Below, piece after piece: positions 1-29,718 of a stretch of DNA of 29,718 nucleotides; the stretch's first letter is position 1, and the number at the start of each line of letters is the position of its first letter. Source of the stretch: a virus (Duplodnaviria; Caudoviricetes). Both the position numbers and the translations under genes were made by a program. The notes beneath the pieces are model-generated. The model worked only from the letters and a program-made list of their open reading frames with translations. It was not told the DNA's origin and searched no databases. Location of the stretch: positions 1 through 29,718 of the IMG/VR virus record IMGVR_UViG_3300032095_000017, one strand, 5' to 3'.

Positions 1-55
1 AGGATTTTTCTGTAGGAAAGATTTTAACAAATAATAGTTATAGTGGAATAAAGTT
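1..55 (+). repeat. Terminal direct repeat, copy 1 (circular assembly overlap)
   Basis: aggatttttc...ggaataaagtt is identical to 29664-29718, and the tailspike reading frame runs through the junction. Confidence 0.97.
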
Positions 56-827
56 TGAAAAGTGTGAAAGGTTTGAGGCAAACACCCTTCACTCAGATGG
101 TACTTTTTACTCTCACGGTGTAACGATAAATTCTTGCAAAGATTGGCAAATTGACAAGGTGAAATCGTGGAACTCTGCCGCATCAGGGCTAGCAATTCTT
201 AATGCGGAGGGAGATTGTTGGCGTGGTTATCTTGGTAGTGTGAATGTGGGGATTAATAATAACGATGGTGTAATTGTGTTTACTGAAAATGAATTTACAT
301 TCGAACATATTGAAATAGGGCACCTTGTTTCAGCATCTAACAATGGTCATGGAATAAATGTCAGTGGTGCTGGAGATAATCCTAATTTACCATTTTCAGG
401 GACTGTTAAGATTAACAGGATTTCAATTTCAGGCTTGGCCTCTGGAATGTTTGGAGTATTTAGTAAAGTAACAAGTGACCCAAACAAGGGAGGGGTTACG
501 GTGTCCAAGGGAAGATATACGACAAACCAACCTAATACAATCCCATTTGCAGATGGTGATAGCACTCCTTCAATTGCAACAGTAGTTGATTTTAGTAAAT
601 TAGCAAAGACACAAAATACCGCAGAAACTGTAATCTATAGATTCGATAACTTTAGTGGTGGTGACTATTTTAAATTATTAATTGATGATGATTTCACTAG
701 CTTTGCAAACGGTAGTGGAGATGGTGGGGTTATTATAGAGGGAGAGACGCAAGTTGCAAAAAAGGGTTCGTTATGGGAGTGCCAGTATATTAACCAAAAA
801 TGGTACACAAGCAGAGTATTGGGATAG
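1..827 (+). CDS. Tail fibre/tailspike, C-terminal part (continues from 27977 across the circular junction; about 837 aa in total)
   Basis: Frame is open from position 3 through the listed 159..827 ORF and in phase with 27977..29663; beta-helix-type rungs such as GIKFEKCERFEA and GVTINSCKDWQI. Confidence 0.9.
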   Translation, partial: DFSVGKILTNNSYSGIKFEKCERFEANTLHSDGTFYSHGVTINSCKDWQIDKVKSWNSAASGLAILNAEGDCWRGYLGSVNVGINNNDGVIVFTENEFTFEHIEIGHLVSASNNGHGINVSGAGDNPNLPFSGTVKINRISISGLASGMFGVFSKVTSDPNKGGVTVSKGRYTTNQPNTIPFADGDSTPSIATVVDFSKLAKTQNTAETVIYRFDNFSGGDYFKLLIDDDFTSFANGSGDGGVIIEGETQVAKKGSLWECQYINQKWYTSRVLG

Positions 828-829
828 AA

Positions 830-1372
830 ATGATTACTATCAATACAACAACATTAATACTGAAATCCCTCCGCATCACCGCCAGCCAAGAACTGGCGGC
901 CAAGGATGCCAGTGGCCAGACATCAAGCACAGACAGTGCCGAAACCGGCGCCAAGGCCAAGATGTTGTCAGTGACCGGAATGCTGCCATTTTCTATGGCG
1001 GATCATCTATCTGAGATCTACAGCATGGCCGAGGCGGTGGAAGCGGGCGCCCGCAAAATCTACCGTATCAGCAACCGCACCGCATCGGCGCTTGGCATCA
1101 AACAAGTGCGCTTTGCCAGCAAAATTGAGGCGGTAGAACAGGAAACTACCAGGCAATGGTCGGTGAGTTTTCACCTGCAGGAATACCGATCAGTGCCGCA
1201 AAAAGTAGAGGAACGCCAGCCACAGGCAACAGCCAGCCAGCAAGGGGCTACTGGTGCGCCGGTTGAGCAGCAGGATGCCCCGCCGCAAACAGAGGTGGAG
1301 CTGTCAGGCATGTTTTCAATCTTGAAGCAAGTGGATGACAGCATTGGCCAGGGAGGCTTTGCCAATGTCTGA
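830..1372 (+). CDS. Baseplate/tail-associated protein (HP1/K139-type gene after the fibre)
   Basis: ATG at 830 just after the fibre stop; DASGQTSSTDSAETGAKAKMLSVTG...WSVSFHLQE resembles the conserved post-fibre ORF; synteny. Confidence 0.6.
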   Translation: MITINTTTLILKSLRITASQELAAKDASGQTSSTDSAETGAKAKMLSVTGMLPFSMADHLSEIYSMAEAVEAGARKIYRISNRTASALGIKQVRFASKIEAVEQETTRQWSVSFHLQEYRSVPQKVEERQPQATASQQGATGAPVEQQDAPPQTEVELSGMFSILKQVDDSIGQGGFANV

Positions 1373-2066
1373 GCCTAACGCACGATTTATCACCCGCGCC
1401 TGGCTGGGGGCAAACCAAGTCGAGTTGAAAAGCCACTGGGTACTACTGCAAGCCGATACACCGGGAACCTGCCGCCTGATAGTCAAGCAAAAGGCGGCCA
1501 GGCTAACGCCTGTGGCGTTGGATCTTGGCTGGGGTGAAATGGTAGATCGTGTTTTTTTGGGCTACGTTGACCGGGTCCAGCCAGAGCTGGGCGGCTGGTT
1601 TACACTGTTTTGCCGCGAGCTGTCGGCCATTCTGGCCAATAATCTTAGCGTGATGCTGCGACACCCAACCATGCGCCAAGTGCTGGATGAAATCAGCAGT
1701 CAAACCGGGCTCGAATTTGTTGTACCAGATACAGCCTACACTCAAACCGCGCTCCCGGGATTTTATGCCGACACATCGGGTTTTGCCATGCTTGACCAAC
1801 TCGGCCGCTGCTACCGGGTGCCGGATTTTGTATGGTTTCAGCAGGGCAATGGCAAGATTTATGTCGGCGGTTATGCCGATAGTTTTTGGCACGGCAAGAT
1901 TGTGGACATACCAAAGAAGTTCCTCGAACAGCAAAAGGCGGGTGCCAGCGCTTCAATGATGGCAACGCCAAAGCTTAGACCAAACGCCAGTATCACCATT
2001 GACGGTGCCAGCCATAGATTGCGAGAGTTGGAGATAATGGGCACCAAACAAACACTGAGGTGGTAG
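1365..2066 (+). CDS. Baseplate hub / gpD-like tail protein
   Basis: ATG at 1365 overlaps the previous stop; FVWFQQGNGKIYVG and position before the spike gene. Confidence 0.6.
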   Translation: MSEPNARFITRAWLGANQVELKSHWVLLQADTPGTCRLIVKQKAARLTPVALDLGWGEMVDRVFLGYVDRVQPELGGWFTLFCRELSAILANNLSVMLRHPTMRQVLDEISSQTGLEFVVPDTAYTQTALPGFYADTSGFAMLDQLGRCYRVPDFVWFQQGNGKIYVGGYADSFWHGKIVDIPKKFLEQQKAGASASMMATPKLRPNASITIDGASHRLRELEIMGTKQTLRW

Positions 2067-2067
2067 G

Positions 2068-2808
2068 GTGAAACAGACAATCCTCAAAATAGTGTTGCGC
2101 TTGTTCCCTGAGCTGTCAGCGGGACTACATCTACCGCGCTGGGGGAAAATAGCCGCACTGCCTGAATTACCTTCGCTTGAGGGGGAGCGCCACAGTGACC
2201 CTTTCTATCCGCGCTATGCGGCCGATGTGCAGCTGCTGGATGAGAACGGCAGCCCAACAAAATCCAAACTGTTGCAGGCGGTGCCATTGCCAGTGCCGGG
2301 AATAGGCAGCAAAGCCGGCCGTTTGGAACCGCCGGCCATTGGCGCTTTGGTTGAACTGGGATTTGCCTATGGCAGGCCAGACAAACCATTTATCCGCACA
2401 GTGCTGCCATTTGGGTGGGACCTGCCGGCAATCAAGCCAGGTGAGGTCCGCACCCAAGTACGTGATGGGGTCTATCGTCACATTGATGATGTGGGCAATT
2501 TTGACCACCAAACAGACCAGAACCTTACCGACACAATCGGCAAACTGGCCAAACTGCAATGCCAAACCAGAGAAGTGATCGCCAGTGCGTCACAGGATTA
2601 CCGCAGCCCAAAAACATGGCTGGGCAGTGAAGATGAAAACGTGCTCAAGCTGTTATCTGAACTCATGGGAACGGTAGCCGAGCTGGCAACCATCTGTGCC
2701 AGTCATACCCACAGCACCAGCCCGGCACCGAATGAGGCTGGAGACTTCTCCGGCAAGGCGAGTGCAGCAGATGCACAAAAGGCCAGGCTAGACCCAATCA
2801 CCAAGTAA
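2068..2808 (+). CDS. Baseplate spike, gpV-like
   Basis: N-terminal OB-fold-like region (PAIGALVELGFAYGRPDKPFIR) and a C-terminal HxH metal-binding motif (SHTHS) typical of spike tips. Confidence 0.7.
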   Translation: MKQTILKIVLRLFPELSAGLHLPRWGKIAALPELPSLEGERHSDPFYPRYAADVQLLDENGSPTKSKLLQAVPLPVPGIGSKAGRLEPPAIGALVELGFAYGRPDKPFIRTVLPFGWDLPAIKPGEVRTQVRDGVYRHIDDVGNFDHQTDQNLTDTIGKLAKLQCQTREVIASASQDYRSPKTWLGSEDENVLKLLSELMGTVAELATICASHTHSTSPAPNEAGDFSGKASAADAQKARLDPITK

Positions 2809-2838
2809 ACCATAGACAACCCCGTCTTTACTCGATAC

Positions 2839-2874
2839 CGGCTCAGCTCCCACAAGAAACCTGAGCCGTTTTTT
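2839..2874 (+). terminator. Probable intrinsic terminator of the late tail operon
   Basis: CGGCTCAG (2839-2846) pairs with CTGAGCCG (2861-2868), followed by a T6 tract. Confidence 0.6.
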
Positions 2875-2984
2875 CATATCAGCCCACAGTAACGCCACAT
2901 CCAACAATCAAAACTGACGATGCTGCAGCACAGACGCGGCTGGCTATTCTGGCCACGTAAACCACCACCTACGCAATTCTACGT

Positions 2985-3150
2985 CACGAAATCCGCACTC
3001 TTCCTCACCCTCGTGCGCGGTTTGCACCTCAAATTTTTTTCAGTTTTGAATTTGTTCAGTTTATGGCGCCACCAAGCGCAGACACTGGGCCTTAGAAAGG
3101 ATCGAAGATCTGAAAAGATCGCGGTTAATTTCACTGTTTTACAGTTATAC
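2985..3150. other. Candidate cos/packaging region
   Basis: Non-coding stretch between the tail operon and att; gcactcttcctcaccctcgtgcgcgg resembles P2-family cos; repeated TTCAGTTT(T) at about 3039 and 3055 and a GATC cluster near 3100-3120. Confidence 0.45.
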
Positions 3151-3309
3151 AGGCTGGTCTTAATGGATTGTTGGATTCATAACGTGCTGTTTATTAATGA
3201 AATAGGTTGGTTTTTGTGCGGGTTTTTAAGTGAAGGCCTTTTGCAAGGTAATCGGAAAAGTAAGATCAGAAGCGGGTTTGCTGGACAGTAGAACTGAAAT
3301 TCAGGGGAT

Positions 3310-3359
3310 TGTGGGCACTGGTGGGCAAAAAATTTTTCTGTGTGGGCAATCGGTGGACA
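3310..3359 (+). promoter_or_regulatory. Integrase arm-type binding sites (one att arm)
   Basis: Four direct repeats GTGG(G/A)CA at 3311, 3321, 3342 and 3353, spaced 10, 21 and 11 bp; similar to P2 Int arm sites (TGTGGACA). Confidence 0.7.
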
Positions 3360-3371
3360 AAACCAAAAGAA

Positions 3372-3405
3372 AAGGGGTTAGCGTAAACGCTAACCCCTTG
3401 TTTTT
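3372..3405. terminator. Bidirectional intrinsic terminator next to the att core
   Basis: AAGGGGTTAGCGT-aa-ACGCTAACCCCTT perfect inverted repeat with A-rich and T-rich flanks; would terminate the reconstituted tmRNA after integration. Confidence 0.85.
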
Positions 3406-3568
3406 ATTGGTGGAGGCGGCGGGACTTGAACCCGCGTCCGAAAAACCTACGATTCATCTCCAGTAAATCAGCAAGCTCTAGCCTGTTTCTAACTCCAAAA
3501 ATCCGAATGAGGCGATCAACAATATCTCTTCCACCGTCATAATTCGGGATTTGGTTAATTTTTTCCAT
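3404..3568 (-). pseudogene. cI: Truncated CI repressor (186/HP1 Phage_CI_repr family) fused to the att core
   Basis: MEKINQIPNYDGGRDIVDRLIRIFGVRNRLELADLLEMN matches the 186-type CI N-terminus and is divergent from cox. It then reads RRFFGRGFKSRRLHQ* from the tmRNA sequence; recognition helix and C-terminal domain are absent. Confidence 0.85.
3408..3450 (-). other. att core = 3' end of tmRNA (ssrA), 43 bp
   Basis: Minus strand reads GTAGGTTTTTCGGACGCGGGTTCAAGTCCCGCCGCCTCCACCA: T-arm GCGGG-TTCAAGT-CCCGC, acceptor strand and CCA; matches the gammaproteobacterial ssrA 3' end used by Fels-2-type P2 phages. Confidence 0.88.
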
Positions 3569-3587
3569 CAATTTCGAATGTTTAATC

Positions 3588-3617
3588 TTGACGTAAGTCA
3601 TCAGGTCGATCCATAAT
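3588..3617 (+). promoter_or_regulatory. Early lytic promoter (pR/Pe-like)
   Basis: TTGACG (3588-3593), 18-bp spacer, CATAAT (3612-3617), upstream of cox. Confidence 0.65.
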
Positions 3618-3697
3618 CCCACAAGTTGAAAACAGCGTCATAGTTCACAACAGCCCACCACGGCAACCAGACGCACATTTGCTGAGGATACCACCAA

Positions 3698-3907
3698 ATG
3701 AATGGATTAACACTGCAAGTCCCCACTCCGTTTGTTTCTTATGACGAATTCAGCCGTTTGACCGGTCTGCCAATCAACACCATTAAAAACATGGTGGCAG
3801 ATGGCCGCCTGAAAATTCGCCCAAAAATCCGCGCCAAAGACAAACCCTTAATCAATATGGTGGCCTTGTACCAAGAGGCGGCTGTACAGAGTCAAGTGAT
3901 TGCTTAA
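3698..3907 (+). CDS. cox: Cox/Apl-like repressor and excisionase
   Basis: 69-aa winged HTH (PFVSYDEFSRLTGLPINTIKNMVADGRL...LINMVAL); first gene of the early operon, divergent from cI. Confidence 0.85.
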   Translation: MNGLTLQVPTPFVSYDEFSRLTGLPINTIKNMVADGRLKIRPKIRAKDKPLINMVALYQEAAVQSQVIA

Positions 3908-3956
3908 CCAAGTCATTTGACTGATCTCAGCATCGCGCAAGAGGGAGATTGCCGCC

Positions 3957-4493
3957 ATGTATGCCACCAACACGGTTACACATAAAGCAGGGCAGCCGCA
4001 TATAGCCGGAGCCCTGCGCCAGTTCGCCAACAGTGAAAACCTCACCGACATCGCCTGTCGCAGCAACATGCGGCCGCAGGTGCTGCGCAACAAGCTGCTG
4101 CTGGATCAGCCGCATCTGCTGAGCATTCACGAACTGGTTAAGGTCACGCTGGCCAGCGGTAACCGCGCCATTGTTGACGGCATTCTGCTGGAGCTGGACT
4201 GTGCGCCGTCAATGCCTATCGAGCAAATGGCAGACGATGGCGAAACCTCACTCACCGACCGCGCGCTGGAGATCATCACCAACTCGGCGCAACTGGGCAG
4301 CATTGCCCAGGACGCGAAAGCCCGCCGGGGCGTAACTGAACGCATGCGACATGAAGCCGTGCGCCGCGCCACCCGGGTAATGGGTGAGCTGGCGCTGTTT
4401 GTCCATGAAGTAGAAGAGCGGTTTCAGGCCATTCCTGTGCTGTCGATTGCCGCTGATGTAGTGCAAACCATGCCCACACCGGGCATAGCTTAG
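3957..4493 (+). CDS. cII: CII-like regulatory protein (CP76 family)
   Basis: LRNKLLLDQPHLLSIHEL motif typical of 186 CII; directly after cox. Confidence 0.85.
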   Translation: MYATNTVTHKAGQPHIAGALRQFANSENLTDIACRSNMRPQVLRNKLLLDQPHLLSIHELVKVTLASGNRAIVDGILLELDCAPSMPIEQMADDGETSLTDRALEIITNSAQLGSIAQDAKARRGVTERMRHEAVRRATRVMGELALFVHEVEERFQAIPVLSIAADVVQTMPTPGIA

Positions 4494-4501
4494 GGGGATT
4501 T

Positions 4502-4951
4502 ATGAACTCACCATCCATCAAAACCCGCACCGGCGTTGTGCCGGTCACTGACAACAGTTGCAGCGGAGCCGCCGCCATAAACGCCATGCGGCAAATGCTG
4601 GGGCGTTCATCGCTGGCCAGTGCTTACGAAAAGCTTACACCACAGCAGCGCGCCATTGTGCTTTACGGCGCCCGCATTAAACCCAGTGACGCCATCAATA
4701 AACCGCTGATGTCAATGAGTGAAGAGCAAAGGGAAGCCATTCGGCAAAGCGTAATTGCCCTGGCCGACATGGCGCGGGCCTTTGACGGTATGAACATGGG
4801 GCGGGAGCAGATAATCAGCCGCGGCAGAAAACCGCAGGCAGCCACACAGACAGCAGCCAAGGCAACACCACTGGCAGTACCACAACAGGAGCTGGACAGC
4901 GTGACCAGAATGGCCGCGCAGCTGGCGGGAGAAATGAAGGCTTTGCAATAG
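4502..4951 (+). CDS. Hypothetical early protein
   Basis: 149-aa ORF with RBS (gggggat) in the early operon. Confidence 0.7.
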   Translation: MNSPSIKTRTGVVPVTDNSCSGAAAINAMRQMLGRSSLASAYEKLTPQQRAIVLYGARIKPSDAINKPLMSMSEEQREAIRQSVIALADMARAFDGMNMGREQIISRGRKPQAATQTAAKATPLAVPQQELDSVTRMAAQLAGEMKALQ

Positions 4952-4987
4952 GCCTAAAACGGGAAAGGCCACGTATAAACGTGGCCC

Positions 4988-5251
4988 ATGTCAACCAACT
5001 GGAGTCCAAACCTTATGGCGACACAAATGAGCATAACACCGGCCCTAGCCCTTGTCCACGAGGCAAACGAGGTAATCAAAACCCTCACCCTGTCACACCC
5101 TGCCGGGCGCGACTGCGTTGAATCTGCACTGGAATCACTGGAACAGGTGGCCAGCCAGATTGCACCAACCGTCGCACGCGATATTCACATTCGGCTGATA
5201 GCCCTGCGCAACCGCCTGCATGTTAACCAACTGAATAACCCGGAGGCCTGA
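4988..5251 (+). CDS. Hypothetical early protein (start uncertain)
   Basis: ORF in the early operon; its stop abuts the next ATG. Confidence 0.55.
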   Translation: MSTNWSPNLMATQMSITPALALVHEANEVIKTLTLSHPAGRDCVESALESLEQVASQIAPTVARDIHIRLIALRNRLHVNQLNNPEA

Positions 5252-5252
5252 T

Positions 5253-5510
5253 ATGCAACTGGATATCAATAACCCAACGCACCTGCGCCTGCGAAAGCTG
5301 TTGGCTGACATGGTGGCCAAGCATGCCAGCGCCTTAGAGGCGGAAGACCATGACAAATTGATGGCAATCATTAACAAGTTGCTAGGCATGGAAATGGTGT
5401 TCATGGAAATGCTCAGCGATACCAGTGCATCCTCGGCGATTTTGGAAGTTCTGGCACACATGAACAGATTGACGATGCTGAGGTATGTAGCGGCGAGGGC
5501 AGCAGCATGA
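5253..5510 (+). CDS. Hypothetical early protein
   Basis: RBS ggagg; ATGA overlap with the next gene. Confidence 0.7.
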   Translation: MQLDINNPTHLRLRKLLADMVAKHASALEAEDHDKLMAIINKLLGMEMVFMEMLSDTSASSAILEVLAHMNRLTMLRYVAARAAA

Positions 5511-5728
5511 GCCACGTTGACATTATGAAACGGCTGCACCTGCGGCCTTCTTTTAACTCTGTTATCAGCATTTCCGCCTGTTTCGCCGAGCCTGGGCAAC
5601 GCCGCAAGGTGAGTGCGGAAAAGCGCCAGCAAAACGCTACCCGTAGGCGGATTGAGGAACTTCACGAACTGAGAAGGCAAGCGGCAGAGCTGGGGATTTC
5701 ATTAGAAGAATTAAGGCGCGACTTATGA
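5507..5728 (+). CDS. Hypothetical early protein
   Basis: ATGA overlaps at both ends; basic coiled-coil C-terminus (RRRIEELHELRRQAAELGI). Confidence 0.7.
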   Translation: MSHVDIMKRLHLRPSFNSVISISACFAEPGQRRKVSAEKRQQNATRRRIEELHELRRQAAELGISLEELRRDL

Positions 5729-6855
5729 GTGTTAATCAAAAATGTTTCGAATCGGGAACAGCTAACGTAATCAACGTAAGTGGCGGAAAAGACAGTTTGG
5801 CCCAATGGCTGCTAGCTATAGAGCAAGGCGTGCCAAACATTTTTCCAGTATTTGCAGACACAGGGCATGAGCACCACCTGACCATGGAATATCTGGACAT
5901 GCTTGAGCAAAAACTAGGGAAAATTAATCGAGTAAAAGCAGACTTTACTGACCGGATAAGTAAAAAAAGGGAATACATAAGAGAGCACTGGCAAGAAGAC
6001 TTAATGACTGTTCAGCCTGGTCGTTGGAGGTCATTAACAAAGAAGCCAAAAACTAAAGCACCAACGGATGAACCAACAGATCCATTTGCTTTTTCACAAC
6101 AACGTGGTGAATGGATATGGATTACAGCAATTCCCGGTTTAAGTAGTGAACAGGCAAAAGCCATAGTTGAGAGAGCTATAGCTGCATTAGTCCCCACTGG
6201 CAACCCATTTATCGATCTGTGCCTTTGGAAAGGACGGTTTCCAAGTTCAAGAGCTAGATTTTGCAGCACGGAACTTAAGCATGAGCCAGTGAAGGTGCAG
6301 ATGGTTGAGCCACTTCTTTATCAATACGATGATGTAATTTGTTGGCAAGGCGTTAGGGCGCAGGAGTCGCCTGAACGGGCAGCGTTAAGCGATTTTGAAG
6401 TTGACGTAGACAACACGCCTGGGCTGCATGTTTACCGACCTATATTGAATTGGAAACATGAAGATGTGTTCACCAAGGCCAAACAGCACGGAATTGAACC
6501 AAACCCACTCTACAAAATGGGTTGTTCTCGAGTTGGATGCATGCCGTGTGTCAACGTAAACAAAAATGAACTGAGAGAAATATTCGAAAGATTCCCTGCT
6601 GTGCCTGTGTACATGGACGCCATGGAGAGCCTAGTTTCTGCAGCTAGTAAACGCCAAAATTCAACTTTCTTTTTTTCAGGGACAGACGCGAGAAAGGCCC
6701 AGTATGACACCAGGCTGGTAACTCTGGAGGAGTATGGGTTTTCAACATATCGAGACTGGGCATTTACTAGTCGAGGAGGCAAAAATTTTGACCTATTAGC
6801 AGCAATGACTGATAGGGCTGCATGCAATAGCGTGTATGCGGGGGTGTGCGAATGA
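5725..6855 (+). CDS. PAPS-reductase-family (CysH/DndC-like) PP-loop protein
   Basis: SGGKDS PP-loop, FADTGHE, RFCSTELK, GVRAQES and RVGCMPC motifs. Confidence 0.88.
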   Translation: MSVNQKCFESGTANVINVSGGKDSLAQWLLAIEQGVPNIFPVFADTGHEHHLTMEYLDMLEQKLGKINRVKADFTDRISKKREYIREHWQEDLMTVQPGRWRSLTKKPKTKAPTDEPTDPFAFSQQRGEWIWITAIPGLSSEQAKAIVERAIAALVPTGNPFIDLCLWKGRFPSSRARFCSTELKHEPVKVQMVEPLLYQYDDVICWQGVRAQESPERAALSDFEVDVDNTPGLHVYRPILNWKHEDVFTKAKQHGIEPNPLYKMGCSRVGCMPCVNVNKNELREIFERFPAVPVYMDAMESLVSAASKRQNSTFFFSGTDARKAQYDTRLVTLEEYGFSTYRDWAFTSRGGKNFDLLAAMTDRAACNSVYAGVCE

Positions 6856-7229
6856 GCGACCAAGTTTATTCAAATGAATATCGACAGTTTCTGGCGCTGT
6901 GCAATCGGTGCCTGAAAGTTAAAGCTTACAGCAGCGAAAGAGAAGTCGCCCATGCCTGTGATTACGGCAGCGCCGACAGCATTTGTCAATGTGGCGGCAA
7001 GCGCTGTTGTTGCAGCCATTGCCAACAGGTGATCCGGTTTTTGGACTCGGGGTTATTCAAAGAAGCCGAGGCCGAAATTCAACACATTCTCAAGGGTGAG
7101 GTCATAGCCTGCTGGTCACGAGAGCAGGGAGCCAAAATCGTTGCCAATACGTGCTCATGCCAGGGCAAAACCATTTTATACGGCAGTTGGCGTTGCCCAG
7201 CCTGCGGGCAAGAAAGGAGACCGTCATGA
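6852..7229 (+). CDS. Cys-rich putative zinc-binding protein
   Basis: CNRC, CQC...CCCSHC, CSC...CPAC; ATGA coupling on both sides. Confidence 0.7.
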   Translation: MSDQVYSNEYRQFLALCNRCLKVKAYSSEREVAHACDYGSADSICQCGGKRCCCSHCQQVIRFLDSGLFKEAEAEIQHILKGEVIACWSREQGAKIVANTCSCQGKTILYGSWRCPACGQERRPS

Positions 7230-7771
7230 GCAGCACTCACGGAAAAGTCAGAGCCAATGAGCTCTACCCAACACCGGATAACGTAGTCAGCGCCTTACTG
7301 AACAAACTGCAAATCAGGCCTACGGATCAATTTCTGGAACCCTGCAAAGGCCTGGGCGCTATCTTCAATCAGATTGATTTACCTGCCAGCCAAAAGCACT
7401 TTGCCGAGATTGCCGAGGGCATCGACTACCTGCAAACGCCATTTGGGCAAATGGACGTGATCATTACAAATCCGCCATTTAGCCTGACGGTTGAGTTTAT
7501 GCGCAAGTCGCTGTCAGAGCTGGCACCAGACGGCACCATGGCCTACTTGCAGCGGGTTAACTTTCTGGGCAGTAAAACCAGAGTGCCGTTTTGGGCCCAG
7601 GTCGGTTTTCCCGATAAGACGCCGATCATCATCCCCAGACCTCGCTTTGTGGGTGGCGGCTCAGACAGCTGTGAGTATTGCTGGTTTATCTATGACAGAG
7701 GTAACCGCTTTACCGCTATCCCTTCCGGGCTGAGCCACTTGCTCAGTGATGGAGTCGAGCAGGCCGCCTGA
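7226..7771 (+). CDS. Small amino (N6-A/N4-C) DNA methyltransferase
   Basis: ELYPTP, FLEPCKGLG (SAM-binding motif I) and IITNPPF (catalytic motif IV); ATG at 7226 overlaps the previous stop. Confidence 0.85.
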   Translation: MSSTHGKVRANELYPTPDNVVSALLNKLQIRPTDQFLEPCKGLGAIFNQIDLPASQKHFAEIAEGIDYLQTPFGQMDVIITNPPFSLTVEFMRKSLSELAPDGTMAYLQRVNFLGSKTRVPFWAQVGFPDKTPIIIPRPRFVGGGSDSCEYCWFIYDRGNRFTAIPSGLSHLLSDGVEQAA

Positions 7772-10002
7772 TGGATTTACAGCAATTTGAGCGACAGGCC
7801 GGGGTGAGTATCCCGGCCATTTTTGCCACCGCAAAAGCGCAAAACGACCTTAAACATGCCCAGCGTCACCTTGAGCGACTGCCGGATGATGTCGCGGCGA
7901 CCATGTTTCGCGAGTACATCGGCCGCTGGCGCCGGAACGAGCGCAGCGCCAATATTTGGCTGCGGCTCCGAGCTGCCGCCATCAGGGAAATGTTGACCCA
8001 GTTTCCGCTGCCAATCTGGCACATCAACACCGAAATACGCCGCGCCGCCATTGCCACCGAGTGGGCCGACCGTTGCCAGCGCCTGCTGAACAATGCCACC
8101 CAGTTTGGCCAGCAGCAGGTCGATGCCAAAGAGCTGCTGAACATAGTTAAGCAACCGGCCGACCAGTGGGGATTTTGCCCTGTGCTGCCGAGCTTCAAAA
8201 ACTACGACAGCAAAAAAGGCTGCGGCCAGTTTGACCGGGATCCAACCATGTACAACATGATTGCTGCCGCCATTGCCAGGCTGGTTGACGAAGCGTGGTG
8301 GGGCAGGCAACTGGAGAAAAGCTGGCGCCGATATCAGGAACATGCCGCCATTATCACTGGCCGGGTACGTGCCGGGGTTTCGCCTTATGTGTCTGCCCAA
8401 AGCCTGCGTGAATACAAACAGCGCAAACAGGCTGCCGGAGCGTGGCTCCACAGCAATTTTGTGATCAACGAAACCCACGGGCTGGAACTGCTGCTGGCTG
8501 ATGCCGTTGGCGCCAGTGTGGCCAACCCGGAAGTGCGTCGCGCCGAGCTGATGGTACGCATGCGCGGCTTTGAAGACTATGCCGAAGAAAACGGCTATGT
8601 GGGTGAGTTCTACACCTGGACTGCCCCGTCACGTTTCCACAGCTGGAAGAAATCAAAGAAAGGCCCCTGTTACGCCAATGGCCGTTACCGCGGCGCCAAT
8701 CCCAAAGACACCCAGGCTTACCTGTGCCAGCAGTGGGCCAAGACCCGCAGTAAACTGGCCCGGGAAGATGTCGACTTCTTTGGCTTTCGCGTGGTGGAGC
8801 CCCACCACGACGGCACGCCGCACTGGCACCTGCTGTTATTTGTGAAGCCCTCACAGCTGCGGCTGCTGCGGTCAATTATGCGCAGCTATGCCCTGGAACA
8901 TGACAAACACGACTTGGCCCCGGCCAAAGGCAAACGCGGCCCACGCTTCAGCGGCTACAGGCCGCGCTTCGACTTCAAAACCATTGACCCACAAAAGGGC
9001 AGCGCCACCGGCTATATCGCCAAATATATTGCCAAAAACATTGATGGTGCCTATGTCGCCGATGACTGGGAGGCAGAATCCAGCGGTAGCCATGGCGCAG
9101 AAGGTGTTACCGCCTGGGCCAGCACCTGGGGGATTAGGCAGTTTCAGCAAATTGGCGGCCCCAGCGTCACAGTTTGGCGAGAACTGCGGCGCCTGCGGGA
9201 GCCATGCGACTGGGACGACATTCTGGAAGATGCCCGCAGCGCAGCAGATACCAGCAACTGGCAGCGTTATGTCGAGGTAATGGGCGGCGCCTTCTGCCCA
9301 AGAGAATTGCGCCCGGTGCAACTGGCCAAAACCGTTAGCGAGCAGGCCAACCAATACGGCGAGGATGTGATCAAGATAATGGGCGTGCTTTCAAGCGAAA
9401 GCCACACCCCATTACACACCAGATTGGAAGGTTGGCAAATCTCAAGATATGGCCTCGGGCATGAAGGCGACACCGCTTTGCCAAGCGGCGACAGCCGCGC
9501 ACCTTGGAGTTCTGACAATAACTGTACGCAAGGATCCAAAGATCAAAAAAGGATCGGCAAATTGGAACAGGAAGCCGCCAAACTGGGGTTGGAGCCTGAA
9601 GATCTCGCGCTACTGCGCCATGGCTCGGTTATCAATAGCGGCGGAGTATTAATCAGCCTGCGCGACAACATGCTGCTGGTCAGCAAAGCCTCTGTCGCCG
9701 AGTCAGAACGGGCAGACGATTGGTCCACCATGGACAGCCACTTTGATGCCGCCGTTAAACACCACCACCAACAATGGCGCAAACAGCTGCGCGAACAGGC
9801 ATGGCAACTGCTGCAACATGGCGGTGATGTAGAGCAATGGATAGCCGGGTTGCCAAACCCGGATACCCAGCGCCTGGCGCTGGAGCAGCTGGCCGACGTT
9901 ATTGAGCTTGAGCGCATCGAGCGCCGGCAGCAGCAACACGCCGAACGCCAATATCAACAGCAAAAGTTCTGGGAGGATATCGAAGACGATGAACCTTTTT
10001 AA
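7771..10002 (+). CDS. A: Rolling-circle replication initiator gpA
   Basis: HUH motif EPHHDGTPHWHLL, catalytic GYIAKYIAKNIDG, and WGIRQFQQIGG. Confidence 0.95.
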   Translation: MDLQQFERQAGVSIPAIFATAKAQNDLKHAQRHLERLPDDVAATMFREYIGRWRRNERSANIWLRLRAAAIREMLTQFPLPIWHINTEIRRAAIATEWADRCQRLLNNATQFGQQQVDAKELLNIVKQPADQWGFCPVLPSFKNYDSKKGCGQFDRDPTMYNMIAAAIARLVDEAWWGRQLEKSWRRYQEHAAIITGRVRAGVSPYVSAQSLREYKQRKQAAGAWLHSNFVINETHGLELLLADAVGASVANPEVRRAELMVRMRGFEDYAEENGYVGEFYTWTAPSRFHSWKKSKKGPCYANGRYRGANPKDTQAYLCQQWAKTRSKLAREDVDFFGFRVVEPHHDGTPHWHLLLFVKPSQLRLLRSIMRSYALEHDKHDLAPAKGKRGPRFSGYRPRFDFKTIDPQKGSATGYIAKYIAKNIDGAYVADDWEAESSGSHGAEGVTAWASTWGIRQFQQIGGPSVTVWRELRRLREPCDWDDILEDARSAADTSNWQRYVEVMGGAFCPRELRPVQLAKTVSEQANQYGEDVIKIMGVLSSESHTPLHTRLEGWQISRYGLGHEGDTALPSGDSRAPWSSDNNCTQGSKDQKRIGKLEQEAAKLGLEPEDLALLRHGSVINSGGVLISLRDNMLLVSKASVAESERADDWSTMDSHFDAAVKHHHQQWRKQLREQAWQLLQHGGDVEQWIAGLPNPDTQRLALEQLADVIELERIERRQQQHAERQYQQQKFWEDIEDDEPF
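9497..9528 (+). other. Replication origin (gpA nick site) inside gene A
   Basis: GCGCACCTTGGAGTTCTGACAATAACTGTACG closely resembles the P2/186 ori (GCGCCTCG/GAGTCCTGTCAATAACTGT). Confidence 0.8.
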
Positions 10003-10231
10003 TCTGATGCCGGCGGCAGACCGCGAACGCTACCAACAGGCCCAGCAGCAAACCCGTGAACACCTGGAACGCTGGAAGCGCTGCAAGGCCAAGTTGGATG
10101 GCTTCAACCGCAAACAAATAGTGGCCTGGCTAGACCGCTTACCGATTGATGAGCGTGAAAAGTGTCGCACCGTACTCAACAACATAATGGCGGCCCGTAA
10201 GGCCAAAGAGCAACAACAGAGGGAAGCATGA
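9989..10231 (+). CDS. Hypothetical protein
   Basis: ATG at 9989 with ggagg upstream; overlaps the gpA stop and is coupled to the next gene. Confidence 0.6.
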   Translation: MNLFNLMPAADRERYQQAQQQTREHLERWKRCKAKLDGFNRKQIVAWLDRLPIDEREKCRTVLNNIMAARKAKEQQQREA

Positions 10232-10494
10232 AAATCACAGCTAACCTGCTGACAACTGTAACTATCACACCGACAGAACAGGATCGCATTGTCCGGGAGC
10301 GTCTGGCTCAGTTACTGGGGCTTTCAGCCTCAGAGCTGGGCGATCTCAGTCTTAAAGATGGAAAGCTACTGATGGAAGACTGGCACTATCACAGTAGTAC
10401 TACCAGAGTGTTGCGTGATGCCACCCCGCTAGATCAATCCGTGATCACTGTGCTGTCTGCCATGACTAAAGGTTATTCTGGCACGATGAGCTGA
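10228..10494 (+). CDS. Hypothetical protein
   Basis: 88-aa ORF with ATGA overlap. Confidence 0.7.
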   Translation: MKITANLLTTVTITPTEQDRIVRERLAQLLGLSASELGDLSLKDGKLLMEDWHYHSSTTRVLRDATPLDQSVITVLSAMTKGYSGTMS

Positions 10495-10528
10495 ATTAGA
10501 TTCTAAGAAAAATTAACGAATAAAAAAC

Positions 10529-10557
10529 TTGCAATTGGTCGCAATTGCGACCATAAT
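10529..10557 (+). promoter_or_regulatory. acr-aca2 operon promoter with palindromic Aca2 operator
   Basis: TTGCAA (10529-10534), 17-bp spacer, CATAAT (10552-10557), A-rich upstream; perfect palindrome TGGTCGCAA/TTGCGACCA at 10536-10553. Confidence 0.88.
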
Positions 10558-10566
10558 AAATTCAAC

Positions 10567-10610
10567 GGTTCGGCAATGGGTCGAACCAACTCAGCAAAGT
10601 GAGATAAAAA
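10567..10610 (+). promoter_or_regulatory. Double stem-loop 5' leader, copy 1 (putative Aca2 RNA-binding motif)
   Basis: GGTTCGGC-aatgg-GTCGAACC, aa, CTCA-gcaaag-TGAG, ataaaaa, then ATG. Confidence 0.8.
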
Positions 10611-10964
10611 ATGACTAAATCAGAAATATTCAAAGCAGCACACGAAATGGCTCGCGGCACTGTTAAAGCCGTTGGCAACTACACAGTAGCGTTTCAATTA
10701 GCTTTAAGCACAGTTCAAAACCATCTTAAGAACGGTGTTGGCGAGATAGCTCCTGTTGACCGCTCTAACCGTTATGCTAAGCGAGTTCGTCTTGCCCCTG
10801 TTTATACTGCCACAATGGTTGCCAAATACATTAAAGAGAATTCACGCATGCTTCGCGTTTTTACTTCACTAACTGCTTATAACGAAGAGTTCAAAGCTGG
10901 CAAGGTTGGCAAGTTCTGGGTAGACGCAAAGCATGATGGATTCTTGGCTTACGAATACTTTTAA
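10611..10964 (+). CDS. Candidate anti-CRISPR/anti-defence protein 1 (117 aa)
   Basis: First gene after the Aca2-operator promoter, upstream of aca2; small, AT-rich, no recognised domain. Confidence 0.7.
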   Translation: MTKSEIFKAAHEMARGTVKAVGNYTVAFQLALSTVQNHLKNGVGEIAPVDRSNRYAKRVRLAPVYTATMVAKYIKENSRMLRVFTSLTAYNEEFKAGKVGKFWVDAKHDGFLAYEYF

Positions 10965-10965
10965 T

Positions 10966-11009
10966 GATTCGGGATTGGCTCGGATCAACTCAGAAAAGTG
11001 AGATAAAAA
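10966..11009 (+). promoter_or_regulatory. Double stem-loop 5' leader, copy 2 (putative Aca2 RNA-binding motif)
   Basis: GATTCGGG-attgg-CTCGGATC, aa, CTCA-gaaaag-TGAG, ataaaaa, then ATG; same length as copy 1 with compensatory stem changes. Confidence 0.8.
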
Positions 11010-11279
11010 ATGGAAAATTTAAAATTCAAATCATCAACAATGGGTCTGATGGCTTCGCACAAAAATATGTCGACATGCAAACTGGTTCGCGTTGAATTTT
11101 ATGAAAAAAATGATGGAAGCATATTGCTTAAGGCGGTAAGCGGTCACTCATTGAACACTATAAAATCTATCGCATTCGTTACAATACCTCGCAGTGAGTA
11201 CGCCGACAGGCCTTACGACTATTACGATGATGCAGTTGAAGCAATTTGGGCATTCGGAAAGCTCGGGCTAGAAATTTAA
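11010..11279 (+). CDS. Candidate anti-CRISPR/anti-defence protein 2 (89 aa)
   Basis: Immediately upstream of aca2 with its own leader copy; acidic/aromatic C-terminus (EYADRPYDYYDDAVE); no recognised domain. Confidence 0.72.
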   Translation: MENLKFKSSTMGLMASHKNMSTCKLVRVEFYEKNDGSILLKAVSGHSLNTIKSIAFVTIPRSEYADRPYDYYDDAVEAIWAFGKLGLEI

Positions 11280-11283
11280 AATC

Positions 11284-11304
11284 AAGGGGCTTATGCCCCT
11301 TTTT
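11284..11304 (+). terminator. Intrinsic terminator between the candidate acr genes and aca2
   Basis: AAGGGGC-ttat-GCCCCTT followed by further Ts. Confidence 0.7.
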
Positions 11305-11318
11305 ACGGAGTTTAATTT

Positions 11319-11678
11319 ATGACTAACAACGAACTAAAGCAGCTTAGGCGCTTACTGTTTCTCGAAGTTAACGAGGCGGCCAAATTGATCGGTAACTGTG
11401 AGCCTCGCACCTGGCAACGCTGGGAAAAAGGTGATCGCTCTATTCCTGCTGATATCATTCAAACTGTCCAGATGCTGGCTTTAACGCGAATGGATCGTTT
11501 GCAGGTAGACATTGATGACCAAAGCCCTAACTACCGTTATTTCGACAGATTTTCCGATTATAAAGCAGCTGGAGGTGCTGGAAACGAGCTGATGTGGCGT
11601 TTGGCTCAATCAGTAGCAACTGAAGTGCTATGCGAAAGAGAGTCGGACCAGTGGCGGGAAGAAGAAACGATTAATTAG
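11319..11678 (+). CDS. aca2: Anti-CRISPR-associated repressor Aca2 (YdiL/DUF1870 HTH family)
   Basis: MTNNELKQLRRLLFLEVNEAAKLIG...RTWQRWEKGDRSIP...WRLAQSVA matches the Aca2 signature (MTNxELxxxRxLLxLxVxEAA...W..WE.G...P...WRL.QSVA); RBS ggag. Confidence 0.9.
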   Translation: MTNNELKQLRRLLFLEVNEAAKLIGNCEPRTWQRWEKGDRSIPADIIQTVQMLALTRMDRLQVDIDDQSPNYRYFDRFSDYKAAGGAGNELMWRLAQSVATEVLCERESDQWREEETIN

Positions 11679-11697
11679 AAATATCGCTCTTATCAAA

Positions 11698-12006
11698 TCA
11701 ACCATCACACTCGCCGGGCAGCAGCTCGGCAATGGCCTGCAGGTGGCGGCAAATCTTCTGCTTGTCTGCCTGGCTCAAAATCGCCAGCGGCTCCTGCGGG
11801 CTGTAGTCCAACAAATCACGCAAGCGCATATCCAACGCATCGGCAATCGCCATTAACACGCTGAGACGCATATCATAGCCACGCTCAATCTTGCCTATGG
11901 TTCGGCTACTGACGCCAACCGTATCCGCGAGTTGAGTCTGTGTCATTTTCATTTTTTTCCGTTGGTTTCCAATCCGTTGGCCAATCAGATCAAAGCTGAT
12001 GGTCAT
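11698..12006 (-). CDS. XRE-family HTH transcriptional regulator
   Basis: IGQRIGNQRKKMKMTQTQLADTVGVSSRTIGKIERG...LMAIADAL is a canonical HTH_3 pattern. Confidence 0.85.
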   Translation of the reverse strand: MTISFDLIGQRIGNQRKKMKMTQTQLADTVGVSSRTIGKIERGYDMRLSVLMAIADALDMRLRDLLDYSPQEPLAILSQADKQKICRHLQAIAELLPGECDG

Positions 12007-12148
12007 TCGTCACAAATCTGCTGAGTAAGAAGAGTTTTTCCTAAAGGATAGGTCAAAAGGGACTATTTTTGCCGAATTCAAACAATAGACTTGGATATTA
12101 TCAGGCGTGCGGTAACAGGATTTGCTGTTAAATTAAGGAGTTGTATAA

Positions 12149-12346
12149 ATGTGCATATTGATTAGGCAAATGGATTTAGTCATAAGAGCAATTGAATGCA
12201 ATGCGTCAGCGGACGATAAAGAAACCGCCATCAGCTTGATGGCGGCGATAGTCAAAAACGGTTGTGAAGGGTGCGAACTTAAAACCGCAATTCCTGTTGC
12301 AACTGCTTGCGCGCCTCGGGTGGTAAGGCCCTCACCAACTCAATGA
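12149..12346 (+). CDS. Small protein resembling the phage 186 Tum antirepressor N-terminus
   Basis: RBS taaggag; LIRQMDLVIR...DDKETAISLMAAI aligns by eye with Tum (IERVEMIAR...DREIALNLIAEI, recalled from memory). Confidence 0.5.
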   Translation: MCILIRQMDLVIRAIECNASADDKETAISLMAAIVKNGCEGCELKTAIPVATACAPRVVRPSPTQ

Positions 12347-12527
12347 CCAGATTACTGGCAGAGCGGGAACTGGGGCTTAGAGTGTGGCTGAAACTGAGAT
12401 TAACCACAAAAGTATGGCCACACTCTGCATCGGTGCAGCTACAATACAAATCAGCATGCACCAATGACAAACGATTGGTTTTGCTGATCCTGGCCCGTTG
12501 GCCACAGGTTGGACACATTACCCGCAT
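12279..12527 (-). CDS. ogr: Ogr/Delta zinc-finger late-gene activator
   Basis: CPTCG...LYCSCTDAECGHTF...SHTLSPS. Confidence 0.92.
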   Translation of the reverse strand: MRVMCPTCGQRARISKTNRLSLVHADLYCSCTDAECGHTFVVNLSFSHTLSPSSRSASNLVIELVRALPPEARKQLQQELRF

Positions 12528-12562
12528 TCCGATCTCCCCATCGAAACAAGCACTAATGCAAC

Positions 12563-12596
12563 AGTTTACGCCAGGGTACTGTTTTTTTAAACAGTG
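12563..12596 (-). promoter_or_regulatory. Putative ogr promoter overlapped by a LexA (SOS) box
   Basis: taCTGTTTTTTTAAACAGtg (CTG-N10-CAG, 12579-12594); on the minus strand TTTAAA (12591-12586), 17-bp spacer, TAAACT (12568-12563). Confidence 0.6.
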
Positions 12597-13639
12597 CTGC
12601 CACCTTCTTGCAAATCAAACTTCAGTTTAACCGCCTGAGGCACCTCGGGATCCCTATCAACCGCGTCGCGCATTTCCATTAACAGCGCCTTGGTTTCGGT
12701 GCGGAAATACACCTCTTCATAGGTTTGCGGGTTGCCGAAGCCGGCCGTGTTGCTGGGGATAATCCCAGCCAGCCCGGGCGGGAAACGGTGAGCGTTAAGC
12801 ACATCCTGAGCGCTGACGTTTTTCACGTTCATAAACTCATCTTTCGACTCGAAGTTACCAACGGGGATGATTTGAATCCCTTTCTCTTTGCCGTTGGGAA
12901 TATTCACAAACAGTGAGCGGAAGTTACCCACCCCTTTGCTGTCCTGAATCTTTTGCTTTAGCTCTTCCTCGGTTTCCGGGTCCAGGTTGGGATCTGTGGC
13001 ATACATGATAAAGCCCATGTGCGCGCCGTTGATGTAGTATTTACGGCGGAACATAGTCGCGTCTTCATTCAGCAGTGCCGCCTGCAAGCCGCCCAAGTAG
13101 TCGGGGCAGCCGTATACTTGCTGAACCGTGTCATACTGGCGCACCCAAATAATATTGCGCGCCTTGTAAACCCGTTTCTCGTTATTGGCTTCAAGCACCA
13201 CGGCGCCGCCGTCACGGCTGACTCGAGTACGATAACTCGGCAGCGGGAACAGCCGCAGCACCCGCCCGAAACCGTCGCGGATCTTCAAAAGCGCCACATC
13301 GCCAAAGGTGATGTGATTCAAAAATGCCGCCTTGACCTCCTGCGCCGTCATACCGCCGCCTTGATAACGGGCCGCCGCCATATTGGCGCGACTCTGGATA
13401 ATACCGCCGTGCTGGGCATTTTTCCTCGGCAGTTTCGCCAGCAGCTGCCGGTCAACAGGTGGCTCCCAATAGCCGTTGTTTTCGTCAAACCACAGGCTGT
13501 CGTAATCTGTTAGCCACTGATTGGGATCCATGGTTTCCGGCAATGAAAACACCACAGTGCCATTGTCACGCTGGCTGTCAGGGGCCGCTTGTTGTTGATG
13601 AAAGCGGCGGCCTTTGGATTTTACGCGGCGAGAGCCCAT
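12587..13639 (-). CDS. Q: Portal protein (PBSX family, P2 gpQ)
   Basis: [36 protein letters not shown] and [13 protein letters not shown]. Confidence 0.95.
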
Positions 13640-15405
13640 GTTGATTTTCCTTTGTGAGAATGGTTAAGGGGTTCATTGATCACCGCATGGGCAATCGCAA
13701 AGAAGATATCGGCATGGCCGGTGGCGTTGTCGCGTCCGGCCTGAAAGGTAATCGCGTTACCGCTGCCGGTACTGGTGCGCCGAATGGCAAGGCAACTCAT
13801 GGCAATATCTTTGTGCTCGGCATCCCAGCTCAGGCGGTGGCCTTCGATAAGTTCAATCATCTTCAGCACCAATCGGGTTTTACTGGTCACACTGTAGTGA
13901 ATGGCGTGAGCCTCACGGGGATACAGTGAGCTGATAAGGTCAAATACCCCGGCGCCGATCCCCGTGGTATCTACCCCGATATAGGTTACCCGGTAGCGTG
14001 AAAACACCTTTTGGATCTCGGCCACATGGTGCTGAAAGTTCAGCCCGCGCCAGTGGTGTTTTTCCAGAATGCGGAACATCTCACCGGCTACCTTGGGTGG
14101 TGCCACCACGGCCAGCGTGGCATTGTCGCGGGTGCGGCTGGGGTCATAGCCCAACCAAACTTCACCATTGCCGAAGGGTTGCGGCTGTTTCGGCTTGAAA
14201 TCACTCCAGTGGGCAGCATCTACCGCGCAGCGCTCCAGGTCGCTGAATTTGAATATCGCATCGGCACTATCAACAAACATGCACATAAACAGGTTGTTGA
14301 AGTCCTGGTCGTTGTATTCATCGCGCAGCTCGTCAATATCAAACAGATCACAACCACCGGCCGCGGCATCCTCAATGGTGACCACATAACGCCACTGCCT
14401 GTCAGGACACAGCCGGCCGCCATCGCGCAGATCATCGAATGGCGGAAACTCCACTGCTTCCCGCTCGGCTTTGCCCTGGCGCCAGTGATCGCCGGTCCAG
14501 AACGGATAGGCTTGATGTTCCTTACTGGATGGGGTTGAAAAGTAGGTCTTGCGCCACTTCTTGTGGGTGGCCATTGCCGATGCCAGCTTGTTGAGCTCGT
14601 TAAACTTGCCAATCCAGAAGTATTCATCAATGTACACATGGCCATGGTATGACTGCGCCGTCTTGGAGTTGTTGGACAAAAAACGCAACTCGGCATCGCC
14701 GTGGGCGGTATGCAGCACAATCGGGTTACCGGTGAGCTCAATTTCAAAAAACTCTTGGGCAATGGCCACGATATAAGAGCGGAACACCTCGGCCTGGGCG
14801 CGGCTGGCCGACAGGAATATTTGCGGATCCCCGGTCAGCGTGGCCTGCTCGAACGCTTCACCGGCAAAGTAATAGGTGGCCCCAATCTGGCGCGACTTGA
14901 GAATGTTGCGAATGCGCTGATGCAGATTCGCATGCATGGTTTTTTGGTACTCAAACAGGGTGTCATGCCAAGCGGCAAAGTCGTCAGCAGTAAGATGGCT
15001 GACATCATTCTTGCGCCTGCGCCCCTTCCTGGCGCGCGAACCGTCGCCGCCATTGCTACGGTTATCGGGGCCACCGGCGTCGTGTTTGACTGTGGCCGCT
15101 GCAACTTGCTTCTTTTCCGCCTCGGCCCGCTGCTTCTTCAGCTTCACATGCTTTTCAATCAGCATGTCCAGCTCTTTAATTTGATTGCCGGTTTTGTCGC
15201 TGATATCAGCCAGCAGCACAATACGCCTGGCAATCGCCTCGTCTACTTCTTCCTCGCGCAGCATATCGCGCCAACAGTATTTGTCGGCCCAGTAGTAAAC
15301 GATACGTGCAGCGGGCAAGTTCAGCTCAGCGCGGATCTCGTCCGGCGACCAGCGCCGCAAATACAGGCGTTTTGCCGCCTCGCGAATTTCAGGAGAATAG
15401 GCCAT
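13621..15405 (-). CDS. P: Terminase ATPase subunit (P2 gpP)
   Basis: [10 protein letters not shown] Walker A, YIDEYFW Walker B, GYDPSR and HADIFFA. Confidence 0.95.
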
Positions 15406-15602
15406 CAGGGTCACATTGATTCAAACGTGGCCCCAGTCTACCCGCCGAAAACACCCTCATAACTGACTAAATTTCCGCGCAATTCTGATTAAACCCCATA
15501 TCCGAATTCGCCGGAACCTAAGCAGGTGCCGCCATAGATTTGTGCCGTTATTCTGCCCGCAGCAATGGGTCTACACCGACCATCATCAACCGGACAGAAC
15601 AC

Positions 15603-16502
15603 ATGCCAAAAGAAACAGGCTGGGTAAGAGTTGCCACCGAAGGCGCCACCATAGACGGCCGCACCATCAGCAAACAGTGGATTGAAGACATGGCGGCCCA
15701 GTATTCGCCAGATGAATATACCGCGCTGATCTGGCCTGAGCATTTCCGTTCATCCTGGGGCCCGTTTGAGGGCAAAAACTGGGGCGAAGTGCTGGAACTC
15801 AAAGCCGCCAAACAAGACGGCAAAACCCGCCTGTTTGCCAAGCTGCGCGCCAATGATTTGCTACTGGCCGCCAACAAGGAAGACCAAAAACTGTTTACCA
15901 GTATTGAGCCAAACCCGGATTACAAGGGGTTGGGCAAGTGTTACCTGATGGGCCTGGCCGTGACCGACTCCCCCGCGTCAACCGGCACCACCCGCCTGAA
16001 ATTCTCAATCGGTGAAACATTGCATGATTGCGAATACAGCGGCCTGGAAACCCTCGACCCCAAAGATTTTTTGAGCAGCGCTGCACCATCAGAACAGGGC
16101 CTGTTCAACTTATTGAAAAACTTCTTTTCAACGCCAGCAGCGCCGGAAGAGGCCAAAACTCCCACCAAGGAAACCACCATGGATCAAGAACAGTATGACG
16201 CCCTGATGGGCAAAATAGACGGCATTGCCTCAGCGCAAAACGCACTGGAAGGCAAGTTTGCCGAGTTCAGCAAAAAGCCCACTGACGATCAGCAAACCAC
16301 AGTGGATGACGGCAAGGACAAAACCACCCAAGTACCTGGCGCCGGTATCACCGAAGAGCAGTTCAACAGCGTGATCAGCAAGATTGACGCTATCGCCAGC
16401 AATCAAACCAAGCTGACGGAAGACTTCAATGCACTGAAGCAAGAAGTGCCGGGGCAAGAGCCAGACCCGGAAGGCCAAGGCAGCACATTCCGCGCAGTGT
16501 AA
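15603..16502 (+). CDS. O: Capsid scaffolding protein/protease (P2 gpO)
   Basis: VATEGATIDGRTI and YLMGLAVTDSPASTGT; ATG at 15603. Confidence 0.93.
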   Translation: MPKETGWVRVATEGATIDGRTISKQWIEDMAAQYSPDEYTALIWPEHFRSSWGPFEGKNWGEVLELKAAKQDGKTRLFAKLRANDLLLAANKEDQKLFTSIEPNPDYKGLGKCYLMGLAVTDSPASTGTTRLKFSIGETLHDCEYSGLETLDPKDFLSSAAPSEQGLFNLLKNFFSTPAAPEEAKTPTKETTMDQEQYDALMGKIDGIASAQNALEGKFAEFSKKPTDDQQTTVDDGKDKTTQVPGAGITEEQFNSVISKIDAIASNQTKLTEDFNALKQEVPGQEPDPEGQGSTFRAV

Positions 16503-16541
16503 ACCGCGCGGCGACATTCATTCTTTAAGAGAGAGACCATT

Positions 16542-17573
16542 ATGAACCTGAGTGCAATTGCCCTTGCCTGTATTGCAGCCTACAGCGCCAATATCAGCGA
16601 AGGCTACGGAGTGACAAACCCGTCAAACCAGTTTGCCGTCACCGGCCCCATGGAAACCCGTTTGCGTGACGCCATGCTGGATTCGGTTGAATTCCTGAAA
16701 CTGATCTACGTAGCCGATGTTGACCAAATCAAAGGCCAAGTGGTTAACGTAGGTAACTACGATATCGCCACCGGCCGCAAGAGTGGCGGCCGCTTTACGA
16801 CCACCCAAGGCGTGGACGGCAACAGCTACGAGCTGCGCGAAACCGACTCCTGTGCAGCCGTACCCTGGGCCACTTTGGCGACTTGGGCCAATGCCGGGTC
16901 GCAAGGCGAATTCATGCGCCGCATGAGCCAGAACGCCACCAAACGCTTTGCCCTCGATATTCTGCGTGTGGGTTTTAACGGCACCAGCTTCGCCGCCGAC
17001 ACCGACCCTGTGGCCAATCCACTGGGGCAGGATGTCAACATCGGTTGGCACAAAATTGTGAAAGACCGCTCACCCGAGCAGATTGTCACGGATGCCATTT
17101 ACTTCAACCCGGATCTGCCCACTGACACTGTGCCTAAAGCCGGTGAATACCGCACCCTGGACGCCATTGTGATGGAACTCAAAGCGTTGCTGCATCCGTC
17201 AGTACGTGATGACCCACGCCTGCGCGTTCTGATCGGCTCAGACCTGGTTGCCGCAGCTCAAAGCCGCCTGATGAACCAGGCCAACAAGCCCAGCGAGCAG
17301 ATTGCCGCCCAGATGCTGGAAAAAACCATTGGGGGTGTGCCGGCTGTAATCCCGCCGTTCTTCCCGGGCAAGCGCATTGTCTTGACCATTCCGACCAACC
17401 TGCACTGTTACACCCAGAAGGGCACCCGCAGCCGCAAGTCGGAAAACATCGAAGACCGCAAACAGTACGAGGATAAGTACTGGCGCTATGAAGGCTATGC
17501 CGTGGAATACGACGAGGCCTACGCCGCTGTTGATGAAGCCAACCTGACCATAGGTGCGGCACCGGCAGCCTAA
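16542..17573 (+). CDS. N: Major capsid protein, P2 family (gpN)
   Basis: ALDILRVGFNGTS, NPLGQDVNIGW and YEGYAVE. Confidence 0.95.
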   Translation: MNLSAIALACIAAYSANISEGYGVTNPSNQFAVTGPMETRLRDAMLDSVEFLKLIYVADVDQIKGQVVNVGNYDIATGRKSGGRFTTTQGVDGNSYELRETDSCAAVPWATLATWANAGSQGEFMRRMSQNATKRFALDILRVGFNGTSFAADTDPVANPLGQDVNIGWHKIVKDRSPEQIVTDAIYFNPDLPTDTVPKAGEYRTLDAIVMELKALLHPSVRDDPRLRVLIGSDLVAAAQSRLMNQANKPSEQIAAQMLEKTIGGVPAVIPPFFPGKRIVLTIPTNLHCYTQKGTRSRKSENIEDRKQYEDKYWRYEGYAVEYDEAYAAVDEANLTIGAAPAA

Positions 17574-17582
17574 ACCTTAAGC

Positions 17583-17608
17583 GGCGCCCCTGAACAGGGG
17601 GCGCCTTT
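17583..17608 (+). terminator. GC-rich hairpin after the capsid gene (weak terminator/attenuator)
   Basis: GGCGCCCC-tgaacag-GGGGCGCC followed by TTT. Confidence 0.6.
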
Positions 17609-17629
17609 ACCCAACATGCAACCGGAGAC

Positions 17630-18025
17630 ATGACCATGGGTTTAATTGCTGATTTTAAAAAACGCCAACAGGCCAAAGCCGAGCAAGAAGCTAAGCAACA
17701 GGCCGATGCCTTGGCCAAGGTGAGCATAGGTTTTGACCTGGGCAGATCCGACATGACCGCATTCCAGATAAACGACGCACAAGCCAAGGCCGCCGCGCTC
17801 AAGGATGAAATGGACAAAGCCGGGGTATCGGTTGATGAGCTGAAAGAAGCCTCATCCGAAGCCGGGGAATCAGCGGCTGAAATCAGTAATGCTGCCGCCG
17901 ATGTCAGCCAGGTAGCCGCCGATCTGAAAGATGTGGTACCCGAGGCAAAAAAGCCTTCAGCCACGGCGCCAAAATCCTCGCGTTCAAAGAGCGGCACCAA
18001 GCCAAAAGCCAGCTCGAAAAAGTAA
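17630..18025 (+). CDS. Low-complexity 131-aa protein; probable zero-frame product and N-terminus of frameshifted gpM
   Basis: RBS ggag; contains A-AAA-AAG (17947-17953) in frame and overlaps the start-less gpM frame. Confidence 0.7.
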   Translation: MTMGLIADFKKRQQAKAEQEAKQQADALAKVSIGFDLGRSDMTAFQINDAQAKAAALKDEMDKAGVSVDELKEASSEAGESAAEISNAAADVSQVAADLKDVVPEAKKPSATAPKSSRSKSGTKPKASSKK

Positions 18026-18702
18026 CCGCAGGCGCCGCAGAGCAGCTTCCAAGCCTGCACCTGCAACTGCTGGAGCTGGATGCTGATCTGCAAGCGCTGA
18101 AACGACTGGAACGCCGGGCAGACAAGGTCGCCATGAAACGCGACAAACTGCTGCCAAAGTGGCTGCCGGTAGTTGAAGACTACCTCAGCCAGATAACCAA
18201 CGGGGAGACACAACCGTATGACCATCCTGTATTTGCTAATTGCACTGTGTGGCTGTTTGATGTTGGCGACTATGACAGTGCTCTGCGTTTCGCGTTTCGC
18301 GCCATTGAACTGGGCCAGCCAACGCCGGAGCGCATTAAACGCACCTGGCCAACGTTTGTGGCTGGCACTGTGCTGGATTGGGCTCAAATTCAAGCTGAAA
18401 ACGGCCATAGCCTGGAGCCTTATTTCAGCCAGGTATTTGCAAAGGTCAAAAGCGAGTGGAGGCTGCCGGAACCTGTCACGGCCCTGTATTACAAACACGC
18501 CGGGCTGGCGCTTATCAGAGGCACTGACGGCACAGTCAAACCCTCGACCGTCGGCGATGCGGCGCAGCTTGAACAAGCTGATCAACTACTGGAGCAGGCG
18601 GCGCTGATTTACCGCAACGCCCAGGTAAAAACCATACGCAACCAAATAGCCATGCGCCTGCGGGCTCTGGAAGCCTACAAGGGCCAACCGGCAGACGCAT
18701 AA
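17953..18702 (+). CDS. M: Terminase endonuclease subunit (P2 gpM); 5' part probably reached by -1 frameshift
   Basis: SLHLQLLELDADLQALKRLERRADKVAMKRDKLLPKW...VWLFDVGD; frame open from 17890 but no ATG/GTG/TTG before 18133. Confidence 0.85.
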   Translation, partial: AFSHGAKILAFKERHQAKSQLEKVTAGAAEQLPSLHLQLLELDADLQALKRLERRADKVAMKRDKLLPKWLPVVEDYLSQITNGETQPYDHPVFANCTVWLFDVGDYDSALRFAFRAIELGQPTPERIKRTWPTFVAGTVLDWAQIQAENGHSLEPYFSQVFAKVKSEWRLPEPVTALYYKHAGLALIRGTDGTVKPSTVGDAAQLEQADQLLEQAALIYRNAQVKTIRNQIAMRLRALEAYKGQPADA

Positions 18703-18808
18703 CGGGAACGACTCCCACACCCTCCAGAGCCCTGCAGGAGCGATTAACCGGCGACGGTAAAACCCGCTGTGAATGCAACGGCTCTGAACCCAAACAAGAG
18801 TGAGCAAC

Positions 18809-19276
18809 ATGAGCTTTGGTTATACAGGTGCAACACAGGAACCGATAGAAGTGGGTCAGCAGAGCCAATGGCCCACGCTGTCTACTGCGCTGTTTCGCCA
18901 GCATCGCCGTATCCCTGAGTTTTTTGAAGAGCAGGCATTGGCCGACTCGCTCACCCGCAGCGCCATGGAAGTGCAGCAGCAACTGATTGAATACGCGCAC
19001 AGTGCTGACAGGGATGTCCCATTTGCCGTGGCAATCGATCCGGCCAGCGGATTGCCATTTGCGGAACTATCCGAACAGCAGCAATCGGTATATCGCGGCG
19101 CAGTTTATGCCCGTAGTCATGCCGACCTGCTGGGCTATTTTTCTGCCGTTGACCAGCGCGAAGCGGGCAACAACAAAGCCACAGACACAGAGCAGCAAGA
19201 CGCCATTTTGGGGCAATCAAACCGCGCCGTCCGCTTGCTGCTGGGGCTGGGCCGCTCTGGGGTACATGCATTATGA
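18809..19276 (+). CDS. L: Head completion/stabilisation protein (gpL)
   Basis: WPTLSTALFRQHRRIP and YRGAVYARSHADLL; position after M. Confidence 0.85.
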   Translation: MSFGYTGATQEPIEVGQQSQWPTLSTALFRQHRRIPEFFEEQALADSLTRSAMEVQQQLIEYAHSADRDVPFAVAIDPASGLPFAELSEQQQSVYRGAVYARSHADLLGYFSAVDQREAGNNKATDTEQQDAILGQSNRAVRLLLGLGRSGVHAL

Positions 19277-19755
19277 GCCAGCAACAAACCAAATTGCAGC
19301 AGCTGTGCCAGTACCTCGCCACCTCACTGGCACCGGCGGTAAAAGCCAACGATATCGACGCCTGGCAAGAGCGTGGCCAACTCATTATTAGTGGTGAAGA
19401 TCTCGGCCTGGGCAGTTATCTCATCGGCAAGTGGAAATACACAGCCGTTATCGCGATTGAGCGCTTGCCTCATCGGCGAATAGACCCGTACAACCTGCTG
19501 GCAATGGTTGCCGCCTGGCTGATTGAACACAACCCGGAGCGCGACACTTACGGCCTGGCAGATCCTGATTTTGATATCGACCCTATCAGCAAAGACAACA
19601 CCACAGTGCTGATTGACGTTGAACTGATAGACGACATTGAACTGGCTCAGGACGAACTCGGGCCAATCCTGTTTATGGGCAACCGCTACCGGGTTGCCGT
19701 AGCTGAAACCAACATTGCCGAGTCGGTAGACATTCGCAACAAGGGGGCAGCATGA
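19273..19755 (+). CDS. Tail completion protein (gpR-like)
   Basis: Synteny; LLAMVAAWL motif; ATGA coupling. Confidence 0.7.
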   Translation: MSQQQTKLQQLCQYLATSLAPAVKANDIDAWQERGQLIISGEDLGLGSYLIGKWKYTAVIAIERLPHRRIDPYNLLAMVAAWLIEHNPERDTYGLADPDFDIDPISKDNTTVLIDVELIDDIELAQDELGPILFMGNRYRVAVAETNIAESVDIRNKGAA

Positions 19756-20396
19756 CACTGAGCATTACCCCCAACAAGCGCCAGGCACTGAATGCCAAGT
19801 TACAGCTGACACTGTTGGCCATGCCGCCCAAAAAACGCATCCGCATCCTCAAAACCTTGGGCCGCTACGAACGGGCCCAGGCAAGGGCAAGGATTAGGCG
19901 CCAGCAAACCGTCAGCGGTGAACCATTCGAGCCACGCAGCAACGGCAAGAAACAGCGAATGCTCAAACGCCTTGGCAAAACGCTTGAACCATACGTCAAG
20001 CACGCATCACGCCTGGAGCTGAAACACCGCCAAACGCTCACCGGCCGCATTGCTGCCTTGCAGCAGGAAGGCGGCGCCGAGGTCATGACAGCATCAAAAA
20101 TGCGCCGTATTCATGGCCAGCCGGACTATGACGCCCCGGCCAGCCATTCACAGGCCAAAGCTCTGGCCGCTGAAGGTTACAAAGTACGCAAGGCAAAAGG
20201 CGGCTGGCGCCGGGCATCACTCAACGAAATCCAGCAGCGGCTCAGCGTAGGCCAGGCAGGGGTCATTTTACGGGCCATGCGTGGCAGCCAACGCAAACAG
20301 CGCTGGAACATCCCTGTGCCTGCACGGGAATTTCTGGGCGACACAACTGAAAACGTGCAGCGCCAGCTGCTGAAAATCATTCAACAAACGGGGTAA
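19752..20396 (+). CDS. Virion morphogenesis protein (gpS-like)
   Basis: RIRRQQTVSGEPFEPR and PAREFLG motifs. Confidence 0.8.
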   Translation: MTLSITPNKRQALNAKLQLTLLAMPPKKRIRILKTLGRYERAQARARIRRQQTVSGEPFEPRSNGKKQRMLKRLGKTLEPYVKHASRLELKHRQTLTGRIAALQQEGGAEVMTASKMRRIHGQPDYDAPASHSQAKALAAEGYKVRKAKGGWRRASLNEIQQRLSVGQAGVILRAMRGSQRKQRWNIPVPAREFLGDTTENVQRQLLKIIQQTG

Positions 20397-20401
20397 CACA
20401 C

Positions 20402-21511
20402 ATGGCCACAGGCAAGGTGCAGGTCAACAACCTGAATTTAGGGCAAGGCCCGATAACTGAAATTGAGCGGCATCTGCTGTTTATCGGCCGTGCTGGCAGC
20501 GTTGACGAAGAAAGCCAACTGTACAGCGTCAACGCGCAAACCGATATCACCGAGCAGTTTGCCGACAGCGCATTGCGCGCCCAGTTGCTGGCAGCGCAAT
20601 TGAATGCCGGTCAAAACTGGACCGCCGCCGTTTACCCATTGGCAGAGGCTGAAACCCTGTTAGATGCTATTGATCGCGCCAATGAGGTGCAAAGCTTTGA
20701 AGGCGTGGTGATCTGCGATGTGCAAAACACGCCAGAGTCACTGAGCGCCATCCATGATCATTGCTACGGCCTGACCGCAAAAATGGGGCGCTGGTGCTGG
20801 GCACTGGTAGCCGTGCCGGGCATAGATGATGCCGCCCAAACGTGGGCGCAATATGAAGCGGCAATGGCAACTCTGCAGGATGGACTGGCGGCCCACTTGG
20901 TTGTGCCTGTGCCACAGCTGCACGGCAACAACGCAGGGGTACTGGCTGGGCGGTTGTGTAACCGCGCCGTGTCCATTGCCGACAGCCCAATGCGCACCGC
21001 CACCGGCGCTGTGTTGGGACTGGGGTCTGCCCCCAGCGACATCAACGGCGAACCGCTGAGCCTGGCCACCATTGAAACACTGGCCAATGCCCGCTACAGC
21101 CTGCCGCAATGGTACCCGGACTTTGAGGGCACCTATTGGACAGACGCCAGCACCATGGACGCCGTCGGCGGCGACTATCAGGTATTGGAAAACTTGCGGG
21201 TGGTGCATAAAGCCAGCCGCCAGGTGCGGATCCTCGCCATTCGCCGGGTTGCTGACCGGGTACTCAATTCAACCCCCAACAGCATTGAGATGAACAAAGG
21301 CTACTTCATGCGCCCACTGCGGCAAATGAGCAAAAGCTACACCATCTTGGGGATCCAATTCCCAGGCGATATCGAGCCACCCAAAGAGGGCGATATCACT
21401 ATCGAGTGGCCCAGCAAATATGCCGTGGTGATTTACATGGTGGTGCGGCCGTACAACTCGCCCAAGTCAATCACAGTCAACATCGCGCTGGATCTGCGCA
21501 ATCCGGTTTAA
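20402..21511 (+). CDS. Tail sheath protein (HP1-type, DUF2586)
   Basis: VQVNNLNLGQG...IERHLLFIG, GVLAGRLCNRAVSIADSPMR and GGDYQVLENLRVVHKASR. Confidence 0.9.
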   Translation: MATGKVQVNNLNLGQGPITEIERHLLFIGRAGSVDEESQLYSVNAQTDITEQFADSALRAQLLAAQLNAGQNWTAAVYPLAEAETLLDAIDRANEVQSFEGVVICDVQNTPESLSAIHDHCYGLTAKMGRWCWALVAVPGIDDAAQTWAQYEAAMATLQDGLAAHLVVPVPQLHGNNAGVLAGRLCNRAVSIADSPMRTATGAVLGLGSAPSDINGEPLSLATIETLANARYSLPQWYPDFEGTYWTDASTMDAVGGDYQVLENLRVVHKASRQVRILAIRRVADRVLNSTPNSIEMNKGYFMRPLRQMSKSYTILGIQFPGDIEPPKEGDITIEWPSKYAVVIYMVVRPYNSPKSITVNIALDLRNPV

Positions 21512-21521
21512 GGGGAACATC

Positions 21522-21971
21522 ATGCGTTTATCGGGAATGAATTTTAACGTCAACCTCGGCGACATGCTGATCCACGTTGACACCTGCACCCTGACCATCA
21601 CAGACAACTCTGGCGTAAGCCAAACCAGCGGTGTCCCTGACGGCTATGTGGACGGCGATGTATCAGCATCCGGTGAACTGGTTGTGAACGCCAGCAACTT
21701 CAAGCTGATCCGTGAACAGGCATCCCGCGCCGGTAGCTGGCGTGGCATGGAACCGTTCGACATCCTCTTTTACGGCAAAACCGCCAAGGACGAACTGAAA
21801 GTGGAGGCATTTGGTTGCCGCCTCAAACTCAGTGACCTGCTGGATATCGACAAAAAAGGCGGCAAGGCGAGCACCTTCAAAGTGCCGTTTGACGTAACCG
21901 ACCCGGACTTTGTTCGCATCGACGGTGTGCCGTATCTGCGGCCGGATGAAATTGAAAACATCCCTCAGTAA
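21522..21971 (+). CDS. Tail tube protein (HP1-type, DUF2597)
   Basis: RLSGMNF...GVPDGYVDGDVSASGE...PDFVRIDGVPYL. Confidence 0.9.
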   Translation: MRLSGMNFNVNLGDMLIHVDTCTLTITDNSGVSQTSGVPDGYVDGDVSASGELVVNASNFKLIREQASRAGSWRGMEPFDILFYGKTAKDELKVEAFGCRLKLSDLLDIDKKGGKASTFKVPFDVTDPDFVRIDGVPYLRPDEIENIPQ

Positions 21972-21983
21972 GCGGGCGGCGTA

Positions 21984-22181
21984 ATGGATGATGCGGATTT
22001 TGTTGTCAGGCAGCAGGAGCGACAGGAACAGGTACTCGAGCAAAGACGGCGCCGACTGTGTGGTACCGCCGCCAGTCGCAGCCACTGCCTGGAATGCGGC
22101 GACCCGATACCGGATGCCAGACGCACAGCAATACCAGGGGTAACGCTGTGCGTACCGTGCAAAGCGTGGAGTGAGCGATGA
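21984..22181 (+). CDS. TraR/DksA C4 zinc-finger protein
   Basis: MDDAD...CLECGDPIPDARRTAIPGVTLCVPC. Confidence 0.9.
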   Translation: MDDADFVVRQQERQEQVLEQRRRRLCGTAASRSHCLECGDPIPDARRTAIPGVTLCVPCKAWSER

Positions 22182-22726
22182 ACACAAAAGTAAATTTCGG
22201 CTTTATCTCGGGACTGGAGGGCGGACGCATAACCCGTGGCTACGTTCCGGATCCGGAACATTCCCGCTCTGGGGTAACAGTCGGCACCGGTTTTGACTTG
22301 GGCCAGCGTTCAAGTGCCGAGCTGCATCGCCTGTTTCCGGTGAGTTTGGCTCATAAGCTGAGCCAATACGCCGGGCAAAAGGGCATGGATGCCGTTGCAG
22401 TGTTAGCAAGGGCGCCATTGCAACTGACAGAAGACGAAGCCGAGCACATTGATCTGTGCATCAAGTCAGAAGCCATTGCCAAGTTGCAACGCCGCTACAA
22501 CGCTGCCGCGCCCAGGGAGTTTGCCGACCTGCCGGAACAGGCGCAAACCGTAATCGCCTCAGTGGCATTCCAATATGGCGACCTCGCCAGGCGCTGCCCG
22601 AAGTTCTGGCAAACGGCCATCAGTGCCGACTGGCAAGCCATGGTGCATGAACTGGAACACTTCGGCGACCGTTACCCGGGGCGCCGGAGTAAAGAAGCCA
22701 ACTACCTGAAGCTGATGGGGGCATAA
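22178..22726 (+). CDS. Endolysin, pesticin C-terminal-like muramidase
   Basis: FISGLEGG...GYVP...SGVTVGTGFDLGQ, QTVIASVAFQYG and RRSKEANYL. Confidence 0.85.
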   Translation: MNTKVNFGFISGLEGGRITRGYVPDPEHSRSGVTVGTGFDLGQRSSAELHRLFPVSLAHKLSQYAGQKGMDAVAVLARAPLQLTEDEAEHIDLCIKSEAIAKLQRRYNAAAPREFADLPEQAQTVIASVAFQYGDLARRCPKFWQTAISADWQAMVHELEHFGDRYPGRRSKEANYLKLMGA

Positions 22727-22728
22727 CT

Positions 22729-23274
22729 ATGGACTGGAAAGACATTGCCGGAGCAGTTGGCAAAGTAGCGGGCGCGGTCGGCCCCTTGTTGGGTGGCCCT
22801 GTAGGTATGGCGGTCAGCATCGGTAGCCAGATAGCCGGAGCGCTGGGAGTAGGTGACAGCCCTGATGAAGTCATGGCTGAGCTGCAAAACAACCCGGAAG
22901 CCGCGCTCAAGCTGCAACAGTGGGCCCATGAAGAGCGCCAGCAGATCCGTGACAACCAAGTCAGGTTGCAGGAACTGGATCACGAACAGGAAAAGGCGCG
23001 GCTGAAAGATGTGCAAAACGCCCGTTTTGAACACCGGGATCACTGGATGCCATCGCTATTGACCATTGCCCTGTTTGTGTTGTTTTCCGGTATCAGCATT
23101 GCCCTGTTCAAGCTGTCAATCCCGGACGGCAACCGCGATTTGGTGGTTTACCTTGCAGGGCAGGTAACCGGCTTTGTCGGTACCGCCATCGCCTTCTGGC
23201 TGGGTGCCAGTAAACAGCCGGGGCAGTCTGCAAAACCCATCACCCCGGATAAGTGGGGGTTCAAATGGAAGTAA
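22729..23274 (+). CDS. Putative holin (multi-TM membrane protein)
   Basis: Gly/Ala-rich hydrophobic N-terminus, two C-terminal TM segments and FWLGAS; adjacent to the endolysin. Confidence 0.6.
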   Translation: MDWKDIAGAVGKVAGAVGPLLGGPVGMAVSIGSQIAGALGVGDSPDEVMAELQNNPEAALKLQQWAHEERQQIRDNQVRLQELDHEQEKARLKDVQNARFEHRDHWMPSLLTIALFVLFSGISIALFKLSIPDGNRDLVVYLAGQVTGFVGTAIAFWLGASKQPGQSAKPITPDKWGFKWK

Positions 23275-23513
23275 CCGCTTGGCAAGTCGTTACCGGCGTG
23301 ATTGGCATAGCCCTCAGCATGCTGATCCCGCTGATTGCCACTTTGGCAAACCGTATCACAACCAATAGCAAGGAACTCAGCGATCACAAGGCCCATGTCG
23401 CCGAGAACTACGCCACCAAGGACGACATGCGCCAGATGATTGAAAGACTCGAGCGCCACATGGACAAACAATTTGAACAACTCAGAACCGACATAAAGGA
23501 CAAAGCAGCATGA
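23265..23513 (+). CDS. Single-TM coiled-coil protein, probably lysis-associated
   Basis: N-terminal TM followed by HVAENYATKDD and a coiled coil. Confidence 0.6.
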   Translation: MEVTAWQVVTGVIGIALSMLIPLIATLANRITTNSKELSDHKAHVAENYATKDDMRQMIERLERHMDKQFEQLRTDIKDKAA

Positions 23514-23773
23514 AAAAGACCATCACACTGACAATCGCCGGCACGGATATCAGCTTCAACATGACCACGGCGGATTACAACAACTACATCAATGAAGTGA
23601 TGCCGGACAACAAAGTCGCCCCGGCCCACAACCTGGCTGTAAGAACCGTCAGCGACGAAGGCAAAGAGCCGCTTAAAAAGCTGCTTGAGCAACACCCGGG
23701 GCTGGAAGTGCAACTGGCGGCAAAACTGGCGCAGGACTTCGCGCCAATGGTTGAAATCAGCGTAAAAAAATAA
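23510..23773 (+). CDS. Tail assembly chaperone
   Basis: YNNYINEVMPDNKVAPAHN; ends in GTA AAA AAA TAA; upstream of the TMP. Confidence 0.85.
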   Translation: MKKTITLTIAGTDISFNMTTADYNNYINEVMPDNKVAPAHNLAVRTVSDEGKEPLKKLLEQHPGLEVQLAAKLAQDFAPMVEISVKK

Positions 23774-23961
23774 CCGCGCGGGTACAGGCCATTGACGGCA
23801 ATGGCATCGAGCAACTGCTAATCCTGCGCCGTCACCTGCTGCCGCATGAAGACGACAGCGAACAAAGCCTTGCCCGTGCCAGCTGGCTGTATCAGCGCCA
23901 GCGTGAAGAGCAAGAAACCATTATGGCCAACGCAGTCGCGAGGGCCTTTAGCGGAAAATAA
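23770..23961 (+). CDS. Tail assembly chaperone -1 frameshift extension (G-T type)
   Basis: A-AAA-AAA at 23764-23770; the -1 frame reads ITARVQAIDGNGIEQLLILRRHLLPHEDDSEQSLARASWL...FSGK* and fills the gap to the TMP. Confidence 0.8.
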   Translation: MTARVQAIDGNGIEQLLILRRHLLPHEDDSEQSLARASWLYQRQREEQETIMANAVARAFSGK

Positions 23962-23970
23962 GGGGATCCC

Positions 23971-25791
23971 ATGAGCCTGCCGCAACCACTGATGTTTACA
24001 GTTGGTTTGATAGACCAGATAACCAAGCCGATCGCCAAGATCAGCCATGCGTTTAATGGTCTGGCGGCTGACTATCAGCGCGGCACCTTGCAAATGGCCT
24101 CCGGTATCGGTGGCATTGCCGCCTCGGCGCTGGGTATCCATCAAGCACTGATGCCGGCCATTGAAATGGACCGTGCTCTGGGTGAAGTGAAATCACTCGG
24201 GGTAAGGGAGTCTGCCCTAAAATCGCTGGCTGGCACATCCTACGATTTTGCGCTGCAGTACGGCAAAAGTGCCACCGACTTTGTGCGCTCCAGCTATGAC
24301 ATTCAATCTGCCATTGCCGGGTTGAATGATGCCGACCTCAGTCGCTTTACCCTGGCTTCCAACGTGCTGGCGGTAGCCACCAAAGCCGACGCTGCCACCA
24401 TCACCAGCTACATGGGAACCATGTACGGCATCTTTAAAAACGATGCGCTGGCAATGGGGCAGGGCAACTGGGTGGAGCAGGTTACCGGCATGACAGCTAC
24501 AGCTGTGCAGGCCTTCAAAACCACAGGTGCCCAAATGAGCGCCGCCTTTACCGGCATAGGTGCAGAGGCAACCTCGGCACGTGTGGCCATGAATGAACAA
24601 ATGGCCATTCTTGGCACCCTGCAAGCCACTATGGGTGGGAGTGAGTCAGGTACCAAGTACAAAGCATTTCTGGCAGGGGTTGGCAAAGCCCAGGACGCGC
24701 TCGGGCTGAAGTTTACCGACTCCAATAACCGCCTGTTGCCCATGGTCGATATTCTGAACCGCATCAGGGGTAAATATGGCGATGTGCTGGACGTTACCGA
24801 AAGTGACGCGCTTGCCAGGGCATTTGGTTCGCAAGAGGCGGTGGCAACCATCAAGCTCCTGCTGGCCGATGTCAACGGTTTGGCCGACAGCATTAATATG
24901 CTGGGCAAAGTCACTGGCATGGAGCAGGCAGAGCAGATGGCCGCGGCCATGACCGACCAGACCGAGCGCTTAACCCAAAGCTGGTACGTAGTGCGCGCCG
25001 CATTCGGTAGCGCCATTCTGCCGGCGGTGAATGGGTTCATGGGCAAAATTGCCGATATGGGCAAAGATGTGATCTGGTTTACCCAGATGTTCCCCAACCT
25101 GACCAAGCTGCTGGGCTATACCGCATTGGCGGTGGCCTGGTTGGTCGCCGCATTTGGCGCCCTTACCGTGGTGGTGGGGATCTTCAACATTCTGGCCAGC
25201 CCCATTGTACTGGTAACCGCCGCAGTGATTGGTCTGGTGGCCGCCATAGGCTTTGGCATTGCCTACGCAGACGAACTGCGCAGCATGTTAAGCGGTACCG
25301 GCTGGGGCGATGGCTTGCTGGCGTTTATTGACGATATCAGCGCCATTCTCGGCGGGCTGAAAGACGACTGGCTCGGCGCCGTTGAACCCATGATGGAGCT
25401 GCTGCAAAACATGTCTCCCGCGTTGCAGTTTGTAGGTGGAGTATTGCTGAAATGGATAGCCATCAAACTGACCATGATGGGGCGGGCCTTGGCATGGATC
25501 ATCGGTTTGTTTGCCGATGCCATAGGCATGGCACTGAAATTTGGTGGTGCTGTGTACTCCACGGTCAATGATGTGATTGGCTGGTTCAAAGGCGATTCAG
25601 AAAGCACCTCAAGCGCACCGGCCATGTCAATGGTAGACGCCATAGCCCCAACCAAAGCCAACATTCCTCGCGGCGGGCTAATCCAACAGATGAGCAACGC
25701 CAGCAGCAAAACCACCACCTTTGGCGATGTCATCATCCAAAACCCGGATCCTAACTTCGACTTCGTCAGCTATGTGGAGATGCGCTCATGA
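23971..25791 (+). CDS. Tail tape measure protein
   Basis: 606 aa, Ala/Gly-rich; LIDQITKP, SSYDIQSAIAGL and SGTKYKAFL. Confidence 0.93.
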   Translation: MSLPQPLMFTVGLIDQITKPIAKISHAFNGLAADYQRGTLQMASGIGGIAASALGIHQALMPAIEMDRALGEVKSLGVRESALKSLAGTSYDFALQYGKSATDFVRSSYDIQSAIAGLNDADLSRFTLASNVLAVATKADAATITSYMGTMYGIFKNDALAMGQGNWVEQVTGMTATAVQAFKTTGAQMSAAFTGIGAEATSARVAMNEQMAILGTLQATMGGSESGTKYKAFLAGVGKAQDALGLKFTDSNNRLLPMVDILNRIRGKYGDVLDVTESDALARAFGSQEAVATIKLLLADVNGLADSINMLGKVTGMEQAEQMAAAMTDQTERLTQSWYVVRAAFGSAILPAVNGFMGKIADMGKDVIWFTQMFPNLTKLLGYTALAVAWLVAAFGALTVVVGIFNILASPIVLVTAAVIGLVAAIGFGIAYADELRSMLSGTGWGDGLLAFIDDISAILGGLKDDWLGAVEPMMELLQNMSPALQFVGGVLLKWIAIKLTMMGRALAWIIGLFADAIGMALKFGGAVYSTVNDVIGWFKGDSESTSSAPAMSMVDAIAPTKANIPRGGLIQQMSNASSKTTTFGDVIIQNPDPNFDFVSYVEMRS

Positions 25792-26129
25792 GCCTGTATC
25801 GGGATTTACACATAGCCAATGGCGACTTGGTGCTGAATGCAGGCAACAACCCGGCATACCTCACCGACCGCGCCGTAATAGCTCAGGACGTAGTGCACGC
25901 CATTTTGGAAACCGGGCTGGCTCACCTGTTGATTGCCGACAGGGGCACCGGCGTGACAGCCGACACCCAGACCCGCATCAAACTGTTGGTTGAAGACGAC
26001 ACCAGAGTGATGCCGGGAACAGTGCGTGTTGAACAAGTGCAAAACGGCACCTGGTGGGTATTTGCCGACACCATCGACTTTGGCCCCATTTCATCGCAGC
26101 TGACAGCCGCGCCGACAACAGGATCTTGA
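25788..26129 (+). CDS. Baseplate protein (DUF2590, gpW/gp25-like)
   Basis: DRAVIAQDVVHAILETGL...LVEDDTRVMPGT; between TMP and J. Confidence 0.8.
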   Translation: MSLYRDLHIANGDLVLNAGNNPAYLTDRAVIAQDVVHAILETGLAHLLIADRGTGVTADTQTRIKLLVEDDTRVMPGTVRVEQVQNGTWWVFADTIDFGPISSQLTAAPTTGS

Positions 26130-26130
26130 T

Positions 26131-27321
26131 ATGGCAACACCGGATTTTAAAAAAATAGTGGAATCGGCGGGCATACCAACAACCGAAGACGCCTGGAAAG
26201 AACTCTTTAAACAGGACGTTGAAGCCGAGGGCAGCATCATTAACAACGACTCACCCTATTCACCCTTCTGGCGCTTGATCACCGCAATTATCATCAAGCC
26301 GGTGGTGTGGATTATCAACCGGGTGTTGATCGCCAAGATACTGCCGAACCTGTTTTTGATGACCGCCGATGATGATGCCTTTATTGAGACCAAAGCATGG
26401 GAGCACAACCTCAACCGCAAAGCAGAAAGCAAGCTGCTCGGCAAAATCCGCTTTAACCGCGCGGCAGGCAGTGGCCCAGGGTTATTGATACCGGCAGGCA
26501 CCGTTATCCAAACCGACCCAATCAATGGCACGGTTTACCGGGTGATAACCCTAGACGACAGCATATTGCCCACCAACGCGCCCAGTGTACTGGTACAGGT
26601 ACAAGCTGAGCAGCCGGGGGCCGCTTATAACCTCGCCGGGGGGTATTTCCATATCCTGCCGCAGGCAGTGCAAGGCATTGGCAGCGTGGTAAACGACAGC
26701 GATTGGATAGACGAGCCGGGCGCCGACAAAGAAAGCAATGAAGAGCTGAAACAGCGCACCCGCAACGCCTTTACCGCAGCAGCCCCTTGGCATATTGATG
26801 CCGTTTATCGCGCCATGCTTACCGAACGCGCTGGCATCAACGCCGACAACGTATTTTTTGAACACGATGCCCCGCGCGGGCCGGGCACTGCCAATGCCTA
26901 TATCTTGCTGGATACCGGCGAACCATCGCCGACTATGCTGCAGGACTTGAATCAGTACGTAATGGATAAAGGCTTCCATGGCCATGGTGACGACCTTCAG
27001 GTGATGGCAATGCCTGGGGTAGAGCATGACATTGGCCTGACGGTATACCCGCAGCCGGAGCTGCTTGAAAGCGAAGTCACCGCCATGCTGGCCAGCATAG
27101 ACAACTTTATCCGCTGTGCTTTCCGCGAAAACAGCGATTACAGCGACAAAGCCACCCGCACCGAACCGGCCAGCCGCTTTAGCTTCTCGCGCCTTGGCCA
27201 AGAGCTGCACCGCGAGTTTGCCGGAATTGAATCCTTGGAGTGGCAACAGCTGGATATCCAATCAGCCATGAATGTACCGCGCATCGGCACGCTCACCATT
27301 GACAACGGGGCCGCAGCATGA
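26131..27321 (+). CDS. J: Baseplate J/gp47-family protein
   Basis: NDSPYSPFWRL, PGADKESNEEL, HDAPRGPGTANAY and HGHGDD. Confidence 0.9.
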   Translation: MATPDFKKIVESAGIPTTEDAWKELFKQDVEAEGSIINNDSPYSPFWRLITAIIIKPVVWIINRVLIAKILPNLFLMTADDDAFIETKAWEHNLNRKAESKLLGKIRFNRAAGSGPGLLIPAGTVIQTDPINGTVYRVITLDDSILPTNAPSVLVQVQAEQPGAAYNLAGGYFHILPQAVQGIGSVVNDSDWIDEPGADKESNEELKQRTRNAFTAAAPWHIDAVYRAMLTERAGINADNVFFEHDAPRGPGTANAYILLDTGEPSPTMLQDLNQYVMDKGFHGHGDDLQVMAMPGVEHDIGLTVYPQPELLESEVTAMLASIDNFIRCAFRENSDYSDKATRTEPASRFSFSRLGQELHREFAGIESLEWQQLDIQSAMNVPRIGTLTIDNGAAA

Positions 27322-27968
27322 GTGCCGTGAACTGGCGTGATATCGCCGACACACTCACCAAAATGCCCTACTGGTTGGCCAGAACGGGCAGCGAGCTCGA
27401 CAAGCTGCGCCGCGCGGCTATCCGCTTTTGGCAGCGGGTTGAAGATGCTTTGGCATTTCCGGCACGCCAACTTGACCCCATGACCGCAGAACTTGAACTG
27501 GTTCACTTACTGGCATGGGAGCGGGATATAGAGCCACTGCCAAATGAGACTGAACAGCTGTACCGCACTCGGGTGAAATACGCCCTGCAGTTTGCCAAAG
27601 GGGCGGGCAGCAAACAGGGCTGGCTGGACATGTTTGCCAAGTTAGGCACTCCGTGGATCACCATAGACGAGCGCTTAAGCGAAACCGATTGGGACGTGGT
27701 CAGCCTGCAATTGTTGGACTCGGACCTATCAGAGCGCGCCGACTTGCTGGGGCATATTTGCCGCCAGTATGGCCGTACCACCAGGCGCTACCAGTACGAC
27801 ACTATTGCCAGTTTGCCACTGGTGGCGCCACCAACTGACTTTGATAACGAATCAATAACCGGATTTGCCAGGCTGTCGGACGACATGAGGCCAAAACTAG
27901 GCTTGGCATTGATGGATAACCAATCATCATTTGACATTGCATCACCCAGACAGCAGAGAAGATTTTAG
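27318..27968 (+). CDS. Baseplate/tail protein (gpI-like)
   Basis: QLDPMTA...LLAWERDI...AGSKQG...QYGRTTRRY. Confidence 0.8.
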   Translation: MSAVNWRDIADTLTKMPYWLARTGSELDKLRRAAIRFWQRVEDALAFPARQLDPMTAELELVHLLAWERDIEPLPNETEQLYRTRVKYALQFAKGAGSKQGWLDMFAKLGTPWITIDERLSETDWDVVSLQLLDSDLSERADLLGHICRQYGRTTRRYQYDTIASLPLVAPPTDFDNESITGFARLSDDMRPKLGLALMDNQSSFDIASPRQQRRF

Positions 27969-27976
27969 GAGAAACC

Positions 27977-29718
27977 ATGGGATCAGTTATTACTATTGCA
28001 GGCGAAAAACTCTTTGCTGCCAAGGCTCAGGCTAACCAGCAGCTGGACATTGACACCTTTATTTTTGCCAACGTGCCAGGGCAGGATCCTACTGCACCAA
28101 TTGACCGCGAAGAGCCACTGCCACCGCAGGCACAGATCGTGCATCAGCAAGTGGTGCAACAGGTTGGCCGTATCAATGAAAACGTAGTGGTTTACTCCAC
28201 TGTGTTGGATTCAGTGACCGGGCCTTTTGAGTTCAACTGGGTTGGGTTGTACTCCAGTGTTAACCAAACACTGGTTGCCATTAACCATGTGCCAACTGTG
28301 GCCAAGACAGTTACCGGCCCAGGTGTAGCAGGAAACACCCTCAACCGTAACTTTGGTATTGAGTACAGCGGCATTGCCGACTTGACTGGCATTACCGTGG
28401 CTCCAGAAACGTGGCAACTGGATTTTACTGCCCGCCTGAGCGGTATGGATGAGCTCACCCGCCAGCTGGCCGCCGACATGAATGGCAAGGACTGGTTTAT
28501 TGGTGACGGTTTTAAAGTGGTACCACGCGCCACGGCCAACTCATTTTCGGTCACGCCTGGAGTGGGATATGTCTCGGGTCTGCGCATAGAGCTGGAACAG
28601 GAGCACATCATCAATGTACAGACCTACCCACAGTTTGTTTACGTGGATGCTTGGTTTGCAGGTGATGCTAACAGTATGTGGAAGCCTAAAATAGCATTTA
28701 CTGTTAGTGATACGGAAATGGACGACTACATCGATGTGCAAGGTGTGCAGCACTATGTGTATAAGCTGGCATCTTTGAACGCAGGTGATAATTACAAAGA
28801 TTTACGAGTTAATGGAAGCTTATCTGAAAGAATTAATACTGCAATAAAATATACAACAACAAGTGAGCTGTTAACGGGTAAGTTTGATAAAGGTGGAGAA
28901 ATTGTTGCTGTAACAGATAGAGATTATAAGTTATTTAAAATAACTATTGGCGGCATACCTGATGGGACAGAAGTTTTAGATGCTGGAGGCGGAAATACTG
29001 CTGTCTATGTATTTGATAAATCGATTAGTGCTAGAGCTGTTGGACTAAAAGATGACGGGACAAGCCAAAATAGCGTAATGAATAAAATAGCTGCTATCAT
29101 TGCAGGGAATCCATACATAAGTATAAACTTCGAAAGCGGAGTATATATTATGTCAAAGGTGCAGTTCTCTGGTTTATCTAACTTTTCATTAAACTTTAAT
29201 GGTCGCGTTGTTTTTAAGCTGGATGATAAGGCAGAAGGATTTGCATTTAGGCTTGGTAATTGTTCTGAGTTTAGAACGTCAGGGACATTATATTATGATG
29301 GGAATAAATTAGAAAATGAAAGTGCAGGCTCTGGCGCTGGCGCAGGAAACGGAACAATATCATTTTCTGGCGGTTGTAGTAGATTTTATGTTGAGGCTAT
29401 AGACGGGGTTAATGGTTGGACTAATGGTGTTGCGTTTGACAATTGTAGCAACTTTGAGGTTAAAAAAATATCTTCTAATAACACAGCAAGAAGAGGGGTT
29501 ACAATATATAACTGTTCTGATTTCGAAATTGATGAAATTAAAGGTGATGGCTCTGATTTAAGCAATATTGTGTATGTAATAGGTTCAAGATTTTTCTTTA
29601 TCAGTAAAATTAAAGCAAAAAATTCAGGCGGCAGTAACGCTGTATTATTTGAAATTGGATGTAAGGATTTTTCTGTAGGAAAGATTTTAACAAATAATAG
29701 TTATAGTGGAATAAAGTT
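27977..29718 (+). CDS. Tail fibre/tailspike, N-terminal part (continues across the junction to 827)
   Basis: Not in the ORF track because there is no stop before the contig end. RBS aggaga, ATG at 27977; MGSVITIAGE...GPFEFNWVGL...TWQLDFTARL baseplate-attachment domain, then beta-helix repeats. Confidence 0.9.
   Translation, partial: MGSVITIAGEKLFAAKAQANQQLDIDTFIFANVPGQDPTAPIDREEPLPPQAQIVHQQVVQQVGRINENVVVYSTVLDSVTGPFEFNWVGLYSSVNQTLVAINHVPTVAKTVTGPGVAGNTLNRNFGIEYSGIADLTGITVAPETWQLDFTARLSGMDELTRQLAADMNGKDWFIGDGFKVVPRATANSFSVTPGVGYVSGLRIELEQEHIINVQTYPQFVYVDAWFAGDANSMWKPKIAFTVSDTEMDDYIDVQGVQHYVYKLASLNAGDNYKDLRVNGSLSERINTAIKYTTTSELLTGKFDKGGEIVAVTDRDYKLFKITIGGIPDGTEVLDAGGGNTAVYVFDKSISARAVGLKDDGTSQNSVMNKIAAIIAGNPYISINFESGVYIMSKVQFSGLSNFSLNFNGRVVFKLDDKAEGFAFRLGNCSEFRTSGTLYYDGNKLENESAGSGAGAGNGTISFSGGCSRFYVEAIDGVNGWTNGVAFDNCSNFEVKKISSNNTARRGVTIYNCSDFEIDEIKGDGSDLSNIVYVIGSRFFFISKIKAKNSGGSNAVLFEIGCKDFSVGKILTNNSYSGIK
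29664..29718 (+). repeat. Terminal direct repeat, copy 2
   Basis: Identical to 1-55. Confidence 0.97.

What the first reader, a model, noticed from the sequence alone, without database searches (positions are those of the whole stretch)
10529..11678. Complete aca2-marked anti-CRISPR operon carrying two unrecognised genes
Seen: AT-rich island in the accessory slot between rep and ogr, with a near-consensus sigma70 promoter, a perfect 18-bp palindrome in its spacer, two small ORFs and an Aca2-family HTH gene. Known: Aca2 represses acr promoters via inverted repeats and was the marker that led to AcrIF8-10 and AcrIIC1. Inference: both ORFs are anti-defence genes expressed immediately on DNA entry, most likely against type I-F or I-E CRISPR-Cas. 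I do not recognise either as a named Acr, so this is the best candidate for undescribed biology in the window.
Basis: partly seen in the sequence, partly recalled or inferred. Interest (0 to 1): 0.9.

Follow-up and report, generated by a model that had tools for sequence, protein, structure and literature searches.

The report
Aca2 operon with two candidate anti-CRISPRs
A P2-like phage carries a small operon with the known regulator gene aca2 and its DNA and RNA control sites, and its two unnamed genes are likely new inhibitors of bacterial CRISPR immunity, one of them lying exactly where related phages keep the known inhibitor AcrIF10.

Summary
Between replication gene A and ogr, a P2-like phage carries a low-GC island (0.42 against 0.53 for the window). 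It has a TTGCAA-17-CATAAT promoter, a perfect 18-bp palindrome (10536-10553), two small ORFs and a true aca2 gene (PF08965, 63.8 bits; E 1e-18 to solved ZF40 Aca2).

New here:
- The palindrome is of the Aca2 IR1 operator type.
- Each ORF is preceded by the two-hairpin Aca2 leader motif. A model built from six copies finds the ZF40 acrIF8 leader.
- A terminator-like hairpin precedes aca2.

In eight related loci the same control module drives AcrIF10 (4), AcrIF8 or a relative (2), ORF1 relatives (3), an ORF2 relative (1) and one other unknown. ORF1's family is the gene just upstream of the original AcrIF10 of Shewanella xiamenensis. ORF2 sits in AcrIF10's slot.

Neither ORF matches Pfam, NCBIfam, PDB sequences or folds, or any Acr sequence I could check. 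dbAPIS and Anti-CRISPRdb were not available.

Verdict: a real acr-aca2 operon with two likely but untested anti-CRISPR or anti-defence families. It is a new member of a known kind. The scan has flagged similar Aca2-marked candidates on other DNA.

The parts
10529..10534 (+). -35 hexamer TTGCAA
   Evidence: Conserved as TTGCAA or TTGCTA in 4 of 4 promoter copies of L001 and L002.
10536..10553 (.). Perfect 18-bp palindrome TGGTCGCAATTGCGACCA. Predicted Aca2 DNA operator of IR1 type: GGTCG-N6-CGACC.
   Evidence: (I20). It aligns with ZF40 IR1 (TTCG-N6-CGAA per PMC6765145) and with 5 further promoter copies. The same operator plus -10 was found in 4 IMG/VR loci, all upstream of aca2.
10552..10557 (+). 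-10 hexamer CATAAT, overlapping the last 2 bp of the palindrome
10564..10613 (+). Leader RNA motif, copy 1: hairpin 1 at 10567-10587, hairpin 2 at 10590-10603, then the ATG of ORF1
   Evidence: RNA fold -15.8 kcal/mol, z -3.05. The same two hairpins appear in 8 of 8 leaders folded. Model R1 scores it 77.3 bits, but it is a training copy.
10611..10964 (+). ORF1, 117 aa, pI 9.8: unnamed family with an N-terminal helical hairpin and a small alpha/beta C-terminal part. Candidate anti-defence protein.
   Evidence: 19 homologues in Shewanella, Vibrio and Plesiomonas. dN/dS 0.11-0.13. AF2 model pLDDT 85.7. No Pfam, NCBIfam, PDB or fold match.
10963..11012 (+). Leader RNA motif, copy 2, inside the operon: hairpin 1 at 10965-10987, hairpin 2 at 10989-11002, then the ATG of ORF2. 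No promoter or operator accompanies it.
   Evidence: 59-nt direct repeat of copy 1, 81% identical, spacing 399 (D2). Fold -13.7 kcal/mol, z -3.34. R1 scores it 73.2 bits; it is a training copy.
11010..11279 (+). ORF2, 89 aa, pI 6.7: unnamed family, predicted four-stranded beta-sheet plus helices. Occupies the slot that AcrIF10 holds in sister loci. Candidate anti-CRISPR.
   Evidence: 2 close homologues. Distant relatives: the Pasteurella phage CFP3 gene upstream of its aca2 (hhalign 80%, E 1.4e-5) and a P. syringae plasmid gene (33% over 83 aa). AF2 model pLDDT 72.3. No PDB sequence or fold match above background.
11284..11304 (+). Terminator-like hairpin AAGGGGC-TTAT-GCCCCTT followed by a T run, between ORF2 and aca2
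   Evidence: one search lists it on the minus strand. A hairpin at the same place, with different stem sequences, is clear in 6 of 9 loci, degenerate in 1 and absent in 2.
11319..11678 (+). aca2, 119 aa: HTH repressor of the Aca2/YdiL family, with a GGAG Shine-Dalgarno at 11307-11310
   Evidence: PF08965, 63.8 bits. Solved Aca2 chains at E 1e-18. R30 is conserved; R34 and D39-R40 stand in place of ZF40 Y34 and R39.

Best explanation
This is an aca2-type operon (promoter, operator palindrome, two copies of a two-hairpin leader, two small genes, aca2). Its two cargo proteins are likely anti-CRISPR or other anti-defence proteins, and its Aca2 is predicted to shut it down at both transcription and translation.

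Shown by the sequence and the calls:
- The gene order and the Aca2 identity.
- An operator of the ZF40 IR1 type lying in the promoter spacer.
- A leader RNA motif, homologous to the ZF40 acrIF8 leader, directly in front of both ORF1 and ORF2.
- A terminator-like hairpin in front of aca2.
- The same control module in front of AcrIF10 and AcrIF8-type genes in sister loci.

Inferred:
- On DNA entry the unrepressed promoter would fire and ORF1 and ORF2 would be made first.
- The hairpin before aca2 would let only a fraction of transcripts reach aca2, keeping Aca2 low at first.
- Accumulating Aca2 dimer would then bind the palindrome and block RNA polymerase. It would also bind the two leader motifs and block ribosome access to each cargo gene separately.
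- ORF2, which replaces AcrIF10 in its slot, would inhibit a CRISPR-Cas system of the host, type I-F being the first guess.
- ORF1, the conserved first gene that travels with AcrIF10 or ORF2, would be a second inhibitor, of CRISPR-Cas or of another defence.
For: 1. Aca2 identity: PF08965 E 2.1e-17; solved Aca2 chains at E 1e-18; the DNA-reading residue R30 is conserved.

2. Operator: a perfect 18-bp palindrome between -35 and -10. It aligns with ZF40 IR1, which binds Aca2 at about 1 nM and mediates repression (passages of PMC6765145), and with 5 more promoter copies.

3. Protein and operator co-vary. ZF40 has Y34/R39 with half-site GTTCG. Window, L001, L002, L022, L023, L024, L025 and CFP3 (8 of 8) have R34 and D/E39-R40 with GGTCG. 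PMC8633003 says Y34 contacts the T that is G here, and that Shewanella and Vibrio Aca2 carry Asp at 39.

4. RNA motif:
- 8 of 8 leaders fold into the same two hairpins.
- On the six Shewanella-type copies, 72 of 72 cells pair, 2 of 12 pairs show changes on both sides, and one pair is G-U in all six.
- Model R1, built from those six, finds as its best non-training hits the ZF40 acrIF8 leader (22.1 bits, E 1.5e-5) and the CFP3 leader (24.4 bits, E 1.8e-6) among 75,274 bases.
- It also finds 5 further copies in 4 of 4 IMG/VR loci (42-75 bits).

5. Cargo by association. Across 9 loci, 13 genes lie directly behind a leader motif:
- AcrIF10: 4 (L001 against PDB 6anw at E 1.1e-56; L022 and L023 by BLASTP; L002 by evident similarity, not separately scored).
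- AcrIF8 or a relative: 2 (ZF40; L024 at E 3e-10).
- ORF1 family: 4.
- ORF2 family: 2.
- One other unknown: L025.

6. ORF1's homologue P0002 is KEK29118.1 of S. xiamenensis, and AcrIF10 is KEK29119 (table in PMC6538845). L022 shows that very pair side by side.

7. ORF1 is a real gene: dN/dS 0.11-0.13.

8. ORF1 and ORF2 homologues share contigs: equal longest-contig lengths of 24,545 and 78,830.

9. The island has low GC (0.42) and lies in a phage accessory slot.
Against: - No activity was or can be tested here.
- The host and its CRISPR type are unknown. The two lysogens examined (G001, G002) have no Csy1 match (0 of 2).
- ORF1 is basic (pI 9.8), unlike the acidic DNA-mimic Acrs.
- ORF1's N-terminal 40 residues recur in many small phage proteins with other C-termini, at loci where no aca2 was noticed and only L009's neighbour gene was scanned. 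Its role may therefore be more general than CRISPR inhibition.
- KEK29118 has lain next to AcrIF10 since 2016 without being named an Acr. It may have been tested and found inactive; that paper was not held.
- Aca2-like regulators also occur outside acr loci (PMC8434428).
- The promoter hexamers and the bare operator pattern are not significant on their own.
- The ORF2 model has only moderate confidence (pLDDT 72.3 from 3 sequences).
- The RNA covariation rests on six related copies. 4 of 500 shuffles reach the score, and that control is known to be lenient for related sequences.
Confidence: 0.7

Rival explanations
1. Only ORF2 is an inhibitor. ORF1 would be a basic, nucleic-acid-binding or otherwise accessory early protein, for example a helper, a second regulator or a host-takeover factor. 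It would merely share Aca2 control and would not itself block a defence system.
For: - ORF1 has pI 9.8 and an N-terminal helical hairpin.
- That hairpin is shared with a wide set of small phage proteins with unrelated C-termini: 13 metagenome loci match only residues 1-32 up to 1-92.
- ORF1 never stands alone. It is followed by a second cargo gene in 4 of 4 loci.
- It is better conserved than a typical fast-evolving Acr: 65-79% identity across genera, similar to or above aca2's 62-68% in the same pairs.
- KEK29118 was never named an Acr: no paper in the library holds the accession.
Against: - In L001, L002 and L022 the ORF1 homologue has its own complete Aca2 promoter, operator and leader. That is the layout of an independent cargo cassette rather than of a helper.
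- AcrIF10 works alone and occurs without ORF1 in L023.
Confidence: 0.3
2. The cargo genes act against defences other than CRISPR-Cas, such as restriction or abortive-infection systems, or serve the lysogen (a moron or superinfection-exclusion function). Aca2 would serve here only as a general repressor.
For: - PMC13551039 (passages) reports that Aca-regulated operons hold many genes without function, and also non-Acr anti-defence genes, helicases and R-M systems.
- Aca2-like regulators occur in varied contexts (PMC8434428).
- The slot between gene A and ogr is an accessory region of the phage.
- The ORF2 relative on a P. syringae plasmid lies in an array of small unknown genes without aca2 or the leader motif.
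Against: All 6 identifiable cargo genes behind this particular operator and leader type are type I-F anti-CRISPRs, and ORF2 replaces AcrIF10 at the same position.
Confidence: 0.2
3. ORF1 or ORF2 is already a named anti-CRISPR that my searches could not see, so nothing here is new.
For: - I could not search dbAPIS, Anti-CRISPRdb or AcrHub.
- AcrIF16 has homologues in Shewanellaceae and Vibrionaceae (PMC7648647).
- The exhaustive profile search never ran.
Against: - No NCBIfam, Pfam or PHROG name.
- No PDB sequence hit at E up to 10 for ORF2, and only histone noise for ORF1.
- All source names for the homologues are 'hypothetical protein'.
- Six short peptide words from the two ORFs were absent from the 12 readable supplementary files of PMC7648647, which list Acr homologue sequences.
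- None of the eight accessions searched occurs in the library: KEK29118 and WP_037415909 in 0 papers, and 0 papers hold any of WP_054076272, WBY65453, GAB1116119, WP_345883569 or WP_148535196.
Confidence: 0.1

Closest known systems
acrIF8-aca2 operon of Pectobacterium phage ZF40 (L018; PMC6765145, PMC8633003, PMC13551039)
   Same: - A sigma70-type promoter with an IR1 palindrome (N6 spacing) in the spacer.
- A two-hairpin leader ending about 10 nt before the start codon.
- aca2 as the last gene.
- Aca2 about 38% identical.
- R1, built without ZF40, finds the ZF40 leader.
   Different: - Two cargo genes instead of one, with a second leader copy inside the operon.
- A terminator-like hairpin before aca2, where ZF40 has only a 10-nt gap.
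- Operator half-site GGTCG rather than GTTCG, with Aca2 R34 and D39-R40 rather than Y34 and R39.
- The cargo proteins are unrelated to AcrIF8.
KEK29118-acrIF10-aca2 locus of the Shewanella xiamenensis prophage (seen here as L022; also L001 S. cutis and L002 Plesiomonas)
   Same: - An ORF1-family gene comes first (65-79% identical).
- The same operator subtype, leader and position of the hairpin before aca2.
- Aca2 62-68% identical.
   Different: - There each of the two cargo genes has its own promoter and operator. Here one promoter serves both, and only the leader is duplicated.
- The second slot holds AcrIF10 there and the unrelated ORF2 here.
- Those loci add a 165-173-aa gene after aca2, which is absent here.
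Gene 22-aca2 of Pasteurella phage vB_PmuM_CFP3 (L019)
   Same: - A P2-like phage with the same operator (TGGTCGTAATTGCGACCA) and a two-hairpin leader with flipped stem pairs.
- A hairpin before aca2.
- Its 79-aa cargo is a distant relative of ORF2 (hhalign 80%, E 1.4e-5).
   Different: - A single cargo gene, with only 25% identity to ORF2.
- A 308-aa gene follows aca2.
- The cargo is likewise uncharacterised, so it adds no function.
AcrIF1 (PDB 6b46 chain I) and other small beta-sheet-plus-helix inhibitors (Ugi, PliI)

Membership tests
Aca2 (Pfam PF08965 Aca2_YdiL / DUF1870) | Match to the family HMM above the curated cut-off | tested here: met
   63.8 bits against a cut-off of 23.8, E 2.1e-17, covering residues 1-106
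Aca2 (Pfam PF08965 Aca2_YdiL / DUF1870) | Sequence similarity to experimentally solved Aca2 over both domains | tested here: met
   8w35, 7vjo, 7b5j and 7ezy at E 1e-18 to 2.8e-17 over residues 1-107; YdiL 1s4k at E 7e-10
Aca2 (Pfam PF08965 Aca2_YdiL / DUF1870) | DNA-reading residues of ZF40 Aca2 (R30, Y34, R39; PMC8633003) | tested here: inconclusive
   R30 is present. Position 34 is R and position 39 is D, followed by R40. The paper notes Asp39 in Shewanella and Vibrio homologues. The change goes with operator half-site GGTCG instead of GTTCG in 8 of 8 loci of this subtype.
Aca2 (Pfam PF08965 Aca2_YdiL / DUF1870) | Inverted-repeat operator (IR1, N6 spacing) overlapping the operon promoter | tested here: met
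   GGTCG-N6-CGACC within the 18-bp palindrome between -35 and -10. It aligns with ZF40 IR1.
Aca2 (Pfam PF08965 Aca2_YdiL / DUF1870) | [quoted passage not shown] | tested here: met
   Two copies in the window. Covariance model R1 recovers the ZF40 and CFP3 leaders and 5 IMG/VR copies that were not used to build it.
Aca2 (Pfam PF08965 Aca2_YdiL / DUF1870) | Binding of DNA and RNA, and repression of the operon | not testable with these tools
   Needs EMSA and reporter assays
acr-aca anti-CRISPR operon | Small genes of no known function directly upstream of aca on a mobile element, behind a strong promoter | tested here: met
   The window is a P2-like phage.
acr-aca anti-CRISPR operon | Proven Acr genes occupy the same slot in homologous loci | tested here: met
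   AcrIF10 in L001, L002, L022 and L023, and AcrIF8 or a relative in ZF40 and L024: 6 of 13 leader-preceded genes in 9 loci
acr-aca anti-CRISPR operon | The cargo protein inhibits a CRISPR-Cas system | not testable with these tools
   Needs interference assays
acr-aca anti-CRISPR operon | Self-targeting spacers in the lysogen | not testable with these tools
   The window is a stand-alone virus record of one contig, so there is no host genome to scan
AcrIF10 (for ORF2, which sits in its slot) | Sequence similarity to AcrIF10 (PDB 6anw/6b48) | tested here: not met
   ORF2 gives 0 PDB hits at E up to 10, whereas the L001 slot-2 protein hits 6anw at E 1.1e-56
AcrIF1-like fold (for ORF2) | Structural superposition well above background | tested here: inconclusive
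Phage_Gp111 (PF07410; for ORF1) | Match to the family HMM | tested here: not met
   0 of 20 family members hit PF07410 even at E up to 10. The only lead is the ESM Atlas: its nearest clusters carry PF07410 in 10-38% of members.
Intrinsic terminator or attenuator before aca2 | GC-rich stem-loop followed by a T run, conserved in position | tested here: met
   11284-11304. Clear in 6 of 9 loci with differing stems, degenerate in L022, absent in ZF40 and L024. Termination itself was not tested.

The most novel reading that the evidence does not exclude
ORF1 is the founding member of an unnoticed class: small phage proteins that share an almost invariant 40-residue N-terminal helical hairpin (MTKSEIFKAAH...GNY..AF.LAL) joined to swappable C-terminal 'warheads'. 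Each sits as the first gene behind a repressor-gated strong promoter. The hairpin would be a common handle, and the class a modular family of early anti-defence proteins that has ridden beside AcrIF10 since its discovery without being recognised. ORF2, with relatives in a Pasteurella phage and on a Pseudomonas syringae plasmid, would be a further new anti-CRISPR family.
Probability: 0.2. Interest if true: 0.75.

Novelty: new member of a known kind. Interest (0 to 1): 0.55.

Why it matters
If ORF1 and ORF2 inhibit CRISPR-Cas or other defences, they add two protein families with no known fold relatives to the anti-defence catalogue. ORF1 is of particular note because it has lain next to the well-studied AcrIF10 without a name.

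The locus is also a compact natural example of three-level control by one regulator: an operator in the promoter, a separate RNA leader for each cargo gene, and a putative attenuator before the regulator gene. It could be used to test how Aca2 tunes individual genes inside one transcript.

The operator-plus-leader module proved an effective search handle. It retrieved known Acrs and fresh unknowns alike.

Tried and rejected
Searches that found nothing useful:
- DNA search of the island against phage and E. coli collections: no match.
- ORF1 and ORF2 against Pfam, PHROGs and NCBIfam. The only result was phrog_12732 (unknown function), matching ORF1's N-terminus.
- PDB sequence search: histone noise for ORF1 and nothing for ORF2.
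- Fold searches:
  - All are within background, which shows neither a new fold nor a known one.
- ESM Atlas: for ORF1 only a Gp111 lead that hmmscan did not confirm; for ORF2 a score of 0.77, which is noise.
- Rfam: no family in 10000-12600.
- ORF1 in 401 genomes of the order of G001: only the 2 already known.
- Viral-contig scans with ORF1 and with the ORF2 alignment: none.
- Plasmids: ORF1 none.
- Metagenome scan with the ORF1 alignment: only N-terminal matches.
- Csy1 (PF09611) in G001 and G002: 0 of 2, so nothing can be said about the hosts' CRISPR type.

Literature:
- The 2016 AcrIF8-10 paper and the 2024 Aca2 RNA paper are not held. What I say of them comes from passages in other papers.
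- Accession searches found no mention of the ORF1 or ORF2 relatives.
- Supplements of PMC13551039 (1 file) and PMC7648647 (12 of 13 files readable) hold none of the accessions or peptide words searched.

Jobs that never ran:
- The exhaustive profile search, because the queue was full at 6 of 6 tries.

Complex prediction was not used. I claim no specific binding pair and the host's Cas proteins are unknown.
Full report
**What is there.** The window is a complete 29.7-kb virus record of a P2/HP1-like phage. Its genes include replication protein A, Ogr, portal, terminase, GPO scaffold, GPL, gpR, a tape measure and baseplate J. The closest phage records are only about 68% identical: Pseudoalteromonas phage C5a, then Aeromonas and Vibrio P2-like phages.

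Between gene A (7771-10002) and ogr (12279-12527, minus strand) lies a low-GC stretch: GC 0.421 at 10495-11697, against 0.528 for the window. Reading it gives, in order:
- -35 TTGCAA at 10529-10534.
- The perfect palindrome TGGTCGCAATTGCGACCA at 10536-10553.
- -10 CATAAT at 10552-10557.
- A 53-nt leader.
- ORF1 at 10611-10964 (117 aa).
- A 45-nt spacer.
- ORF2 at 11010-11279 (89 aa).
- A GC-rich hairpin with a T run at 11284-11304.
- A GGAG ribosome-binding site.
- The third ORF at 11319-11678 (119 aa).

**The marker gene.** The third ORF is Aca2. It scores 63.8 bits on PF08965 against a cut-off of 23.8. It matches four solved Aca2 sequences at E 1e-18 to 2.8e-17 over residues 1-107, and YdiL at 7e-10.

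**The operator.**
- In ZF40 the promoter of acrIF8-aca2 holds IR1 (TTCG-N6-CGAA) between -35 and -10. Aca2 binds it at about 1 nM and represses the operon (passages of PMC6765145).
- The window's palindrome has the same geometry with half-site GGTCG.
- The promoter-operator block aligns column for column with ZF40, with Pasteurella phage CFP3, and with two copies each in Shewanella cutis (L001) and a Plesiomonas MAG (L002).
- The bare pattern is not rare enough to be significant by itself: 36 of 100 shuffles give a match. The hexamers score 9 of 12. The case rests on conservation.

A protein-DNA correlation adds to it. ZF40 Aca2 reads its half-site with R30, Y34 and R39, and Y34 touches the T that is a G here (PMC8633003 passages). 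All 8 Aca2 proteins that go with GGTCG operators have R30, R34 and D/E39-R40. ZF40 has Y34 and R39.

- The 59 nt before ORF1's start recur before ORF2's start at 81% identity (D2).
- Both fold into an 8-9-bp hairpin, a 1-2-nt gap, and a 4-bp hairpin that ends 7 nt before the ATG (z -3.05 and -3.34).
- The leaders of both cargo genes in L001 and L002, of ZF40 acrIF8 and of the CFP3 gene fold the same way: 8 of 8.
- On the six Shewanella-type copies, 72 of 72 cells pair. Two of 12 pairs change on both sides (C-G/G-C/A-U and G-C/G-U/A-U). One pair is G-U in all six, which fits an RNA on this strand rather than a DNA palindrome. With only six related copies the shuffle control (4 of 500) is suggestive, not proof.
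- A covariance model built from these six finds, as its best hits outside the training set, the CFP3 leader (24.4 bits, E 1.8e-6) and the ZF40 acrIF8 leader (22.1 bits, E 1.5e-5). It finds exactly two copies in the window.
- It then finds five more copies in four IMG/VR loci (42-75 bits).
[quoted passage not shown] It also reports such motifs between genes inside operons. The 2024 primary paper was not held.

The window therefore has one DNA operator and two RNA sites, one for each cargo gene.

**The hairpin before aca2.** AAGGGGC-TTAT-GCCCCTT plus T's lies 5 nt after ORF2's stop and 15 nt before aca2's start. There is no room for a promoter, so aca2 must be read through it.
- Clear at the same place in 6 of 9 loci with different stems: window, L001, L002, L023, L025 and CFP3.
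- Weakened in L022.
- Absent in ZF40 (10-nt gap) and in L024, where the genes overlap.

I infer an attenuator that keeps Aca2 below cargo levels early on. This is untested.

**What the cargo genes are.**

*ORF1*
- It has 19 homologues (45-94% identity) in Shewanella, Vibrio cholerae, V. parahaemolyticus, Plesiomonas and unnamed assemblies. All that carry a name are called hypothetical.
- It is under purifying selection: dN/dS 0.11-0.13.
- In every locus I could read, its homologue is the first gene and is followed by AcrIF10 and then aca2:
  - L001 and L002.
  - L022, whose ORF1-family protein reads identical to P0002 = KEK29118.1 of S. xiamenensis.
- AcrIF10 is KEK29119 (table in PMC6538845).
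- In those three loci each of the two genes has its own promoter, operator and leader. In the window only the leader is duplicated.
- The model (pLDDT 85.7) shows an N-terminal helical hairpin and a small alpha/beta part. No fold match rises above background.

*ORF2*
- It has two close homologues (92% and 82%; one from a Shewanella algae MAG).
- A profile comparison links it to the 79-aa gene in front of aca2 in Pasteurella phage CFP3 (80% probability, E 1.4e-5).
- BLASTP links it to a 90-aa gene on a P. syringae megaplasmid: 33% over 83 residues without gaps, pairwise E 2e-15, collection-level E 0.02.
- It does not resemble AcrIF10 in sequence.

**Guilt by association, counted.** A scan of IMG/VR for the operator plus -10 returned 4 loci, and all 4 have aca2 downstream:
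- L022: ORF1 relative, AcrIF10, aca2.
- L023, a P2-like phage: ogr, then AcrIF10 (75%), aca2.
- L024: an AcrIF8 relative (36%, E 3e-10), aca2.
- L025: a new acidic 89-aa protein, then the Aca2 closest to the window's (67%).

Adding the window, L001, L002, ZF40 and CFP3 gives 13 genes directly behind a leader motif in 9 loci:
- 6 are known type I-F inhibitors or their relatives.
- 4 are ORF1 family.
- 2 are ORF2 family.
- 1 is another unknown.

No identifiable cargo is anything other than an Acr. Type I-F systems are conserved across Shewanella and Vibrio (PMC12887000 passage).

**What speaks against.**
The two lysogens I could check have no Csy1.
- ORF1 is basic (pI 9.8).
- Its N-terminal 40 residues recur in many small phage proteins with unrelated C-termini, at loci where I saw no aca2 in the ORF lists and Pfam-scanned only L009's neighbour gene.
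- ORF1 has lain beside AcrIF10 since 2016 unnamed, and I could not read that paper.
- Aca2-like regulators also occur outside acr loci.
- The dedicated Acr databases were not available, and the exhaustive profile search never ran.

**Verdict.**
- The regulatory reading is well supported.
- ORF2 as an anti-CRISPR is likely (about 0.6).
- ORF1 as an anti-defence protein is about even (0.5).
- That at least one of the two is an anti-defence protein: about 0.75.
- This is a new member of a well-known kind. PMC13551039 already counts 450 genes under predicted Aca1/Aca2 control, more than half without function.
- Earlier notes of this scan describe similar Aca2-marked candidates on other DNA.

Noticed in passing
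window 11698-12006 (minus strand): A 102-aa Xre/HTH_3 regulator gene (PF01381, E 7.6e-12) lies convergent to aca2 with only a 19-bp gap. It is downstream of ogr on the same strand. There is no partner gene and its role is unknown.
   Followed up: partly
L005-L017 (metagenome contigs); compare window 10611-10730: ORF1's nearly invariant N-terminal 30-45 residues (MTKSEIFKAAH...GNY..AF.LAL) head at least 11 complete small proteins (59-148 aa) with unrelated C-termini. By eye, at least four of their promoters (L006, L007, L013, L015) carry a palindrome between -35 and -10, like repressor-gated early operons. None of the 11 has a Pfam match.
   Followed up: partly
L025 (IMG/VR contig), oriented 1216-1485: A very acidic 89-aa protein with no PDB sequence match sits behind the same operator and leader and in front of the Aca2 closest to the window's (67%), next to an integrase. 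It is another unnamed Acr candidate.
   Followed up: partly
L020 2501-2773 (P. syringae pv. actinidiae plasmid pMG4_1215): An ORF2 relative (WP_054076272.1, 33% identity) lies in a run of about a dozen small co-directional hypothetical genes. No aca2 was noticed and no Aca2 leader motif was found.
   Followed up: partly
L001 5199-5714, L002 5119-5640, L022 2636-3133: A conserved 165-173-aa gene follows aca2 in the three AcrIF10 loci that also carry an ORF1 relative. It shows only a weak DUF7226/HTH_50 signal and is absent from the window.
   Followed up: no
window 5725-6855: A 376-aa protein with a PAPS-reductase domain (PF01507, E 3.9e-30) lies upstream of gene A. This kind of gene is often linked to phage DNA modification (recalled, not tested).
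   Followed up: no
window 9902-10494: Two small ORFs lie between gene A and the island: 109 aa (pI 10.3, overlapping the end of A) and 88 aa. Neither has a family match. GC falls stepwise through them (0.54, then 0.50) towards the island.
   Followed up: no
L018 612-647 (ZF40): The deposited acrIF8 CDS starts at an ATG inside hairpin 1 of the leader (locus 612). An ATG at 645, 7 nt after the GAGGA in hairpin 2, fits the leader architecture seen in all other loci, so the record's start may be too far upstream.
   Followed up: no

What the first reader, a model, noticed from the sequence alone, without database searches (positions are those of the whole stretch)
10567..11009. 44-nt double-hairpin leader duplicated in front of each candidate acr, with compensatory base changes
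Seen: copies at 10567-10610 and 10966-11009 have identical length and spacing to ATG. In the 8-bp stem 1, pair 2 changes G-C to A-U, pair 4 U-A to U-G and pair 8 C-G to G-C, while a G-U at pair 7 and the loop A(A/U)UGG are kept. Stem 2 CUCA/UGAG sequesters the likely RBS. This is direct evidence of selection on RNA structure. Known: Aca2 of phage ZF40 also binds a two-stem-loop 5' UTR motif and blocks translation. Inference: each cistron has its own Aca2 translational operator, making leader+ORF a portable cassette. The repeats could also mediate recombinational gain or loss of acr genes, and the motif could be used to find further Acrs.
Basis: partly seen in the sequence, partly recalled or inferred. 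Interest (0 to 1): 0.75.

Follow-up and report, generated by a model that had tools for sequence, protein, structure and literature searches.

The report
Second Aca2 RNA operator inside operon
A P2-like phage carries the known two-hairpin leader of Aca2-controlled anti-CRISPR operons twice, once behind the promoter and once between two genes where relatives still have a second promoter, so the Aca2 regulator would likely shut off translation of each gene separately; this kind of arrangement has already been predicted in print.

Summary
Two 44-nt leaders (10567-10610, 10966-11009) end at the ATGs of two small orphan ORFs. Both fold into the same two hairpins. All 5 stem differences between them keep pairing.

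Both copies are members of the Aca2 leader RNA motif described for phage ZF40. A covariance model built without the window scores them at 67.6 and 63.4 bits. Across 25 distinct relatives, 285 of 285 pair cells are paired.

What I add: all 32 other leaders examined sit behind a promoter that holds a palindromic Aca2 DNA operator, and copy 2 does not. Three relatives with the same upstream gene have 45 extra bases, a promoter plus operator, exactly where the window fuses the ORF1 stop codon to leader 2. Contigs from three further runs carry the same junction.

The phage genome therefore has one DNA operator and two RNA operators. ORF2 is likely controlled by Aca2 at translation only. Binding is untested.

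RNA motifs between genes of acr-aca operons were predicted by Feussner et al. 2026 (PMC13551039), so this is a new member of a known kind. An earlier scan note (e1-9759396) describes a similar Aca2-type operon on other DNA.

In passing: a conserved terminator-like hairpin lies just before aca2.

The parts
10529..10557 (+). Promoter P1 (-35 TTGCAA, 17-nt spacer, -10 CATAAT).
   Evidence: Consensus scan (9 of 12 matches). It has the same layout as the promoters in front of the other leaders printed.
10536..10553 (.). Perfect 18-bp palindrome between the -35 and -10 hexamers, the predicted Aca2 DNA operator (counterpart of ZF40 IR1).
   Evidence: inverted repeat I3. It is the only 0-2-mismatch match to the operator pattern in the whole 29.7-kb genome. 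The 15 matches with 3 mismatches are at chance level. IR1 binding is shown for ZF40 in PMC6765145 (passages).
10567..10610 (+). Leader copy 1. Stem-loop 1 is 10567-10587, stem-loop 2 is 10590-10603 and holds the likely ribosome site, and the spacer is 10604-10610.
   Evidence: R1 scores it 71.8 bits. R2, built without the window, scores it 67.6 bits, E 1.4e-20.
10611..10964 (+). ORF1, 117 aa, a candidate anti-defence gene of unknown family.
   Evidence: No Pfam family. No PDB match by sequence or by profile. 19 homologues, all unnamed or labelled hypothetical. AF2 pLDDT 84 with no fold match.
10954..10965 (+). End of ORF1 (stop codon 10962-10964). This is the junction where relatives carry 45 more bases, a promoter plus operator. 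It is a 12-nt imperfect repeat of the -10/spacer segment.
   Evidence: Alignment A6. Contigs from runs X2, X3 and X4 bridge it without any indel.
10966..11009 (+). Leader copy 2, between the two ORFs. Stem-loop 1 is 10966-10986, stem-loop 2 is 10989-11002, and the spacer is 11003-11009.
   Evidence: R1 scores it 66.9 bits and R2 63.4 bits, E 3.4e-19. There is no promoter or operator upstream.
11010..11279 (+). ORF2, 89 aa, a candidate anti-defence gene and near-orphan.
   Evidence: Only 2 homologues among 5.8 billion clusters. No Pfam or PDB match. 25% identity, pairwise E 4e-4, to the Aca2-linked 79-aa protein of Pasteurella phage CFP3. AF2 pLDDT 72 with no fold match.
11284..11304 (+). Terminator-like G+C hairpin plus T run between ORF2 and aca2.
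   Evidence: the scan listed it on the - strand only. It is conserved with covarying stems in relatives.
11319..11678 (+). aca2, 119 aa, with no leader motif of its own.
   Evidence: PF08965 at 2.1e-17. PDB Aca2 entries 8w35 and 7vjo at 1e-18. No R2 match upstream of it.

Best explanation
Both copies are instances of the Aca2 leader RNA motif, and the Aca2 dimer encoded by the third gene would likely bind each one on the polycistronic mRNA and block ribosome entry at ORF1 and at ORF2 separately.

Shown here:
- The operon is P1 with one palindromic DNA operator, leader 1, ORF1, leader 2, ORF2, a terminator-like hairpin, then aca2.
- Leader 2 starts 2 nt after the ORF1 stop codon and has no promoter or DNA operator of its own.
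- Relatives with the same ORF1 have a 45-nt promoter-operator segment at that spot.

Inferred:
- Transcription of ORF2 depends on P1.
- Aca2 represses P1 at the DNA operator and represses translation at both RNA leaders, as shown for the single leader of phage ZF40.
- aca2 has no leader, so it stays translatable.
- A ribosome finishing ORF1 would cover the 5' arm of leader 2. Leader 2 should therefore become fully available to Aca2 only once ORF1 translation has been shut off.
For: 1. Identity of the regulator. The third gene matches PF08965 Aca2_YdiL at 2.1e-17 and PDB Aca2 chains 8w35, 7vjo and 7b5j at about 1e-18.

2. Motif membership.
- Model R1 finds 28 matches at E below 1e-4 in the window plus 36 related loci. 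Copy 1 scores 71.8 bits and copy 2 66.9 bits, seventh of the 28.
- Model R2, built from 22 leaders with none from the window, still gives 67.6 and 63.4 bits. The next best place in the genome scores 14.6 bits.
- The ZF40 leader is matched at 22.9 bits, E 1.6e-5. It lies inside the RNA probe printed in the supplement of PMC13551039.

3. Structure. On 25 distinct sequences, 285 of 285 cells are paired and 8 of 12 pairs change on both sides. Pair 8 is C-G 11 times, G-C 7 times and A-U 5 times. None of 500 shuffles reaches the observed values, and slid registers give 11-54% paired. The G-U at pair 7 is kept in 21 of 25, which argues for RNA rather than a DNA palindrome.

4. Downstream genes. The same leader precedes proven Acrs: AcrIF9 (6vqv at 7e-41), AcrIF10 (6anw at 4e-60) and AcrIF8 of ZF40.

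5. Copy 2 stands alone.
- 32 of 32 other leader instances have a promoter with an embedded palindrome within about 45 nt upstream. These are 29, of which 23 were flagged by my regex and 6 were read by eye, plus 3. Copy 2 has none.
- The genome has a single operator match.

6. Derived state. L007, L019 (Shewanella cutis) and L018 (a Plesiomonas MAG) carry 45 more bases, a promoter plus operator, between the ORF1 homologue and leader 2.

7. The junction is real. One 32.8-kb contig in run X2 and shorter contigs in X3 and X4, from three other studies, bridge it with no indel.

8. Published mechanism. Aca2 binds two hairpins in the 5' UTR and blocks ribosome binding (PMC13551039, introduction and discussion passages). 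RNA motifs between adjacent genes are predicted there (section 22).
Against: - No binding or expression data exist for this phage. No RNA run was available.
- The primary paper (Birkholz 2024, Nature) is not held. The determinants of Aca2-RNA recognition could therefore not be compared residue by residue.
- The ZF40 leader is only a weak match to my clade-specific model (22.9 bits).
- The promoter loss may be recent. The four holders differ by at most 10 bases in 1401, and none of those differences fall in the leaders, where only about 0.6 would be expected. Intactness of leader 2 therefore does not prove selection after the loss. Its pairing-preserving differences from copy 1 largely predate the deletion, because relatives' second leaders share the G-C pair 8.
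- The alignment used for pair counts was fitted to the model, which leans towards the structure.
- Stem 2 is weak at -3.4 kcal/mol.
- Gating by the ribosome that terminates on ORF1 is pure inference.
Confidence: 0.7

Rival explanations
1. Leader 2 is a recent leftover. A deletion, or a recombination between the ORF1 tail and the -10/spacer of a second cassette, removed the promoter. What remains serves only as the ribosome-binding region of ORF2, and regulation by Aca2 at this copy is absent or irrelevant.
For: The leader-only state is seen in 1 of 34 instances examined. It is confined to one lineage whose members differ by at most 0.7%, so there has been little time for decay. Most pairing-preserving differences from copy 1 are shared with relatives' promoter-bearing second leaders.
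Against: Copy 2 has every feature of functional leaders and scores 63.4 bits with an independent model. An Aca2 dimer that recognises copy 1 has no obvious reason to ignore it. The two substitutions that set it apart from the nearest relatives' leaders (G to A at pair 2, A to G at pair 4) both keep pairing. Internal RNA motifs recur in other operons according to PMC13551039.
Confidence: 0.17
2. Stem 1 acts as a DNA inverted repeat (the IR2 of the 2019 model). It would be a second, low-affinity DNA operator or a roadblock inside the operon, not an RNA structure.
For: Birkholz 2019 (PMC6765145, passages) found that IR2 could mediate repression in vivo at high Aca2 levels.
Against: The same paper found no DNA binding to IR2 in vitro up to 1000 nM. 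The conserved G-U at pair 7 (21 of 25) and the U-G in copy 2 are mismatches in DNA but pairs in RNA. Stem 2, the fixed distance to the start codon and later work assign the element to the mRNA.
Confidence: 0.05
3. The repeated leader is mainly an mRNA processing or stability element, or a recombination hotspot for swapping cargo genes, with no role for a regulator at copy 2.
For: - Similarity to L007 and L019 ends at the leader and resumes at the terminator hairpin, with AcrIF10 replaced by ORF2 in between.
- Copy 2 looks chimeric. Its 5' half is 18-19 of 21 like the second leaders of relatives. Its 3' half is 22 of 23 like the window's copy 1 but only 16-18 of 23 like those relatives.
Against: Recombination use does not exclude regulation. 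The hints rest on about 20-nt segments. No processing signal was tested.
Confidence: 0.08

Closest known systems
5' UTR two-hairpin RNA motif of the acrIF8-aca2 operon of Pectobacterium phage ZF40 (Birkholz et al. 2024, Nature, not held; known here through PMC13551039. It was first noted as IR2 in PMC6765145).
   Same: - Two hairpins lie directly before the acr start codon.
- Stem 1 has a CG core.
- The ribosome site sits in the 3' arm of stem 2, 7 nt before the ATG.
- aca2 lies downstream.
- For copy 1, the position is just after a promoter that holds a palindromic operator.
   Different: - The sequence has diverged. ZF40 scores only 22.9 bits with the clade model.
- The loop has 5 nt against 4 in ZF40.
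- Stem 2 is CUCA/UGAG, not the GAGGA-containing stem of ZF40.
- There are two copies in one operon.
- Copy 2 is internal and has no DNA operator.
[quoted passage not shown] 2026, PMC13551039, section 22 and the legend of Fig. 3A, read).
   Same: An RNA motif lies between two cargo genes of an Aca2-controlled operon, and it is interpreted as gene-by-gene translational control.
   Different: That report is one sentence plus a figure I cannot see, and it was not tested. Here the internal copy can be traced to a 45-nt loss of promoter and operator by comparison with three relatives. I did not check whether this record is among their examples.
[quoted passage not shown]
   Same: The ORF1 family comes first, and the same leader class stands before the second gene, followed by the terminator-like hairpin and aca2.
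   Different: Relatives keep the second promoter and DNA operator, and three of them carry AcrIF10 where the window has ORF2.
Classical translational operators inside polycistronic mRNAs, such as phage T4 RegA targets, the MS2 coat protein-replicase hairpin, and ribosomal-protein operons (textbook knowledge, not checked here).
   Same: A protein made from the same transcript binds a structured site that overlaps a ribosome-binding site and represses that cistron.
   Different: Here the repressor is a helix-turn-helix protein that also binds DNA, and the same operator is repeated before two unrelated cistrons.

Membership tests
Aca2 leader RNA motif (proteobacterial type) | Two adjacent hairpins immediately upstream of the start codon of a cargo (acr) gene, with the ribosome site in or next to the second hairpin. 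| tested here: met
   Both copies fold this way and align over all 47 model positions. The GUGA/GAG ribosome-site candidate lies in the 3' arm of stem 2, 7-8 nt before the ATG.
Aca2 leader RNA motif (proteobacterial type) | An aca2 gene (PF08965/DUF1870 HTH) in the same operon. | tested here: met
   Gene 11319-11678 matches PF08965 at 2.1e-17 and PDB Aca2 at 1e-18.
Aca2 leader RNA motif (proteobacterial type) | Hairpins supported by covariation across homologous loci. | tested here: met
   285 of 285 cells are paired, 8 of 12 pairs change on both sides, and 0 of 500 shuffles reach the observed values. The alignment was fitted to the model.
Aca2 leader RNA motif (proteobacterial type) | Homology to the experimentally bound ZF40 5' UTR. 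| tested here: met
   R1 matches the ZF40 leader at 22.9 bits, E 1.6e-5. That region lies inside the ZF40 RNA probe printed in the supplement of PMC13551039. The match is weak.
Aca2 leader RNA motif (proteobacterial type) | Position directly downstream of the transcription start of a promoter that overlaps an Aca2 DNA inverted repeat (the architecture stated in PMC13551039, section 21). | tested here: met
   This row is for copy 1. The palindrome is at 10536-10553, the -10 hexamer ends at 10557, and the motif starts at 10567.
Aca2 leader RNA motif (proteobacterial type) | The same positional feature, tested for copy 2. | tested here: not met
   There is no promoter or palindrome upstream, and the motif starts 2 nt after the ORF1 stop codon. 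Copy 2 is therefore filed as an internal variant of the motif, not as a 5' UTR motif.
Aca2 leader RNA motif (proteobacterial type) | Specific binding by Aca2 and translational repression. | not testable with these tools
   This needs EMSA, toeprinting or reporter assays. No RNA-protein prediction tool was on hand.
Anti-CRISPR proteins (ORF1, ORF2) | Homology to a characterised Acr, or shown inhibition of a CRISPR-Cas system. | tested here: not met
   No Pfam, PDB-sequence, profile or fold match. They are candidates by position only. ORF1 homologues sit next to AcrIF10.

The most novel reading that the evidence does not exclude
Leader 2 is a natural separation-of-function case. It is an Aca2 RNA operator that has outlived the loss of its DNA operator, so ORF2 is an anti-defence gene controlled by Aca2 purely at translation. 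Access to the operator is gated by ribosomes that terminate on ORF1 only 2 nt upstream, so the two cistrons are shut off in order. Together with the conserved terminator-like hairpin that limits read-through into aca2, this would form a three-layer timing circuit: a DNA operator, serial RNA operators, and attenuated regulator synthesis.
Probability: 0.25. Interest if true: 0.55.

Novelty: new member of a known kind. Interest (0 to 1): 0.33.

Why it matters
The finding gives a clean, naturally occurring test case for the RNA-binding half of Aca2. Close relatives have DNA plus RNA operators before the second gene, and this phage has the RNA operator alone. Comparing the two layouts could show how much control the RNA site gives by itself inside a polycistronic message.

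It also flags two unstudied small proteins as anti-defence candidates. ORF1 is a 19-member family in Shewanella, Vibrio and Plesiomonas that sits beside AcrIF10. ORF2 is nearly an orphan.

The general idea, internal Aca2 RNA motifs and motif-guided Acr discovery, is already published, so the gain is an example and a testable detail rather than a new principle.

Tried and rejected
- **Rfam.** No family matched. The four hits had E of 0.79 or more and were far below gathering scores.
- **Phage DNA search.** blastn of the locus against GenBank phages found nothing.
- **First hairpin scan.** My first script was too noisy to use.
- **Birkholz 2024.** The paper is not held, so RNA-recognition determinants were not compared.
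- **Search for more leader-only copies.**
  - The pattern scan of viral contigs returned only contigs already in hand.
  - The metagenome scan gave 8 stretches. Three were real and all had promoters. One was a weak 15.3-bit match in G+C-rich DNA without Aca2, which I dropped. Four had no model match.
- **Shewanellaceae species genomes.** ORF2 was found in 0 of 179 and ORF1 in 1 of 179, a locus already in hand. ORF1 and ORF2 pattern scans of viral contigs gave nothing useful.
- **Expression.** No RNA holder was listed.
- **More distant holders.** Whether more distant relatives share the junction stays open.
- **Identity of ORF1 and ORF2.** PDB sequence and profile searches, Atlas, AlphaFold2 and Foldseek gave no convincing match. 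AcrF1 at rank 2 for ORF2 has E 0.34, TM 0.36-0.40 and rmsd 8.3, which I treat as noise. The 100-aa protein of L025 also had no PDB match.
- **Earlier scan notes.** Nothing exists on this genome. The notes on other genomes did not change my reading.
- **Stem 2 sequestering the ribosome site on its own.** Rejected as too weak at -3.4 kcal/mol.

Full report
**What is there**

The window is a complete 29.7-kb virus record with terminal repeats. Its gene content is P2-like:
- a large replication protein at 7771-10002;
- an Ogr/Delta zinc-finger gene at 12279-12527 on the minus strand;
- a portal-like gene at 12587-13639 on the minus strand.

Between them lies a lower-G+C island, at 0.39-0.46 against 0.50-0.60 in the flanks. 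On the plus strand it holds:
- a sigma-70-type promoter at 10529-10557;
- a perfect 18-bp palindrome at 10536-10553 between the promoter hexamers;
- leader copy 1 (10567-10610);
- ORF1 (10611-10964, 117 aa);
- leader copy 2 (10966-11009);
- ORF2 (11010-11279, 89 aa);
- a G+C hairpin with a T run (11284-11304);
- a 119-aa gene (11319-11678) that is Aca2 by Pfam (PF08965, 2.1e-17) and by match to solved Aca2 structures (8w35 and 7vjo at 1e-18).

**Checking the observation**

The two copies are as described.
- Each copy folds into an 8-bp hairpin with a 5-nt loop, 2 nt, and a 4-bp hairpin with a 6-nt loop. The energies are -16.0 and -13.0 kcal/mol with z-scores of -4.9 and -3.8. In an 86-nt context the same structures are predicted, but the z-scores drop to -2.8 and -1.7.
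- Seven positions differ. Five are in stem 1 and all preserve pairing, giving two double changes and one U-A to U-G change. Random substitution achieves this in under 1% of simulations.
- Stem 2 alone is worth only -3.4 kcal/mol. It presents the ribosome site rather than hiding it.

**What it is**

No Rfam family matches. Literature and comparison identify the element.
- Feussner et al. 2026 (PMC13551039; passages and sections 22 and 25 read) summarise the earlier finding for phage ZF40. [quoted passage not shown]
- I fetched the ZF40 locus. It has the same plan: a promoter with a palindrome, an 8-bp stem with a CG core, a second small stem that holds the ribosome site, and 7 nt to the ATG.
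- This stretch lies inside the ZF40 RNA probe printed in that paper's supplement.
- Birkholz et al. 2019 (PMC6765145, passages) had called stem 1 'IR2' and could not detect DNA binding to it.

**Family-level test**

- With Aca2 as bait I collected 13 viral loci, then 13 genome loci and 8 further viral loci.
- Model R1, built from 11 leaders, found 28 matches at E below 1e-4 in the window plus 36 loci. Copy 2 ranked seventh.
- On 25 distinct sequences, all 285 pair cells are standard pairs and 8 of 12 pairs show changes on both sides. Pair 8 is C-G 11 times, G-C 7 times and A-U 5 times. No shuffle of 500 reaches the observed values, and slid registers give 11-54% pairing. That alignment was fitted to the model, which favours the structure.
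- The G-U at pair 7 is kept in 21 of 25. It would be a mismatch in DNA, which argues for an RNA element.
- Model R2, built from 22 leaders with none from the window and run without filters over the whole genome, scores copy 1 at 67.6 bits and copy 2 at 63.4 bits. Nothing else scores above 14.6 bits, and there is no match in front of aca2.

**Downstream genes**

The genes behind these leaders in other loci include:
- AcrIF9;
- AcrIF10;
- AcrIF8 of ZF40;
- several unknown small proteins.

**What is special about copy 2**

- For every leader instance I printed the 60 nt upstream. All 29 non-window instances have a -35 hexamer, a palindrome and a -10 hexamer. My regex flagged 23, and the other six show variant palindromes by eye. 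Some loci are the same element held in two collections (L001 and L032, L009 and L020, L021 and L029).
- Three further instances from the metagenome scan are the same.
- Loci with two leaders (L007, L008, L018, L019) have two complete promoter-operator-leader units.
- Only the window's copy 2 lacks a promoter and operator. It starts 2 nt after the ORF1 stop codon.
- The promoter scan finds no candidate upstream of copy 2. The operator pattern occurs once in the genome, with the 3-mismatch matches at chance level.

**Origin of the leader-only state**

- Alignment with L007, L019 (Shewanella cutis) and L018 (a Plesiomonas MAG) is informative because these encode ORF1 homologues. It shows a clean 45-nt gap in the window that removes exactly the promoter and operator.
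- The gap is flanked by an imperfect 12-nt direct repeat. One copy is the end of ORF1 and the other is the -10/spacer segment.
- The parsimonious reading is either a deletion, or a recombination between these repeats that brought in another cassette.
- The junction is not an assembly artefact. A 32.8-kb contig in run X2 spans the whole locus with 10 differences and no indel. Contigs in X3 and X4 bridge the junction with no differences. All three come from studies other than the possible source of the record.
- None of the 10 differences falls in a leader, but only about 0.6 would be expected there. This says nothing about selection.

**Cassette behaviour**

- Similarity to L007 and L019 covers cassette 1, then the leader. 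It stops at the ORF2 start and resumes at the hairpin before aca2. ORF2 therefore stands where relatives have AcrIF10.
- Copy 2 looks chimeric.
  - Its stem-loop 1 is 18-19 of 21 identical to the second leaders of L005, L007 and L019, but only 15 of 21 to the window's copy 1.
  - Its 3' part is 22 of 23 identical to copy 1, but 16-18 of 23 to those relatives.
It rests on very short segments.

**Mechanism proposed**

P1 would drive one transcript, since no other promoter was found. Aca2 would repress P1 at the single DNA operator and bind both RNA leaders, blocking initiation at ORF1 and at ORF2. aca2, which lacks a leader, would remain translatable.

Leader 2 begins 2 nt after the ORF1 stop codon. 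A terminating ribosome should therefore cover its 5' arm, so full occupancy of leader 2 by Aca2 would follow repression of ORF1. That last step is inference only.

I give the overall explanation 0.7. The main rival is that leader 2 is a recent, unregulated leftover, at 0.17.

**The cargo genes**

- ORF1 has 19 homologues, all unnamed or labelled hypothetical, with named members from Shewanella, Vibrio and Plesiomonas. It has a confident model (pLDDT 84) and no sequence, profile or fold match.
- ORF2 has two homologues only.
- ORF2 resembles the Aca2-linked 79-aa protein of Pasteurella phage CFP3 only weakly, at 25% identity and pairwise E 4e-4.
- The ORF2 model has four strands plus a helix (pLDDT 72), and nothing convincing matches it.
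- Both are anti-defence candidates by position only.

**Novelty**

- Leader 1 is an ordinary member of a described motif.
- An internal RNA motif between cargo genes was reported as a prediction in one sentence and a figure of PMC13551039. Motif-guided discovery of cargo genes was also done there.
- What this case adds is a documented route to the leader-only state and a natural comparison set.
- My verdict is therefore 'new member of a known kind', of moderate to low interest.

Noticed in passing
window 11284-11304; also L002-L006, L008-L010, L012-L019, L030 and L031, upstream of aca2: A terminator-like G+C hairpin with a T run lies 15-29 nt before the aca2 start codon, after the last cargo gene. 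My script found one in the window and in 19 of 28 other Aca2 loci. That falls to 18 if the doubtful L024 is dropped, and some of the loci are redundant. L007 misses by one mismatch. The stems covary, for example G-C to C-G in 4 of 13 aligned loci. ZF40 lacks it. It would limit read-through into aca2 or stabilise the acr message. 'Terminator' does not occur in PMC13551039 or PMC6765145. A search for 'acr-aca' plus 'terminator' gave nothing relevant.
   Followed up: partly
window 10954-10965, against L007 2066-2122: The last 12 nt of ORF1 resemble the -10/spacer segment that precedes every leader. This imperfect direct repeat flanks the 45-nt promoter-operator segment that the window lacks, which suggests slippage or homeologous recombination as the cause.
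   Followed up: partly
window 10966-11009: Leader 2 looks chimeric. Its 5' hairpin is like the second leaders of relatives. Its 3' hairpin and spacer are 22 of 23 identical to leader 1 of the same phage. This could reflect gene conversion or a crossover inside the leader.
   Followed up: partly
window 10611-10964; L007 1720-2076, L019 1720-2076, L018, L008 1324-1701: ORF1 belongs to a small family of 19 proteins. In three relatives it sits directly upstream of AcrIF10, under its own Aca2 promoter-operator-leader. The family has no known domain or fold, which makes it a good untested anti-defence candidate.
   Followed up: partly
window 11010-11279; L002 1208-1447: ORF2 shares 25% identity (pairwise E 4e-4) with the small protein upstream of aca2 in Pasteurella phage vB_PmuM_CFP3, which is another P2-like (Peduoviridae) phage.
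   Followed up: partly
window 10500-11700: The acr-aca2 island has 0.39-0.46 G+C against 0.50-0.60 in its flanks. It sits between the P2-type replication gene with two small ORFs (9989-10494) and a convergent HTH_3 repressor-like gene (11698-12006, minus strand). This looks like an accessory-gene slot of the phage.
   Followed up: no
L001 912-947 (ZF40): The GenBank annotation starts acrIF8 at an ATG inside the loop of stem 1 (locus position 912). The ATG that sits 7 nt after the ribosome-site hairpin is at 945, in the same frame.
   Followed up: no
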